The notes below the pieces were generated by a model, which saw only the letters and a list, made by a program, of their open reading frames with translations, had not been told where the DNA came from and made no database searches. This document shows positions 1-64,000 of a stretch of DNA of 64,000 nucleotides, piece after piece. The DNA lies in NCBI GenBank assembly GCA_047495785.1, contig JBLDXI010000021.1:186001-250000 (forward strand), in the 5' to 3' direction. Each line of letters starts with the position of its first letter. The stretch's first letter is position 1. This DNA comes from Lepidodermella squamata (lineage: Eukaryota > Animalia > Gastrotricha). The translations under genes and the position numbers were made by a program.

Positions 1-1102
1 GCAAAATCTTTGCGTCAAATTAATTTTTATAAATTAAAAAATATTTGAAAGCAATTATTACTAATGATTTTGAATTTAAAAAAATAATTAATGTCGAAAA
101 CAAAAACCAGCTAAAAAGGTCCATTTTTTAAATGTCGCATTTTTTACAACAGCCTCGTCCGGTAAACTCGCGACTCGCGACTCAGCTTCGGTGACGTAAT
201 ACTCAGTACTCAGTGTTGGCTCTCCTGCTGCCAGGAAGACCCTTGACAGAGCCCAAGACAACGCCATCCGATGGCGGCGCCCCACCTGGCGAAGAATCTT
301 GCCCTCTAAACAAATTGGCCAGTGAACCCGATTTAAGACATTTCCAGACATTACATATTTGAATACTTCTGTTGTTAACGCGTCGATTTACTTATGTAAA
401 AATTACGGAGGAACTCGTGTCCGCTGTGTCCCTAAATCCGCCCAATGTGCCGTCACTAGGGGGTTTTACCTGATTTTTGGCATAGTATGACGTTTTCCAG
501 GTGACGTTTCATGTGCCCAAGTGCTTCATGTCCCATCGGCGATTTTAGATTTAGACAGGCCATATTTCAAGCCTCAAACTAGTGTCGGTTTCATCTAATT
601 TAAAATTTGAGCAGTTTTTACCCCTTACCGGCCCTACTCCTTCTTGTTCTTACATAACACATGGAAACAATTAGCATGTGGAATAAAGAAGGCGCGAATG
701 ATATAGACATTTAACATAACTTATAATTTTAGAATCAAACTCATATGCAAGTTAGTCTTCTCAATGCCCCTGCTTGACTTGGTATTGCTCATGCAGTTTT
801 CTGGGTGCAACCAAATAGCAGTAGAGATTTTTAGAAAGATTCCTTTAGTCTTGATAGCTGTACGCGTGGTATGATACATTAGCACCGTATAAGCGCCTTC
901 TGTAAAGGTGTATGTGGGCTCGTAGGTTTATACTTTAGGTGCCGATAGGACAATGTTAAAACATTGAAGCGTCGTTACTTTTCATGATCATGATGAAGTA
1001 AGCAGTAGGCAATGATCTGTAGTGAGTTTATCTGACACCTCATATCGCCCTCTCTGATGTATCATTTTTATATGTGTTGTTTAGTCTTATTTTTATTCTG
1101 GT

Positions 1103-1736
1103 ATGGCTGGGTTGAAACCGCTAGCCTCTATGCCGCACGAAGATGTTTATTTACTCGACACAAATTTGGTTATCGGCTACTTGAATAATGACATTGCCGG
1201 ATGGAAGGAATGGGCTGATGAGCATATCAGTCAAGGTAAGCATAATTCAGTCTTAATGATTACAACGATTACACGCAGTTCTTACAAACAACTTAGGGAA
1301 GAAGTTCTATTTACTACAACAGAGTGTTCAAGAAGTTGCAGTAAAACATCCACAATTGCCAGATGGATTCGAGCCTTTGAAACTAGAGGATGATGGCTAT
1401 GGCATCCCGCAACTAAAACTTGATAGTGTCTACCAACAAATCGCTGATGAATTCAACATAAATGTGAACGAGAGAGTGAAGCTCAAGAAAGACATCGAAT
1501 TAATTTCGGAAGCTGGCTATTATGCTGGATTTGCCGACATCTCACAAATATCAGACGAAGATATTTTCGCCGGTCGAGTTGTTTTTGCATCCAACAACTA
1601 TGCGATCATCGAGCGTTTGCTGTCTACCAAAGAAAAGACCGACAAGCTTGAGAAGATATTGGACGACAACGGCTTTGAACATCTCATTACAGTTCGTTTT
1701 GTGTCGAATGCGCAAGCTTGGACTGATTTCTTCTAA
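1103..1736 (+). CDS. Stand-alone PIN-domain (VapC-like) ribonuclease-fold protein, ~190 aa, 2 exons (1103-1235, 1297-1736)
   Basis: A 61-nt GT-AG intron (1236 gtaagc...ttag 1296) joins ORFs 1103-1393 and 1356-1736 in frame (..HISQG/KKFYLLQQSVQEV..). Motif spacing YLLDTN ... SVQE ... KDIELI ... VFASNN matches the PIN acidic-residue pattern, although the last Asp appears to be Asn. Confidence 0.7.
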
Positions 1737-1792
1737 TGAGCAAAACAAAACAATTGATGTGGTAGATAAAATATCAACTGATAAAACCAACA

Positions 1793-1910
1793 TTTAAAAA
1801 AAAGCCCTTAATTCAAGCTGGAGAAAACGGCCATCTTGACTGTGTAAGGCTGCTAATCGAAGCCGGTGCTGATCTGAGCGCGAGAGTTGAGGATGCTAGG
1901 AGGTCGTCGA
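1793..1910 (+). pseudogene. Ankyrin-repeat gene fragment
   Basis: Translates FKKKPLIQAGENGHLDCVRLLIEAGADLSARVEDARRSS, clearly homologous to FKTPLIQACEHGKFDCVKILVEAGANLKARVADDRKST at ~38237-38350. No start codon or upstream exon; the similarity ends abruptly. Confidence 0.8.
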
Positions 1911-2504
1911 TAGCAGCTAGCAACTGCAGGGTTCGTTGTGCATTTGAAGCGAGCAGTTGAAGAAGCTGGAAAAATTTAATTTACTCGAGAGCCATTCAAA
2001 AGAGTCAACTAGACTTGATCCGTGCGTTGATCAGAACATTCTCGGATCTGCTGTCTGCAAACGAGTTATTAATGTCATAACCGTTCGAATTTTTCAATAA
2101 AAACTGGTCTAGAAATATTCCGCTTTTTTTATTGACGCAAACATTTCGGCTGTGTTTATCACGGTGATGAGGTGAAGCCTAGGGCATTCACGCTATTTTT
2201 GAAGCGTTCGATGTCAACACGTTGCGGGAGGAAGTTTTCGCAGATTGATATCTTCCTATCGCTATCTTCCCATATTGCGAAATTGTGAGCGAACAATGTC
2301 ACTGTGAATCATGCTTATAGGTGTAAGTTGAAATAATTGCAGAGCGCTCCTTCGGGCCTTTTCTTTCATTTGACCCACCCTGCCCGCGCTAGCTCTCCGC
2401 AAACATTTTTTATTAGGTGTGCCTAAATTTTGGGTTCCAAGTCTCAATTTGAAGCTCCGCTAAAATGAAGAATTCACCAGGTTCATAATTCCAGGTCGAA
2501 AATA

Positions 2505-4134
2505 CCGTAATCCAGTACAACTTTGAACAGGTACAAGTTTGAACTTTTCATGCAAATCAGCTTTTCTCTGAAACTATAGGGATCTACTACTTGGGAATTT
2601 TACTAAATACAGGTATCGTTCTGATCTAACATTTTGCCAAGTTTCATCAACGCAGCCCCTACGGTCTCTCCCTTGAAAATTTTCGAAAATGAAGTGTTGC
2701 CCTGTGATAACCGTAGCAGACATCCGCGCGGTCCAACTTGGCGAACTCAAGCTTATACTTCAAGGCACGCCCATCTATAGAGTGGTTTTCGCGGGGCATG
2801 CGCTCAAAGGGTAGCAAAGGGTTGCAAGGGTAGCCGGTACAACTTGGAACATCAGTACAACTTTGAACACGATAAATATGCATTATTTTTACTTTACGAT
2901 TGATGGAATTGAGCGCTATAGGCCTATAGGTATAGTTTCATACGTTTCGGTTATTTTCGGGTATAAATAAACTTATAGCGCTCAATTTCATCAATCATTT
3001 TTACTTTAAGGGGAACTTTTTGCAGACTTCGTTCGCATCTAGGATCGAACGTGCGTCACCGTGAAATATGATCATGATATCTCTAAAGCTTATCGTTTAT
3101 TTTTATTTAGTAAATTTATTTCCAGCTTTTGAATGGCGGGTGGCCTATAAACAAGGGTGTTTGCATTTTACCCAAAGTTTACTTAAAGTTCAACCGCTTA
3201 ACAAAAATTTAAAGTGGCTAGTGGCTATATTTACAATTATTACCATCGATGCGCACATCACCCGACTAGCAATCGAGATGCCTGTTGTTGCGATCAAGAC
3301 GGCATTTGCTGAAATCCAGCCAATGGGAGAGTTAAACTGCCGTTTTTCTCAAGTTTTCTGCGCGTTAACAAACGCTAGTAGAAAAGCGTCACATCAGCGT
3401 CACTTAGCTTCAAAAATCCCGCAGAAAATCCGGTACTGGTGATCGTTTTCCAGCCAAATCACCATCGAAAATTACAGTTTATAGTCACCAGTCACCAGTC
3501 ACCAAATCCTTAATCTGAGCTTTTGTTTCGATCCGAGTCCGTAGCCCGAGTGCGAAGCCAATTTCATCCAAGCTTTTGATGTTCGTGAGATCACAACATC
3601 GAAGCTTATCGGGGTAATTTCACTTTTGGAAGGTTCTGCTGAGGAACAAGCTTAGGAGGCTAATTCAATCTGCCTTGATCTCGCTATACGGGAGATGGTA
3701 AATAGCCTTGGTTTCGAAATTCGCTAACTTAATCCCTTCAGTCCAGATACGCCTCATCGGTGAAGACGTTTGTTCTTTCTACTTGACACCATCCAGTGAT
3801 GATTAAAATTTTAGACGCGGATTCGGCATTCAAGAAAACCAGTGAGATGTAAATCGCAAATTTCTATTAAATTAAATCACACAATTCTCTGCGCGCGCGC
3901 ATAAAGGTGGATTTTTAATTTAACGAAATCTTGGTGTTCAAAGTTGTACTTTGGGGTAGCCCCTGCCAAATCCTTACGCTTATGAATTTCGTAGAATAAA
4001 AAATATCAGGATGTTACGGAAGGCGGCCCCTATCGAACTGCGTTGAAAACCCGACCAAAATCGCATATGTTGAATTTAAACACCACAATGAAGTATGCGT
4101 GGACGTAAGTGTTCAAAGTTGTACCGGATTACGA
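2505..4134. mobile_element. Non-autonomous TIR DNA element (Tc1/mariner-pogo-like, CCGTA end)
   Basis: TA+CCGTAATCCAGTACAACTTTGAACA at the left end; its inverse TGTTCAAAGTTGTACCGGATTACG (1 mismatch in 24) at 4110-4133. Subterminal copies of GTACAACTTTGAACA at ~2531, 2836, 2855 and inverted at ~3934. No transposase seen. Confidence 0.7.
2897..2997. mobile_element. ~100-bp MITE nested in the larger TIR element
   Basis: 23-bp inverted repeat GATTGATGGAATTGAGCGCTATA / TATAGCGCTCAATTTCATCAATC (1 mismatch), flanked by the direct repeat TTTTTACTTTA (2886-2896, 2998-3008). Confidence 0.7.
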
Positions 4135-5337
4135 GAAAATAATCTGCCGAAATCGTTGATAATCGGGAAAAGGTAGCCTGGACGCTCAACCAAGCTGAGA
4201 CGCCGTAACCTCCACTACGCAATTTTTAGACCCATTCCATGTTCTGTTTGTCATTTAACATGATGTTGCTCGGCGAGAATTAAATTTTATTTTAATTAAT
4301 TTAAACATGATGTTAACGAATTTAGTTCAGCGTTGCTTAAACCTCATGATGAAACAATGGTCGGGAACTTCGCACGGTATATTAAATGAGTAGGTATATA
4401 GTGCACTATGTGCATAGCTTTCCTGTTGGGACCTGTTTTGGGTGGATTAACCTGAAATCAGCAAGAGACTTTTGTACTATGATATTTCAAGTAATTTAGC
4501 CTTCATTTTTTAACGATCGCAGGCATTTGCAGCTTTCCATAAATCAAGGCAAGATATACTAATGGAACGTGACCTTATTAGCTGAATATATTTTATTCAC
4601 ATATGGAAACGGTGTCTCACAGTTTCTCTGACCAATACAACTCTTCAAGCTAGCTTCTCAATGGATAACGCAGACGCGAAAAATCTGCACGTATATGTTG
4701 CCAGTAACGTAACAACAAAATCCTCAAAAGACACCCGCATAAATGCCTAATTACTAAGGGTGTGCATACCGCCATTTTTTATGGTTATTATATCGCGTCA
4801 ATAGTGCCGCGCCCTGGGACAACAATGCGGTGGCCTGACGCTGATGCAGCAATGTATGTAGTGAGGGAGGGGGCCGTTGTTATCTGCAACCTTGAAACTC
4901 GCCAAAACACAAAGGTACCTAATAAGCGATATGGTATTTACGACTTGTTGGTACCGAAACCAGTGCGAGGACGTAAGTTGCGCTAAGAAGACAGGCGGCA
5001 ACTTACAAAGAAATATACGAAATAACAGGCTTGTAAAACGAGTTTAATCTCAGGGGAAAAAACAAGTGTAATAAAGCGCTATCTGCAATAAAAAATGTAA
5101 AAAATTGATACAAAATCAAATTACTCGGATGTTACTGTAAATTTGATACAAAAATATTCCTTTCACGGAAATAAATCGATTATAAAATTATTGGCACACA
5201 TTTTTTGTGCAGTTTTTCGATACAGCGACTTGATTTCCGGCTGAAAATGGGCAAATCACTTCAAAATGCATGGCACCGTTTTTTTATTGACAATATCAAA
5301 GCACAATTTTAATTGAGCAAATTATAGAGTTTTTCAA

Positions 5338-6901
5338 TCACTCAGCGTAGACTAGCTTTGTCGGCTTCGGCTTCTGGTCCGGAGTCGGCGGTTTCACCAT
5401 GTAAACACTACGCCGCCGCCGTTCTTCCTCGGCGGCTTGCGCCAAATCATCACGTGACGGCACCTTAGGCGCGATTATTTGCCCGTCCGCCGCCGCCACG
5501 CCTCGCCCGTCCGGTAGCACCTGAAAATTGACCGGAGCCTGCGCACGCGCGGCCCGTTCTTTCAACTCGGCGGCAACACGCGCGAGTTCCGCCCGCTTTT
5601 TCGCCATTTCACCGCGTTCTCGCAACTCGGCGGCCTCTTTCGCGTCGTAATCAACACCCAACAACTCGTCCTCGATTTCGTGCGCCCGAGATGCCGGCTC
5701 CTCGAGGCTGATACCGTTTAGCGGGAACTCGCCGAGGAATGCCGTCAGGCGGCGCGACTCGGCCGGATCTTCGTACTCGTCCTTGTTGAAGTGCAGCGAG
5801 GTGATACCGGCAGCAGCGGCGCGCTCTGCCAGCACGGCGCCGACCAGGGACGCGGCCGCCACGTCCGTGCTTGATTCAAGGTGGCGCCTTATCGCTGGCT
5901 CGTTAGTCGACGCGCTCAGCACGACGGCGCCGCTGCAGTGGCTCACACTCGCCGAAGTGTTGCGATTAGTGCGGATAAAATTGAGCCTATATTTGCGAAA
6001 CACGGGACATTTGTGTAACCAGTTTTAATTAAGGCGGCCATTTCAAAGCGGAAATGGCTCGAGTGGACCATCACTTACTTGTGCCAATAATCCTTACGGG
6101 GATGATGCAACGGCCAGCCGAGCTGTTTTCGCGCCAAACCAAGCTGCTCCAAATTTCTAAAATGAAAAAAATTGTTAAAAACTCCGCCTTAATTTTTCCA
6201 AAAATGAAGAATAAAATAAAGTATTTTTCAAAAACTTTACAATTAAGCATTTACAGAAAATCACGCTAAATTTTATGGTGATTTTTGAATTTTTCGACTG
6301 TTGATCATAAAATCTCCGAAATTTTTTGAAATGCTGGTTTGAAAAAATTGATTATCCAAAATTTGGTTCCGCTTCTCGTCAAATTTAGGAACATTTTGTT
6401 CCATATTTTTGGAGGGAGAATTGTCCTCTTTCAGTTCAAATCTCAATCCGGATTCAATTATCACTCGTGTTTTCATAATTTTTTTCCTCTTATTTACAAA
6501 ACATTGCGATTATCGACTGTAAAGTGATGCTATTATTATCGTTGATTTCCGCGCTTTATCGTTCGAAATAGGGTGTGGAAATAAATCAAGCCCAGGCAGC
6601 GCTGAGAGATGGTACACATAGATAATTCTCGGTAATAAAAACTCGCCTGGGATTGCGATTTTCTATCACAGGTGCGCACGCCGCTTCCGCCGCTTTCAAC
6701 TGCTGCTCGCTCGTCGGCGGAGCTTGAGCCCGCCTCGCATATGATTCACTGACAACCCGACCTGAATAACAGTAATAGCGATCATCATCATCATTATTAA
6801 AGCACACATGTGATTCATAGAAAAAACACCACGCTATAATGCTTACTCAGCGCTGACTGCCTAGCCAATCCCCGGCTCAACGACCTCACCACTCGATTCA
6901 T
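5338..6901 (-). CDS. MRPL18: Mitochondrial ribosomal protein uL18m, 4 exons (6901-6847, 6761-6647, 6156-6079, 5986-5338)
   Basis: The spliced product has an Arg-rich targeting peptide MNRVVRSLSRGLARQ, then NRNPRNLEQLGLARKQLGW..DYWHKL, VVLSASTNEPAIRRHL..TDVAAASLVGAVLAERA..AGIT and GISLEEP, the typical MRPL18 pattern. Long C-terminal extension. Confidence 0.9.
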
Positions 6902-7699
6902 AATTATCAAGGCAGATCTTTCCGAAAACTCTATGAAGAAACAGAAATAATTTCAACAGGGCATCGAGATATTTTATTTGGTAATTATTAATCTTAATCT
7001 TATTCGCATCATCATCATCAGTTGCTTTCAGCAAAAAAAAACAAGGAATATAAAAAGCCACGTAATTATCAATTTGAGCGACGTTATTTCTTGGAGATTT
7101 GAAACCGATGTTGGACTGGTAAAAATTAATATATATATGTAGCAGCCGAAAAACACAACTCAACAAGATTTGTATAATTGTCAAGCGAGCCCCGCCGATC
7201 AAGTCATGGAAAATTGGCTCACTTCGCAAGGAAGAAGAATTTCACAAAGAAGAGAAGCAAAAACAAGACAAAAATTGAGCCCGAAAAACTGCGATTAGAA
7301 CCGGTCGTTCATGACGAAAGAATCGTGTAATCACATCATCGCAACACGTCAAAAAAATCAGTCGAAAAACACATGCAGTGAAAGTACCGGTTACGTGCTA
7401 AATTGAAGCTAATTCGCCTAGACATGCGGCGCCATAATAGAAATTTTGTTCATGCAGTAGAATATTGCAATGATAATAATCATTAATAATCATAATATAA
7501 ATTCAAATATATATATAGCAAGTCAAAACTGTGTAACGCTGATATAATATAAATGCATTTATAAGGCCGCAGCGAAAACTGACAGATATAGGCGAAAAAT
7601 TAACTTGACGAGGAAAATCAACAAGCGAACGAACTTCGCTTACTAGTTTAAACAGTAATAATATATATGCAGCTGCAAAATATTTCGTGTATCAAACTA

Positions 7700-9274
7700 C
7701 TACTGGTTGTTGCTGCTCGTGTAAACGGCTGAGGCGTTGAAAACATCGCCGCCCGTTCGCGTGTCATCCAAATCTTCCGCCATGTAACTATCATCGACGC
7801 CGCCCGCTGCAACGATCGGATCGTCCGCATAGCTGATACTGAGTCGTGATCGAGATGAGCGTCTAAAAATTACAAGAATTAAAAGATCAGTATAAAGAAA
7901 ACGAATCGATTTCCAGTCATAATCCTTGCAAGAGCTTAATGGCCATGACTCATGCCTATCGATTTTTCTTGCTTCTATAATAACCTTCCAGCGATAACAA
8001 AAAGCAAATATTTGGCCAACACCCAAAAAAATCAATTCCCGTCAAATTTGAACAATAGGCATCGAGAAATTAACAAAAATGCCATAAAAATCAATTTGTG
8101 AGGGAGGGAGAAGATGAAAAAAGAATCAACTTACAAATTGTAGCGACTCAACCACCCAGCTTTCCAGAGAAATCCGCCGCCTTCAGGCTGGCCGTTTTCG
8201 GTGCCGTGCCCCGAATCATGATGTTGCTGCTGCTCTTCAGCCACGGGTAACATTGCGTTGAAAGACTGGTCCAGCCTGGATGGGCGCCCGCCAGGCGCCG
8301 ACCCGGTTGCATCCCGCGAGTACCTCAACGCCGACGTGCCCATTCTAGGCGCCCTGGCAATGTAGGGTGACGCGGCCGGAGCGCCCAAAACGCCGCCATT
8401 CGCCGACGACTGTTGCTGCAACTGACTTCGAACGGCGTTAGATCGCTGAGCGTCAGACTGGTAACCGCTACCACCGCCCTCGAAATAACGCCCCGAACTG
8501 CCCAGGGTGTTCAACTGGTCCAAACTGGCGCCGATTCCGTTTCTGTACATTGGCAAGCTGGTTTCGTAATTCGACGACGACGTTGAGCCTTTGCTGCGAC
8601 CGGTTGGCATCGAACTGACAGATGTAGCCGTGGGCGAGGGCGCCTCACTTTCAGGATAATCAACAACAGGTAAATAGCTTGATTTGTTCGACTTGGAGTT
8701 CTGAGAGTAAAAAAGCACAAATTAATCGTAAATTCTTATGCCGAGCCCAGGGCTATGAATTGAGGTTAAAAGGAAACGTCGATAATATTGACCGCGAGCG
8801 TTTTCAAAACAACGCAGACGGATTAATACCTTCCGTCACGAAATTATTATTCATGAGACAAATACAGTATAAATGGCAATCGCTCGTATAAAAACAAAGG
8901 CGAACCAATTTTAGCTTTGAAATAGTCCGTTTGATGCCGACGGAAAGTCTCCGGTCCCAGCTAGCGTTGACTTTTTTCGAACCAGCGGCTTTATCAACCG
9001 CAACACTGGCACTCGTAGGGTTAGAAAGCATGGCACGTTTCGAACTGCTTGGATCACAGTCGCTGCTGATGGGTAGGTGGTGAGACTTGCCCCCAGTTGG
9101 GGCCAAGGGCGGTCCCATACTTTGCCGGCACATGTTCTCTTTATTGACGCGATGATTAGATGAAGACGATTGCGTAGGCGGTTGTTGCGACGGCTGGGGG
9201 CTGGGATTCGACGACAACTTGGCAAACGAACGCGTACTCCGTCGAAGGCCGAAGCTGTGAGCTAGCTTCTCCAT
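7700..9274 (-). CDS. Uncharacterised Ser/Gly/Gln-rich disordered protein, ~365 aa, 3 exons (9274-8906, 8700-8135, 7862-7700)
   Basis: Three same-strand ORFs joined by phase-compatible GT-AG introns (8905-8701, 8134-7863). No domain recognised. Confidence 0.65.
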
Positions 9275-10590
9275 TCGACGCTAGCACGTGTTGGTTTTCG
9301 AGAAAAAACTCAATATAGAAAAGCCACCCTAAAAAATGATAAAACGCAATTATTTCTCAAAATTTTTTAAAAATAATTATTTCCGCATCATCTTCATCCA
9401 TCATTCAAGAAAATTTTCATCAACGTATTTGATACACGATTATTCACTCTGCCATCAATGAAGTAACAGGTTATAGACATCCAATAAACACTGTTGTGTG
9501 ATAAACAAACTGCGTCACGCTTGGTTCAACAAATATGCAACTGTAATAGAAGGTCCATCAAGTACAAAACTCGTCCGACACGATTGAACGGGAATGAATT
9601 AACGAATAGAATTGTAGATTTAGCTAGGAAGCTGTTGTGTTCGTACGCTTTCGGCTCCGAGTGTGCAGAAAAAAATAAACGCAAAATACACTCGCTGCTC
9701 TCGTGAATAAAATAACGGGTGATTTTTTAATCAGGCGATTATGATAAGCACATGTCATTGTCACCATGAATCGGCAACTACGGAGAGCAGAATTTCGTAA
9801 ATTCCTCCCTCGATCATCAAACGAAACAACGAATTCGCTGCGAGATTTGTTGCAAGTATATTGGAAGACACGGGCGTCAAAAATCGCTTGAAAATACAAT
9901 TTCATATAAATATATGCGTGAGACTAGCAATTTGTTCAGCCCGCATATTAAGAAGTAGACGAAACGTGGGTCAACAAGTGAGACTGAAAAGGGCTATGAT
10001 TACGATAATCCGCTAGGAAACAACTGGACATCACCTCAAGTTATTTGATTACAATCAGCAGATGAAGAAAGTAGTTTATCATTCACTTATTATTATAGTA
10101 ACACAACTGTTGCGGCTGTTCATTGATAGCTACATAGAGTGAATATGAGCAAGTGCCAACGTATCAATGTGCAGAAAAGCAGGGTGAAATCAAGCCACGC
10201 GCGAAGAAACAAAAGTTGAAGGAGAATGAATCTAATTAAAAAACGTCACGGTAGTATCGCTGGCCACCGGATAGCTTTCAATACAGAATTTGTCGCTATT
10301 CAATATATTGAGGCTGATTCTGCGTTGCCCATGCTAAGCCAGATACCTTAAGCAATTATGTATAGGACATTCCTAATGTATAGCCCATGTATAGAAGGTT
10401 AAGTCAAGGCGTACAAAAGCGTGGCAAGATCAGCCTTTCCCTCAAGTCAAAAAAGGCTAGAGCGCTTTCTCTCTTTCAACAAAGAATACGTGATGAGACA
10501 CAATGCATCATCAATTGAATTTAATAATGGCACAGCTTGATAGTTTAAAATAAGCTCTCAGATTATCAATTAAAACGAATTTGGACAAAA

Positions 10591-11509
10591 TCAGTCATTA
10601 ACCGGACTGGAATCTTCTTCTTTAGATTTGCTGTTCTCCGAAGGCCAAAAAATATCGTGGCTGTCAGCGTCTTTCCCAGACTTCTCCAGCTGCTCTTTTC
10701 TCTTGAACAAAAATTTACCATCGCTAGCAACTAACCGCCTTAACAATCCAATATTCAACAAATTCAGCAATATCAGGCCGACGTAGCCAGTGTAAGCGAG
10801 AACTTGAGGAACTTCGTTTTGATGCTGATAAATCCAGTACGCGAGCCAAAACAAGGTTGAAAATCGGAATAGCATAAATGTCAGAAAGTTTAAGGCAGCT
10901 GTAATCATGAAGACACGTGACAATTTAGACACGCCCGAAAATAATAGCAACTGTCGAGTATGAAGGAAAACGCTATTGATTTCAAGCAATAGCCCGTAAG
11001 CACAAAATGAAATGTATTCGCCGGTTGTCAGTGAAATGAAGAAACATAACATTATCTGAAATCGAAAAAATAAATGCAAGAGCAGCATATCGTCAAGGCT
11101 AACATACCACGAAATGATGAATCAAGAGATATATCCTCTGCATATCCTTGTTAACGCAAATGTCGAGCGTGTCGTAAACAAAATAGCCCGTTGAAAGAGT
11201 GACCACAACTAGAGTGATTGGAGAGTACTGAAGACGCAAATCTGATGCCAAAATTGAGCTTTCGGTAAACAAGCTGAAATAAATAAAGGATTGCATTGCA
11301 TATATGTAACACAATGTAGCAAAGACAGCAGACCTGATAAACAGCAGTGCAGTGACCAGGGAGGCATGAACAAGTGATGTCGCGATATTTGCCCATTTGC
11401 TTTTCACAGTCGATACTGCTGGGACAGGATACGAGATAAGGGCCTTGTTCACTTGATGGAATCCCCAGGTAAAAAACCCGACAGCCCCGAAAAAGACTAT
11501 ATTGGACAT
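10591..11509 (-). CDS. TLC (TRAM/LAG1/CLN8) domain membrane protein, TLCD1/2-like, 3 exons
   Basis: KWANIATSLVHA, STGYFVYDTLD, LLIHH, LLLEINSVFLHTRQLL and TFMLFRF motifs; short GT-AG introns near 11333-11275 and 11106-11057. Confidence 0.85.
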
Positions 11510-13410
11510 TCGAAATGACCAATCTCCGGTTTATAATTGTTAGTAATCACTAGATGAAAAACATCACAAATGAATATTTCATCGTGTCTTCACAACGGGT
11601 ATTCCTTACAAACCCAAACTGAACTGATAATGAGAAAGTAAGCAAGGTTAAGCTTGACACAGAAGCACAAATACTTCAGCGTAAAACGTCGAATGCGAGA
11701 ATGAAGAAGTTCTACCTTCTGCTGAAGATAATAAGTTTCTTAGATATCAAGCGGCTGTGTCATCAAAACGGCTTTTTTCGGCCCAGTTTTCTCACCCACT
11801 AAAACATGCACAAATCAATCAATGACGCATTGACAAGCGGAAAGTAGTAGAGGCACATACATAGTATGGGCAGCCAATAAGTTTAGTTTCCACGACTGTT
11901 TTTTGCGCCCTTTCGCCCCAAAAAGGCGGACATCGCTGAGCAGTTGTCATAATCATTTTCTATTCCTAAAATGTTAACAATAGTTAAAGAAATAAATATT
12001 TAATTAATATTAAAGATTGAGAGCAAATCAATCTGCCGCAGTGAAATTGTCTAAAAATAGAATTAGTTCGGCCAGCAGCCAACGGCCAACCGAAATCCTG
12101 GATCGTGCGGCCATTATTTGCCCAGGTCCCTGGATTTAGCGATGCCGCCACGTCTGAATCCAAGTCTGACGCAAAGTCTGTCATCACTGGCTTATGTTTC
12201 ATAGTTTCGGGAAGGGTTAAAGAAACAGTGTGCATCCTTCGACCCTTAGCAAGGGATCCGTTCCAAATCCAACCTTAGTTCAAGCATGTTTTCTTCGAAA
12301 AGGGTTTCGACGCTTTCACATGTTTACTTATTCATCTTGTGGGTCTCTTTGCTATTCAGGTTATTCAGCATAGTCCACGGATATGCTCAGCATACACAGC
12401 ATTAAAAGTTCAAACCTTGCCGGCGATTCGCACGTCTCTTGCAAAAAATAAACATTGTCTGCAATTCCGGAAGTAAACCAGATTTGAAAGCAGCTTTTAC
12501 CACAGATTTCCCCGTGAAAATGAGTCATTTCGATTTGAGATGGGACCGGAGTTTTTTTGCGCATTGAAGAAGTGTTGGCTATTGTTTCGCCTAGTGCGTT
12601 CAGCTTGTTTTTACTCTGTGTGCAAATAACCTTTTCTTAACCTTGGTATTACAATCAAGACCGCTTCCTGAGCTCCTCAGGTGCCTTAGATTACTGTCAC
12701 TGTATGCTGTAAGTTAGTTGCTCCTTATAAGTGAAGGACTGAAGATACTGATGCAGTTAGTACGGCGCAGCATATACAGCTGTTACCGATGAGGTTGACA
12801 ACGTCGAGCCAAGTGAATGCATGGCATGGTTACAAAATACAGCTGCTATTCATCGTATAACATAGGGCTTGGCATTTGGCGTCATTAATAACGAGGAAAT
12901 GCAAACAGCAAGTTTGGCCAGAGAAACGCTATTATTTGTTTGCGTGGTTTATTCAGTCGGTATACCGGAGGATATTGCGCAAGCCAAAAGCGTAGCTTTC
13001 CATATTTAATGCTAAGTAACGCATTTTCAGGAAACGACAAGAAAGGGCCAAAAACCTTATCAGGTCGCCTTATCAATAAATGCGGGTGGATTTGGAAAAA
13101 GTATTCAGCGATTGATACAATCACCTATGAAAAAGGAAATGTTCTGAGTTTGATGATCAACATTTTTTAAACCTAACGTTCAAGGCGCACCTCCTTGTGA
13201 TTTTTAGTCAACAACTTTATCAGAAAACTACCTTGGTTGTTATTTTGTTTGCTCATGTTCAAGCGAATGAATTTGATTGGCTCTGTTTGTTCAAAGAAGT
13301 GTCACCTTTTATCGTTTCAATCTGCTGCTACGGCAGCAACAATGTGGTAGCGAGGGTTCGTTTACTTCAGCATTTGAATGGTCAAACTTATCTGTATAGC
13401 TTGGATTAGA

Positions 13411-14690
13411 ATGGCTAGCTTCAAAATGAGACTGGTTGCTTTGGCTATCGCCATGGCCGTAGCTCTTACTTTTGCATTAACGAGCAATTTTCCGAAATCT
13501 TCAATTTATGAATCAACCGATAACAGAGCCGAAAAATTTGCAAAATCTTTTGGTTCGGAGCTGTTTGCATCTGTCTCAAACAAACCCGATAGCGCTTTGG
13601 AGAAAGCCATAAAATTCGACGCTGTCAATTGTAGCCGGATTGACCAATTATGTCGAGACAATCAGCTGATAACGTATAAACATACGTACGAAATATTTCG
13701 CCAGGATGTGCTCAACTTTCGCAAAGTCGTTTTGATCATAACTCTCAACAAGCCGCATTTCGAGGCCATACCCAAGCTGCATCGATTATATTCAGCTATT
13801 TTTTCCCGCGTTATTTATTGTGCTCCAAGTGTTGGGAAAGTTCCCAATTTTTTAAAGCATCTTGTCAACGTTTCTATCGTCCAATACACCGAGGAACCGA
13901 CGGAGCCAACAGGGGCTAGTTTTTATACCTGCCTTCCTATTGTTCTGGAGTTGCTACCTCCGACTGAACTCGCGTTGCTCGACGGCATTCTAACGATTTC
14001 TGATGATCTTATCCCAAATTTATGGCATATCCGTCGAAATCGGAAACCCAGTGATGTTCTGAATAATAAATTGTGGTTACTCGATCATCAAATGGATATT
14101 TTCGATATCGATACTTTGAAATACTGTAACGGTTACTCTACGAATAACTCCATTGATTGTAATATTGCTGGAAAAAGATCCTGGCAGGTTCAAATCGATA
14201 ACCAAGTCAAGTTGCAAGCTTTATTCTCGGAAATCGAGTCGAAATTTCCCGAATTCTTAAGAAGATTAGCTGTTGCTGCGAGAGGTAATAGGATTTTCAG
14301 CTTTCCTTTAATCTATTTTTTATAATTCGCGCAGGTGCTAGAAGAGTTTTCAATAATTATGCCGATTTATTTTACGTTTCAACTGAATACTTTGAGCAAG
14401 CCTACGAAATTTTGAAGCTGTTTGGAAAACATGGCGTCTACATGGAATTCGCTGTTGGAACGGCATTTCGTGGCATAGTCGAAGATTGTGATTACCAAAT
14501 AAATTACATCGATCGCAGTGGTCAGCTGGGCCAAGAAGAAGTTCACTTGGTGCCGAGTGATATGTACGATGCTAGACGAGCCATTTTTCACCCATTCAAG
14601 CTTGGCCGTTTAGATTTTGAGCCTCTAACAGAGCAATGCGTTTATTGCTCTATTGTTCATTTGATGGAAGCTTATCGACAGCTCATGTGA
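13411..14690 (+). CDS. Type II membrane protein, DUF288/STELLO-like putative glycosyltransferase, 2 exons
   Basis: N-terminal signal anchor; VVLIITLNKPHFEAIPKLHRLYSAIFSRVIYC, GILTISDDLIPN, ADLFYV..F..HGVYMEFAV and FHPFKL motifs; intron 14285-14334 joins the two ORFs. Confidence 0.7.
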
Positions 14691-15082
14691 TTACGCATCT
14701 CTTCATTCCTAACATCAGCGCTTTCATTAATAAAAATTTGAAGAAAATTCCGTGCTGTTTTACCATATTGGAAGCAGTAATCGAGCGTTTGAATTCGTGG
14801 TAAACGACAACAAGGAAAAAGATAGCGAGACAGCTCCCGACTATTACTATTTGGTAGAAAATTCCGTGTTCCATTGCGCTAATAAATGTGGCCTATTAAT
14901 CGCAAAATTGCGGCAACATACCAAGCCCCTGTCAACTCTCAGCAAACAAAAATAACCAGTTGATAAAACAAGGCGTAATTTATTTGATAAAGACTATCAC
15001 ATGGAAGAAGTCATGATATAAGTATGTAGAATTTCAAAATTGATGGAAGCGCTATCAATTATTGTGCAGCAATATTACTAAC

Positions 15083-18000
15083 CTAAAACGCCGGTGTTTT
15101 AGCAAAATCTAAATCTCGGCCAGTTTCGAAGTCGTCAACTTCAGCCATGTCAATGTCGAGAGATTTTATCAGCTCGTTTACAACCGCGTCCATCGCTATG
15201 TCGGAAACAACTTTTTCGTGATAGCGCCGCATGGGTAAACATTCAGCGACCATGCCACGCGTCGTGATTGTTTGCACAGTTTTGCTCAACATTTCCTGCA
15301 GTAAAGTATCGTACAGCGCGATGTCAACTTCAAGTTGAGGCGATAAAATCAAGCTTTGTTGAGCGACTTGAAGCAGACAAATGTCCAAAACCATCGAGTG
15401 TAAAACAGGTCCTTCAAGGGCGTCCTTCATCTGCCGCCTCCGAGATCGCCTTGATCGCCTTTCATATTCGCCCAGAGACTCAGCGGCTAATTTGATCATT
15501 TCAATAGCAACAACTTGATTGATTAGGAAGTCATCAACAACTGACTCGATGCTTTCCTCTAGAATTATTTCTTTTGCCAATATTTTCAAATCTACATCCA
15601 GCACGTCTTTCACGATACCCTCGGCAGCTTTCGGCAGAGTCAGCTCGCGAAAAAACATGTCAACATCTTCAACGGGCGTTGTAGCTTCTGGCTTTTTCGC
15701 CGCCGTATTTATCGAAACTTGCGTTTCTTCGACAATTTTTTGAACCGTCATTTCGTTCCGCTGCAGCGCTGTTTCCATTATTTGATTCGGTGATGGAAGG
15801 CGCTCGATGATTTTGCGCGTCATTTCTCGCTTCTCTTCTAGATCTTCCGCAAGTTTTTTCTCAATCAGCGCTGAAACAGCCTCCACGCTAGTCGCTTGAA
15901 GCACTCGACCGACCTCAAACGACAATATTTCGTCCATTAAATCGTCGGCAACGCTGTCGACGATGAAGGACGCGAATCTTTTGTTGGTGTTGAATCGTTC
16001 GTTAATCGCGCCTTTCCGTACGCGAGGAGATGGCTTTTCTTTTTCTCGCCTCGAAGAAGAAATGGGAATTTCTTCGAAGTAAGACTTGGCCGTTTCCTTG
16101 CTTTTTTCCAAGTGGCCGTACATTTCTTCGATCAACATTGCAGATTCGCGATGGATTGATTTTGAAGTAGGCGCAATAGTAATCGGTGGTGGAGTTGGAG
16201 GTTTTGGAGGTTCTGGAACTGATGTAATAATCGGCTCAGGGATTGGCGGAGGAGCTTGTGGCATAGAAACGACGGCCTCGAAAGTTGAGTTTCGCCGATC
16301 GCGAGGAGATGAGCTGAAGTTTTTGGCTGGCTTTGCCTTCTTTTCCACACTGTTTTGTTGGCGATCGAGTAACTTTGATTCTTGATCTAGAATAAAGTTG
16401 TCCAGGTCGCGTAATTGGTTGAAATACCGTGATAATCGCTGATTGGCTGATGCCAGTTCGTTATCAACGCTTGAGTCGTTATTTGTATTACCAATGCCGT
16501 AATGTTCACTCTGACAAGATAAAGAAACCGTGGTATCAGGGCAAAAAGAAAAATACGATTTTACCTTAAATAGCTCGTAGCTTTTCAACGCCTCTTCGGC
16601 GATTGGGGTCAACTTTTTACTCTTTTTCGGCTCTTTGCTCATTTCGCTTGGAGGATCAGACGTAAGCCAAGCCATTGTTCGATCGTCAGAGCTGAGATCT
16701 GTGACAATTGTTGCCTCGTTTCGAGAAGAAGAGATATAATCAGAATCTGAAAAGCAGTATACATAAAATTCGAGTTACATTAAAATCTGATTGACTCCGT
16801 ACCTTTTATTGCAGGTTGATAGACGAAAGGCGTCGGGAAATTTGAAGTGTCAATTGTAAATTGACCGGCATTAGAATGGGGCAATGTAGACGAATCCGGA
16901 CCCTGTCGAGCTTTAGACATGCTACTAGCTACCATTGATAGCTTGTCTAGTCTCGCAGTGTGGACAGATTCATCTGGCTCCCCGAAAATAAGAGGCGGAG
17001 CCATTCGTGGAGCGAACGTATCGTCCCAGTCAGTCGTGTGTCCATTAGCTTGGGCTATTGATGATTTTGCAGGCATATCAATGGGTTGGGCCAAGGAGAT
17101 GCTTGGATTAGGCGGTAGAGTGGATACCGTTTTCGACACTTCATTTGAAATAGATTTTATCGGATTTGGCTTATGATCTATTGGGTAAACCGGTAATGGA
17201 ATATTATCAACAGGGAGTAACTAGTTACCGATAGCACCAATAGGTTTCGTTGAAACGGAGTTCAAAGACCCCAACTCGTCTGTAGTTGTTTCAGCATCAA
17301 CCGCATCTTTCTCAACAACTATCCTAACCTATAAACACATATGCTTTCAATGATTATTATCGAATTTAAGAATCAGCACCTTTTTCACCCTTCTCCTTCT
17401 TGATCGCGAGCCTCGCCCACTCTCAGCATCAGACCCATTTCGAGAATCAATTTTCAAATTCGACTTCATAGGCTGCACGCTGTTTATTTGGGGGTTGATG
17501 TTGCCGTACATGTTTGGCATCGGCATCGTGATCGGTTGTTGAGGAATGCCATAAAAAGGCATTTGATATGACATTGCAGCAGGCAAAAACATGTTCTGCA
17601 TCGGTGGAGGTGCGTAGTACACCGTTGGAGGTTGAGGCGGCGTGATTGCAAGCGAAACTCGATGAGCTTTCTTAGACGAATGTTTGCTACGCTTCTTTTT
17701 CCCAGGCTTGACATTAGGAGTGGTTATAAATTCCAACTCTTCACTTGATAAAGATGCACTGGAAGGTGAACTGCTGCTGCTGCTTTTGCTCCGATGCTTT
17801 CTACGAGTCACAGGAGGAATCGGAGGCTTTGGGCCGCGTCTAAGATCATTACTGTAGGGCGAGGAGGAGACTCTAGCGCAATAAAATAATGCGAAACGAT
17901 TTATTCAAAATAATTCAATGAATAATACGACTTTTACCGTGATGACTCTGCTGAATTGAGTCGAGAGGATGGAGTTTTCGACAATCTGTCTTGCAGTTGA

Positions 18001-18113
18001 ATCAACCTGAATCGTGATATTTAGTCGTAAAAAATCTACTATTACAAGATTAAGTACCTCTCTTTCTTCCTGTTCCATATTCCCTCAAGACCATGCCTGA
18101 TCCTTACAGACAT
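15083..18113 (-). CDS. Large uncharacterised multi-exon protein (Ser/Pro-rich N-terminal part, helical acidic C-terminal part)
   Basis: Long ORFs 15083-16675, 16780-17139 and 17347-17811 on one strand, separated by short GT-AG introns. First exons splice as MSVRIRHGLEGIWNRKKER/LIQLQDRLSK../VSSSPYSNDLRRGPKPP. Confidence 0.7.
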
Positions 18114-18633
18114 TGCTTTCGCTTTTCCATCAGCAGATTAACACGAAGTCAACACGAAGTTAGCTGTTCGGAGTCCACTCCTTCATGGGCGACAGAAAAG
18201 CGTCCTTAGTTGTGTAAATTAAAAGCTCAATACATTTATAAATATTAAAATTCAATTGGGAAAATGATTTGACATATAAATATGTCATTATTTGATTGGC
18301 GCTAAATCTTTGAACGGCGCAGCACGACCTTTGATCTTGCCATCAGGGTGAATGTTGAAAATGAATGTGTTAGTAGTGCGCGTGTTTTCTCATGAAGAGC
18401 ACGATTGCGTCGCTTTTTGCAATGAGTTTTTTATGGTTTTTTAGATATGCCGGTCATTGACTGTACCTTACGCAAGTTTTTTAGGTGCTTTTGTTGTGCA
18501 TTCGCTCACTGAACGCTTCAAATCACTTAAATATCCTCCTGTTGTAATTCACTGTTCAATTATTTTGTATATGTCTTTTATCTTTTATAAGGATCTCGTT
18601 TATTACTATTGTAACGGTGAATCTTCAATTAAA

Positions 18634-19290
18634 ATGGCTGATCAAACTGAAACCGTTCAACACGTTGTTGAAATCGACCAGCAAGTGTCGGATTTGAAGG
18701 AACAATTATCGGAATGGAAGCCGCTGGTTCTTGGATGTTCTCGTTTAATGCTATGGGAAAAGCCCCTTGAAGCAGCCATTGTTGTTGCTTTACCAACTCT
18801 GTTTTTCTCGTTAATTTACTTCTTGGACGCGGGGCTGCTTTCAATTTTGTCATTGGCCGGATTGGCTTTCGTTGTTCTGGACCTCGGCCTCCCTCATCTT
18901 ATTGCCCACCTCAATCTTGGCAAGAACGCTACTCCCGCAGACGATGAAGTCATTTTTGAACGATTTTGCCATCGTTTGGTTACCCTCAAAGTACATTTCG
19001 GATCATTTCTTGGCGCTCTGAAGAAGTTTCGCTCAGATAAGCCTCCTGTTTTCTACGTTGTCATCAGCATTCTTCTAATTTCTCTTGCATGGATCGGTGC
19101 TTGCACAAATGGAGTTTGTATTGCTTACTTTATTACTCTCGGCCTGGCTTTGTATCCTGGCATTCGCAAGCATCGTCTCTTGGAAAACGGCTTTGTTCAG
19201 GCTGTCGAAACGGTCAAGGGACTGATTGCCAAGGCTAAGTCTGGCGCTGCCGGTGCTGCGGCTGCTGCTAACAAGCAGAAGAAAAAGTGA
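18634..19290 (+). CDS. ARL6IP1: ARL6IP1 / reticulon-like ER-shaping protein
   Basis: MADQTE..DLKEQLSEWKPLVLGCSRLMLWEKP, two long hydrophobic hairpins, FERFCHRLV, LYPGIRKHRLL and a Lys-rich C-terminus (KQKKK). Confidence 0.85.
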   Translation: MADQTETVQHVVEIDQQVSDLKEQLSEWKPLVLGCSRLMLWEKPLEAAIVVALPTLFFSLIYFLDAGLLSILSLAGLAFVVLDLGLPHLIAHLNLGKNATPADDEVIFERFCHRLVTLKVHFGSFLGALKKFRSDKPPVFYVVISILLISLAWIGACTNGVCIAYFITLGLALYPGIRKHRLLENGFVQAVETVKGLIAKAKSGAAGAAAAANKQKKK

Positions 19291-20270
19291 AGTGTCATCG
19301 AATTGCCAAGTTTATGCCTTCCTAATGATAATCGAAGCAAAGAAAACAGGACTTGATGTGAGATAGTAATGGTGTGCAAATAGCACCCTGCCTTTTATCT
19401 TTATAGGGTGACATGGTCATTAGTCATGTGAATGTGACCAATCATCGATCATTTTTAGTGAATCACAAAGCAGCAGTGGCAACTACTTGTTTTGTCATGG
19501 AAATAAAAATTGTAAATGCTAATATCGTATTATAAAATAAAGTTGACTTTAATCTACCGATTTGTTCTTAATTGTCTGGTCGCTTAACCTATTGTGCTAA
19601 ATAAGGCAGGAGCTGCTATTTTTTCTTTGATCTGAATGGTCAAATGCTAGTATTCCACCAGCCATGAATGCTATTTTTACTTTACAAAACACATGATAAG
19701 TGCCTGAATAATTTGATAATTGCTGATTTTGTTAAACGAAATCGATAGATCTTGTCGAGTTATATCGTTGCCATCTCAAGTTTTGTAAATCGCTTTTTCT
19801 TTGCAAACGCAGCTCATTATTCGGTCATTAGACGTGTAAACAGGTTGACATCTCTAATGCTAATCCGCACACATTTTATGGAATAGGTGTGAAGTTTGCC
19901 GTGATTATCAGGAGATTTTCTTTTCACATTTCTGCTCTAATTTCTATCGAGCCGGGTACAACCTGTATTTCTATAGACAATGCATTATTTATCTTGTCGT
20001 CAATTGAAGTTAACTAACATTTTTGTAATAAAAGCTACCGAGGTGGATGAAATAACAATACTGGCTCATCAAAGTGAATAATATTTGATACATTAGGTGT
20101 ATTGTGGAATTGGACCATTTCTAAAAACTGTATGGTCTTGCGCTTGTCCTTTAGAGCCTGTTCTCTGCTTTCGATGTGGTAGAAAAACTTGCTGAAAGAT
20201 ATAACGAAGTTTCTATAATAAGGATGTATTATTATTTAACGTGGTGACTCTTTTGTAATTTTAGGTTCGA

Positions 20271-23200
20271 ATGAAAATATTTTGCTTTATTTTATTATCT
20301 GGTCATCTATGGCTTATCCACGCGGAGCAATCTATTTGCCTTGAAAACGACTTCTACTGCCCCAAAAGTGACCGCTGCATTTCCCAGCGATTACGCTGTG
20401 ACGGCACCTTACAATGCGAATTCGGCGAGGACGAAAAGGATTGCACTTGTGCCATGAAATGCGACAATGGCACTTACTGCGTGTTCCGCAGCCAACGATG
20501 CGACGGCACATACCAGTGTAAGGACAAGCGCGATGAAGAAAACTGCGTCAATGGAATATCTTGCTCATATGGAAAATTCTCATGCCCTGTAAACGCAACT
20601 ATAACATGTCTCGAAAACTCGCTGAAATGCAACTCACAGAAAGACTGTGATGACGGACAGGATGAATCTTCCTGTGAAGTATTGTCTGCTCCAAAGTCAC
20701 TTGCGATAAAGGATTTATGGTGTAGCGATGCGGAAAATCGCCCGAAATTCTGCCCAATTTCAATATCTCATGATAGCTTCAAGGAAAAATGCCCACAAAG
20801 CGCTGTTTTCTCATCAGCTTTTCGTTTAAATTTCGGTCTTAAGGTTGAAAATTGCAACTCATTTCCTGACTGTCCGCTTGGCGAGGACGAGCTGCGCTGC
20901 GATAAAGTGACATGTGATGAATTTTCTTGTCGAAACGGTCGCGAATGTTTGCGGAATTTTCAAGTCTGCGACGGTTTCTCGCAATGCAGTGATGGCTCTG
21001 ATGAATTCGCATCTACATGCCTGCAGCTAAAATCTGATTCACTGAAGCCGTACGATGACTTGGAAAAGTGCGCTCATAAGTGCCGATTGCCTGATTTAGA
21101 CTCGAAATCGCCGGCTCTAGATCTGCCGTATTCGCGGTTCTGCATTACGCCGGAACAGGTCTGCGATGGCATTGAAGATTGCCCGCTCGGCGATGATGAA
21201 AATCGCTCGGCGCATGGTTGCCAAGCCGCAAATGGTGAGTAACTTATATTATCAATCAGTCTGGAGCCCACTAGCATCAACAACACACTTTTCGCAGCAA
21301 TAATTTCGCATTTATCTCGGCTTGGCGATTTATGTTTGTTTATTCGCTATCATGCGTAGCATGTTGTTGGCCCGCGCCCAAATTATGATTACTCACTGCT
21401 GCTCGGGCTGCGTCAATGCGAGTATGTGTAATAAATCGATTTGCTGTAAACAACACTGAAGCAAAGCCGAGGCGTGTCTTCTTGTTCGCCCTCGAATAAG
21501 CTTGTCGCATTTCAATTAGCGAAGCGATCTCACTTTGTGAGAACCCTCCAGTTAATAAGCGACGCTATGTCGCGCCGATTCAGCGATGATCCATAAAGTT
21601 TGCAAATTTACAAAATGCTGTGAATCTTTGCGAGGGAAACGAAAGTCTACATTCCTCACAGAAATTTGCTCGCGATGCAGAATAAAATGAAATATAACAT
21701 AAGTAATAATTATTCTTAGTGTGAAATGCCGCTTTCAGAGTCTTCAGAAAATTGACTGTAATTTTACTAAAAAAGTGAATTAAAGTGAATTAAAGTGAAT
21801 TAAAGAATTAAAGATTTTATTAATTTTTGTCAATATTTTTCTCAACATTCCGAATTAAATCTGCCTTGAAATTTGAGTTTCGAATCCACCCTGATAAATA
21901 AATGAAAATTTGCAACACGAGTTACATTCAAGAGGGATTCATTTGGAATTTTTTTCCAATTTTTTCATTCAAATTAAAATTAATATAAGCCTTGAATAAC
22001 GGAATTTTCTGATACCATCAATGCTAGCTTTATTGCGTTGAGCTTACCTATGGGGAACCGGCCTCGTTACGCTTGGTGAATAATGAGGGTTGCGTTTATG
22101 TAAATAAATAACTAATATAAGTTGATACAAGGCAATAAGCCTGCGTACTTTGGCCTTTTACCGTTTTTTACGACCGGTCATAACGTGGTTTTTTTTCGTT
22201 ACCTTGCAGAAATACGCACAGTTACTCAACACTGCGGCGATAAGCCGAGTTTGGCGTGCGATGCAGATACAACGGATTGCGTGGTTACGCCGGCTTTCGG
22301 CGCCATTTGCCAGTGCAAGCCCGGTTTCCGGCCAACGGGCGCGTCCGTAACGAGCTGCGTCGATATCGACGAATGCGCCCTCGGTGCGTGCGACCACTCG
22401 TGCGAAAACCTCGACGGCTCCTTCGCGTGCAGCTGCCGTAGTGGCTATCATCTATCCGCCGCGAGTTGCCAGAAATGTGAACCGGACAGCGACGAGGAAG
22501 AGCCGTATTTCGTATTTTCCACGTCGAAAATGATCTATAGACTTGATCAAGCGTCGGAATGGGGCCGGGTGAATTTGTACCTCGCTAATGCCGATCAAAT
22601 TCGGCCATCGTGGGCCGGTCCGATCGCGTTTGATTACGATCGTATGGACGACCTGTTAATTTTCTACAATCACGGCTCAATTCAGGCTAAATTGGGTAGT
22701 TTCAATCGTGAAGCGTGGCATTTTCTCAGCGTCGATCACGATGTCACTTGGCTTGTCTATGACGATTTGAACAATAATGTGTATTACAATAATGGAAATG
22801 ACGGGTCGAATGGTTACTTCTGGCGTGCTTTCTATGTCGGAATTTTCCGTGAAAAAGGCGTGAATAGCCGCAGTCAAGTGACTAGAGCGTCGCGGTCAAG
22901 TGAGGTCAAAACTGTGATTGCTAATCAAAGCGCCGTTGGTTCGTGGACGTCTAATCTCGTCCCGTACCCGGAAATGGGTTTCATGTTCTACTCAGTGCAT
23001 TCAAAATCTGTTGATGATAAGTTGTACTACGCAGCGCTGAACGGTGAAGATGTGAAGCAAATCGGCGCGAATTTGTTCAAGCGAATAATTTCGGTCTCAA
23101 TCGACCGGTCTTCCGCTTTTCTCTACGTCCTCGATGCTGACCGGCCTGGTATTGGTCAATTTAGGATACAGGTTAAACAATCAGTGGCTGCTTTGGGCGA

Positions 23201-24762
23201 ATTTTCGTGGATTGAAGAGCGAAGATCGTTTTTCGGCCCGAATCCTTACGTGACGTTTGCATCTGGCAGCTTTGATTCGGAAATGTACTTCTTGCGCGGA
23301 GAATTCACCGAAAACGTTAGTACTCTTTCGATTTCCTATTCAAATTTAGTATTGGATCTTAAATAAGTGAACCTAAACAGTTTTTAGAAGGTAAAATATC
23401 GGCCTTTGCTTAAAAATTATAAAGTTTAATGTTTGAATCGATATTGGGTGATTTCTTGATACCCTGTAAATTTTCAAAATGTTATACCTCTTTTTTGCCA
23501 TTTGAAACTTGTCTCTAGGACATTGTACAATTAGCGGTTAATTTTTGGCGCTTATTTGCACTTCTAAGGGCATTTTGAGTTTGACGATTCACGCTTTAAA
23601 TTCGCGTCGAATTGTGAAGAAACTCAAGAACTACAGCTGTATTAATTCAAGGCCATATTATTCGTATATTTAAATCTTCCAAAATTACTCGATTTTATAC
23701 CTGAACTGCAGGCAGATGCCATGCTCAAAATTTCAAAAATTAGTCGTCTTCGATTTCAGAGAAATTGAAGATAATGCCAATTTTTTCAAGAATATTTGAT
23801 AATTACAAAGATTTTATGCGAAATAAGACCTGCCTTTTTATTGAAACTGATGAATTGGAGAATTGTTTTTATAATATAAGCCCTGGAAATGTGATCTTAT
23901 ATAGCACGAAGTGTCCAAGGTTACCCTATCTACATTTTACGCGTGAATGTAACTTTTAGTCTAACCAAATTGCGATTTTCGTGGATTTTCTGAGCACTCT
24001 TTAGAATTCGAAATTGATTTGGAGAAAGCTTTTCTTATTATTATTCAATGCATATTAATAATTTTGAATTTTTTCTCCCAGGGTGTTTTCAGGACGTCTT
24101 TTCTTACTTCGAACAAATCTTCGCTAATGGCGTTCAAAAACTCGGCGGCTTCAACATCGCCACTATCACTGATTTCAGCTGCCGAACTCGTCGCGAATAC
24201 ATCGTTTTTCCGAGTTCGCTCCGTCGGCTATAATTATATTCCAATGGACGCTTGCTTCCACGACCGGCAACACACTTGCGAGACGCATCACATCTGCCTA
24301 TCGCGGCCGCCTGAACCTGGTCTAACCAGCGCTCATATTCGAGCCGTTTGCGAATGTCCGGATTCAGAGACGAAGAATTGCGAGAGGAAAATGCCCAAAA
24401 TTCGACCCGATTTCCAGCCACCTTATTTACCTCGCCCGCCTTTCGACGAGTTTCACTCGAGAACGGAATGTAGTCACCTTGTTCTCGACCCGAAGCCGAA
24501 ACGTGTCCAGCATAACTATTTCAAGCCATCGCCCGGTTTCAAGAAAAACGAGCCTGAAATTGAAGAAGTAACCGATTTGAACCCAGAGCCGTTTGAGACG
24601 AACTGGACCCAGGGCAACTCGTTGGAAGATCATTTGAAAGCCTTTCAAAAAGCGTCATTCGATGCACTCCAGTCAGAACCGAGCAGGTGTAGTTATCTAG
24701 ACGCAAATCACATACCGATTTTGATTTCATTTCTCCTCTTCCTGATTCACCGGGTCATATGA
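20271..24762 (+). CDS. LDL-receptor-family-like protein (signal peptide, several LDLa repeats, EGF pair, divergent beta-propeller, EGF, hydrophobic C-terminus); exons 20271-21234, 22210-23315, 24082-24762
   Basis: Repeated CDG..QC..G.DE..C LDLa units; calcium-binding EGF DIDECALGACDHSCENLDGSFACSC; phase-compatible GT-AG introns. Confidence 0.85.
21773..21811. repeat. Short tandem repeat (AAAGTGAATT)x3 plus a partial copy, intronic
   Basis: aaagtgaatt repeated directly in the LDLR-like intron 1. Confidence 0.8.
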
Positions 24763-24977
24763 TATGCGATGTTAATGATTATTATAGAGTGATGCAACAG
24801 AATCTCAGCCATAGCCCTTCCTTTCCAGGCTGCTATTACAAAATTTGAGTTATGCGCTTGATCTGCTTGATCCATATATATCTTTATTTTCCTACTAAAA
24901 CACAACGCCAAATTTTCAGCGAGTTGTGGCGCTAAATCTGCGGAAAAAATAATCTGAAAAATTGTGATTTGTTTTTG

Positions 24978-25044
24978 TTTCGTTTTTGTACAACGTTGTT
25001 TTTTGCGATTATGACGAAATAAAAAAGCGGTTGTTTCCGAAAAA
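24978..25044 (+). repeat. Direct repeat pair 1, copy A (3' end of LDLR-like gene, AATAAA at 25018-25023)
   Basis: TTTCGTTTTTGTACAACGTTGTTT...TGACGAA...AAAGCGGTTGTTTCCGAAAAA recurs at 27467-27534. Confidence 0.9.
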
Positions 25045-25128
25045 TGTTGATCGTTCTTATGAGTACAGGGTAATTTTGAAAAAAACCGAGGATTAAAAAT
25101 CAGTTATAGTTCAACAATCGATGATTTC

Positions 25129-25889
25129 TGGAATCTTCCATTGTATTGTTCTGGCATATTCTATTCCCTCCATGTAACTTTCAGAGGATCTAAGCTGATA
25201 CGGGCGGAATAAGCAATATTTTAATTTTTTAGTGGCCGAATCGTGAGGGTCACTATGGGTGGTCATACATCAATCGATTGCTGTAATCAAGGGCCATCGA
25301 TTGTCGCCCGATCAAATGCCGCGCGGAACTTTTGGGAATATGGTTTTTGCCTTCGAGGTTTTTGGCCAAAACGTGACCCTGAATGCGACGCGTGGAAATC
25401 GATCGGGTTATACACCAATCGATAGCCCTTGATTGGAGCAATCGATTGATAAATCAACATCCATAGTGACCCTCACGATTCGGCCACTATGAAAATAAAA
25501 AATATCGCTTACTCCGTGTAGGCTTAAGCCGAGTACCTACGCTTAGATCCTCTAAAGGACTACTTACTGTATAGCGGGAATAAAGTATGCGTAATATTTT
25601 TTGCATCGCATTTTTTCAATAACTTCATAACTATGAGGAATTTTTGAAGCGGTTTCCACCAGGCGATAGATCCAGTCTGCGGTAAACTTTCCTCAAATTT
25701 TCGTTAGAATGGGGTTTGAGAGAAAAAATTGATGACGAATATGCTTCCCGCGAGTTTTATTGAAAATTCTCATTTTTTAAAAAGGCCATTGTGCTTCTGG
25801 TTTTATTTAGCACTGGACCTCTTGGCAGTCAAAATGTCGTACGGCCCATAACAATACAACATACCAGAACAATACAGTGGAAGGTTCTA
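25129..25889. mobile_element. Nested foldback/MITE: outer imperfect 29-bp IR (25129-25157 / 25861-25889) enclosing a long-TIR foldback at 25183-25553
   Basis: Perfect 29-bp IR TAGTGGCCGAATCGTGAGGGTCACTATGG (25230-25258 / 25461-25489), plus AGAGGATCTAAGC/GCTTAGATCCTCT and ATCAATCGATTGCT/AGCAATCGATTGAT arms. Confidence 0.8.
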
Positions 25890-26242
25890 GCCAATCAGAA
25901 CGCTGTACAATTATAGAGCGCACAAATAGCGCGCGCCAAAGCGAGATGAGCGCGCAACCAAGTGGCGCGTAACGCTAACATGTTCAATAATGTTTACATA
26001 GGTATTCTACATATACTGCATCATGTTTTCCGGAGAAGACTTACATTTTTGAGTAGTCGCAGTCATGTACAGTTTATGTAAAATTACCTGAAATGCCCTG
26101 CAAAAACCAATCGTTTCATCTTCATTTTTCTTTCGATAACTGAGAGAGAGAGTCTTTCGGTTACCCAATTTTCGTCCCAAAATAGTATTTCTTCGAATAG
26201 GGGCCGCGGCGATTCTTCTCTACTTTTTTTAATAGGCTATGT

Positions 26243-26258
26243 CAGTGGTTCTCAAACT
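26243..26258 (+). mobile_element. Solo hAT/Charlie-like terminal sequence
   Basis: CAGTGGTTCTCAAACT is the common hAT-Charlie TIR start; no partner end found in the window. Confidence 0.35.
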
Positions 26259-26930
26259 AATATCGCTCCCGGTGAAAAATGGCGGTCGGCTGGCGACCTT
26301 TCCAGCCGTATTGCCTCTTGAACCCTCAACCGCTTGTAATGATAAAATGGGACTTGGTTTAAGAACTACTGGGCTATATACAAGGCGATTATTCGACTGC
26401 GGTCTTCGATCCGCTACTCTGTATAATTATCCTTATTAATCTGATCAAAAATGAGCATACCAAGTGCCATAGGTGCCTTATAATCCGCTGTCTTGAAGGA
26501 TCTTGAGGTGTTAATTTGCCTCTTGTAGGACTTAATGAGCGATTAAGGTGTGGCTCCTTAGCTAGATCGAAATACAGGCCAGCCACTTGCTTCTGTCGAG
26601 CGCTGATTATTCAGTTGCGGCCTTTATTTCATTAGGTTTTTCGGTAAAGCTACATTTTGCGGCGGGTGCTTCCTTTATTCGGTCCTAATCGGCGTTGAAG
26701 CTGCATTGTTCCAACCACCTGCTCCAATCACCATGGGACTCGCGCCATTCGAAAGCTCTTTCAGGTGTTGCGGAATTTTATACAACAAACCCTGTATTTC
26801 ATTCTTACGGCGCTACAAACATTTTTTACAGCCGAACTGTCCAAAATTACCCTGTCCAAATTTCTCCTGCGCTACGTTATATCGCATACAAATTGATCGC
26901 CTATTTTATAGATCAAACGTTGATTACTCT

Positions 26931-27410
26931 ATGGAACCATACGTCTTTGTCGATCCACACCAGTTTGACGTCGTGTTATCGGACGTTACTGAAAGCGATT
27001 TGTTTGGAAGTATTGGCGATGAGCTTGGCGTCAAGTATCTATCGGATGCAACTGAAAACGCTGCCTTTCCAATCACCGGAACGATGTGGGGTGCTTATCG
27101 TCGCCCAATGCTGGCTCTCAATGTTTCAAAGAAGAACGGTGGAACGGCGCTCAACGTCATTTTTCTTCTTGATACTAGTTGTCCAGTTACCTATATCAGT
27201 AAACGCGTTTTTGATAAGCTGTTTGGAGATGCTGACAACCCGATTCCAAAGCAATCCAAGCTGAACGTGCACGGTGGCATCGTTGAAGTTCAGCTTAGTC
27301 ATGGACATTTTGAGGAGCTGAATTTAATTGGAGCTGACTTTTTTCGCCATAATCGCTGTAAAGTGATGTTGGATTATGCTAGGCTTGAATTTTCGGTAGT
27401 CAAGGTATGA
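26931..27410 (+). CDS. Stand-alone retropepsin-like (clan AA) aspartic protease, ~159 aa
   Basis: NVIFLLDTSCPVTYIS catalytic strand (DTS in place of DTG) and downstream NLIGADFF motif. No gag, RT or LTR nearby. ATG at 26931 follows a TTTTATAG acceptor; the ORF is open from 26706, so the start is uncertain. Confidence 0.75.
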   Translation: MEPYVFVDPHQFDVVLSDVTESDLFGSIGDELGVKYLSDATENAAFPITGTMWGAYRRPMLALNVSKKNGGTALNVIFLLDTSCPVTYISKRVFDKLFGDADNPIPKQSKLNVHGGIVEVQLSHGHFEELNLIGADFFRHNRCKVMLDYARLEFSVVKV

Positions 27411-27466
27411 ATTCTCTTATGGTTGTTTTCCGGAACGCTTTTTTTTGGAAAATATGCCAACTTTTT

Positions 27467-27534
27467 TTTCGTTTTTGTACAACGTTGTTTCTTGCGAGCA
27501 TGACGAATGAAATAAAGCGGTTGTTTCCGAAAAA
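27467..27534 (+). repeat. Direct repeat pair 1, copy B (AATAAA at 27511-27516), 56 bp after the protease stop
   Basis: Close copy of 24978-25044. Confidence 0.9.
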
Positions 27535-29149
27535 GGTGTTTCATTTCAAATTTATTTGCGGCTGAGAACAGTTAGCTAAACAATTTTCGTCATGATTGCT
27601 GTTGGTATGGCTTCCAGTAGGTCGTGAAAAATAGTTAAAACTTCACTCCAGCGGCGCTGAGGGCGCAAGTGCAGCAGAACAGAAGCGATGAGGGGAATAG
27701 AAAAACACTAATTGCGCGATTTCAGGACGATTTCCCAGAATTCCACCTTGCAAAATAAATGCACACGTTTTCCATCTGGCGTTCGTAAACAAACATATCG
27801 CAATTTACATGCATTTTTTCTTGAATATTTATTGATGGCCAAAATTTTTATTTTCAGACTGTCAATCATTGTTAATCATTAAATGGATTCCACGCTTATT
27901 TTAATTCGAATATGTCTACTCCGTGATGTGATATTCGTGTTTCAAAAAACGGCGGCTTGATGTAAAAAAGTACTCAGGCAAGTACTCCAAACTCTACTGT
28001 CATTGATTAATTAGATTTCATTAGATGGTGGCAGCCGCGATTCTTGGTAGCGCACGCACTCGATTAGCCTGAGGCCGCGCGACTTGACCTCGGCGAAAAG
28101 CGCAAGTCGGGATAATTACACCCTCGCGCCGCAAGTCGTAACCGCGCACTCGACCTGCTTCGCCTTGCTGCAGGTTTTATGGCGTGTGCCTTGTGCCTTA
28201 TTCCACATCACACTCACTTTTTGCCCCGTACACAAGGGCCAACAATTATTTCTTCTACTTTTTCATCGCATAGGCTTTATTCTTTCTTTCGTTTTTTAAA
28301 AAGGCGGATTTTTGACAGATTTTTTGGTGGGAGCAATAATCCCATCTTAATTTTTATGGAACGCACCCTCCTTCCCTTTTCGATAAGGAGGCTCTCCATT
28401 CTTTTTTATTCTTTTAAAAATACAACCACCAGGCCCCTGGCTTCAGCGGGAAAAACTCACAATCCGTGACCTGCGTCAGCTCTACATTTCGCACGTGCTT
28501 CACCGTATTGCGCAAATGCCGCATAGGTGAGCCACATGCCTCTCTCGTCAAATAACAACCTGAACCAAAATTGATTTGGCTTTCAAATCCGACCGTTCTA
28601 GTTTTGCCTTTTCAAGATTTATTCATCTTGAATGCTCATTTTTCATAGGCACTAAAGTGAATTCGTTTAAAATGATATCGACGTTCAGAGATTGGCTGCC
28701 ACTTGGGCTTGATGGACAGCTGAATCATCAGCTGGAGATGAGCTCGCCGAAAACAGCCTCGACATCCAGGCGCGATTTGCCCTGATCATCCTGCTCCCTG
28801 CTCGTCTTACCTGGATTCGCACATGAAACATGCGAATTTTGCACCTTGAGTTGCTGAAGGTCGAAACTTCATAATGGGCAGAAGTTCGCGTGAGTTCTAT
28901 TTTACCTTTCTTTGATAGATTTTATTTTGGAATCAAAACGCCTAATGGCGCATCTTTAAATAAACCAATAAATTATTTTCATAATTAGTCGAATAGGATG
29001 GAAGATATTGATTTTCAGCTTTCAGGGAGCTCAGAAATTCTGTGATATAGTATCTGAAATACGAAAAGACTATTTTTTGAATTGTGTTTTGAAGTGAAGT
29101 TTTGAAGAACTTTTGAATTTTCGAATTTTTCAAGTGAGGTTTTATTACC

Positions 29150-30100
29150 TAGCGCAAATAATTCACCGGTTTGTAAGCTCCATTGATTTTCAAACCCTAA
29201 TAAATTGATTAAAGTCCCAGTGAAAAATAAGCCGGGTATCAGAATTTGATATGCACCGTACCAACTTTGTACTCGTGATGAGAAAAATAGGATGATTCTT
29301 GTAGATTCGCAGGTAGATAGTAGATTTTATCGGAGCAGGCGCCGATTTCTAATAAATTTTCGAAAAATCGCTCTCATCTATCGCCTTCAGATAATCGATA
29401 CGGGCTTCGAGCTCTTTGGAGAAGCTGTCATCAGCCTGATCGGGTCAACCCCTTTTGAGCAAGGTGGCCATTTTCGTCATTTTTGAGACACTTTGGAATT
29501 GATCGAATGCACGTTTTCCAGATTAATATCCAGGAGCCATGCGCCGAGAACAGCGTAGTTTATTTTAGATTCCATTCCCAATTCTTTCCAGGCGCGGTCA
29601 ATTTAATGGCAGATTTTGAGCATTTTCCTTGTAGTTGATGACAGGGTTGGCTTCGAGATAAATTTCGAGGCGCTGATTGTTGCCAGTTTTTCGATTTCGA
29701 CTATCACATCGCGAATTAATTCAGGTTATTGGGTGTTAGCAGGGATGAATAAAGCGAGAGGAAATGCGAGCATTCTCCAGATCTTTCGGTGTAAGCAGGG
29801 AACAGCAAAAAATCCCGAAATCATTGCCTCAATCGAAACTTTCGCCCAGTTATTTTCATTCGAATGAGAATGGCCAGAAACTTGTCAGCGGGTTTGTCCC
29901 GGGGTTCGAAGTTGGCAGCTCGAAATTTTCGAGAATGTCTTGAAGGCAGTCATCCAGGCCGAAGGCCGAGACTTGTTGGGTTAGTAATTTCACCATCTCA
30001 GTTTTCCTAGCCGATAAGTATGTTTCCCCTGAAACATCGTGGTGTTTACAATTTTTCTGATTTGCTTTTCATCCTCTTTCAAGGCAGCCGTCGCTGCTTA
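29150..30100 (-). pseudogene. Decayed protein-coding sequence of unknown family
   Basis: Minus-strand frames give protein-like runs broken by stops and frameshifts (ELIRDVIVEIEKLATIS..*IDRAWKELGMESKINYAVLGAWLLD..; FSKELEARIDYLKAIDESDFSKIY*). Boundaries approximate. Confidence 0.45.
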
Positions 30101-31904
30101 GACGGCTTTCTTTGTATTTTCATCAGTGGTAGAGCAGCCATTGCGTTAGAGCAATTTGTTGGTTCCACGTGAAACTATTGATGAACAGATCCAGTCTAAC
30201 TCATCAGAAGGTCAGAGGTCAGTTTCGCGGTCGAGTGAACCACTGCGACACCATTTTCCGAGACAGCTAGGCAAGACAACGTTTACAATGTCCCCAGGTG
30301 ACGGAAATTGTTCAACGATGCCGACGGGGCGGAGGACTAATATTGGCTGCGTGAATAAGCAGAGGTAACAATTAGTAGCCCTTTTAAAGGGTTTCTTGGC
30401 CGAAAACCCGGTTAATGAATGTGGAAGGTTGAAATTACGTATAACCACTCATATCGATTTCCCTTATTTAGAAAGAAGTCGGGACTACAGTGAAAATCAA
30501 AAGTTACACACGGTCAGGAATTTGTTGAGTTGAAACTAAAAATATCTCACACGCGCCCGAACTATTTTTAGCTCCAAGCTTGGATTGAACTCAGCTAAAA
30601 ATAAAAAGTGTAACTCGCACAGACCAAGAAGTTTTAATAGTTTTAAAAATATAAATATTCATTAGGTGCTAATTAATATTCTGAAGCCCTCAAAGTTGAT
30701 AATTATGTCTGAATAATTATGGAAAAATTATTTTTGAATTGTTATAACCTTACTCTAATTGCTCAAATTTTTCTGCAATTTTTGGCACTTCACTAAGAAT
30801 GTCCTAGTTTCATGACATCTCATGAATATATTCATATTATTGAAACTATCCCCCTTTCCTTGGAGCTATTTTTGGAGATCACGAAAAAGGCGTCATTTTG
30901 GTCCGTTTTGGTGGGGATAAACAGCCTCATTTCGCACGTGCGAAAAATTTCAACTAGCATCGCCCCAATTCCACCGTGCGGATCTTTTGATTGTCACTGT
31001 AGGCCCGGACGCTACTCAGATATTCAGAAAAGTTCGCTTGTCCGTGTCGATCTTACGTAGAAACCAATCCAGTGCTGATTAGTGCGTAGAAACCAATTCC
31101 CATTTCGTCGAAGTGACTCTTGATTATAGGGCATATGACAAGTTGCGCGTTCCAAAAAGTTGAGCCAGCCTGAATGAAATCGCGTATCGACTTCCCCAGT
31201 AGGCTGGTACATAATCACGTCGACCCGGAGCTTCAATCGGTCCTGGTAATTGGTTGACAGTTGGTGGTTGATCTAGCCGAATTGGACGGCAAATGGTATT
31301 TGAAGGTCAGGTTGAGTCCCCAAGTCCGAATTTTCAGATGGAATGGGGTGCCGAGCAAAACAGTTCGGCTGGGCTTCGGCTGCTGCGAATGAGCCATTTT
31401 AATTAATAATAATTAATAATTAGTAATAATTCAGAAATTATGTAAACCGTGAACACTTGATCTCTTTTAGTTTGGAAGCTGGCATTTCGAAGTTATGGAG
31501 GCTGTCGAGTGCGATAACGAGCCCGTCCTGCCGCCGAAAAGCTTTCCAAATGACATGAAAACGTGCGAAAGGCTGCGGATCTATTCGCTTTGGCGAAATG
31601 ATTGGATCATTCCATATCACCTGAAAATTCGCTGGAAAGTTTGAAATTTTGAATCCAAGTCAAGTTGATAATGTGATATCAGAAACTATTTCGAAGTATG
31701 CCAGTCATACTTTTCGTCAACTTTCCGACTGCTTGTGAATACATACGTGAGATTGTTTTTATACCGCTTATTTTTAAATGCAAAAAACGCAAAAATAATA
31801 AAATAATATTATATTTTATTAAAATAATATTATTAATGACATTATTTTTTTGTCGTAGATTGATTGATTGATTTTTGCTTTGTTTCTTTCTGAAAACTGA
31901 ACTC

Positions 31905-33319
31905 ATGGACCAGGTTTGCCAATGCCTTACAATAAATTTGCCCGAACTGATTGAATATTCTTTATTTTATAGCTATTCACGTGCACGTTATGCACTGGGC
32001 AATTCGTCAAACCGAAAATCTTGCCGAAATGTGGACACACCTTTTGCTATAGCTGTCTTGTTGGCTATTTTAAGCCGTCGGGTGACTGCCGCGGGTCAAT
32101 CACCTGCCCGGACTGCCAAGCTGTGTCGGAAATTCCGCGAACCGCAGACCAGGCCGAATACGTTGGTTAGTCCCCAAATTTACTGCAAATTTTCGAATTT
32201 CCCGTTATTAAATTCTGTTTGTTATTTTTCACAAAATTGGCGATTTATTACTAATTTATCACTGACTTATGAAATAAGTAGAAAATTTTCAAAATCTCGA
32301 TTAATTTTGTAGCAATCTGAGATTTTATCAATATATTTTTTATTCTCTGTTATTAATTTTAGAGATCAGCTGTCAGTTGGGCTTGGACGATTTGCCATCG
32401 AATCATCTGCTGGAGAGTTTGCTGAAAACGATATCGGAAACGAAGCTCGATTCGCCAAAATCGTGTTCGTCTTACCTGAGCAAGCACGACAAGATTTGCA
32501 AACACTGCAACGCCAAATTCTGTGACAGCTGCTTGTTTCCACACCTGGAATTGCTGAAGATCGAGTCGTATTGGGCAGCTATTCGCGTGAGTTATCCACT
32601 TGAAATTCTTTATGAAAGATTTCTTGAATTATTTTGAAGATGATTTTGGCTAATTTTGAATTTTTTAATGTTCGGTGAATCTGTATCGAATTTTCTACTA
32701 TTGTCCAATATGATTCCCTTAAAAAAATATGAACACTATCAGTCGATATAATAACGGAGATCATAGCTATTAGGATCAATGAGAAAAAGTTGATGAATTT
32801 TTCAGTTTTCATTAGAGAAACCAGCCGAATTTAGATGTAGCCACATTCGCTGAATGTAGAGAATTGGGACAATTGCAGTTGAAGAAAACTGTAATTTTCT
32901 GCGCGGAAAATGGGCGTTACGGCAATATGCCACGAAAAAGAAAAATTAGGTCTTTGATTTCGTTGAACGCGGAAGGTTCAAGTTTTAATTTCTAGAGTAG
33001 ATTCCTCGAAAATTGCGAGAGCGCAGTAATATTTTTTCTCGGCATCCATTTCTGCATTATTATTTTCTCAGTAGAGTAGCGAAATTTGAAATAGAAGGCA
33101 TCCTCAACAGCGCATTGAGAATCCTTTTTGAGGTCACCTAAAATTCAGTTTAACGTGATATCGGGAATAACTAGCGTAGAAACCCTTGTAGATGGCAGAA
33201 TGTATCAGCTGTTGCTCGCGAACAGTCGCGAAATCAAGAGCGTGAGAATGGGCCGTGATTTCGACCTCGACTCATCAAAACGCTCCATTTTCAGTTTCGT
33301 TGCTGAGATAAAATTATGA
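31905..33319 (+). CDS. RING (C3HC4) + B-box-like TRIM-type E3 ligase; firm exons 31905-31913, 31973-32165, 32363-32586; 3' part uncertain or decayed
   Basis: Not in the ORF track frame. Spliced product: MDQLFTCTLCTGQFVKPKILPKCGHTFCYSCL..ITCPDCQ..LDDLPSNHLLESLL..ICKHCNAKFCDSCLFPH. Introns 31914-31972 and 32166-32362 are GT-AG and phase-compatible. Confidence 0.8.
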
Positions 33320-34326
33320 ATCGGTCATTATTATAGCCAGTTTTTTTATTCAAATATGAATAAAACAAAAAAAATTGAATCACGAATATCGTAAATTGTA
33401 GCACACAGTTTCAAGATATTGCGAATGTTTCTCAGTCATTCCAGGCGGCACGTTTTTGATAAGCGACTCCTTCGTTGGGTCTCTCATAGTTTTCGCGCAG
33501 ACATTGACTCAGTTTGTCACTTCGAAATCTTCTATTATCTCCTTGATTTCGCCTAGATGGATGACTTTCATTTAGTTCGAACGAATGCAGATCGATATGC
33601 ACGACGAACGAGACGAACGAATGCAGAGAAGTTTAAAAGCACTTGGAACTTGGAGATCAACTTGGAGATTTCATTACGGAAAACCGAGGCCGCGAGCAAC
33701 TTTGTACTTGAGTTGATTTGCCAATTAGTTGAATTGATCGCTCAGCTCTGAGAAATTATCAGTTTGAATGGTTTCCCAAGCTTCCCGAGGCACTTTTCGA
33801 GTGAAATTATCGTAGTCGTCCATGATTAGTAAGATGTGCTCAGGTAATGCAGCCAAATTCTGGAATGCTCAATGGACTCGTTCAGAGATGAGTCAAAATA
33901 AGCTTCAGTTGAAATTTTCCAGCAAAGTGGTAGGTAGAAAAGTTCGAAATTTCTGTCAAATTTCCATTTGCGTAGTAATAAAATGTCCGGATTCCATAAA
34001 CCTCGGCACAAATGTCCAGAAACTGCTTCGTTTGCTCTGTTATTCCAGGGGAAAATTTAGCTGTCGTTGTAGGAAATCAGAGAAAAAGAAATGAGCCGAA
34101 ATAAGTGGTTTTAACGATGATAATCCGAGTTTCACGCTGCACTTTGAGGAAGCCTAGTCCAACAGCAAATTGTGTGTGAGAGAGAGAGAGTCTTGTCTTG
34201 GAAGCACGACGTTTCAGTGTGAATCAAAAATCATTTCTTTATTCTCATTTACACTTGAAAGCTGCATATCCTTGCATATTTCGAAAAACGCCAAAATGAC
34301 GAAGAAGGCAACAGTGCCGTTTAACG

Positions 34327-35740
34327 TCAGATCGTATTCATTACCATCGTATCTACGATAATGCTCAATGAAACCGTCATCTGAACGGGCTTTCCGGAAC
34401 GGAATTTCCGAGTCGTTTTTCGTTCAGGTTTCTCAGCGGCAGTCAGAGCATCGCGAACATGCAACCAGAGTTGATAGTAGAAGCTTACATTAAAACCAGT
34501 TTTCTCATCGTGAAAACCAGCCTTTCCGTCCAAGCAGCACCGTTTAATCGCAGTGTAAGCCTTGAGTTGGCGAGTCATCTCGATTGGATGGAACGAACCA
34601 GCTCTCGTCATCTTCAACATTTCGGCGAATTTTTCCATTTTTCTTGCCATTGGAGTTGTTCTTCTTGATTGTTCTAGCCTTGACATCGACTCGCTTAACG
34701 CGGCGGCGCTTCGGCTTTCTTCGATGGGGAGGGACTCAAAGCGGTTGTTGATAGTGAGAACCTAGAGTTTGAACTCGTTGGATTCAACGATTTTCTTGGG
34801 TTTCATCCAGTTGTTATTCGCTTGTACAGCAGCTACGAACGGTTGAGGTTGAGGTTGAGGCTGCGTCCGGCAAGATCTCAGTTTTTGTAGTCACTTGTCG
34901 ATATCTTTAAACTTTCTTCAAAATCTTTCTGCCATCAGTTTCATTTCGAACGTAGTAGCCTCCTTCCGGATAGAATTCGTCTTCGGCTCGGATATTGCCG
35001 TAGTTGTGACGAGGAGGTAGCCACTTGAAAGTAACTGATTCGTTGACACGGATTTCGTTATTCCAATTATTCGGAAATATCGAACCAATAAGACAGCTTC
35101 TCAGAACCGAAGCATCATCGCCATCAGTGCAGTTTTGAAGCGATGATAGATAATTGCGAATCGGCCCCTGAGTCACGTAAAAACTCAATTGGTAAAACAG
35201 ATCTTAAATCGTCAATTTTCAAGTAGAAAAAGCTGTTGTTCGTAATATTGAGATCGTAATCAACACCTGGGTATTTTACAAATTGGGTTTCATAAGCCTG
35301 GACTTCTTTTGCATGGTCCGATTTCTGACAAGGGGCCAGCTGACGAGGGGCGTGGCTTTGGTTTCGAACTTTCACACCGCAACAGCTTTGAATCGCTTTT
35401 TGCGTTGAAGCGATCCCATCTGCTTCCCTCGGGCCATTTTCACATCGTGAGCTTTTTCAATGATCGACATCGACTTCGTGAAGGCAGAAAAGAGCAGATA
35501 TACCACGGAGATATAAAGATTAAAAAAAAAAACATCAAAAGGCTTCACGATGATGACAGGAAGCTTTTGAGCGGGTGTAGTCGATGTTGAGATCTCAGTC
35601 GATTGAGTTTCAACGACGGATTGATGTTCGATGATACCATTCTTCTTCACAGCGTCCGCCCAATCGCTTGATGTTTCAGCGGTGCCGGTGGCGGTGTTAG
35701 GGGACCAGGTCACTCGAGTATCATCAGGCCGGCCTGTTTC
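34327..35740 (-). pseudogene. Frameshifted long ORF of unknown family
   Basis: Four overlapping or abutting minus-strand ORFs (35372-35713, 35124-35375, 34907-35188, 34327-34686) read as one protein-like sequence broken by frameshifts and stops. Confidence 0.5.
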
Positions 35741-36309
35741 TAGAATTAAATTTATAGAAAATTGAGAAGAAACGCAGAAATTATCTAACCTTGATTTTCA
35801 CGTCGACGCGAAAACTTCTCCTTCAGTCGATCATTAATACAACGATCACGAGCAGAGAGCTCTGCCAGCTACAATGCGAGCAGTTACTCCAGTCGGACCG
35901 CGGCGATGATACACTATCGCATTCATTTGTTGAGAATTCAACATTTAAAATCGAAATTTGAAAACTAAAGGAATACAGGAAAACAGGTTATCACATGGAT
36001 AAAATGGAGTTTACTGAAAGTTTACACTTTTCATATCAAAACACGATCAGCTCATATGAAATAACAAGTCAGCGGCTATAACAAAGCGAAAATCAATCGA
36101 TAATCAGGCATGGATTAGCTCATAAAATCGGATGAAGGAGCTAATCAGCTCGTATAATTAGACTATATGAACGGGCTGAACGGGCTGAACACCATCTTCA
36201 GCAGGCCGTTCTCGAGCGAGGAGACGATGTCGGCGGGGCTCGCCGTCGACTCGGTGTGGAAGAGCGGGTCGTTGAGTCATAAACCATCAAAAACAAGTAA
36301 TCAGGGAAT

Positions 36310-37437
36310 TCAACAGTTCAAAAATAGTTCCAAGATATCGGTATATCCAAAATAAAAACTGTCCAGGATTTTAACATGGTCGAATGGTGTTCCAAACAAC
36401 AACCAGCTGCGAGCCACAACGGCCTCAAATTTTGGATGCGCCAGTTTGGGATACTCTCCGAGTATCTCTCTGATTTTCGTAATATCCGGCGGGATACTCG
36501 AGATGCTTTGACATAACTGCATGGAATTCGTTAGTCTCTTCCCGAAACCCGGAAGAACTAAGCGCAAACAAGGCCAATGACGATAACAACTATCGTATCT
36601 CGATATTCGTAATTCGCGGTAATTGACTTGTGCAGGCATAACGTAGCGAGCTTCGTTAGGATAGTCCCGAAAGTGGAGATATTTTTCCGAAATGTCCTGA
36701 AATGGCCCAATTTATTCAAAGTTTTAGTTTTCAAATGCATCCAAACTTCGGTTTCAAGACAAATTTCAAATGTATCGTTAAGGTAAACGCAGCCATCATC
36801 GCAGATGCCAACTTTGAGAACCTTTTCGATTTTCCAAAGGGAATTATTGGAGTAGAACAAAAAACGGAAAGGGAAGTAGATGTCCCCAGCTATTTTTCCA
36901 CGACTCGCAAACAGGAAGTCAGCATAACGCGAATATGTGAAAGCAAGGCGCAGGAGAATAGCTCTCATATTTTCATTCGGCACAAGAAATGTTGAATAGT
37001 AAATCAGCACGGCAAATTGCGAAGCTGAGAGATGCCCTTTTTGACAGTTGAAAGCGGGTGAATTTTGGATCTTTGAAGCATGCAAAAGGCAAAATTTGTT
37101 TTGACAGCTTGTTGAGGTCCAGGTTTCGATAATTGCGTACGCAGTTAGAGGGTCGTGCAACGACGCGGCAAATTTCGCTGATATCGGCGAGAAATTGTCG
37201 CAAATTCGAATTTTCCAAAGAATATAGTTGAACGCGAACATCAGGCCAGTCGGTTGACAGCTTGTCAATGACTGCATTCACTTGGCTTTGTTCGAAGCCG
37301 CTTGTAAGATGGCTGATGATGTCCTCGCGAGTGATGTAGCGCGGTAAGTCGAGTCTCGAATTCCTGGTCGTTGATCGCCAGGTCATTAGAAAACAAAGTT
37401 TTGTGAAAGATACGTAAGATATTTTGTAGCCAGTCAT
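36310..37437 (-). pseudogene. Frameshifted ORF of unknown family
   Basis: Three overlapping minus-strand ORFs (36973-37437, 36558-37277, 36310-36639), each protein-like in only part of its length. Confidence 0.45.
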
Positions 37438-37628
37438 TTGTTAGCTACTTTCAGTACTTCGGCTTTTCTTTATAAGCTGGAGTGCTATTTTGTAGAGACT
37501 AGAAGATAGAAAAGAAAGGCAGAACTCTAAAGAGTTGGATTTGAAAATTCAACCTAAATTTCATCAAAATCTTGAATATTTGAAATAATTCAAAATTCAA
37601 AATCGTAATTTTAGTATTTTTCTTTTAG

Positions 37629-38686
37629 TTGGATTTCCGGTTCACTACTGTGCGAAATTTGATTCGGGATCTTTCCCAGCCACAATCGTGCATCGCGCAA
37701 ATTCTAAACTCGTGTGTGAACCTGCTGGAACCGATGGATCCTGCCACGGCCGCCCAATCAGAACTGCGAGCCCGTCGTGTCGCCGAAAAAACTGCTCAGC
37801 TGAAGCGACTTCGCGATACGTATTACAGTGCCCTCAACCGCGCAAAGTCAGTCGCGAAGCAAACTATTTTAACAGTTCATTTCGAGAAATTGATTGAACT
37901 GCACGAAATTCTACTGGGCTTCGATGAGCGGGTATTTAAATTTCTCATATTTTTTCGCTTTTATTTGTATTTTCGCTGATTGTCTAGCTTGGAGAGATGG
38001 AATCTGAATTCGCAAGAGAGCTTGGCTACGAGGTCTACAAAAGACCAGCTGGAACTACGGCCGTTTTTCTCGATTTTCTGCGTATCCACGACTCGGCTTG
38101 TCGAGGGCAGTCTCTGTTGTTGGAAAGGCTGTTGCTATCTCGCTGCTTTTCACCGATTGAAGAATTTTTCAATGGTATTGTCTATTCGAAAAGCTGGCAG
38201 TCGGTGATCGCTAACCACGTTGACTCGAGTGATTCGTTCAAAACGCCCCTAATCCAGGCCTGCGAGCACGGCAAATTCGATTGCGTCAAGATTTTGGTGG
38301 AGGCCGGGGCTAATTTGAAGGCGAGAGTGGCGGACGATCGCAAATCGACCGGGATACATCTGGCGGCGGAAAATGGTTACTTCTCGATTGTCAAGTACCT
38401 ACTAAGCAAGGATGGCAGTCTTGCGACCTTGGCCGATGGCAACGGACTGACTGCCGTGCAACGAGCTGCTGATGCTGGGCAAAGTGGGGTAGTTATCTCA
38501 TTTTTGCTCGAGCACCATCTGCAAGGGGCTTCAAGTATTAAGGCTGTAATTGAAGAGGGCCTCAAGATATACCGTCGCGCCTTGGAGAAGGACCAGGTCG
38601 AGGTGATTAAAGCGTTGGTCAAAACTTTCCCGAGTCTAGTCACCGAACTTGCGTCACCTAGTGCAAGTGAGAAACTGCTCGTCTGA
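37629..38686 (+). CDS. Ankyrin-repeat protein with helical N-terminus; exons 37629-37931 and 37988-38686, 5' exon not located
   Basis: TPLIQACEHGKFDCVKILVEAGANL, TGIHLAAENGYFSIVKYLL and TAVQRAADAG ankyrin repeats; 56-nt GT-AG intron in phase 0. Confidence 0.75.
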
Positions 38687-38869
38687 AAAAATGCTCAAAT
38701 ATTTGAATTTTGACTGAAATTAATCGCTGATATTGTTTTGTTTTGATTGAAATTATAATCTTTGAAAGTTTGAATAAAATAAATTTTTTTGCTATTTGTT
38801 GTTTTCTGAAATCGGCCGAAATTCCCATACAACAAAGAAATGAAAGAAGATAGGCGGAAAAACAGTATA

Positions 38870-39035
38870 AAAAGAGAGGCGAGGTCACATCTAGTGGCCA
38901 GAAAAAATCCAAATGCTTCCAAAAGTCATGAGAAGGGTAATCTAGTGTGACTCTTTATTAAAAAATCCGAAGAAATATGGTCCAGCCAGGTAGAATACCG
39001 AAAATTACTGTACCCGTTACAGTCGGGTTTTCCGG
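38870..39035. repeat. Dispersed repeat, inverted copy of ~50465-50637
   Basis: GAGAGGCGAGGTCACATCTAGTGGCCAGAAAAA..GAAATATGGTCCAGCCAGGTAGAATACCGAAAATTAC aligns with the reverse complement of STK11 intron 2 (GAGAGACGAAGTCACGTCTCATGGCCAGAAAAA..GAAATTTGGTCCGACCGGGTAAAATACCGAATATTAC). Confidence 0.75.
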
Positions 39036-39921
39036 GTTTTATCCCGTGAATTTTTTAATTCCCCTTGTGCTTTTAAGGGCCCCTTATTCTATGCCCTTTT
39101 AAAAACCCTTATGCTTTTTTCTAGTTTTTTTAGCTCAAAATAGCTCGATTTCGCCCCTGGGAGCAGGGCTAAGTCTGACCACTGGAAAAATATATGAATT
39201 TTCTGTAATACAGTAGACGCTGTATAATCCGAAACCCGGGAGTGAGGAAAGCGTTATAGTCAGGGCAGTTTTAGGGCGACGGACAGAGTTTACGTTATAA
39301 AATTCGGCGCTTGTTGAGGTGGACAGCCGCTTAATGCGGACGCGTACTATAAATACGGCCAGTTTTCTAGCGACGGTCACACTGTTTGGGCATTTTAGGC
39401 CACCGCGGACATCCTCCAACTCCGCGTCTCCTAGTAGGTGCTAGATCTTGTCACGCATCTTCCTCTGCTTAGCCTCAAGTTGCAAATTATGCGTACTTAT
39501 GGAAACCACTTCAATCTAATTCAAGAGCGCGCTAATTAGACAAGCAAACAATACCTGCGAGTAAAAACGGGCGTAATCCTGTCCGCTAAGGCCATTAAGG
39601 TAGGGGCGCCTAGGGATATAGGGGATCTCCCAATGCGGACAAATTTCCCGCGACCGAATGTCCGGATTATACAGCTTCTACTGTAGTTGCAAAATTCGAA
39701 ATTCGAAAATGGTTCCGTAACTCATGGGACACGCCGTAGGTTTCCGATTTCCGGATTCCTCATGGGTGTTATAATTTCGACGTTTATTCCGAAAGACGAA
39801 CTTGCATTCCATTTTTCAATTTTATTTCAATGGCAAAAATACGCATCCAGAATAGTAATGAGTGTTCACAGGCTGAATAATTTTTCGAAAAAATGACCAT
39901 CTTCCATCTTCAAGTTCACCT

Positions 39922-42900
39922 TCATTCAATTGACTCGTGATTTTGCTCATCGTCATCTTCGGCTATTGACCAGAAAGCTTTTTTGCGTCGGAAAGCATAG
40001 CGCCGCCACGCTGTTTGAATTCGCGCGGCGCACATTTCTTCGCGTCTTCGCTCCATTGTCGACGAAATGCGAAGATTATTATTTCGAACTACAGTTGATT
40101 TCCAATCGCCAAACACGCTTTTTTCAAGCTCGGATGCGACGAAAGCTCGCTCCATCGTATCTTCAGTTAAATGAAGTTCAGCGTCTTCCAAAATAGATTT
40201 TCGCCGGGTTTTCCGCTCAGCTGCTAATAATCCGAGGGACCGATGGTAGACCAAAGCTAGCAACACATCGCCGCAATGCACCTGCTCCTCACCTGTCACG
40301 CCGTCGTGCAAAATCGGCACATCCAAAACCGCAATCACATGGTGATTTGGCTTCTGAAAAAAAAATAAAAAATAAATAAGGTGGAATTTTCATAAAAATA
40401 GTATTTACCGAGAAGTGGAATGGTGGATCGAGCCGATCGAGTAAATCGCTAAGCATGAACAGAGGAATGTACTGCGTAGCTAGCGCATCAAACGTGGCCC
40501 AGGTGACAAAAAATCGATCGATATCATCATCGATAATCGTCGTATCGCTTAACCTGGCTGAATTATCCTCCGATTCATTCGCTCGCTGTTCCGAAACTGA
40601 AGTAGCCGCCTCAAGATTCTCGAGAATAATTGCGACAAAAATGTTGGTCAGAACCAAATTCGAGACAATAATAAACGAGGCCAAATAAATTGCTGCAATA
40701 ATCGGGCTGCCGCAATCGCCGCCGATAGTTGGAACTTTTGACCCAGTAACCGGGTGAACGTAATAATTTGGGTCACAGCCGCCCCTTTCAACGTTTACAG
40801 GCTGTAGTGACATGGCGGTAAGAACTCCATCCCAACCCGCCATTGTACTGAGCCGGAAAAGCAGTAGGAAACTGTTGCCGAAAGTTTCGAAATTAACAAC
40901 ATCGCTTATAACACCCTGATGGCGAATGTGGCCGAATAGAATCATCCCGCAAATCGAATAAATAAAGATAATCAACGATAATAAGCATCCAACGTTGAAG
41001 AGAGCGGGTAGAGAACTGATCAGTGAGAAAATCAGCGTTCGAATTGTAGTCATCGATCGAACCAATCGAATGAGCCGGCCGATTCTTAGAACTCGTAATG
41101 CTCGCAATAGTGAGCTTGTTCGAAGGCTTTTAGTCACTGAACTTTCGTCGATAGCCATCATAACTAAGGACCAAATAACAAGGGTCAAATCGAAAACATT
41201 CCACGCCTCGCGGAAGTAATGAACTCTAAGTCCTATAATTTTGACCACAGCTTCGATGGTGAAAATTGCTGTGAACGCAATGTTGAGAATTTCTTGAATT
41301 TGAGTGAAAATTTCAGATTGATTAAAGTGTTCCGTCGCTAGGGTGACACAACTTGCAACAATAACAACAGCCATGATTATTTCAAAAAGCGGCGCCGTGG
41401 CTATTTTGAAGAAAATGTGAAGGTATTTCGCTTTCGGCTTCGGAACCAATCGACGCGGTTTGCGTTTTCCGACTTTTTTCACCATTCGATAGTAGGCCCG
41501 TTGCGTTTCTGTTAGCAAAAGTTCGACGGCTGAAACTTCGAGTTCTTTCTTCAACTCGTTGAAAGAATCGACAATAACGCCGATGAAAAGGTTCAGTAAG
41601 AAGAATGAACCGAAAATGATGAAAACTACGAAATAGAGGGCGAAGGAGAAGCTTTGTTCTCGGCTTGGTTGATCGTCAAGATTTTCGGGTACATCTACCC
41701 CAGCTTCCATAATGTCGGTCCAGCTTTCGAAGGTAGCAACTTGAAGCAGGGCTAAGTAACCACTGATTACGTTATCAAAGTTAATCGTAGGATTCGCCCA
41801 TCGCCGGGTAGCATTTGTGTTGTTCTGGAATGATTCGCATTCGCGTCGATTAGCTATCAATGCGATTGGTAATCTATTGCCAGTTTCGATATCGATACAA
41901 CGAGCAAATTTGCCGGCGAAAAACTGAACCCCGACAATGGAGAAAACAAGCCAGAAGACGATGACCACAAGTAATACGTTTCCAATGCCGGGTATTGTTC
42001 GAATCAAGGCGTCGACAACTATTTTCATACCTTCCCATCGAGAGATCTGAAAAAACGATTGAAATTTCGAACTTTCAAGGTTAAAATACTAACTGCTCGT
42101 AAAGGTCTCAAGCATCTTATGCAGCGCAAGCAGCGAAGAGCCAATAAATTGCTTGATTTTGTATTCGTGGCGTATGTCAAACCGATGTCGACAAATCCGG
42201 TCTAAAAATTCAGGTATAAATTCATTTTTTAGGAATGAATCATCGTACCAAAATGACGACAAAATCTAATATTGTCCAAAACTGGGTGAAACAAGCTTTG
42301 AACCCATATGCAAATAATTTCAGCAAGAACTCGGCTGTGAATAGGCCGAGAAAAACTTGATCGAGAATTGACAATGTGATTTCCAATCTTGACCCATCAA
42401 CCAGGTAAACATCATTCAGGCACTATTTCAAGCATAATAAGTAAATATTTTGATTTCTTTTTCAAAATTTTACTAGAAGAATTGAGCTGATCACAATCAG
42501 GGCCAAAACCACGCCTTCGAACGCCCGATGTTCGCAAATTGTTCGAGCGTATCGGCGAGCATTTGTTAAGGCGGATGTAACAACTGTTGTCCTAATCGAC
42601 TTCCTTCTGCCGCCGATTTCCTCAGTTATCGAACTATGCTTCCGTTCTAGTTTACCCTTTCTTCGTTTCGTAGGTCTACAGGCCTCAAAGAATTTTCGAA
42701 TTTTCGAAGATAATGGCTGCTCGTCGTCCGTTTTCGCTTCAACCTTCGAAGAAGAGGACTTTAGATCGTCCGAACTGAAGGCCATGAGCAGAAGGGCTAG
42801 GAACAAGTTCAGCACAACGAAGGTTCCAACAATCAGCGTGCCGAGAAAAACCGGCATGCATTTAGCCATTCCGTTCGCTCGGAAACATACAATCATCGGC

Positions 42901-45159
42901 TCAACAGCGTCGCGGCATAAAATTCGGAAAACGGTGAGAAGTGATCGCATTAAACCATCAAAATTCCAACGCGGCAGGCTTTCGCCGAAAATTTCGAGGG
43001 TATAGGTTCCATCGAATAGTTGCATCCCAATCAGGGCGAAAATGAAAACAATGACTGCCATTATGACGGTCAGGTTGGCGAGTGAAGTTACCGTGTGAAA
43101 AATTATTTCGAGTAGCAGTCTCATGGTTCGCCACGACTGGGCCAATTTCAATATTCGCAACTTTGAAAATTCTTATTTTTCGAAATTTTACAAAAATTAA
43201 AAAAAATTCCCACCAGTCGAAGCAATCGAATGGCTGTTGTGTTTAATGATGTTGAAGACTGTAGGCCGTAGGTCGCAACAGCATCGATAATGCTGCCAAT
43301 TACGACGAAAAAATCGAGTAGATTCCAGTGGTTTTTAAAGTAGTCCCGCCCCAAAGCAATAATTTTAAGCACAGCTTCCAACCCGAAAATAACAGCACAT
43401 ACCTAATCGGAAAATCACAATTTCAATCATTTTTCGAAGTTTCAAATGTACGTCATTTATGATGTCAGTTGCTGTAGAAAGGTATTCCGGCATTCCGTAG
43501 TGAATAACAGCCATCGCCAGAGTATTGACGATGATTACACCAGTAATGACAGCGTCAAAAATTGAACTTTCAACAACCTTGCGAATTTTCGCTCGATAAT
43601 TGTTTAGCTTCATCTTGAGCTGTTGCCATATTGAAATCGGCTTCTTAGACGAGGTGCTTCGCCTATTTGTAGGGCCGGGTCTCAACACGCTAACGCGAAG
43701 TTGATGAACGTTGTCAGCCCTGAAATTTCCAGAAGGTTGAGAACATTGGAAAATTACTACAACAATTACCCAAGATCTTCGATAATCCCAGAAGACTCTG
43801 AATCTCCATTTTCCTCGGGCAAGGTTTCCAAGCTATTTGATCGTTTTGATTCAGCCGCATCTTCAGTTTTATTTTCGGATGACTCATCAGGGGTATAGCT
43901 CAAAGCGACGACAGATAGAATTAGATTCATCAGGTAGAACGCGCCGAAAATGACGACAATAAAAAAGTAAAGGCTGCTCCAGGTGCCATTCGCAGATAGG
44001 ACCACGCGAAATTCCTCCTCCCAATAATCCCCAGTCATGACAATTATCACCGCTATTATAGCCATGAGAAAATCGTCAAAGCTAAGATAGCCGTACATCG
44101 GATTGCTTGAAGATGGCACTTGCTGGCAGGAATATCCACCTGGACATTTTCTATAACCAGAATTTTCGTTTGAGATTTGAATAAACTGAAAACATACTGA
44201 GCCCCGGTTAGATTTCCGCAAATCATGTAATTTCCTAGGTTGTCAAGTTTCCAATTCTCAGGTGTTGCAATCCATTGCGACCAACTTTGATTCAAACCCG
44301 GAGCCATTTTAGCCACACATTTATTCCTCAAATCGCCGGAAAATAACTCGATGCCAAATAGGGCGAAAACCATCAAGAAAAACGTTACAAAAGCCAACAC
44401 CCCCACCAGCTTTTTGATTGACAAAAGAAGGGCTTTGACGATGGCTTGAAGCCCTGGTAGAATTGTGACCATTCGAAGTAAACGGAAAGTTCGTAGTGAC
44501 TGCAAATTAAGATCGCCATTAACTGCCCCGCTCAGCTGAACTGCCAAAACAGCGTAGGACGACAGCAATACCGCAAAATCTAGCCAGTTCCAAGGGTCCG
44601 TGAGATATGTATGCGAATGAAACGCCAACCCTCTGGCTGTTACTTTCACCAGTGCTTCCAGGGTGTAAATTGCTAGAAACGTGTATTCAGCCACTGGGTT
44701 GTCTACGTTTATTGACATGTAAACCGCGTTGCTTAGAATTGTTAATAAAATCAGGCATTCGAACAACGGGTGCGTATAGGCGTAGAGGGCCAGTTTTCGG
44801 ACGACGTGGTCACTTCGAAATAGGTAGAACGAAGGTGCGTTCGCTAATCGATATAACTTGGCGTTATTAGATCCCAGTTCTCGCCCAACTACAACAAAAG
44901 TCTAAAAATTTTGCAATATATGCGAATGGTGTTCAGAAATAACAGGACGAACTGTTTCATTTTCTGGCTGAGGCATTCCATAGGAAGCAAAGGTCAAGCT
45001 CCGAATGAGGTCTTCTGGAACCTGTTGGCCCTCTTCAATCTTCGTCCAAGGCGATTCTTGAATTGTTTGACGTCTGGAACGCCGAGCTGACGGCCTAAAT
45101 GAAGGCCGCGGCTCCTGATCAATGACCGCAGTGGAAAATCTCACTTCTCTCTCAGCCAT
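39922..45159 (-). CDS. Four-domain voltage-gated sodium-channel-family alpha subunit, Nav2 (DSC1/NaCP60E)-like, ~9 short introns, roughly 1,600 aa
   Basis: Four 6-TM repeats with S4 Arg arrays; pore loops MTGDYWEE / LCRDAVEP / ATFESWTD / STMAGWDG; III-IV linker LLLTETQRAYY; C-terminal EF-hand-like region and IQ motif (ARIQTAWRRY). Glu in domain III is the Nav2 hallmark. Confidence 0.9.
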
Positions 45160-45223
45160 ATTTCAAACAATAATTTTCAAAGCCGCCATCGGTATTTTAC
45201 CCGGATTCTCATGAATTTTTAAC

Positions 45224-45545
45224 GTGGTATAGACCGAAGTCTAGCCAGCGTCTGGACAGCGTTTACCGTAAACAAAACATCGATTTGTGCATGACAACTG
45301 CCTTTTTATTGATTCGTTCTGACTAAAACAAACAATCCATCATTCATATTATATGCAACTTGCCGCCATCGCAACGCGTTTCAACGATAGGAATACACAA
45401 AAAACACGCGCCTGCAAAAAGAAAGCAAAATTTCAAGTAGCGTTTTTTACAACATTTTGCAAACACGAAAGAGAAAAAAACAGCGCATATGGACAATATA
45501 TACACGTGTTTCATCATCTCAATCTCAGATGATAGTGACGTCGCT
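45224..45545. repeat. Direct repeat pair 2, copy A (minus-strand AATAAA at 45310-45305), begins 3 bp after the stop of the 46487-45549 gene
   Basis: Near-identical to 47817-48204 apart from several short indels, mostly deletions. Confidence 0.95.
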
Positions 45546-45548
45546 GAC

Positions 45549-46487
45549 TTAAGACTCGGATGACACGCTGATGTCGTGCGAACCAGTTATATTCATTACA
45601 ACTGCATCACCATACACCAGAGTTCCGATCCTCCGCAAATGGTTTTCGAACGTTGCAAGTCCGCCTTCCAGCTTGCTCGGCAATATAACGTCCACTCGGT
45701 TTTTCTTATTAGGCACAAGGCAGGTGTGCATTTCTGAATTGATGGTGGCGTTTAGCTGGTCTAAAACGGTCCACTCAGCTGTGGTGAAAATATCAGACAG
45801 GGGAATAGTTGACAATCCGGTCATGACATAGGTATTAGCTTCGTTCGGGTTGTCGTAGGCGTAGAGGAAATCACCAAAGGTCGGGTTTTCGTATCGTTTA
45901 TTAGTAACTAAAATCGACGAACTGTTAAGACGAGGGTCCAAATAAACTATTAATGGAACATACATTTATAGAAAGACGATAGGTATGAGGCAATCATTGC
46001 TAAGAACTGTCGACAGGAAACAAATGCCGCGTGGTCATTGGGCAGAACAAAATGGGTACGACGACGAGGGACGACTAGGGCACTTGTGGCTTCTGAAATC
46101 GTATTTCCTGAAACAAAACCTATTGAGCAAATCAGGTAGTTTGCTAAATAAGAACTAACCTGGTTGCTTTGCTAGCGGTGCGCTTGCAAGCGATAGATGA
46201 AGGCGTTTCGGAGGTGACTCACCATCAATTTTTTCACGGAGTTTTTGTTCGTTTGCCAATAAAATCCCGTAATTCTTTTCTTCTTCCAATGCTTGTAGCC
46301 TTGTCGTCATTAAATATGATTCCAATGCTTGCAGTCGTTCGTTCTGGCTGGGTGTTCGTTCAATGCTCTCCAGAGAATTAATTTTCTCACGCGTCACGTT
46401 TATTTCAGTTTGAATTGAATTTCGGATTTGCTGACATTCGCGTATATCTTGTTCGGCAGACTGAAGTTGATCGTACAGGGTAGACAT
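45549..46487 (-). CDS. Orphan protein, 276 aa: N-terminal coiled coil + linker + globular C-terminal domain; exons 46487-46160, 46107-45964, 45907-45549
   Basis: Two GT-AG introns (52 and 56 nt) give an uninterrupted 831-nt frame: MSTLYDQLQSAEQDIRECQQ..PPKRLHL..CRQFLAMIASYLSSFYKFTNKRYENPTFGDFLYAY..PLSDIFTTAEWTVLDQLNATINSEMH..SSES*. Confidence 0.75.
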
Positions 46488-46633
46488 TATAACAATTAAT
46501 CTAAAAACAGGGGAAGACGAGTTGAGGCAGGCGGCCGCGCTTGCAATGTATTCTGCCGTTACGGATATAGTGCGGGCAGAACGGGAGTGCGTGCAGTGTT
46601 ACAAATTATGGGTCCGCGGGCCCACCAAAGTTG

Positions 46634-47282
46634 TTGTTGAAAATTAATTGCTCGCACCCTATTGGTCGATTTAAAATAAACGCAGGCATCGCACTAATGC
46701 CACTGTAACACAAAACAACCGTCGACTTAAACCGTCCTGAAATTTGCGTCAAAGATCATGAGGCAAGGGGTTGCGCCCACCCTTCTGCCAGCAAGAGGAC
46801 ATTATTCTAAGCAAATCGTCGTCGCCGTGCAGTAATGTAGCTAAACCATGCGTTTAATGGTTAAGCTACATTACTGCACGGCGACGACGAAATCAAGATG
46901 TATTGCACCCTTATAATACCTACTATCATGAAACTGGAGAGAAAAACGAATTTGGGACATTTTCAGGTCATCGGCGACTGGCATTAGCGCTGCTGCACGT
47001 GGTGCAACTGCGTGTGTAAATTGTTTGATATTCCTGTCGACCTATAACAAACTTGAGAAACTTTAGCAATATGTTTGAAGGTTGTGATAAAAATCAGCCA
47101 TTCATTTAATTATCGAGTTCAGCTGAATTCATGTTCACGAGAAAATGCTAATTTTAGTTGAATTGTTTACAAGTTCGTGTTCGTTTTCCTTTGAAGTGGC
47201 ATTAGTGCGACTCCCGCGTTTATTTTAAATCGACATATGTGATGCGAGCACACATTTTACATTTTCTACTAATTTTCAACAA
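46634..47282. mobile_element. MITE with ~70-bp imperfect TIRs
   Basis: TTGTTGAAAATTA..GTCGATTTAAAATAAACGC..TCGCACTAATGCCACT mirrored by AGTGGCATTAGTGCGA..GCGTTTATTTTAAATCGAC..TAATTTTCAACAA. Confidence 0.75.
46816..46890. repeat. 75-nt near-perfect hairpin
   Basis: 27-bp perfect stem TCGTCGTCGCCGTGCAGTAATGTAGCT, one mismatch, 6 more bp and a 7-nt loop. Confidence 0.9.
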
Positions 47283-47381
47283 AAACTGGCCTTTCACGGC
47301 TTTTTAGTTGCCGGAGGAAACCACCCCGCACCGGGTGAAGCGTTATACCAGGCGATAAGGTCCTTAGTGCCCTACATCTTA

Positions 47382-47797
47382 CCGTAAAAAGGGGTGACTT
47401 TGCACAGTGGGGTGACATTAGCATACCAAAATGGGGTGACTTTGGCATATCAAAAATCGAAGGTGGAAAGATGAAGACCCCATGAGGGGGGTACCGTTGG
47501 ATAGCCCAAGAATAGGCCAGCCTGGATATGTAAAATGCTCATCAATGCAACCTATTTCGGGACAAAAAATTAGAGGTAAGTTTTTGATAAAATTGTCGAT
47601 ATTTTTTCGGTAGAATTTCCGTCGCTGCTCAACCGAATCCGCCTCATATACATTGAAATTATATACCATTTTCGGAGAACCCGTCTTTCAGGCTATCCAA
47701 CGGTACCCCACTCATGGGGTCTTTATCTTTCCACCTTCGATTTTTGATATGCCAAAGTCACCCCATTTTGGTATGCTAATGTCACCCCAATTTACGG
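47382..47797. mobile_element. Pogo/Tc1-mariner-like MITE with ~100-bp TIRs and TA target duplication
   Basis: TA-CCGTAAA..GGGGTGACATTAGCATACCAAAATGGGGTGACTTTGGCATATCAAAAATCGAAGGTGGAAAGAT.. mirrored at 47692-47797, ending TTTACGG-TA; internal GGGGTGAC repeats. Confidence 0.9.
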
Positions 47798-47816
47798 TAC
47801 GCCCTACATTTTTCAT

Positions 47817-48204
47817 GTGGTGAAGACCGAAGTCGGGACAGCATTTACCGTAAACAAAACATCGATTTGTGCATGACAACTCGCTACTGCCTTTTTATTG
47901 ATTCGTTCACCTTCTTTCTCGCGTTTTGGCTATTATAAAAATAGTTGACTAAAACAAACAATCCATCATTCATATTATATGCAACTTGCCGCCGTCGCAG
48001 CGCGTTTCAACGATAGGAATACACAAAAAACACGCGCCTGCAAAAAGAAAGCAAAATTTCAAGTAGCGTTTTTTACAACATTTTGCAAACACGGCGACAG
48101 GCGAGCCGAAAGAGAAAACACAGCGTATAATATCGAAGACAGCGGATATGGACAATATATACACGTGTTTCATCATCTCAATCTCAGATGATAGTGACGT
48201 CGCT
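47817..48204. repeat. Direct repeat pair 2, copy B (probable distal 3' UTR/polyA region of STK11; minus-strand AATAAA at 47899-47894)
   Basis: Longer, less deleted copy of 45224-45545. Confidence 0.95.
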
Positions 48205-49115
48205 AGATTCACATAGGAAAAAAATAGGCAATATTTAATCATTCGTGTACCGACAACGATTTGCGCCTAAACAGCAGAAATAGTTGAAGAAAATGTAATT
48301 TTTTAGTAATTATCATTACAGTCGGAAATAAGTAGGATTGGATTGGGAGGTTTCGCCGTTGATGTTTCTTGGCTATAGTAGCGACTAAGAAATCACAAAT
48401 TCGCGTAACAACCGCCTTAAAACATTGAAGCACACGCGAAATACACAGCTGGTCGTTGATTTTGAATTGAAGTGAGTAAAAACGATTAACATCCTCTATG
48501 GAGACTGCCTCAATAACGGTGGTGATGATGATGACAAATGCATATAGGGTGCATAATAATTTGCAGTGACAAATGCGTAAAACTGATCAGCACAACATTG
48601 ATACAGCAGGACAAGTAAATTGGACGTTATTTGACACCTGGATTATCACGGATCAGATAGTAGTGGTAGTAGGAATACGTAATATACATTCTCTTCAGCA
48701 TTTTGTGGATTCGACACATATAGTAATACCGGTAAAAAAGTCCAGCTATCCGCTATATACCAGAGCATTCAGCACATCGAAGGCTTTATTTTACTGCATT
48801 GCGCACAAACAACGAACAAAAAAATGACGGAGTAAATTCGCAAAGCATGCGCAAATTTCGTAGAATTTTTTGTAGATTTTTTTGGGCATGTTCACTTTTT
48901 TCTGAAAGAAGAGATAGACATAAACAATTTATCATAAAGGCGAAAAATTGTGCTATATTTAAGAATCGAATATTTGACTAATCGATCCTAGAAACAGCAG
49001 AATTTTTCGAAATCTTCAGGTTTGTTCGCAGCACTCGGTTCGTTAAAGGAACTTTGCCTATGTCTACTATACTTTAATATCACGGCTATGGTTTTTTTGA
49101 ATTAAGGAGGCGCTG

Positions 49116-51472
49116 CTAACTCAGCGAACATCGATCGGCCATGCGGCGGAAAAACTTCTGCCCGCCAGTGGCCGGGCGGCCCGAGCGGCGCGTCGACCGC
49201 CTGACCGGTGAAATCGGCAGCGGCGACGACGGGGGCAATATGACAGGTGAAAGCGCGCGGGTAGGCGAAGACGGAGTGGCCGGACTCGCGATGGGCGACC
49301 GCGGCGAGTCGACAGACGGCGGCGCTTCCTCCGCCGCGCCGACGCCGATCGGCAGCGACAGTCGCGGTACCTGAGTCGGAGATCCCATTTGCGGCGACTG
49401 GGGCACGGAAAGCGTCACCCCGGCCGCGCTCGGCAGGAAGAGGTCGATAGGCGGGCAGCCGTGTTTCTCCAGCGAGGTCAGCACCGTCGACGGCCGGTTC
49501 CACTGAGCCAGCGAGACGTTGGGACCAGTCGACGGGTGTCTCCTGCGCACCCAGTCGTGGAGACACACCTCGTCTAGCGACAACCTTTCTTCTGAGCTAT
49601 ACGCTAACATGCCTCGGATGAGCTGTTGAAGACCGGAGTCGAAGTCGTTCGGAATTTCGTAGAGACCCCGCGCAACTGCTTGGAAGACCTGGTAGATATT
49701 ATCGCCTTCGAACGGGAAGCAACCGGCTAGCATTGAGTACAGCGTCACGCCCGCCGACCATACGTCGAGTTTGAAACCGTGAAACGGCGACTCGCCGTTC
49801 GCAACCTCCGGCGGCTGGACGATGGGCGAGCCCTGGCTGCCCTCGATCAGGTCGTTGGGCGCGAAGGGCGACAGCTTCTCCGCAACGCCAAAATCACAGA
49901 TTTTGACGTTGCCGTCATTGCCGACTAGCAAGTTGCCGGGTTTGATGTCTTTGTGTATTATGCCTTTTGAATGCAAGTACTGCATGCCTTCGAGCATTTG
50001 CTGGAAGTAACGATGCGCCTGCCACTCGGGCAGCCGGTGCCCCGGCGCCGAGTCGATGAGTTGCTGCAGGCCCGTGGCGCAGTACTCCATGACGACGTAC
50101 AGCTTTTCGTCCGTACTCGACATTGTGCCAAGGCTGTTAGCACCGATGCGAAAACCGCCCGAGCTGCCTTCGTTGAGTTTCAACGACGCGCCGGGGTCTA
50201 ATAAATTAGCGGGCGAGGATGCGACGTTTGCTAGGACCTTTTCAGCCCCGTTCGGGGTCGAATTGCTCGACACTCTCAACACGTCCGCTAACCGCACCAC
50301 ATTAGGATGTTGCAACTCCCGATGAAGAGCAATCTCTCTAAAAACAGAAAATAAAAAATTAAGATTTTTGTCTAATTTAACTTTGATCTTAAGATCTTAT
50401 ATAACCGTGGTGTTCAAATCAGCGGAACTAAATTTAAAAAAATTAAAGGAATGACTATTTTTATTCAGAAAACCCCCGATGGTAACTGGTTCGGTAATAT
50501 TCGGTATTTTACCCGGTCGGACCAAATTTCTCCGGAATTTTTAATCCCATTAACAAGTGACATACTTGATTACTATTCTCGTGATTTTGTGAATTTTTTT
50601 AACATTTTTCTGGCCATGAGACGTGACTTCGTCTCTCACTTTAGAGTTTTTGAATCCTTTTCCGGGTATTCCCTTTGCTTGCGTTACTTATGGGACACGC
50701 TGTATCATTTTTTAATTCAAAATTAATTTTTAATTTAATTTAAAAAATTATTTAGTCTTATTCATTCTCCAAGATTAAATAATTGTAAATTTTCCCGGGG
50801 ATTTTTTGATCGTCAACTGCTTACCTCAGAACATTTTGTTCACCACTTGGAATTTTTCGAAGTCGCTTTTGCCGCAGAATTTTAACAGCCCGCCTCACTA
50901 GAGTTTCTGTATCGAGGGCGTCTTTGACTTTGCCGTAAGATCCCTCGCCGAGATCTGCACCGACCAAATACTTGCCGACTAGTTTCGCCGGTTTCAGCGG
51001 CTCTTCGTAAATAATATCGACCGAATCAGCTTGCTGAAACATCGGCAGTACATTCACTGTCATCGGGTCTTCGTTGTCCAGAAAACTGTTGTATTCGTTC
51101 AACGCTAACTTTATTCGATCGTCGTACGGCTCTTGCTCCCCACCTTCCAAGATCCTGCATAATTAAATATTGAAAAATCCACCTTAATTATATAAAATTC
51201 TATTAAACTTACACTTCTTCTTGATCACTGTCTTCGCTGTGTTTATTCCGGCCATTGCCTATTGACAGAGGGCCCATGTCATCGTCTAGATCATCAGTAT
51301 GGGCTGGCATCGGAAATTCGGAATCCACTGTGTAGTAGCAACCGGCTTGCACGATATCGCCGTGTTCTTCTTCGCCGAAATCCGCATCCCCGAGTTGATA
51401 CGGGTAAAAAGTGTGCGGAGTCTCATTTTCAAATTCCTTCGGATCTTCTTCAGGCTGTTGCACGGCAGCCAT
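49116..51472 (-). CDS. STK11: Serine/threonine kinase LKB1; exons 51472-51213, 51154-50825, 50337-49116
   Basis: KLVGKYLVGADLGEGSYGKVKDALDTETLVRRAVKILRQKRLRKIPSGEQNV, HKDIKPGNLL, DFGVAE, SQGSP..QPPEVANG..FHGFKLDVWSAGVTLY and a C-terminal CaaX-like CSLS. Confidence 0.95.
50465..50704. mobile_element. Mariner-like MITE remnant in STK11 intron 2
   Basis: Ends in ATGGGACACGCTG-TA (mariner-type TIR end); a similar end ATGGGACACGCCG-TA lies at 39724-39738. Body homologous to 38870-39035; short match CGGTATTTTACCCGG at ~45190. Confidence 0.6.
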
Positions 51473-51811
51473 AATTTCGATGGCGAAATATTTTCGGGAA
51501 AATTGGTATCTGACCGCAGTTCGATTAACAGCTTACATCATTACATAATTAAAATCTAGAGAACATTAATAGAAACATGAACTACTATCAGTGGATCATG
51601 CAATCACGATGAGAAAACAAGTCGTCTTGGCTGGCCTTTTTAATGCGTTTCCCGAAGACAAACATTTGTACCGCAACCGACACAGAAGCGCAAAAATATC
51701 AGGTTCGGCGCTTTTCATTATTTTTTGGCAATTATTAATAAATTTTAACGACTGCAACGACCCAAGAGGAGTGTACGTGATTTCGAGCAAACGAGTTTGA
51801 TCTGTTGTTTC

Positions 51812-52957
51812 TCATTCTTTCTCGTCCTCCTCCTCCGCGTCTTCTTCAGCATCCTTGGGACCATCAGTCGGACCTTTGAGGCCAACCTCTGTAACACAAT
51901 GAAATGCAAAAATTTCAAAAATAATAAAAAAAAACAGAAAAAATCAAAATTTTCAATGCAATGACCCTTGATTGCGATCTCGAGCAAAAAGTTGATTTTT
52001 GGGGTCTTTGAAAAAACCGTTGAAAAATGTCGAACCTTCACCGTCCTCCTCTTCATCATCATCGCCGGGAACTTCACGATTTTCTGCATTAGCACGTTCG
52101 AGCGCTTTCTCGAGCTCAGCCTCATCGGCATCCTCGACGAACTTCGGACCGAGTCGAATGGCGAAAACGCCACCGGGCCGCGCCTCAATCGCCTGTTTCA
52201 CCCGCTCGACGACATCGGTCAACTGCTGCAGGCCAGTGTCGCGGTCCAGCGTTGTCGCGCTGATGTAGTAGACGGGCGGTGCGATGAGATTGATGTGCAC
52301 CGGCAGGTCCCCGGCGGCTTCGAGACCGGCTTTCAGCGCCGCCTTAACGGCGTCGATGCCTTCGTAGCCGTAACAGCCGACGTCGATATCGGCACGCAAT
52401 TTCACAGCCTGAGGTGTGAGCTTGAGCTGAACCTGCTCGAGAAGCACGCTTTTTGTCGTTTCATCCAGCTCGCATTCGTCGACGAGCTCAGGATTACTGA
52501 TCAGTTTTCGAAACACGTCGTAAGAAGCACCAGTTCTGTTATGTTTTCGGTCGAAATGCCACGCGGTTTTGTTGTAGAGACTCTCCAACTGGGCGTCGGT
52601 GGTGTAACCCAACTTCGCCGCGGTCTGGTGAAGGATGGTGGCGACCATCTTGGCACGGGCGAATCGTTCCTCGCATTTACTGACTTCCTCGGGCGAAACA
52701 CGCCGTTTTGAAAGATCAATGTAGCCCTTTTCACGGTCGACTCGAATAACGACGACGCACTCGCGCCTGCCCACCTTAATGAGCTTATTGATAGAGCGAA
52801 TACGACGCCGCGAAAGTTCTGATAACAAGATCATGCCCTCGATGTTGTTGTACTCCTCGAGCTGGCAGTAAGCACCCATTTCTGCGATTTGCTTAACGCG
52901 GGCCATGACCACCTCTTCGGGGTCTGGCAATTTCCGCTCGTAAAATCGACAATGCAT
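51812..52957 (-). CDS. EIF2S1: Translation initiation factor eIF2 alpha; exons 52957-52036, 51888-51812
   Basis: CRFYE..P..EEVVM..VKQIAEMGAY..LEEYNNIEGMILLSELSRRRIRSINKLIKVGR (Ser51 motif), KGYIDLSKRRVS and LIAPP; a 147-nt intron restores the acidic tail. Confidence 0.97.
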
Positions 52958-53097
52958 TATTAAAACTCTAAAATCGATAAGTCAAGATCTTAATTGAATC
53001 AGTAACACAAATTTCTTTTAAAAAAACACGTGAGAAAAACGACAAAAATCGTGATGGAAAATGAGATCACATAACGCTTCAGATCATTTCGGCACAA

Positions 53098-54879
53098 TCA
53101 AGATTTTACGGTGGAATTTATCTTAGCAATGCGACGTTCATACGCTAAACGAGTAGCGTTTATCGATTCCGTCAACATGCGACATTGAGCAACTAAATTT
53201 CGCATATTCGATCTTTCGAGGAAAAACGGCAAGTAAACCGAGGGTGACTGTTGAGCAATTATCGGAGGGTTGTTGGACGCGCGATTTTTCAGCAGTTCTT
53301 CGTACATCTTATTCGCCTCGGCCGGGGCACTGGATTGCGGAACAGCTTGAGGCGGGAAAAACTGCTGGAAAAACGACTGAGGCGGGAACATCAAGAACGT
53401 GGGCGAACCAAACATTTGCCCTGGAAAAACCTGCTGAGGCTGCGCAGATTGCGGGAAAAACATTTGCGGCTGTACTGGGGTGGGTTGAGGTTGCGGTTTC
53501 TCTCTAACAGGCATTTGATCTTGAACATCTCTAACCGGCTTTTGACGCTCTTCCTGAATAAATTTCGTCGGAGATCCAGAACTAGATTTTCGTTGAAGAG
53601 TAAGCCGCAACGAGCCTTGAGATTGAACTCGCCTCCTACCAGAATCATGCCTAGCAGAGTCCGACGCGATAGATTCGGATAAAGGCGCTGCCACAGTACT
53701 TTCGTCAACGTTTTGGGTTGTTGTAACACTTCTCGCTGAATTTAGCGATAAAATCTGCGGGGCAGTTTGCATCCGATTCGTAGCAAGAGCCGTCGGCTGC
53801 TCATTTTTACCCGGCTCAGCACTTCGAGACGACTCATCAAAGTCGTCAGAATAGCGGTGCCGAGGCGAGTCATTCGAACCTAACGACTCTTGGATCGATT
53901 TAACAGAACTAGCAGTTCCTGGTCTAGATTCCTCCTTAGTTTCCGTGATAACAGGCAAAGAGAGTAACTCATCGACACTGTTGACGATATTAGCCATGTT
54001 AAATGGAGACGCATCTTCTTCTTCGTCAATTTCATCTTGTTTATCACTCTTCAGCTCAGTTTCATCCTTATCAGCAGGTATATCCTCGTCATCGTCAAAG
54101 GTCATAGAATAAATAACATTCCCGCTATCGTCAACAAAACTTGAGGTAATGATAGGTGCAGAATCGTGAGTTTCCTTTAGTGGCGGGGCACGCTTCGGTG
54201 GTTCTGCGGCTGGCTTGGGAGGCGGCTCTTTCTGTTGTACCTTTTCAACGACAGCAGGGGCACTCTTTTTAGGCTGTTCTATCGGATGTTTCAAACTTCC
54301 AGTTGTTTTCAGAGCTTGTTTAAACTGCTCAGCGACTAGTCGCTGGTCTTCGTCGTCATCCTCGACCGATTCTGTGTCACTACTGTGCTGCTTCACGACA
54401 GCTCGAACTGTGCGGCGAATTGCAGAAACCGGCGGAGATGGTGACGAGTAAGATGAACTCGACATGCTTCTCGATCTTTCAGGCTCTTTCGTGGAATAAC
54501 TTTGCAGCGGAACTTCAATTGTTTCGTTTTTCGTCGGAGGCTTGGCAGAGCTGCCTGGAGTAGGTAAAGTCTCTTTAGATTTCAAAAATGCGCGACCTCG
54601 CCCTGATACAGCAGTTGACGAAGCCGGTAAAGGCAGGCTTGCGCTCGCCTTTTTCGTAAAATCTCGAACTGCCTGCTTCGACTCACTGGGACCACCGCCA
54701 GCGCCCGTTAACGATCGAAGATAAGCCTCAACTTCGTCATCTGCGTCTTTTCCTTTTGAATTTTGAGCGCCGTCTACTCTGGAATTTCTTCCGCTGGAAT
54801 CGAGCGTCTTAGTATTCACCACACCACCAGCTCGTAGATACTGACTGGCGCGTGCCAGAAGCATATCAGTTCTATCCAT
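53098..54879 (-). CDS. Uncharacterised 593-aa low-complexity protein, single exon (weak resemblance to C19orf44/DUF4614 layout)
   Basis: 1.8-kb ATG-started ORF; Ser/Pro/acidic disordered body with YSDDF and a short helical C-terminus. The family guess is from memory only. Confidence 0.8.
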   Translation of the reverse strand: MDRTDMLLARASQYLRAGGVVNTKTLDSSGRNSRVDGAQNSKGKDADDEVEAYLRSLTGAGGGPSESKQAVRDFTKKASASLPLPASSTAVSGRGRAFLKSKETLPTPGSSAKPPTKNETIEVPLQSYSTKEPERSRSMSSSSYSSPSPPVSAIRRTVRAVVKQHSSDTESVEDDDEDQRLVAEQFKQALKTTGSLKHPIEQPKKSAPAVVEKVQQKEPPPKPAAEPPKRAPPLKETHDSAPIITSSFVDDSGNVIYSMTFDDDEDIPADKDETELKSDKQDEIDEEEDASPFNMANIVNSVDELLSLPVITETKEESRPGTASSVKSIQESLGSNDSPRHRYSDDFDESSRSAEPGKNEQPTALATNRMQTAPQILSLNSARSVTTTQNVDESTVAAPLSESIASDSARHDSGRRRVQSQGSLRLTLQRKSSSGSPTKFIQEERQKPVRDVQDQMPVREKPQPQPTPVQPQMFFPQSAQPQQVFPGQMFGSPTFLMFPPQSFFQQFFPPQAVPQSSAPAEANKMYEELLKNRASNNPPIIAQQSPSVYLPFFLERSNMRNLVAQCRMLTESINATRLAYERRIAKINSTVKS

Positions 54880-55626
54880 ATTTTGTACACAGTGATGTAA
54901 AGCCTAAGCAAAACAATTAACACAGTTAGAAACATGCCGCTAATCATAACCAGTACAAATATCGGAAGTTGATATAATAGTTATGTAATTCGGTTATACT
55001 GCGCGGAGGTAGTATGGAGGGCAGCGTGAAAACAATAAACAAGCGTGCCGCGTTGTATCTGCAAACAACCCTATATCATTACAAGGTAGAGCCAGCTCGC
55101 AGCGTGAACAATCATACTCTATAATCTGGATTAGAATGCCTGCATGCACGTCTTATACATAAAAATACATATGAGCGTATGGGCGCACAATGAAACATTT
55201 TTTACGACATCAAAGCAATAAGAAGCGAGATTAAGAATAACATTACGCATTTTACTATCACAACAATTTTTCAGAACGCAGCCATAGTATTCTCAGTCGC
55301 ATGCAACTGAAAGAGAAAATATCGAATATCTATTGGAGATATAGCTCAATTAAATAAGAAATGCCCATCTCAGAAGCCAATTGAACCGAAATTTACAGCG
55401 ACTTGAATAAAATAGCGCATGATAAAATCGAACACCGCAAGAGCGCATCGTTGGAGAAAGCCGATGGGTTGCTCCGAGCGCTTTAACCCTGAAGATAAAG
55501 CTTTAACATGAAGATAATGCTAAATTCAGAGCGCTAAAGGATAGACTCAAACCATGCTTCTTTGGGCCTCCCATCATCACTTGAACCACTGTCTAAAAGG
55601 ACTTTGTATAAGGATCCTTCAAAAAC

Positions 55627-55874
55627 GGGTCCCCTACAAAGTAGGGAAAATTTAGTAAAAGGCTTCAAAACATATGCTTCAAAGCAGCATGACCTCAAAG
55701 CTAATTACAAAATGGCTTCAGAGTGAAATAATAACATGAATTGAAAAACAGGCAGATCATTGAGTAACATTTTATTTTACTTTTTTTTCAAGTGCTTTGA
55801 CGCCATTTGGTCTGGTGTGGGCATCATTTGTTGCGTCATACTTTCTTTGAAGCCTTTTACCGTACGGGGGACCC
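55627..55874. mobile_element. Small MITE-like inverted repeat
   Basis: GGGTCCCC/GGGGACCC outer arms and a perfect 15-bp GTAAAAGGCTTCAAA/TTTGAAGCCTTTTAC inner arm. Confidence 0.55.
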
Positions 55875-57482
55875 TCAAAAACAACTCTTTTCTCATGAAA
55901 TTTCAAGGTTATAGGCTGGGATCGAACTAACTCAGCTCATGCCAATACCCAATACATTAATCGCTTCGATGAGGATAAATACCTCAGGATCAGGAATCCA
56001 ATTGTATTTTGCGCTGACATATCAATCGTTGAAGTCAGGTCGCACATGCACAGTCAACCTACATTCATCATGCACCTACTGTGACGTATCACGTATCAGG
56101 TATCAGCTCAGACCAGAACCCCAAAAGCGAGCTCTCAGCGCAATTCGGCCATCGATGCTTTCAAACTGGCATTATCGTCAAACAACAATTAGCTTGGAGA
56201 CATTTGGAGTGTCGAAAAGAGACGCATCCATCTAGGAAAATAATTCATCAACTCCTGCGAAGAAGTGCTCGTGAGAACTAATACCATTACCAAGACCAAG
56301 GTTGGAAGGTTGAATCAAGGTAATAAAGATAATGAATAAGAAGGTAGGCATAAATAAACCAAAAAGATTTTTCATCGTGATTGAATACTGACAGCCATCG
56401 AAAAAATACATCAGAATGGGTCTACCGTCTCACAGGAATGCCCTCCGATCCCCTCCAAACTCCGCGATCCGCGAGTGTATTCTGATGTCTGATGTAGTAT
56501 GTAGTCGCAAAATCGCATCGAGTGAAATTAACAAGGGGTAACTCATTTGATGCGAAAAGCTCCAATAACCAATAAAAAAAGCAAATTCTTAGCATTATGA
56601 AGCGCGTAGAGCTTACAGCATGGAAGATATGTTTCAAAGCACCGAGTGCTGAGTGTCCGGATTTAGTTTGTAATAGAGACATGAGACATGTATTGGGCTA
56701 TATTTACCTATAGTTAAAGCAAACGTATTTCTAGGTGACAGTTGAGATGATGAATTGAGGCATCGGAGGATCAAATTCAATCGAAATTAAGACTTTTCGC
56801 TCCTTCCGATCCATGCGCAGCCAAGCAAGAAACTTCCTCACTCCACAAGTTGCAGGACCTCTGCGCGCCACGGAAAGGTAACCGGCAACCGAACATCACT
56901 GTCACCAAAAAAAGATAAAACCTCAACTCGGAACTCTGCGGCTTCGCTAATAAACGTCAAGGTCGAATAATTTTAAACTTTATTTATTTTTCACTATTAA
57001 AATTACAAATTTATTTATTTTTTTATTTAAAAAAATGTGTTGCACCAATACAATCGTCGCAGTTTTTCAGTTTTTTTTTTGCGTGGCTTCAATCGATCCT
57101 TGTTATCGACTGACTTGTTGGCAATTCACGGCAGATATTGACCGGCATTCACGGCATTGCATGATCGGCCCTGATCTAAGCGGCTTGTCTTGTTTTTTAT
57201 ATGCGATACTTGGATAATTGCAAAAATTGAAGACTGCTGATTGGTGATAGCGAAAGTGCAAAATCATCAAGTTCCAACAAGGAATTTCACAGCAGTTTAG
57301 GTTGTCTGATTATCAGCAGTAGTTGATTCATTGCGTAAAATATTGCCCAGAAAAACTCCTATCAATTATATTGGTATAGCGGTTTTATTGCGAAGTCTCA
57401 GAAGTATTCATGGAAAAGGCCGCAACTGCTATCATTAAAACAAGACCACTTAAACAAATTATCAAACACGGAAATACGTTTA

Positions 57483-59081
57483 TCATTCCTCATTCGGTAT
57501 TTCATAGTTGCCACTTTGATATACCTTGGCTAGTGGAGGAAGTGTGGCATCAAGCATTTTCTGATATAAAAGTTGGCAATCTCTTGCACGGAAAACGTCA
57601 CTCCGACAAACACAGGCCGTAGCATGAGCCACGTAAAAAGTTCTATGTGATCCATCGTAACACGTTTGATTATACGCGACCAGGGTGTGGCTTGCAGGGA
57701 GGCAGCAACGATTATCAGTGGACTTGCAGGATTTGCAGTATTTCAAAGCAACTGATTGTGGCTTGCAGCCGTTATGTCGAACTTTGACTTCGAATTCAGC
57801 AAGAGGTTTGTATCCTGGTTTGCATGGCTATAAAGATGAGTGAAAAATCAGAAAATTACTTCTATAGAGGTTTTAACGTACATCTAATCTTCGCTTCTTC
57901 GTGCATGGCCGTAACATGCAATACGTTGATGACGGAGCCATTGTAGCTGGACAAGTGAAGTCCCGAATTACAAAATCATCGGTTAAGCGCAGTCCACATT
58001 TATTCAATGAGCAGCTGCGGAGGCTGATGGTGGTTCCGGAACAATTTCTGTAGGGCCTGTCGGCTTGCATTTCCATGATTGGCTCTTCAGTTGCTAGTGA
58101 GCTTGGAAAGCTTCTCATTTTTGACGCCCGAGTCGGTGAAAAGGCAGTGGGGGTAGGGCGGAGAACAATCATTGGCTCCACGTACTCAACGTCCATTTTA
58201 TTGCTGGCGCTTTCGTCACGTTGTAGTGGTGTATTGGTTGCAACAGAAGTTGTTGACCGTGTCGTCTGTCTATAAGTAGACGTCGCCGGGGTTTCTGTTG
58301 TAAGGACAAGTGGAGGCGGTAATTCGGGTTCCATCAAGCCTTTTCGAAAGAACATGGCTGCTAATACGTTCGAAGTCATGTGATCACACACCCATTGCGG
58401 ACAGCAGCTGTTGGGAACTCGAATCCGTTGACAAGTTCCTTTCATAGCAAAAGCCATATTTCGCTCATCTTGGCATAAGCTAGCACAACCTAAACCGAAA
58501 TTTAATACAATCTTTATTGGTTGCTGTTTTAATAGTTACAAGTTTCCTACCGACTAAGCCTCCTTGGCATGAACATTGCATGCTACAGTGCGGTTGGAAC
58601 GTTTCTCCATCTTGAAGAACTTTGCCACTGGCTAGGCGGCAAGTTTTATTACCTTAATTTTTGAATAAATAAACTATTATCGAGATAACTCATAAATACT
58701 TACCTCTGCATATTCCACGGCTATTAGTTCCGTCGACATACACGCAATTCAGCGTTTCACTGCACGGATTTTGGAAATCGCACATATCTCCTTGCCCGCG
58801 CGGGCATGTTTGGCAACAACGGCAACCATCCCACTGACTTTGAACCCCAGTTGGGCATGTGACCTGACGGCAAAATTCTGGCTTGCAATTAGATGGGCAC
58901 ATGGATGCTGTCTGAGGAAAATAGATGATGACCGAATTATTTTTATAGCTTATTGGCGCTTGTAAATACTAACCGAATAGTCGATAGCTTGCGGGTTGAT
59001 ACCGTTTAAAATGAGCCCATCCTCGGCTTCGATTTCGGCCAGATAAATAGCAATTGTGACGTAAGTTGCCCAAACCTTCAT
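57483..59081 (-). CDS. CCN-family matricellular protein (signal peptide, IGFBP, VWC, degenerate TSP1, cystine knot), 5 exons
   Basis: MKVWATYVTIAIYL signal; DGCRCCQTCPRGQGDMCD IGFBP; DGETFQPHCSMQCSCQGG..CASLC..CCPQWVCD VWC; YCMLRPC; KYCKSC..RCCLP..TACVC cystine knot. Confidence 0.9.
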
Positions 59082-60131
59082 TTCATTTAGCGCGATATCC
59101 TATTTCAAGTAATATATCGATCTGCCTGAAGAGGTATCCTTTTTCGAGACAAAAATCGGAGAGAAATCAAAGGACTGATTTATGTTCCATACTATAAGAG
59201 ACTGCTGTACTAAGTGAGTTTGGTGGTTGTAAGTTGTAAGGGCGGATGTTAGAGCCTAGTGAGTGTCAAGTGGTCGAAGCCACGAGCTGTATACGTTCGG
59301 TCACCTCAAATAAATGCTGATCGCCTTTGAACCGGAACTGTACTCTTTGCGGCGCCGCAAAATATTTCGTGCGAAAGTATACAATTATAACGTTGCCTGA
59401 AGTGTTCAGTTAATTAAAAATTGGCATGGCTGTCGCTTCCTTCCGATTTCGACGCATTACGCAAATGTAATTATTACTACACGGCAAAGGCTTATTGGCC
59501 GCACCCTGTACAACGTGTCGCGCAGAGTGCCGAGCCGCGTTTGTAAAACACTAATTGCCGTTACAATTGTTCGCCGTGCGTAACCTTTAGCAGTGATTAA
59601 ATTTTGTCGGCCGACTTGTTGACGCTGTCGCCGGCGGATGGGTGCGAGTGATAATATGTAATAATAGTACATATTATCAACCCCGCCTTCCTTTGTTCTC
59701 GATTGAAAATACATACGACACGGCTAATTAGGCCATTCGAATTTTCTCGTTATCATCGTTTATTCTTGTCATCAAACCCGATTCGCGCAAGTTTTTACAT
59801 TGGTTTATCAAAAAAAGCAGATGGCTAAGTGAATGGTGATGATGATGAACCCGCAAGTGCTCATTTTTCCAAACATAACAAGTAAACATAAGGCGTTGAG
59901 AAGGCTAAAATTGCAAGTGAAAAGCAGCCAGATCTCGAAAAATGTCTACAGCGTACCATAATAGGAAGTAAAGATTACTCAAGTATATAATATTATATAT
60001 CAGAGAAAGACACAGCCGATATCTGCAGTTTTGTTCACATCTCGGTAGTAAAAAAACGTTGAATACGTACTAGAAATCGAGGTCGTGCGTAAATGATGAG
60101 GCAGATATTTAATGAGGAAACAAGATTTTTT

Positions 60132-63100
60132 TCATCTTATCGATCGGGGAGTTATTATTCTCGTCGAATAACGAGTCGGGGTAAGTACGCGCTGGCCTCT
60201 GACCACATAGCGCGAATCGTCGATTTGTGTAGTCGGATTGAACCAGTCCTCGAGCTGCATTGGCGGCTCTTCGGTTTGCACGTGTTCGGAAGAATTCCAC
60301 TTGACCACCGTTTTCTCCTCAGGAGGAACGTCGAAGCGCTCTAAAATTAGAAAAATAAAATTTTTTTAATTTAGATTCATCCATCATTTAAAAATGAATA
60401 AAATCAAATTAAGGAATGCGCATTAGCAATAAAAATTTTCGAAAATTTCAGAAGAGAATTTTAATTGAAAAAATTTGCAAAAATTAGAATCGGCGTTTCA
60501 TGGACATTTCCCAAATCTAGGAAATTTTCAGAAATATCTCCTAAATTCTCAGAATCTGACTTACTCCAACAACAGCACAGAATAATCACGATGATAGCGA
60601 TTATGACGAGCAGAACAATCAGGGCGATGACAATGCCGAAAATCCAGCCGACCCGCTCGTCTTCAGATTTCGAAGATGAATTAATCGTTCGATTTATATT
60701 GATTTGCGAATCCACCGAAGTTCTCGGCAAGGTCGATGTTGAAGTTGTAGGCGTGCTTGTCGTTGACGTAAAACCGTCAGTTATCGGCGATTTAGTCGCT
60801 CCGGGTACTCGAACGACCTCGCTAACTGAGGCTGAAAGTCGCGAGTTGTCCTCGAGTTGAACACTGACGGCCCAGATAACTCGGTACAACTGGCCCACTG
60901 GGACTTCAAGCATAGCTTGATGCAGTAATGGACCGCCTTGTTGTTGCTCGAAGCGATCGGGCAATACCCGGTGCACTAACCGACCGGGTAGGGCGGCTAA
61001 AGCAGCTTCTGCTTTAGTTTCAGGCGTAATATACAACGATGTGCCATTTGTGGAAACTCCGTAACTAAAATAAAAAATTGCAGGGTAAAATTTGAAAATT
61101 TGAAAATAATTACATATTTTCGTAGTCTCTGAGCTGTTGAGCAGTTGTAAGCTTGAGGTAGTATGCAGTAATAACACCAGTGGAAAATCTCAAAGGTTGA
61201 GCTAAAACTACAATGGAAGCCATATCACCATTCGCTGACATAGGATCATCACTCAGCCTGAATAAAAATCCAAAATTAATCCCAATTATTATGGAAATTT
61301 TGTTTTAATCACCTGGCAAACGGTACAGGTGGAGGGTCAGGCTCAGCGATGGGTGTCCAAAAAGTGACCTCAGCCGACGGGCCAATACCAGCACTGTTTG
61401 CAGCCTGTACCGAAAAGCTGTACTTGGTCGACATCATAAGGTTACATATGAGCCTGTTCGGTTCCTTTTGAACGTATCTTTCAACACTCTGCCGCCTTAA
61501 CGGCAAATATGAATCAAGAATTGATAGATAAATCTGCGGAAAAATACAATAAATTCGGAAAATTCGTAAATATTCTTCAATTACGCTGTAGTTCGCGATG
61601 ATTCCATTCGTAGGATCCGGTGGGCCCCAAATTACCTCCCCGCAAGTTTTGTTGAAATTTCGATAAACTAGATTGACCGGCGGTCCGGGTTGGGCTTCCG
61701 GGGTCGCCAATATCATCGTTTGATGAGAAACATGGCCCTCAAGGGTGGTCTGCGTTAATTCAACCAAATACCGCGTATTAGGCCTCAATCCGGTCAGAGT
61801 TCGATTCGTCTGCGAGCAGTTCGGGTATTTTTCGATCAAAATCGGAACTACAGAATCAGCTGGCGTGACCTTCAACTCGCAAGATTCGATGCCTGGATAG
61901 ACCATCCCGGGCGCGGCTGGAGTCAAACTCCAAGCTACCGTAGCCACAGTCGGTCCAACCGCGTTGATTGGAAGAAATTGAGGTGGCGGGCGAGGTTGCT
62001 CTTCGGATGGTGTCGTAAATTGAATTTTACCAGGCGGGCCTGATCCATATTTATTCTTCGCCACAACTTCTACCGAATATTCATACGCCGGCGATAATTG
62101 GGTGAAAGTGACCCATGTTCGATTAGTTCTTATGGTGAAAAATGGGACGCGTTGCCCGGTTGAATCACTCGAATCAGCCGATCGCGCAGCGGCGCGTGGG
62201 ACCCGGTATTGAAACACCTCGAAGGTCACATTTGTGTCACCCCGGTCTTGGCACGCCAAGGGTGACCAACTGAGACGCGCTGTTCGAGACGCAACGTCTT
62301 CGAGTTGCATATTCTCAACAGCGGCTGTTGGCGCGTTTCCCGTTGTTACAATAATTTTCTGGGCTAAACTCGCCGAGGAAATATCGGTAGCTGCTATACT
62401 TTTCAGCAAAGTTATTCGATACTGACGCCAGCGTTCCAATCGAAGTATTTGCGGCGTACTATTCGTGAGCTTGAAGATCTGCGGACCCTCGGTCGTTTGA
62501 AAAGGGCTTTAAAATAAAAAATTTAGAAATTTTCGAAAAATCTTTAGTCCATTCAACTCACTCGCAATCGCCTATACCGATCATTTCGACCAAAAGCCCG
62601 GCATCCGGAGGCAATGGCGGCGAATTTGGAGCCGTTTTAAGGCTGACTTGAACATTGCCAGGGGTCGTCGGGTCATTCAGCACTTGAAATTCTGACATAA
62701 CAATCGGCGGAGTAGTCGTGGAAGTTGAAGCAACCGTCGTTTGAACAGCGGTCGTTTTCTCACTTGTAACAACATCAATCGGTCTAGTTGGGTAGGTATC
62801 GTAACCAGTGACGGTTGAAGGCAAGGTAGGCTTCGTCCCTGTCACTGGCGGGTCGGTAATCACAACACCCCCACCGCCCTCAGTCGGGCAGTTACGTTGA
62901 AAAACCTCGGTTGGAATGCTAGGAACCCCTGTCACGTATTTTCCATTCGTATCCAGGCCGTTTACTACAACGCGGAATTGATAAAATCTCGTATCTGGCG
63001 ATGGGGTGTAGGAAAAATTCAGCGGCTCTTTCTTGGTGCCGGATCTTATCGTTTCATCTTCACTTAAAATTCGGTAAATCATGCGCCATTGCGGCCGAGT

Positions 63101-64000
63101 TGGTGTTCGAACTTCAAGTCTAAATAAAACCGAAATAAAACGAGAAATTCAGATTTTCGATTTAAATTACTCGTAATTTTTCACGACAATTTCAGGATTT
63201 CCGAAATCCAGCTCTCCAGTCCATTGCCGCCAAGAAACGGTGATGTTTTCGCAATTTCGAACCGTAACAAGCGGCGCATCACTCAGCTCGAGTTTGCGAA
63301 TCTGGCAAGACGGCCCGAACCATTCTTCGGCGCATTTTCCATCAGGCGCACAAAATCCATTCACCGAATCACACGCAGCGCCTTTCCAGCAGTGGCAATA
63401 AAATCCGCACCGAAAACCAAATTGACCAGTCGGGCAAGCTAGAAATTTGAAAATTAATAATTTAGGCTGGATTTTTTTTAGGAAATCTTACGTCTTTGGC
63501 ACATGGGAGGGTCCATAAAGCCGTGGGCACAAACTCCACTTTTGCAGAAACCGGTCACTTTATCACAAGCTAACAGGGTCGAGCAATGGCAAATTCCATC
63601 ACACCTCGGCCCGAAACGGTAAGGAACTGTACAGCCGTTAACAGGCTTAGAATTTGTATCCTCAGCCTTAGTCACGAAATAACTGTTGTCACCAACGGCT
63701 TTGATTTGGCGAGGCGGTGGGGGCGGGGGTGGGCTGGGTGGAGGCGGCTGTAATAGAGGTGGTTGCTGGCTATGGCTGCTCCACAACGCGGCCGAAGCCA
63801 TGCGTTCGAATTGCCGAAGACCAATCGGCCGGGTGGTTATCACGTACCAATCATCTGGTGGGTACGGCTCAGCAACCCGCTTCGTTATCCTATTAACAGG
63901 CCTTTGGTAAAACACATTCCTGGTCCGGCCCGATACTATTAATGGCGTGGTTTTGACGGTCGAAGTGAGTTGACGCCGCCTGGTTTGATTCTGCAGTGAT
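60132..64000 (-). CDS. Type I membrane protein with EGF-like and multiple FN3 domains and a short cytoplasmic tail; 5' end beyond the window
   Basis: FGPRCDGICHC..CDKVTGFC EGF-like units; FN3 motifs LSPAYEYSVEVVAKNKYGSGP, LRPNTRYLV and YSFSVQAANSAGIGP; TM WIFGIVIALIVLLVIIAIIVIILCCCW; last exon 60341-60132 ends ..TPRSIR*. Confidence 0.85.

What the first reader, a model, noticed from the sequence alone, without database searches (positions are those of the whole stretch)
42880..42930. Nav2-type channel with a D-D-E-A selectivity filter and remodelled domain II pore loop
Seen: the filter positions are D (MTGDYW, ~44028), D (LCRDAVEP, ~42910), E (ATFESW, ~41727) and A (STMAGW, ~40839). Known: Nav1 is DEKA, Nav2 is DEEA and some cnidarian channels are DKEA; domain II is normally LCGEWIE with a highly conserved Trp. 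Here G->R, E->D and W->A coincide. Inference: altered selectivity or conductance, or a non-conducting or sensor role.
Basis: partly seen in the sequence, partly recalled or inferred. Interest (0 to 1): 0.7.

Follow-up and report, generated by a model that had tools for sequence, protein, structure and literature searches.

The report
Sodium-channel relative with rewritten pore loop
An intact, selection-protected gene of a small unidentified invertebrate encodes a voltage-gated channel of the sodium-channel family whose ion-selecting ring reads D-D-E-A and whose second pore loop is rewritten (CRDAVEP instead of the near-universal CGEWIEP), a combination I found in no paper, but whose effect on ion flow is untested.

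Summary
The minus strand (39922-45159) carries a 10-exon, 1595-codon gene with nine 47-55 nt GT-AG introns and one terminal stop. It encodes a four-domain channel of the Nav family with filter residues D345, D667, E1013 and A1309. Domain II reads LCRDAVEP where human Nav1.7 and 80 of 94 Nav-type database representatives read CGEW.

It is neither an error nor a decaying copy:
- A gene on two ENA metagenome contigs, 63-69% identical in protein and saturated at synonymous sites, keeps LCRDSVDP and D-D-E-A. R and D there use different codons.
- Of 40 listed differences to a second haplotype, 35 are synonymous.

The gene's sister group is a paralog family with LCRETYQP. This scan had already noted that family on other pieces of this genome. 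So Arg beside the filter and loss of both domain II tryptophans are older, and Glu-to-Asp is specific to this branch. Full-length trees put the group with protostome Nav2 (moderate support) and outside Nav1.

Most S4 charges, the outer acidic ring, the pore cysteines and a hydrophobic inactivation triad are kept. I therefore expect a conducting, voltage-gated cation channel with altered, probably weaker, calcium preference. That function is inferred only, and no RNA evidence was available.

The parts
39922..45159 (-). Whole coding region of the channel gene. It has 10 exons: 45159-44953, 44901-44198, 44150-43770, 43719-43452, 43402-43214, 43160-42474, 42422-42249, 42201-42094, 42046-40409 and 40353-39922. 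It codes for 1595 residues.
   Evidence: Exon junctions were chosen by frame, GT-AG ends and match to the near-intronless relative L001. There are nine introns of 47-55 nt and a single terminal stop. Pfam Ion_trans hits fall on the exons of all four domains.
42897..42920 (-). Domain II pore loop LCRDAVEP (residues 664-671): R666 at filter-1, D667 at the filter position, A668 in place of Trp, E670 in the outer ring.
   Evidence: The relative L001 reads LCRDSVDP, with synonymous codon changes at L, R, D, V and P.
42885..42896 (-). MIVC, in place of the canonical (L/M)WDC. The second domain II tryptophan and its neighbouring Asp are lost, and the Cys is kept.
   Evidence: L001 has MFQC and the sister paralog L002 has MFNC.
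44027..44029 (-). Domain I filter Asp (D345) in MTGDYWEE, with Gly at filter-1 where Nav1 has Gln and Nav2 has Leu.
41726..41728 (-). Domain III filter Glu (E1013) in ATFESW. There is no Lys.
40838..40840 (-). Domain IV filter Ala (A1309) in STMAGWDG.
44446..44499 (-). Domain I S4. It has three Arg only and is three residues shorter than in other Nav channels, so the fourth charge is missing.
   Evidence: The same deletion is present in L001.
43128..43234 (-). Domain II S4 (R, R, R, K plus R after QSW), interrupted by the 53-nt intron 43213-43161.
42094..42138 (-). Domain III S4, LRCLRCIRCLRPLRA. All five Arg are kept, and three Cys replace the usual Ala/Thr/Ala.
   Evidence: L001 has IRCLRCVRCLRPLRA, whereas the sister paralogs have LRALRTLRALRPLR.
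41057..41107 (-). Domain IV S4, with its row of Arg intact.
41513..41521 (-). Hydrophobic triad LLL in the III-IV linker, at the place of IFM (Nav1) or MFL (insect Nav2/CaV4).
   Evidence: L001 has VFL and L002 has LFM. The role of MFL in CaV4 is described in PMC10983803.
39979..40029 (-). C-terminal IQ-like motif.
   Evidence: Pfam IQ_SCN5A_C, E 6e-5, below the gathering score.

Best explanation
This is a working gene for a four-domain voltage-gated cation channel. It belongs to a lineage-specific offshoot of the Nav2 (DSC1 / 'sodium channel 60E' / CaV4) branch.

In the ancestor of that offshoot the domain II pore module was rebuilt. Gly before the filter residue became Arg, and both domain II tryptophans were lost. 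After a duplication, the branch leading to this gene also shortened the filter Glu to Asp, giving D-D-E-A, while keeping an acidic residue three places on (E or D).

Shown here: the gene is intact, old and under purifying selection, and the odd residues themselves are conserved.

Inferred: the protein still opens with voltage and conducts. Its filter has a shorter carboxylate and a neighbouring guanidinium in domain II, so it should bind Ca2+ less tightly than a DEEA filter and let relatively more monovalent cations through.
For: - **Intact model:** 10 exons, 1595 codons, nine 47-55 nt GT-AG introns. The introns are too short to hide an alternative canonical exon.
- **Family:** the best solved-structure matches are Nav1 channels, ahead of Cav and NALCN. 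The best named database hits are Nav2 / 'sodium channel protein 60E' at about 46% identity.
- **Conservation:** contigs L001 and L005, from two ENA samples, carry a relative with LCRDSVDP and D-D-E-A. Between the two genes pS is 0.79 (saturated) against pN 0.27 over 1385 codons. Five of the eight motif codons differ only synonymously.
- **Second haplotype:** contigs of DNA run X1 cover the gene. Of the 40 listed differences, 35 are synonymous and 36 fall in third codon positions.
- **Sister family:** L002 and two tandem genes on L003/L004 read LCRETYQPM, with D-E-E-A or D-E-E-S. The trio is monophyletic at 98-100 SH-aLRT.
- **Working parts kept:** S4 Arg rows in DII-DIV, outer-ring acidic residues in all four domains, three domain II pore Cys, a hydrophobic III-IV triad and an IQ-like motif.
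- **Baseline function of DEEA channels:** permeable to Ca2+ and Ba2+, with Na+ permeability varying by species (PMC10983803; PMC6259924).
Against: - No current has been measured and no structure inspected. The direction of the selectivity change is my inference from general knowledge of E-to-D and charge changes in Cav/Nav filters.
- No RNA run was available, so expression is unproven.
- The listing of differences in the X1 contigs was truncated before the domain II loop. Base-level confirmation of the loop in that run is therefore missing.
- With the Trp gone the loop may fold differently, so E670 rather than D667 could face the pore.
- DI S4 has lost a charge and the triad lacks Phe in this gene, so gating may be unusual.
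- Placement relative to Nav1 and bilaterian Nav2 is only moderately supported.
Confidence: 0.6

Rival explanations
1. The domain II Arg acts as a built-in positive charge at the filter, like the Lys of DKEA or DEKA channels. The channel would then be sodium-selective, an independent route to Na+ selectivity.
For: The positive charge lies in the same pore loop as the Lys of cnidarian DKEA channels, one residue earlier. The Arg is strictly conserved in all five relatives examined. Unrelated diplonemid four-domain channels pair the same Arg-Asp (LTRDDW) in domain II.
Against: In solved Nav structures the residue before the filter residue contributes its backbone to the pore and its side chain points away from the pore; this is my own knowledge and was not tested here. 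The sister paralogs have the Arg with an unchanged Glu. No structure or current is available.
Confidence: 0.15
2. The protein no longer conducts in a voltage-gated way. It would serve as a sensor, a leak channel or a scaffold, as mammalian Nax does.
For: The pore loop lacks both domain II tryptophans. DI S4 is three residues shorter with only three charges. The inactivation triad is LLL, without Phe. The stem branch is long, 0.72-0.91 changes per column.
Against: The Arg rows of S4 in DII, DIII and DIV are complete. The outer acidic ring and pore cysteines are kept, and the filter keeps three acidic residues. Strong purifying selection acts on the pore loop itself.
Confidence: 0.15
3. It is a decaying or relaxed paralog on its way to becoming a pseudogene.
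For: The pore sequence is unusual and the branch is long.
Against: The reading frame is open across ten exons. Synonymous sites are saturated but protein identity is 63-69%. The odd residues are conserved with synonymous codon changes. Of 40 listed haplotype differences, 35 are synonymous.
Confidence: 0.03
4. It is an assembly or sequencing error, or a misalignment that puts the wrong residue at the filter.
For: None was found.
Against: The same Arg-Asp occurs in independent assemblies from two ENA samples. Independent contigs of run X1 cover the exon. The alignment between the conserved Cys anchors is gapless.
Confidence: 0.02

Closest known systems
Insect Nav2 channels: DSC1 (Drosophila 'sodium channel protein 60E'), BSC1 (cockroach), honeybee CaV4
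   Same: All share the four-domain Nav-type architecture, have no Lys in the filter, have Glu in DIII and Ala in DIV, carry a hydrophobic III-IV triad, and end the domain II loop in EP. They are the best named sequence matches at about 46% identity, and a full-length tree groups the gene with protostome Nav2.
   Different: Those channels read D-E-E-A with LCGEWIEPLWDC. This gene reads D-D-E-A with LCRDAVEPMIVC. Its DIV loop is AGWDG (Nav1-like) rather than AGWND. Its DI S4 is shorter, and its DIII S4 carries three Cys.
LCRETYQP paralog family
   Same: It is the sister group (98-100 support). It shares the Arg at filter-1 and the loss of both domain II tryptophans.
   Different: It keeps the filter Glu (D-E-E-A or D-E-E-S) and has Gln instead of an acidic residue at filter+3. 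It has a canonical DIII S4 without cysteines.
Cnidarian Nav2.5-type channels (D-K-E-A)
   Same: They are Nav2-grade channels with a positive charge in the domain II pore loop (PMC3809514, PMC6259924; representative P0214).
   Different: Their charge is a Lys at the filter position itself, with Gly and Trp kept (LCGKWIEP). Here it is an Arg one residue earlier, next to an Asp, without the Trp.
Amphioxus 'sodium channel protein 1 brain-like' (P0145 cluster, three Branchiostoma species)
   Same: It is the only other Nav-type representative with Asp at the domain II filter position (LCGDWVKPL).
   Different: It keeps Gly and Trp, has Gln in DIII (D-D-Q-A), and lies elsewhere in the tree.
Diplonemid / prokinetoplastid four-domain channels (E-D-E-E, LTRDDWVEPMW)
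   Same: They have the same Arg-Asp pair at filter-1 and the filter position of domain II.
   Different: They are Cav-like protist channels that keep the Trp and have an extra Asp at filter+1. They are unrelated to this gene within the superfamily (they scored as distant hits).
Mammalian Nax (SCN7A)
   Same: It is a Nav-family member with a non-canonical filter, and it served here as the model for the sensor rival.
   Different: Nax is a weak match. Here the S4 charges of DII-DIV are intact.

Membership tests
[quoted passage not shown] | Four homologous repeats, each with S1-S6, a charged S4 and a pore loop | tested here: met
   Pfam Ion_trans falls on the exons of all four domains. Alignments to solved Nav structures cover DI pore, DII S4-S6 and DIII S5-DIV S6. 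S4 and P-loop blocks were inspected.
Nav branch (Nav1 + Nav2) as opposed to Cav or NALCN | Closer in sequence to Nav than to Cav or NALCN | tested here: met
   For exon 9, Nav1 structures score 510-558 bits, Cav 336-376 and NALCN about 160. Trees root the gene inside the Nav group (100 support).
Nav2 (DSC1/BSC1/60E/CaV4) | Phylogenetic position with Nav2 and outside Nav1 | tested here: inconclusive
   The full-length tree puts the gene with protostome Nav2 (SH-aLRT 85) and outside the DEKA clade (100). On exon 9 alone, constrained trees with either Nav2 or Nav1 fit equally well (lnL +11.9 and +10.9 over the free quick tree; p-AU 0.77 and 0.73).
Nav2 (DSC1/BSC1/60E/CaV4) | No Lys at the filter in DII or DIII; Glu in DIII; a small residue in DIV | tested here: met
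   E1013 and A1309 are present and no Lys is found.
Nav2 (DSC1/BSC1/60E/CaV4) | Glu at the domain II filter position (reviews list only DEEA, DEES, DEEG and DEET) | tested here: not met
   D667. The review list is in PMC6259924.
Nav2 (DSC1/BSC1/60E/CaV4) | Canonical domain II loop CGEWIEP followed by LWDC | tested here: not met
   The loop reads CRDAVEP followed by MIVC. Loop length and the three Cys are kept.
Nav2 (DSC1/BSC1/60E/CaV4) | Voltage-gated current carried by Ca2+/Ba2+ with variable Na+ permeability | not testable with these tools
   This needs electrophysiology.
Nav1 (para / SCN) | Lys at the filter in DIII (DEKA) or DII (DKEA) | tested here: not met
   DII has D and DIII has E.
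Arg-loop Nav2 offshoot (LCRETYQP family) | Arg at filter-1 of DII, both DII Trp lost, and monophyly with that family | tested here: met
   Searches show the residues; searches show monophyly (98-100).
Nax-like non-gated sensors | Degenerate S4 charge rows | tested here: not met
   The Arg rows of DII, DIII and DIV S4 are complete. Only DI is reduced, to three charges.

The most novel reading that the evidence does not exclude
The conserved Arg-Asp pair in the domain II pore loop is a new way of tuning a four-domain channel's filter. The Arg would supply a fixed positive charge, a stand-in for the Lys of DEKA/DKEA channels, and the shortened Asp would make room for it. That would give a Nav2-derived channel that prefers sodium, an independent origin of Na+ selectivity in a small invertebrate. 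The same pair arose convergently in diplonemid protists.
Probability: 0.15. Interest if true: 0.85.

Novelty: new variant of a known kind. Interest (0 to 1): 0.55.

Why it matters
Reviews treat the first two filter residues, D-E, and the domain II loop CGEWIEP as constants of all Nav1 and Nav2 channels, and list only fourth-position variants of DEEA (PMC6259924). Here an old, selection-maintained gene breaks both rules at once, and its sister family breaks one of them. That gives a natural experiment on three questions: what the domain II Glu, Gly and Trp contribute to selectivity and filter stability; whether an Arg beside the filter can stand in for the selectivity Lys; and how channel repertoires diversify in poorly studied micro-invertebrates. 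All three are directly testable by expression and reversion mutants.

Tried and rejected
- **RNA evidence:** the run search returned three runs of unrecorded type (kind '?'), none on record as RNA. The laid contigs showed no splice joints, so expression could not be tested.
- **More members of the D-D-E-A branch:** a JGI metagenome scan found only canonical LCGEWIEPL genes. A word search with the domain II exon found nothing above 49% identity. A word search with P0121 found only itself as a close match.
- **Literature:** there is no paper with 'DDEA' or 'DDKA' plus sodium channel, and none on gastrotrich voltage-gated sodium channels. A 277-sequence survey of four-domain channels does not mention this filter.
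- **Exon 9 phylogeny:** the quick free search was worse than both constrained trees, so I do not rely on its backbone.
- **A claim withdrawn:** I first read the diplonemid loops as LTRDDVEPM, without Trp. Inspection showed LTRDDWVEPMW, so only the Arg-Asp pair is convergent, not the Trp loss.
- **dN/dS:** it could not be given as a number because synonymous sites are saturated.
- **Structure prediction:** not run. The tools return no coordinates, so side-chain orientation could not be read. The joined model was not sent to any tool.
- **Organism:** not identified here.
Full report
**Observation**

The minus strand at 42920-42897 reads TTA TGC CGC GAC GCT GTT GAG CCG, which translates to LCRDAVEP.
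- MTGDYW, with D at 44029-44027.
- ATFESW, with E at 41728-41726.
- STMAGW, with A at 40840-40838.

HMMER alignment of the exon to human Nav1.7 pairs LCRDAVEPMIVC with LCGEWIETMWDC without a gap, between conserved cysteines. A MAFFT alignment with ten Nav1 and Nav2 proteins gives the same register. So the changes G>R, E>D and W>A are real, and the filter reads D-D-E-A.

**Gene model**

I used a near-intronless relative (L001) as a guide. Each junction was chosen by reading frame and GT-AG ends, and the region resolves into ten exons:
- 45159-44953
- 44901-44198
- 44150-43770
- 43719-43452
- 43402-43214
- 43160-42474
- 42422-42249
- 42201-42094
- 42046-40409
- 40353-39922

The nine introns are 47-55 nt long. 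The model has 1595 codons and one stop, at the end. Introns this short leave no room for an alternative canonical domain II exon.

The spliced protein was joined only inside local scripts, to check the frame and to build a local alignment and tree. Every database search, family scan and structure-sequence search was run exon by exon, by reference. No search or fold was run on the joined model.

**What family it belongs to**

Pfam finds Ion_trans on the exons of all four domains, plus a weak SCN5A-type IQ motif. Against solved structures, exon 9 scores 510-558 bits with Nav1 channels, 444 with cockroach NavPaS, 336-376 with Cav channels and about 160 with NALCN. The best named database proteins are 'sodium channel protein 60E' (Nav2/DSC1) of arthropods and molluscs, at about 46% identity.

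The trees give a partly resolved picture:
- The tree of exon 9 put the gene in an unresolved Nav2 grade, outside the Nav1 clade.
- That quick search was poor. Constraining the gene's clade with bilaterian Nav2, or with Nav1, each gave a higher likelihood (+11.9 and +10.9; p-AU 0.77 and 0.73). Exon 9 alone therefore cannot decide.
- A full-length tree (36 rows, 1509 columns) puts the clade with protostome Nav2 at SH-aLRT 85, inside a bilaterian group at 100, and outside the DEKA clade at 100.

I file the gene as Nav2-derived with moderate confidence. Its DI, DIII and DIV loops (MT.DYWE...W.D, AGWDG) look more like Nav1 than like Nav2.

**How rare the loop is**

I ran an exhaustive HMMER search of 1.84 billion representatives with the domain II exon, and mapped the loops of the best 150 hits. 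Among the 94 Nav-type loops:
- 80 read GEW at the three positions.
- 84 have G, 89 have E and 91 have W.
- Only one other has Arg. That is P0121, this gene's own relative.
- Only one other has Asp at the filter position: an amphioxus protein with LCGDWVKPL and D-D-Q-A, present in three Branchiostoma species.

The review PMC6259924 lists DEEA, DEES, DEEG and DEET as the Nav2 filters, and calls the 'DE' of the first two positions omnipresent. Full-text searches for DDEA or DDKA with sodium channel found nothing.

**It is not an error and not decaying**

- Two ENA metagenome contigs from different samples (L001, L005) carry a gene 63-69% identical in protein. It has VTGDWW, LCRDSVDP, ATFESW and TTLAGW, which again gives D-D-E-A.
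- Over 1385 aligned codons, the proportion of synonymous differences is 0.79 (saturated) against 0.27 for non-synonymous differences.
- Within the eight-codon motif, L, R, D, V and P are encoded by different codons in the two genes. The only replacements are A/S and E/D.
- Contigs of DNA run X1 cover the whole gene and include a second haplotype. Of the 40 differences the tool listed, 35 are synonymous and 36 lie in third codon positions.
- That list was cut before the domain II loop, so the loop itself is not confirmed base by base in X1.

**Where the loop came from**

The nearest other relatives are P0023 on contig L002 and two tandem genes on L003/L004, from the same metagenome project. They read LCRETYQPM in domain II, with D-E-E-A or D-E-E-S. 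They form the sister group of the window gene plus L001 (98-100 support).

Earlier notes of this scan describe the same LCRETYQP family on other pieces of this genome. I could confirm it only on the metagenome relatives.

Parsimony then gives this order of events. Arg at filter-1 and loss of both domain II tryptophans (xWDC became MIVC, MFQC or MFNC) arose first. Glu>Asp came later, on the long stem (0.72-0.91 changes per column) of the window clade. That clade kept an acidic residue at filter+3 (E or D) where the sister family has Gln.

The window clade has two further private and conserved features:
- A three-residue deletion in DI S4 that removes the fourth charge.
- Three cysteines between the arginines of DIII S4 (RCLRC[IV]RCLRPLR).

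**What is kept**

The following canonical features are retained:
- Complete Arg rows in the S4 of DII, DIII and DIV.
- Outer-ring acidic residues in all four loops.
- The three pore cysteines of domain II.
- A hydrophobic triad at the inactivation site: LLL here, VFL in L001, LFM in L002.
- An IQ-like motif.

In honeybee CaV4 the corresponding MFL triad is needed for inactivation. DEEA channels carry Ca2+ and Ba2+, with Na+ permeability that varies by species (PMC10983803).

**Mechanism (inferred)**

I expect a voltage-gated, conducting cation channel. Its filter keeps three carboxylates, but one is shorter and sits next to a guanidinium. From general knowledge of Glu-to-Asp and charge substitutions in Cav and Nav filters (my own knowledge, not tested here), this should weaken divalent binding and raise the relative monovalent flux.

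There are two main alternatives:
- The Arg reaches the filter and acts like the selectivity Lys. This is the novel case.
- The channel has become a sensor or leak channel.

One outside observation shows that Arg beside the domain II filter residue is compatible with conserved channels. Diplonemid and prokinetoplastid E-D-E-E channels read LTRDDW, so they have the same Arg-Asp pair, with the Trp kept.

**Verdict**

This is a new variant of a known kind: an old, constrained Nav2-derived channel with an undescribed D-D-E-A filter and a rebuilt domain II pore. Its function is untested, expression is unproven, and the organism was not identified here. Earlier scan notes suggest a gastrotrich.

Noticed in passing
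window 42094-42138 (-); L001 about 2841-2885 (+): The domain III S4 carries three cysteines interleaved with the gating arginines (LRCLRCIRCLRPLR). They are conserved in the L001 relative (IRCLRCVRCLRPLR) but absent from the LCRETYQP sister paralogs and from other Nav channels. This could be a redox- or metal-sensitive voltage sensor.
   Followed up: partly
window 44446-44499 (-): The domain I S4 is three residues shorter than in all compared Nav channels and lacks the fourth positive charge. The L001 relative has the same deletion.
   Followed up: partly
P0170, P0189, P0225, P0226, P0233, P0239 (database proteins): Four-domain E-D-E-E channels of diplonemids and a prokinetoplastid (Namystynia, Sulcionema, Lacrimia, Hemistasia, Apiculatamorpha) read LTRDDWVEPMW in domain II. 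This is the same Arg-Asp pair as in the window gene, arising in an unrelated branch of the superfamily.
   Followed up: partly
P0145 cluster (Branchiostoma lanceolatum, B. floridae, B. belcheri): An annotated amphioxus 'sodium channel protein 1 brain-like' has LCGDWVKPL and ATFQGW, which gives a D-D-Q-A filter. I found no paper discussing it.
   Followed up: partly
L003 2723-7817 and 10001-14010 (same on L004): Two tandem LCRETYQP-type channel genes lie on one metagenome contig, one with D-E-E-A and one with D-E-E-S. This mirrors the cluster that earlier scan notes describe in this genome.
   Followed up: partly
window 45250-45545 and 47832-48204 (+): There are direct repeats of about 300 nt (96-99% identical, in three blocks) 2.6 kb apart. 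The first starts about 90 nt upstream of the channel's start codon. A 99-nt inverted repeat (47408-47506 / 47691-47789) lies between them. This may be a mobile element or a local duplication.
   Followed up: partly
window 37997-38686 (+): An ORF of 229 residues with ankyrin-repeat-like sequence lies just downstream of the channel gene, on the opposite strand.
   Followed up: no
window 39900-45200, runs X1 and X2: Run X1 holds a second haplotype or strain, 90-99% identical across the gene. Run X2, from another study, holds low-depth contigs over 43760-44536 only.
   Followed up: partly
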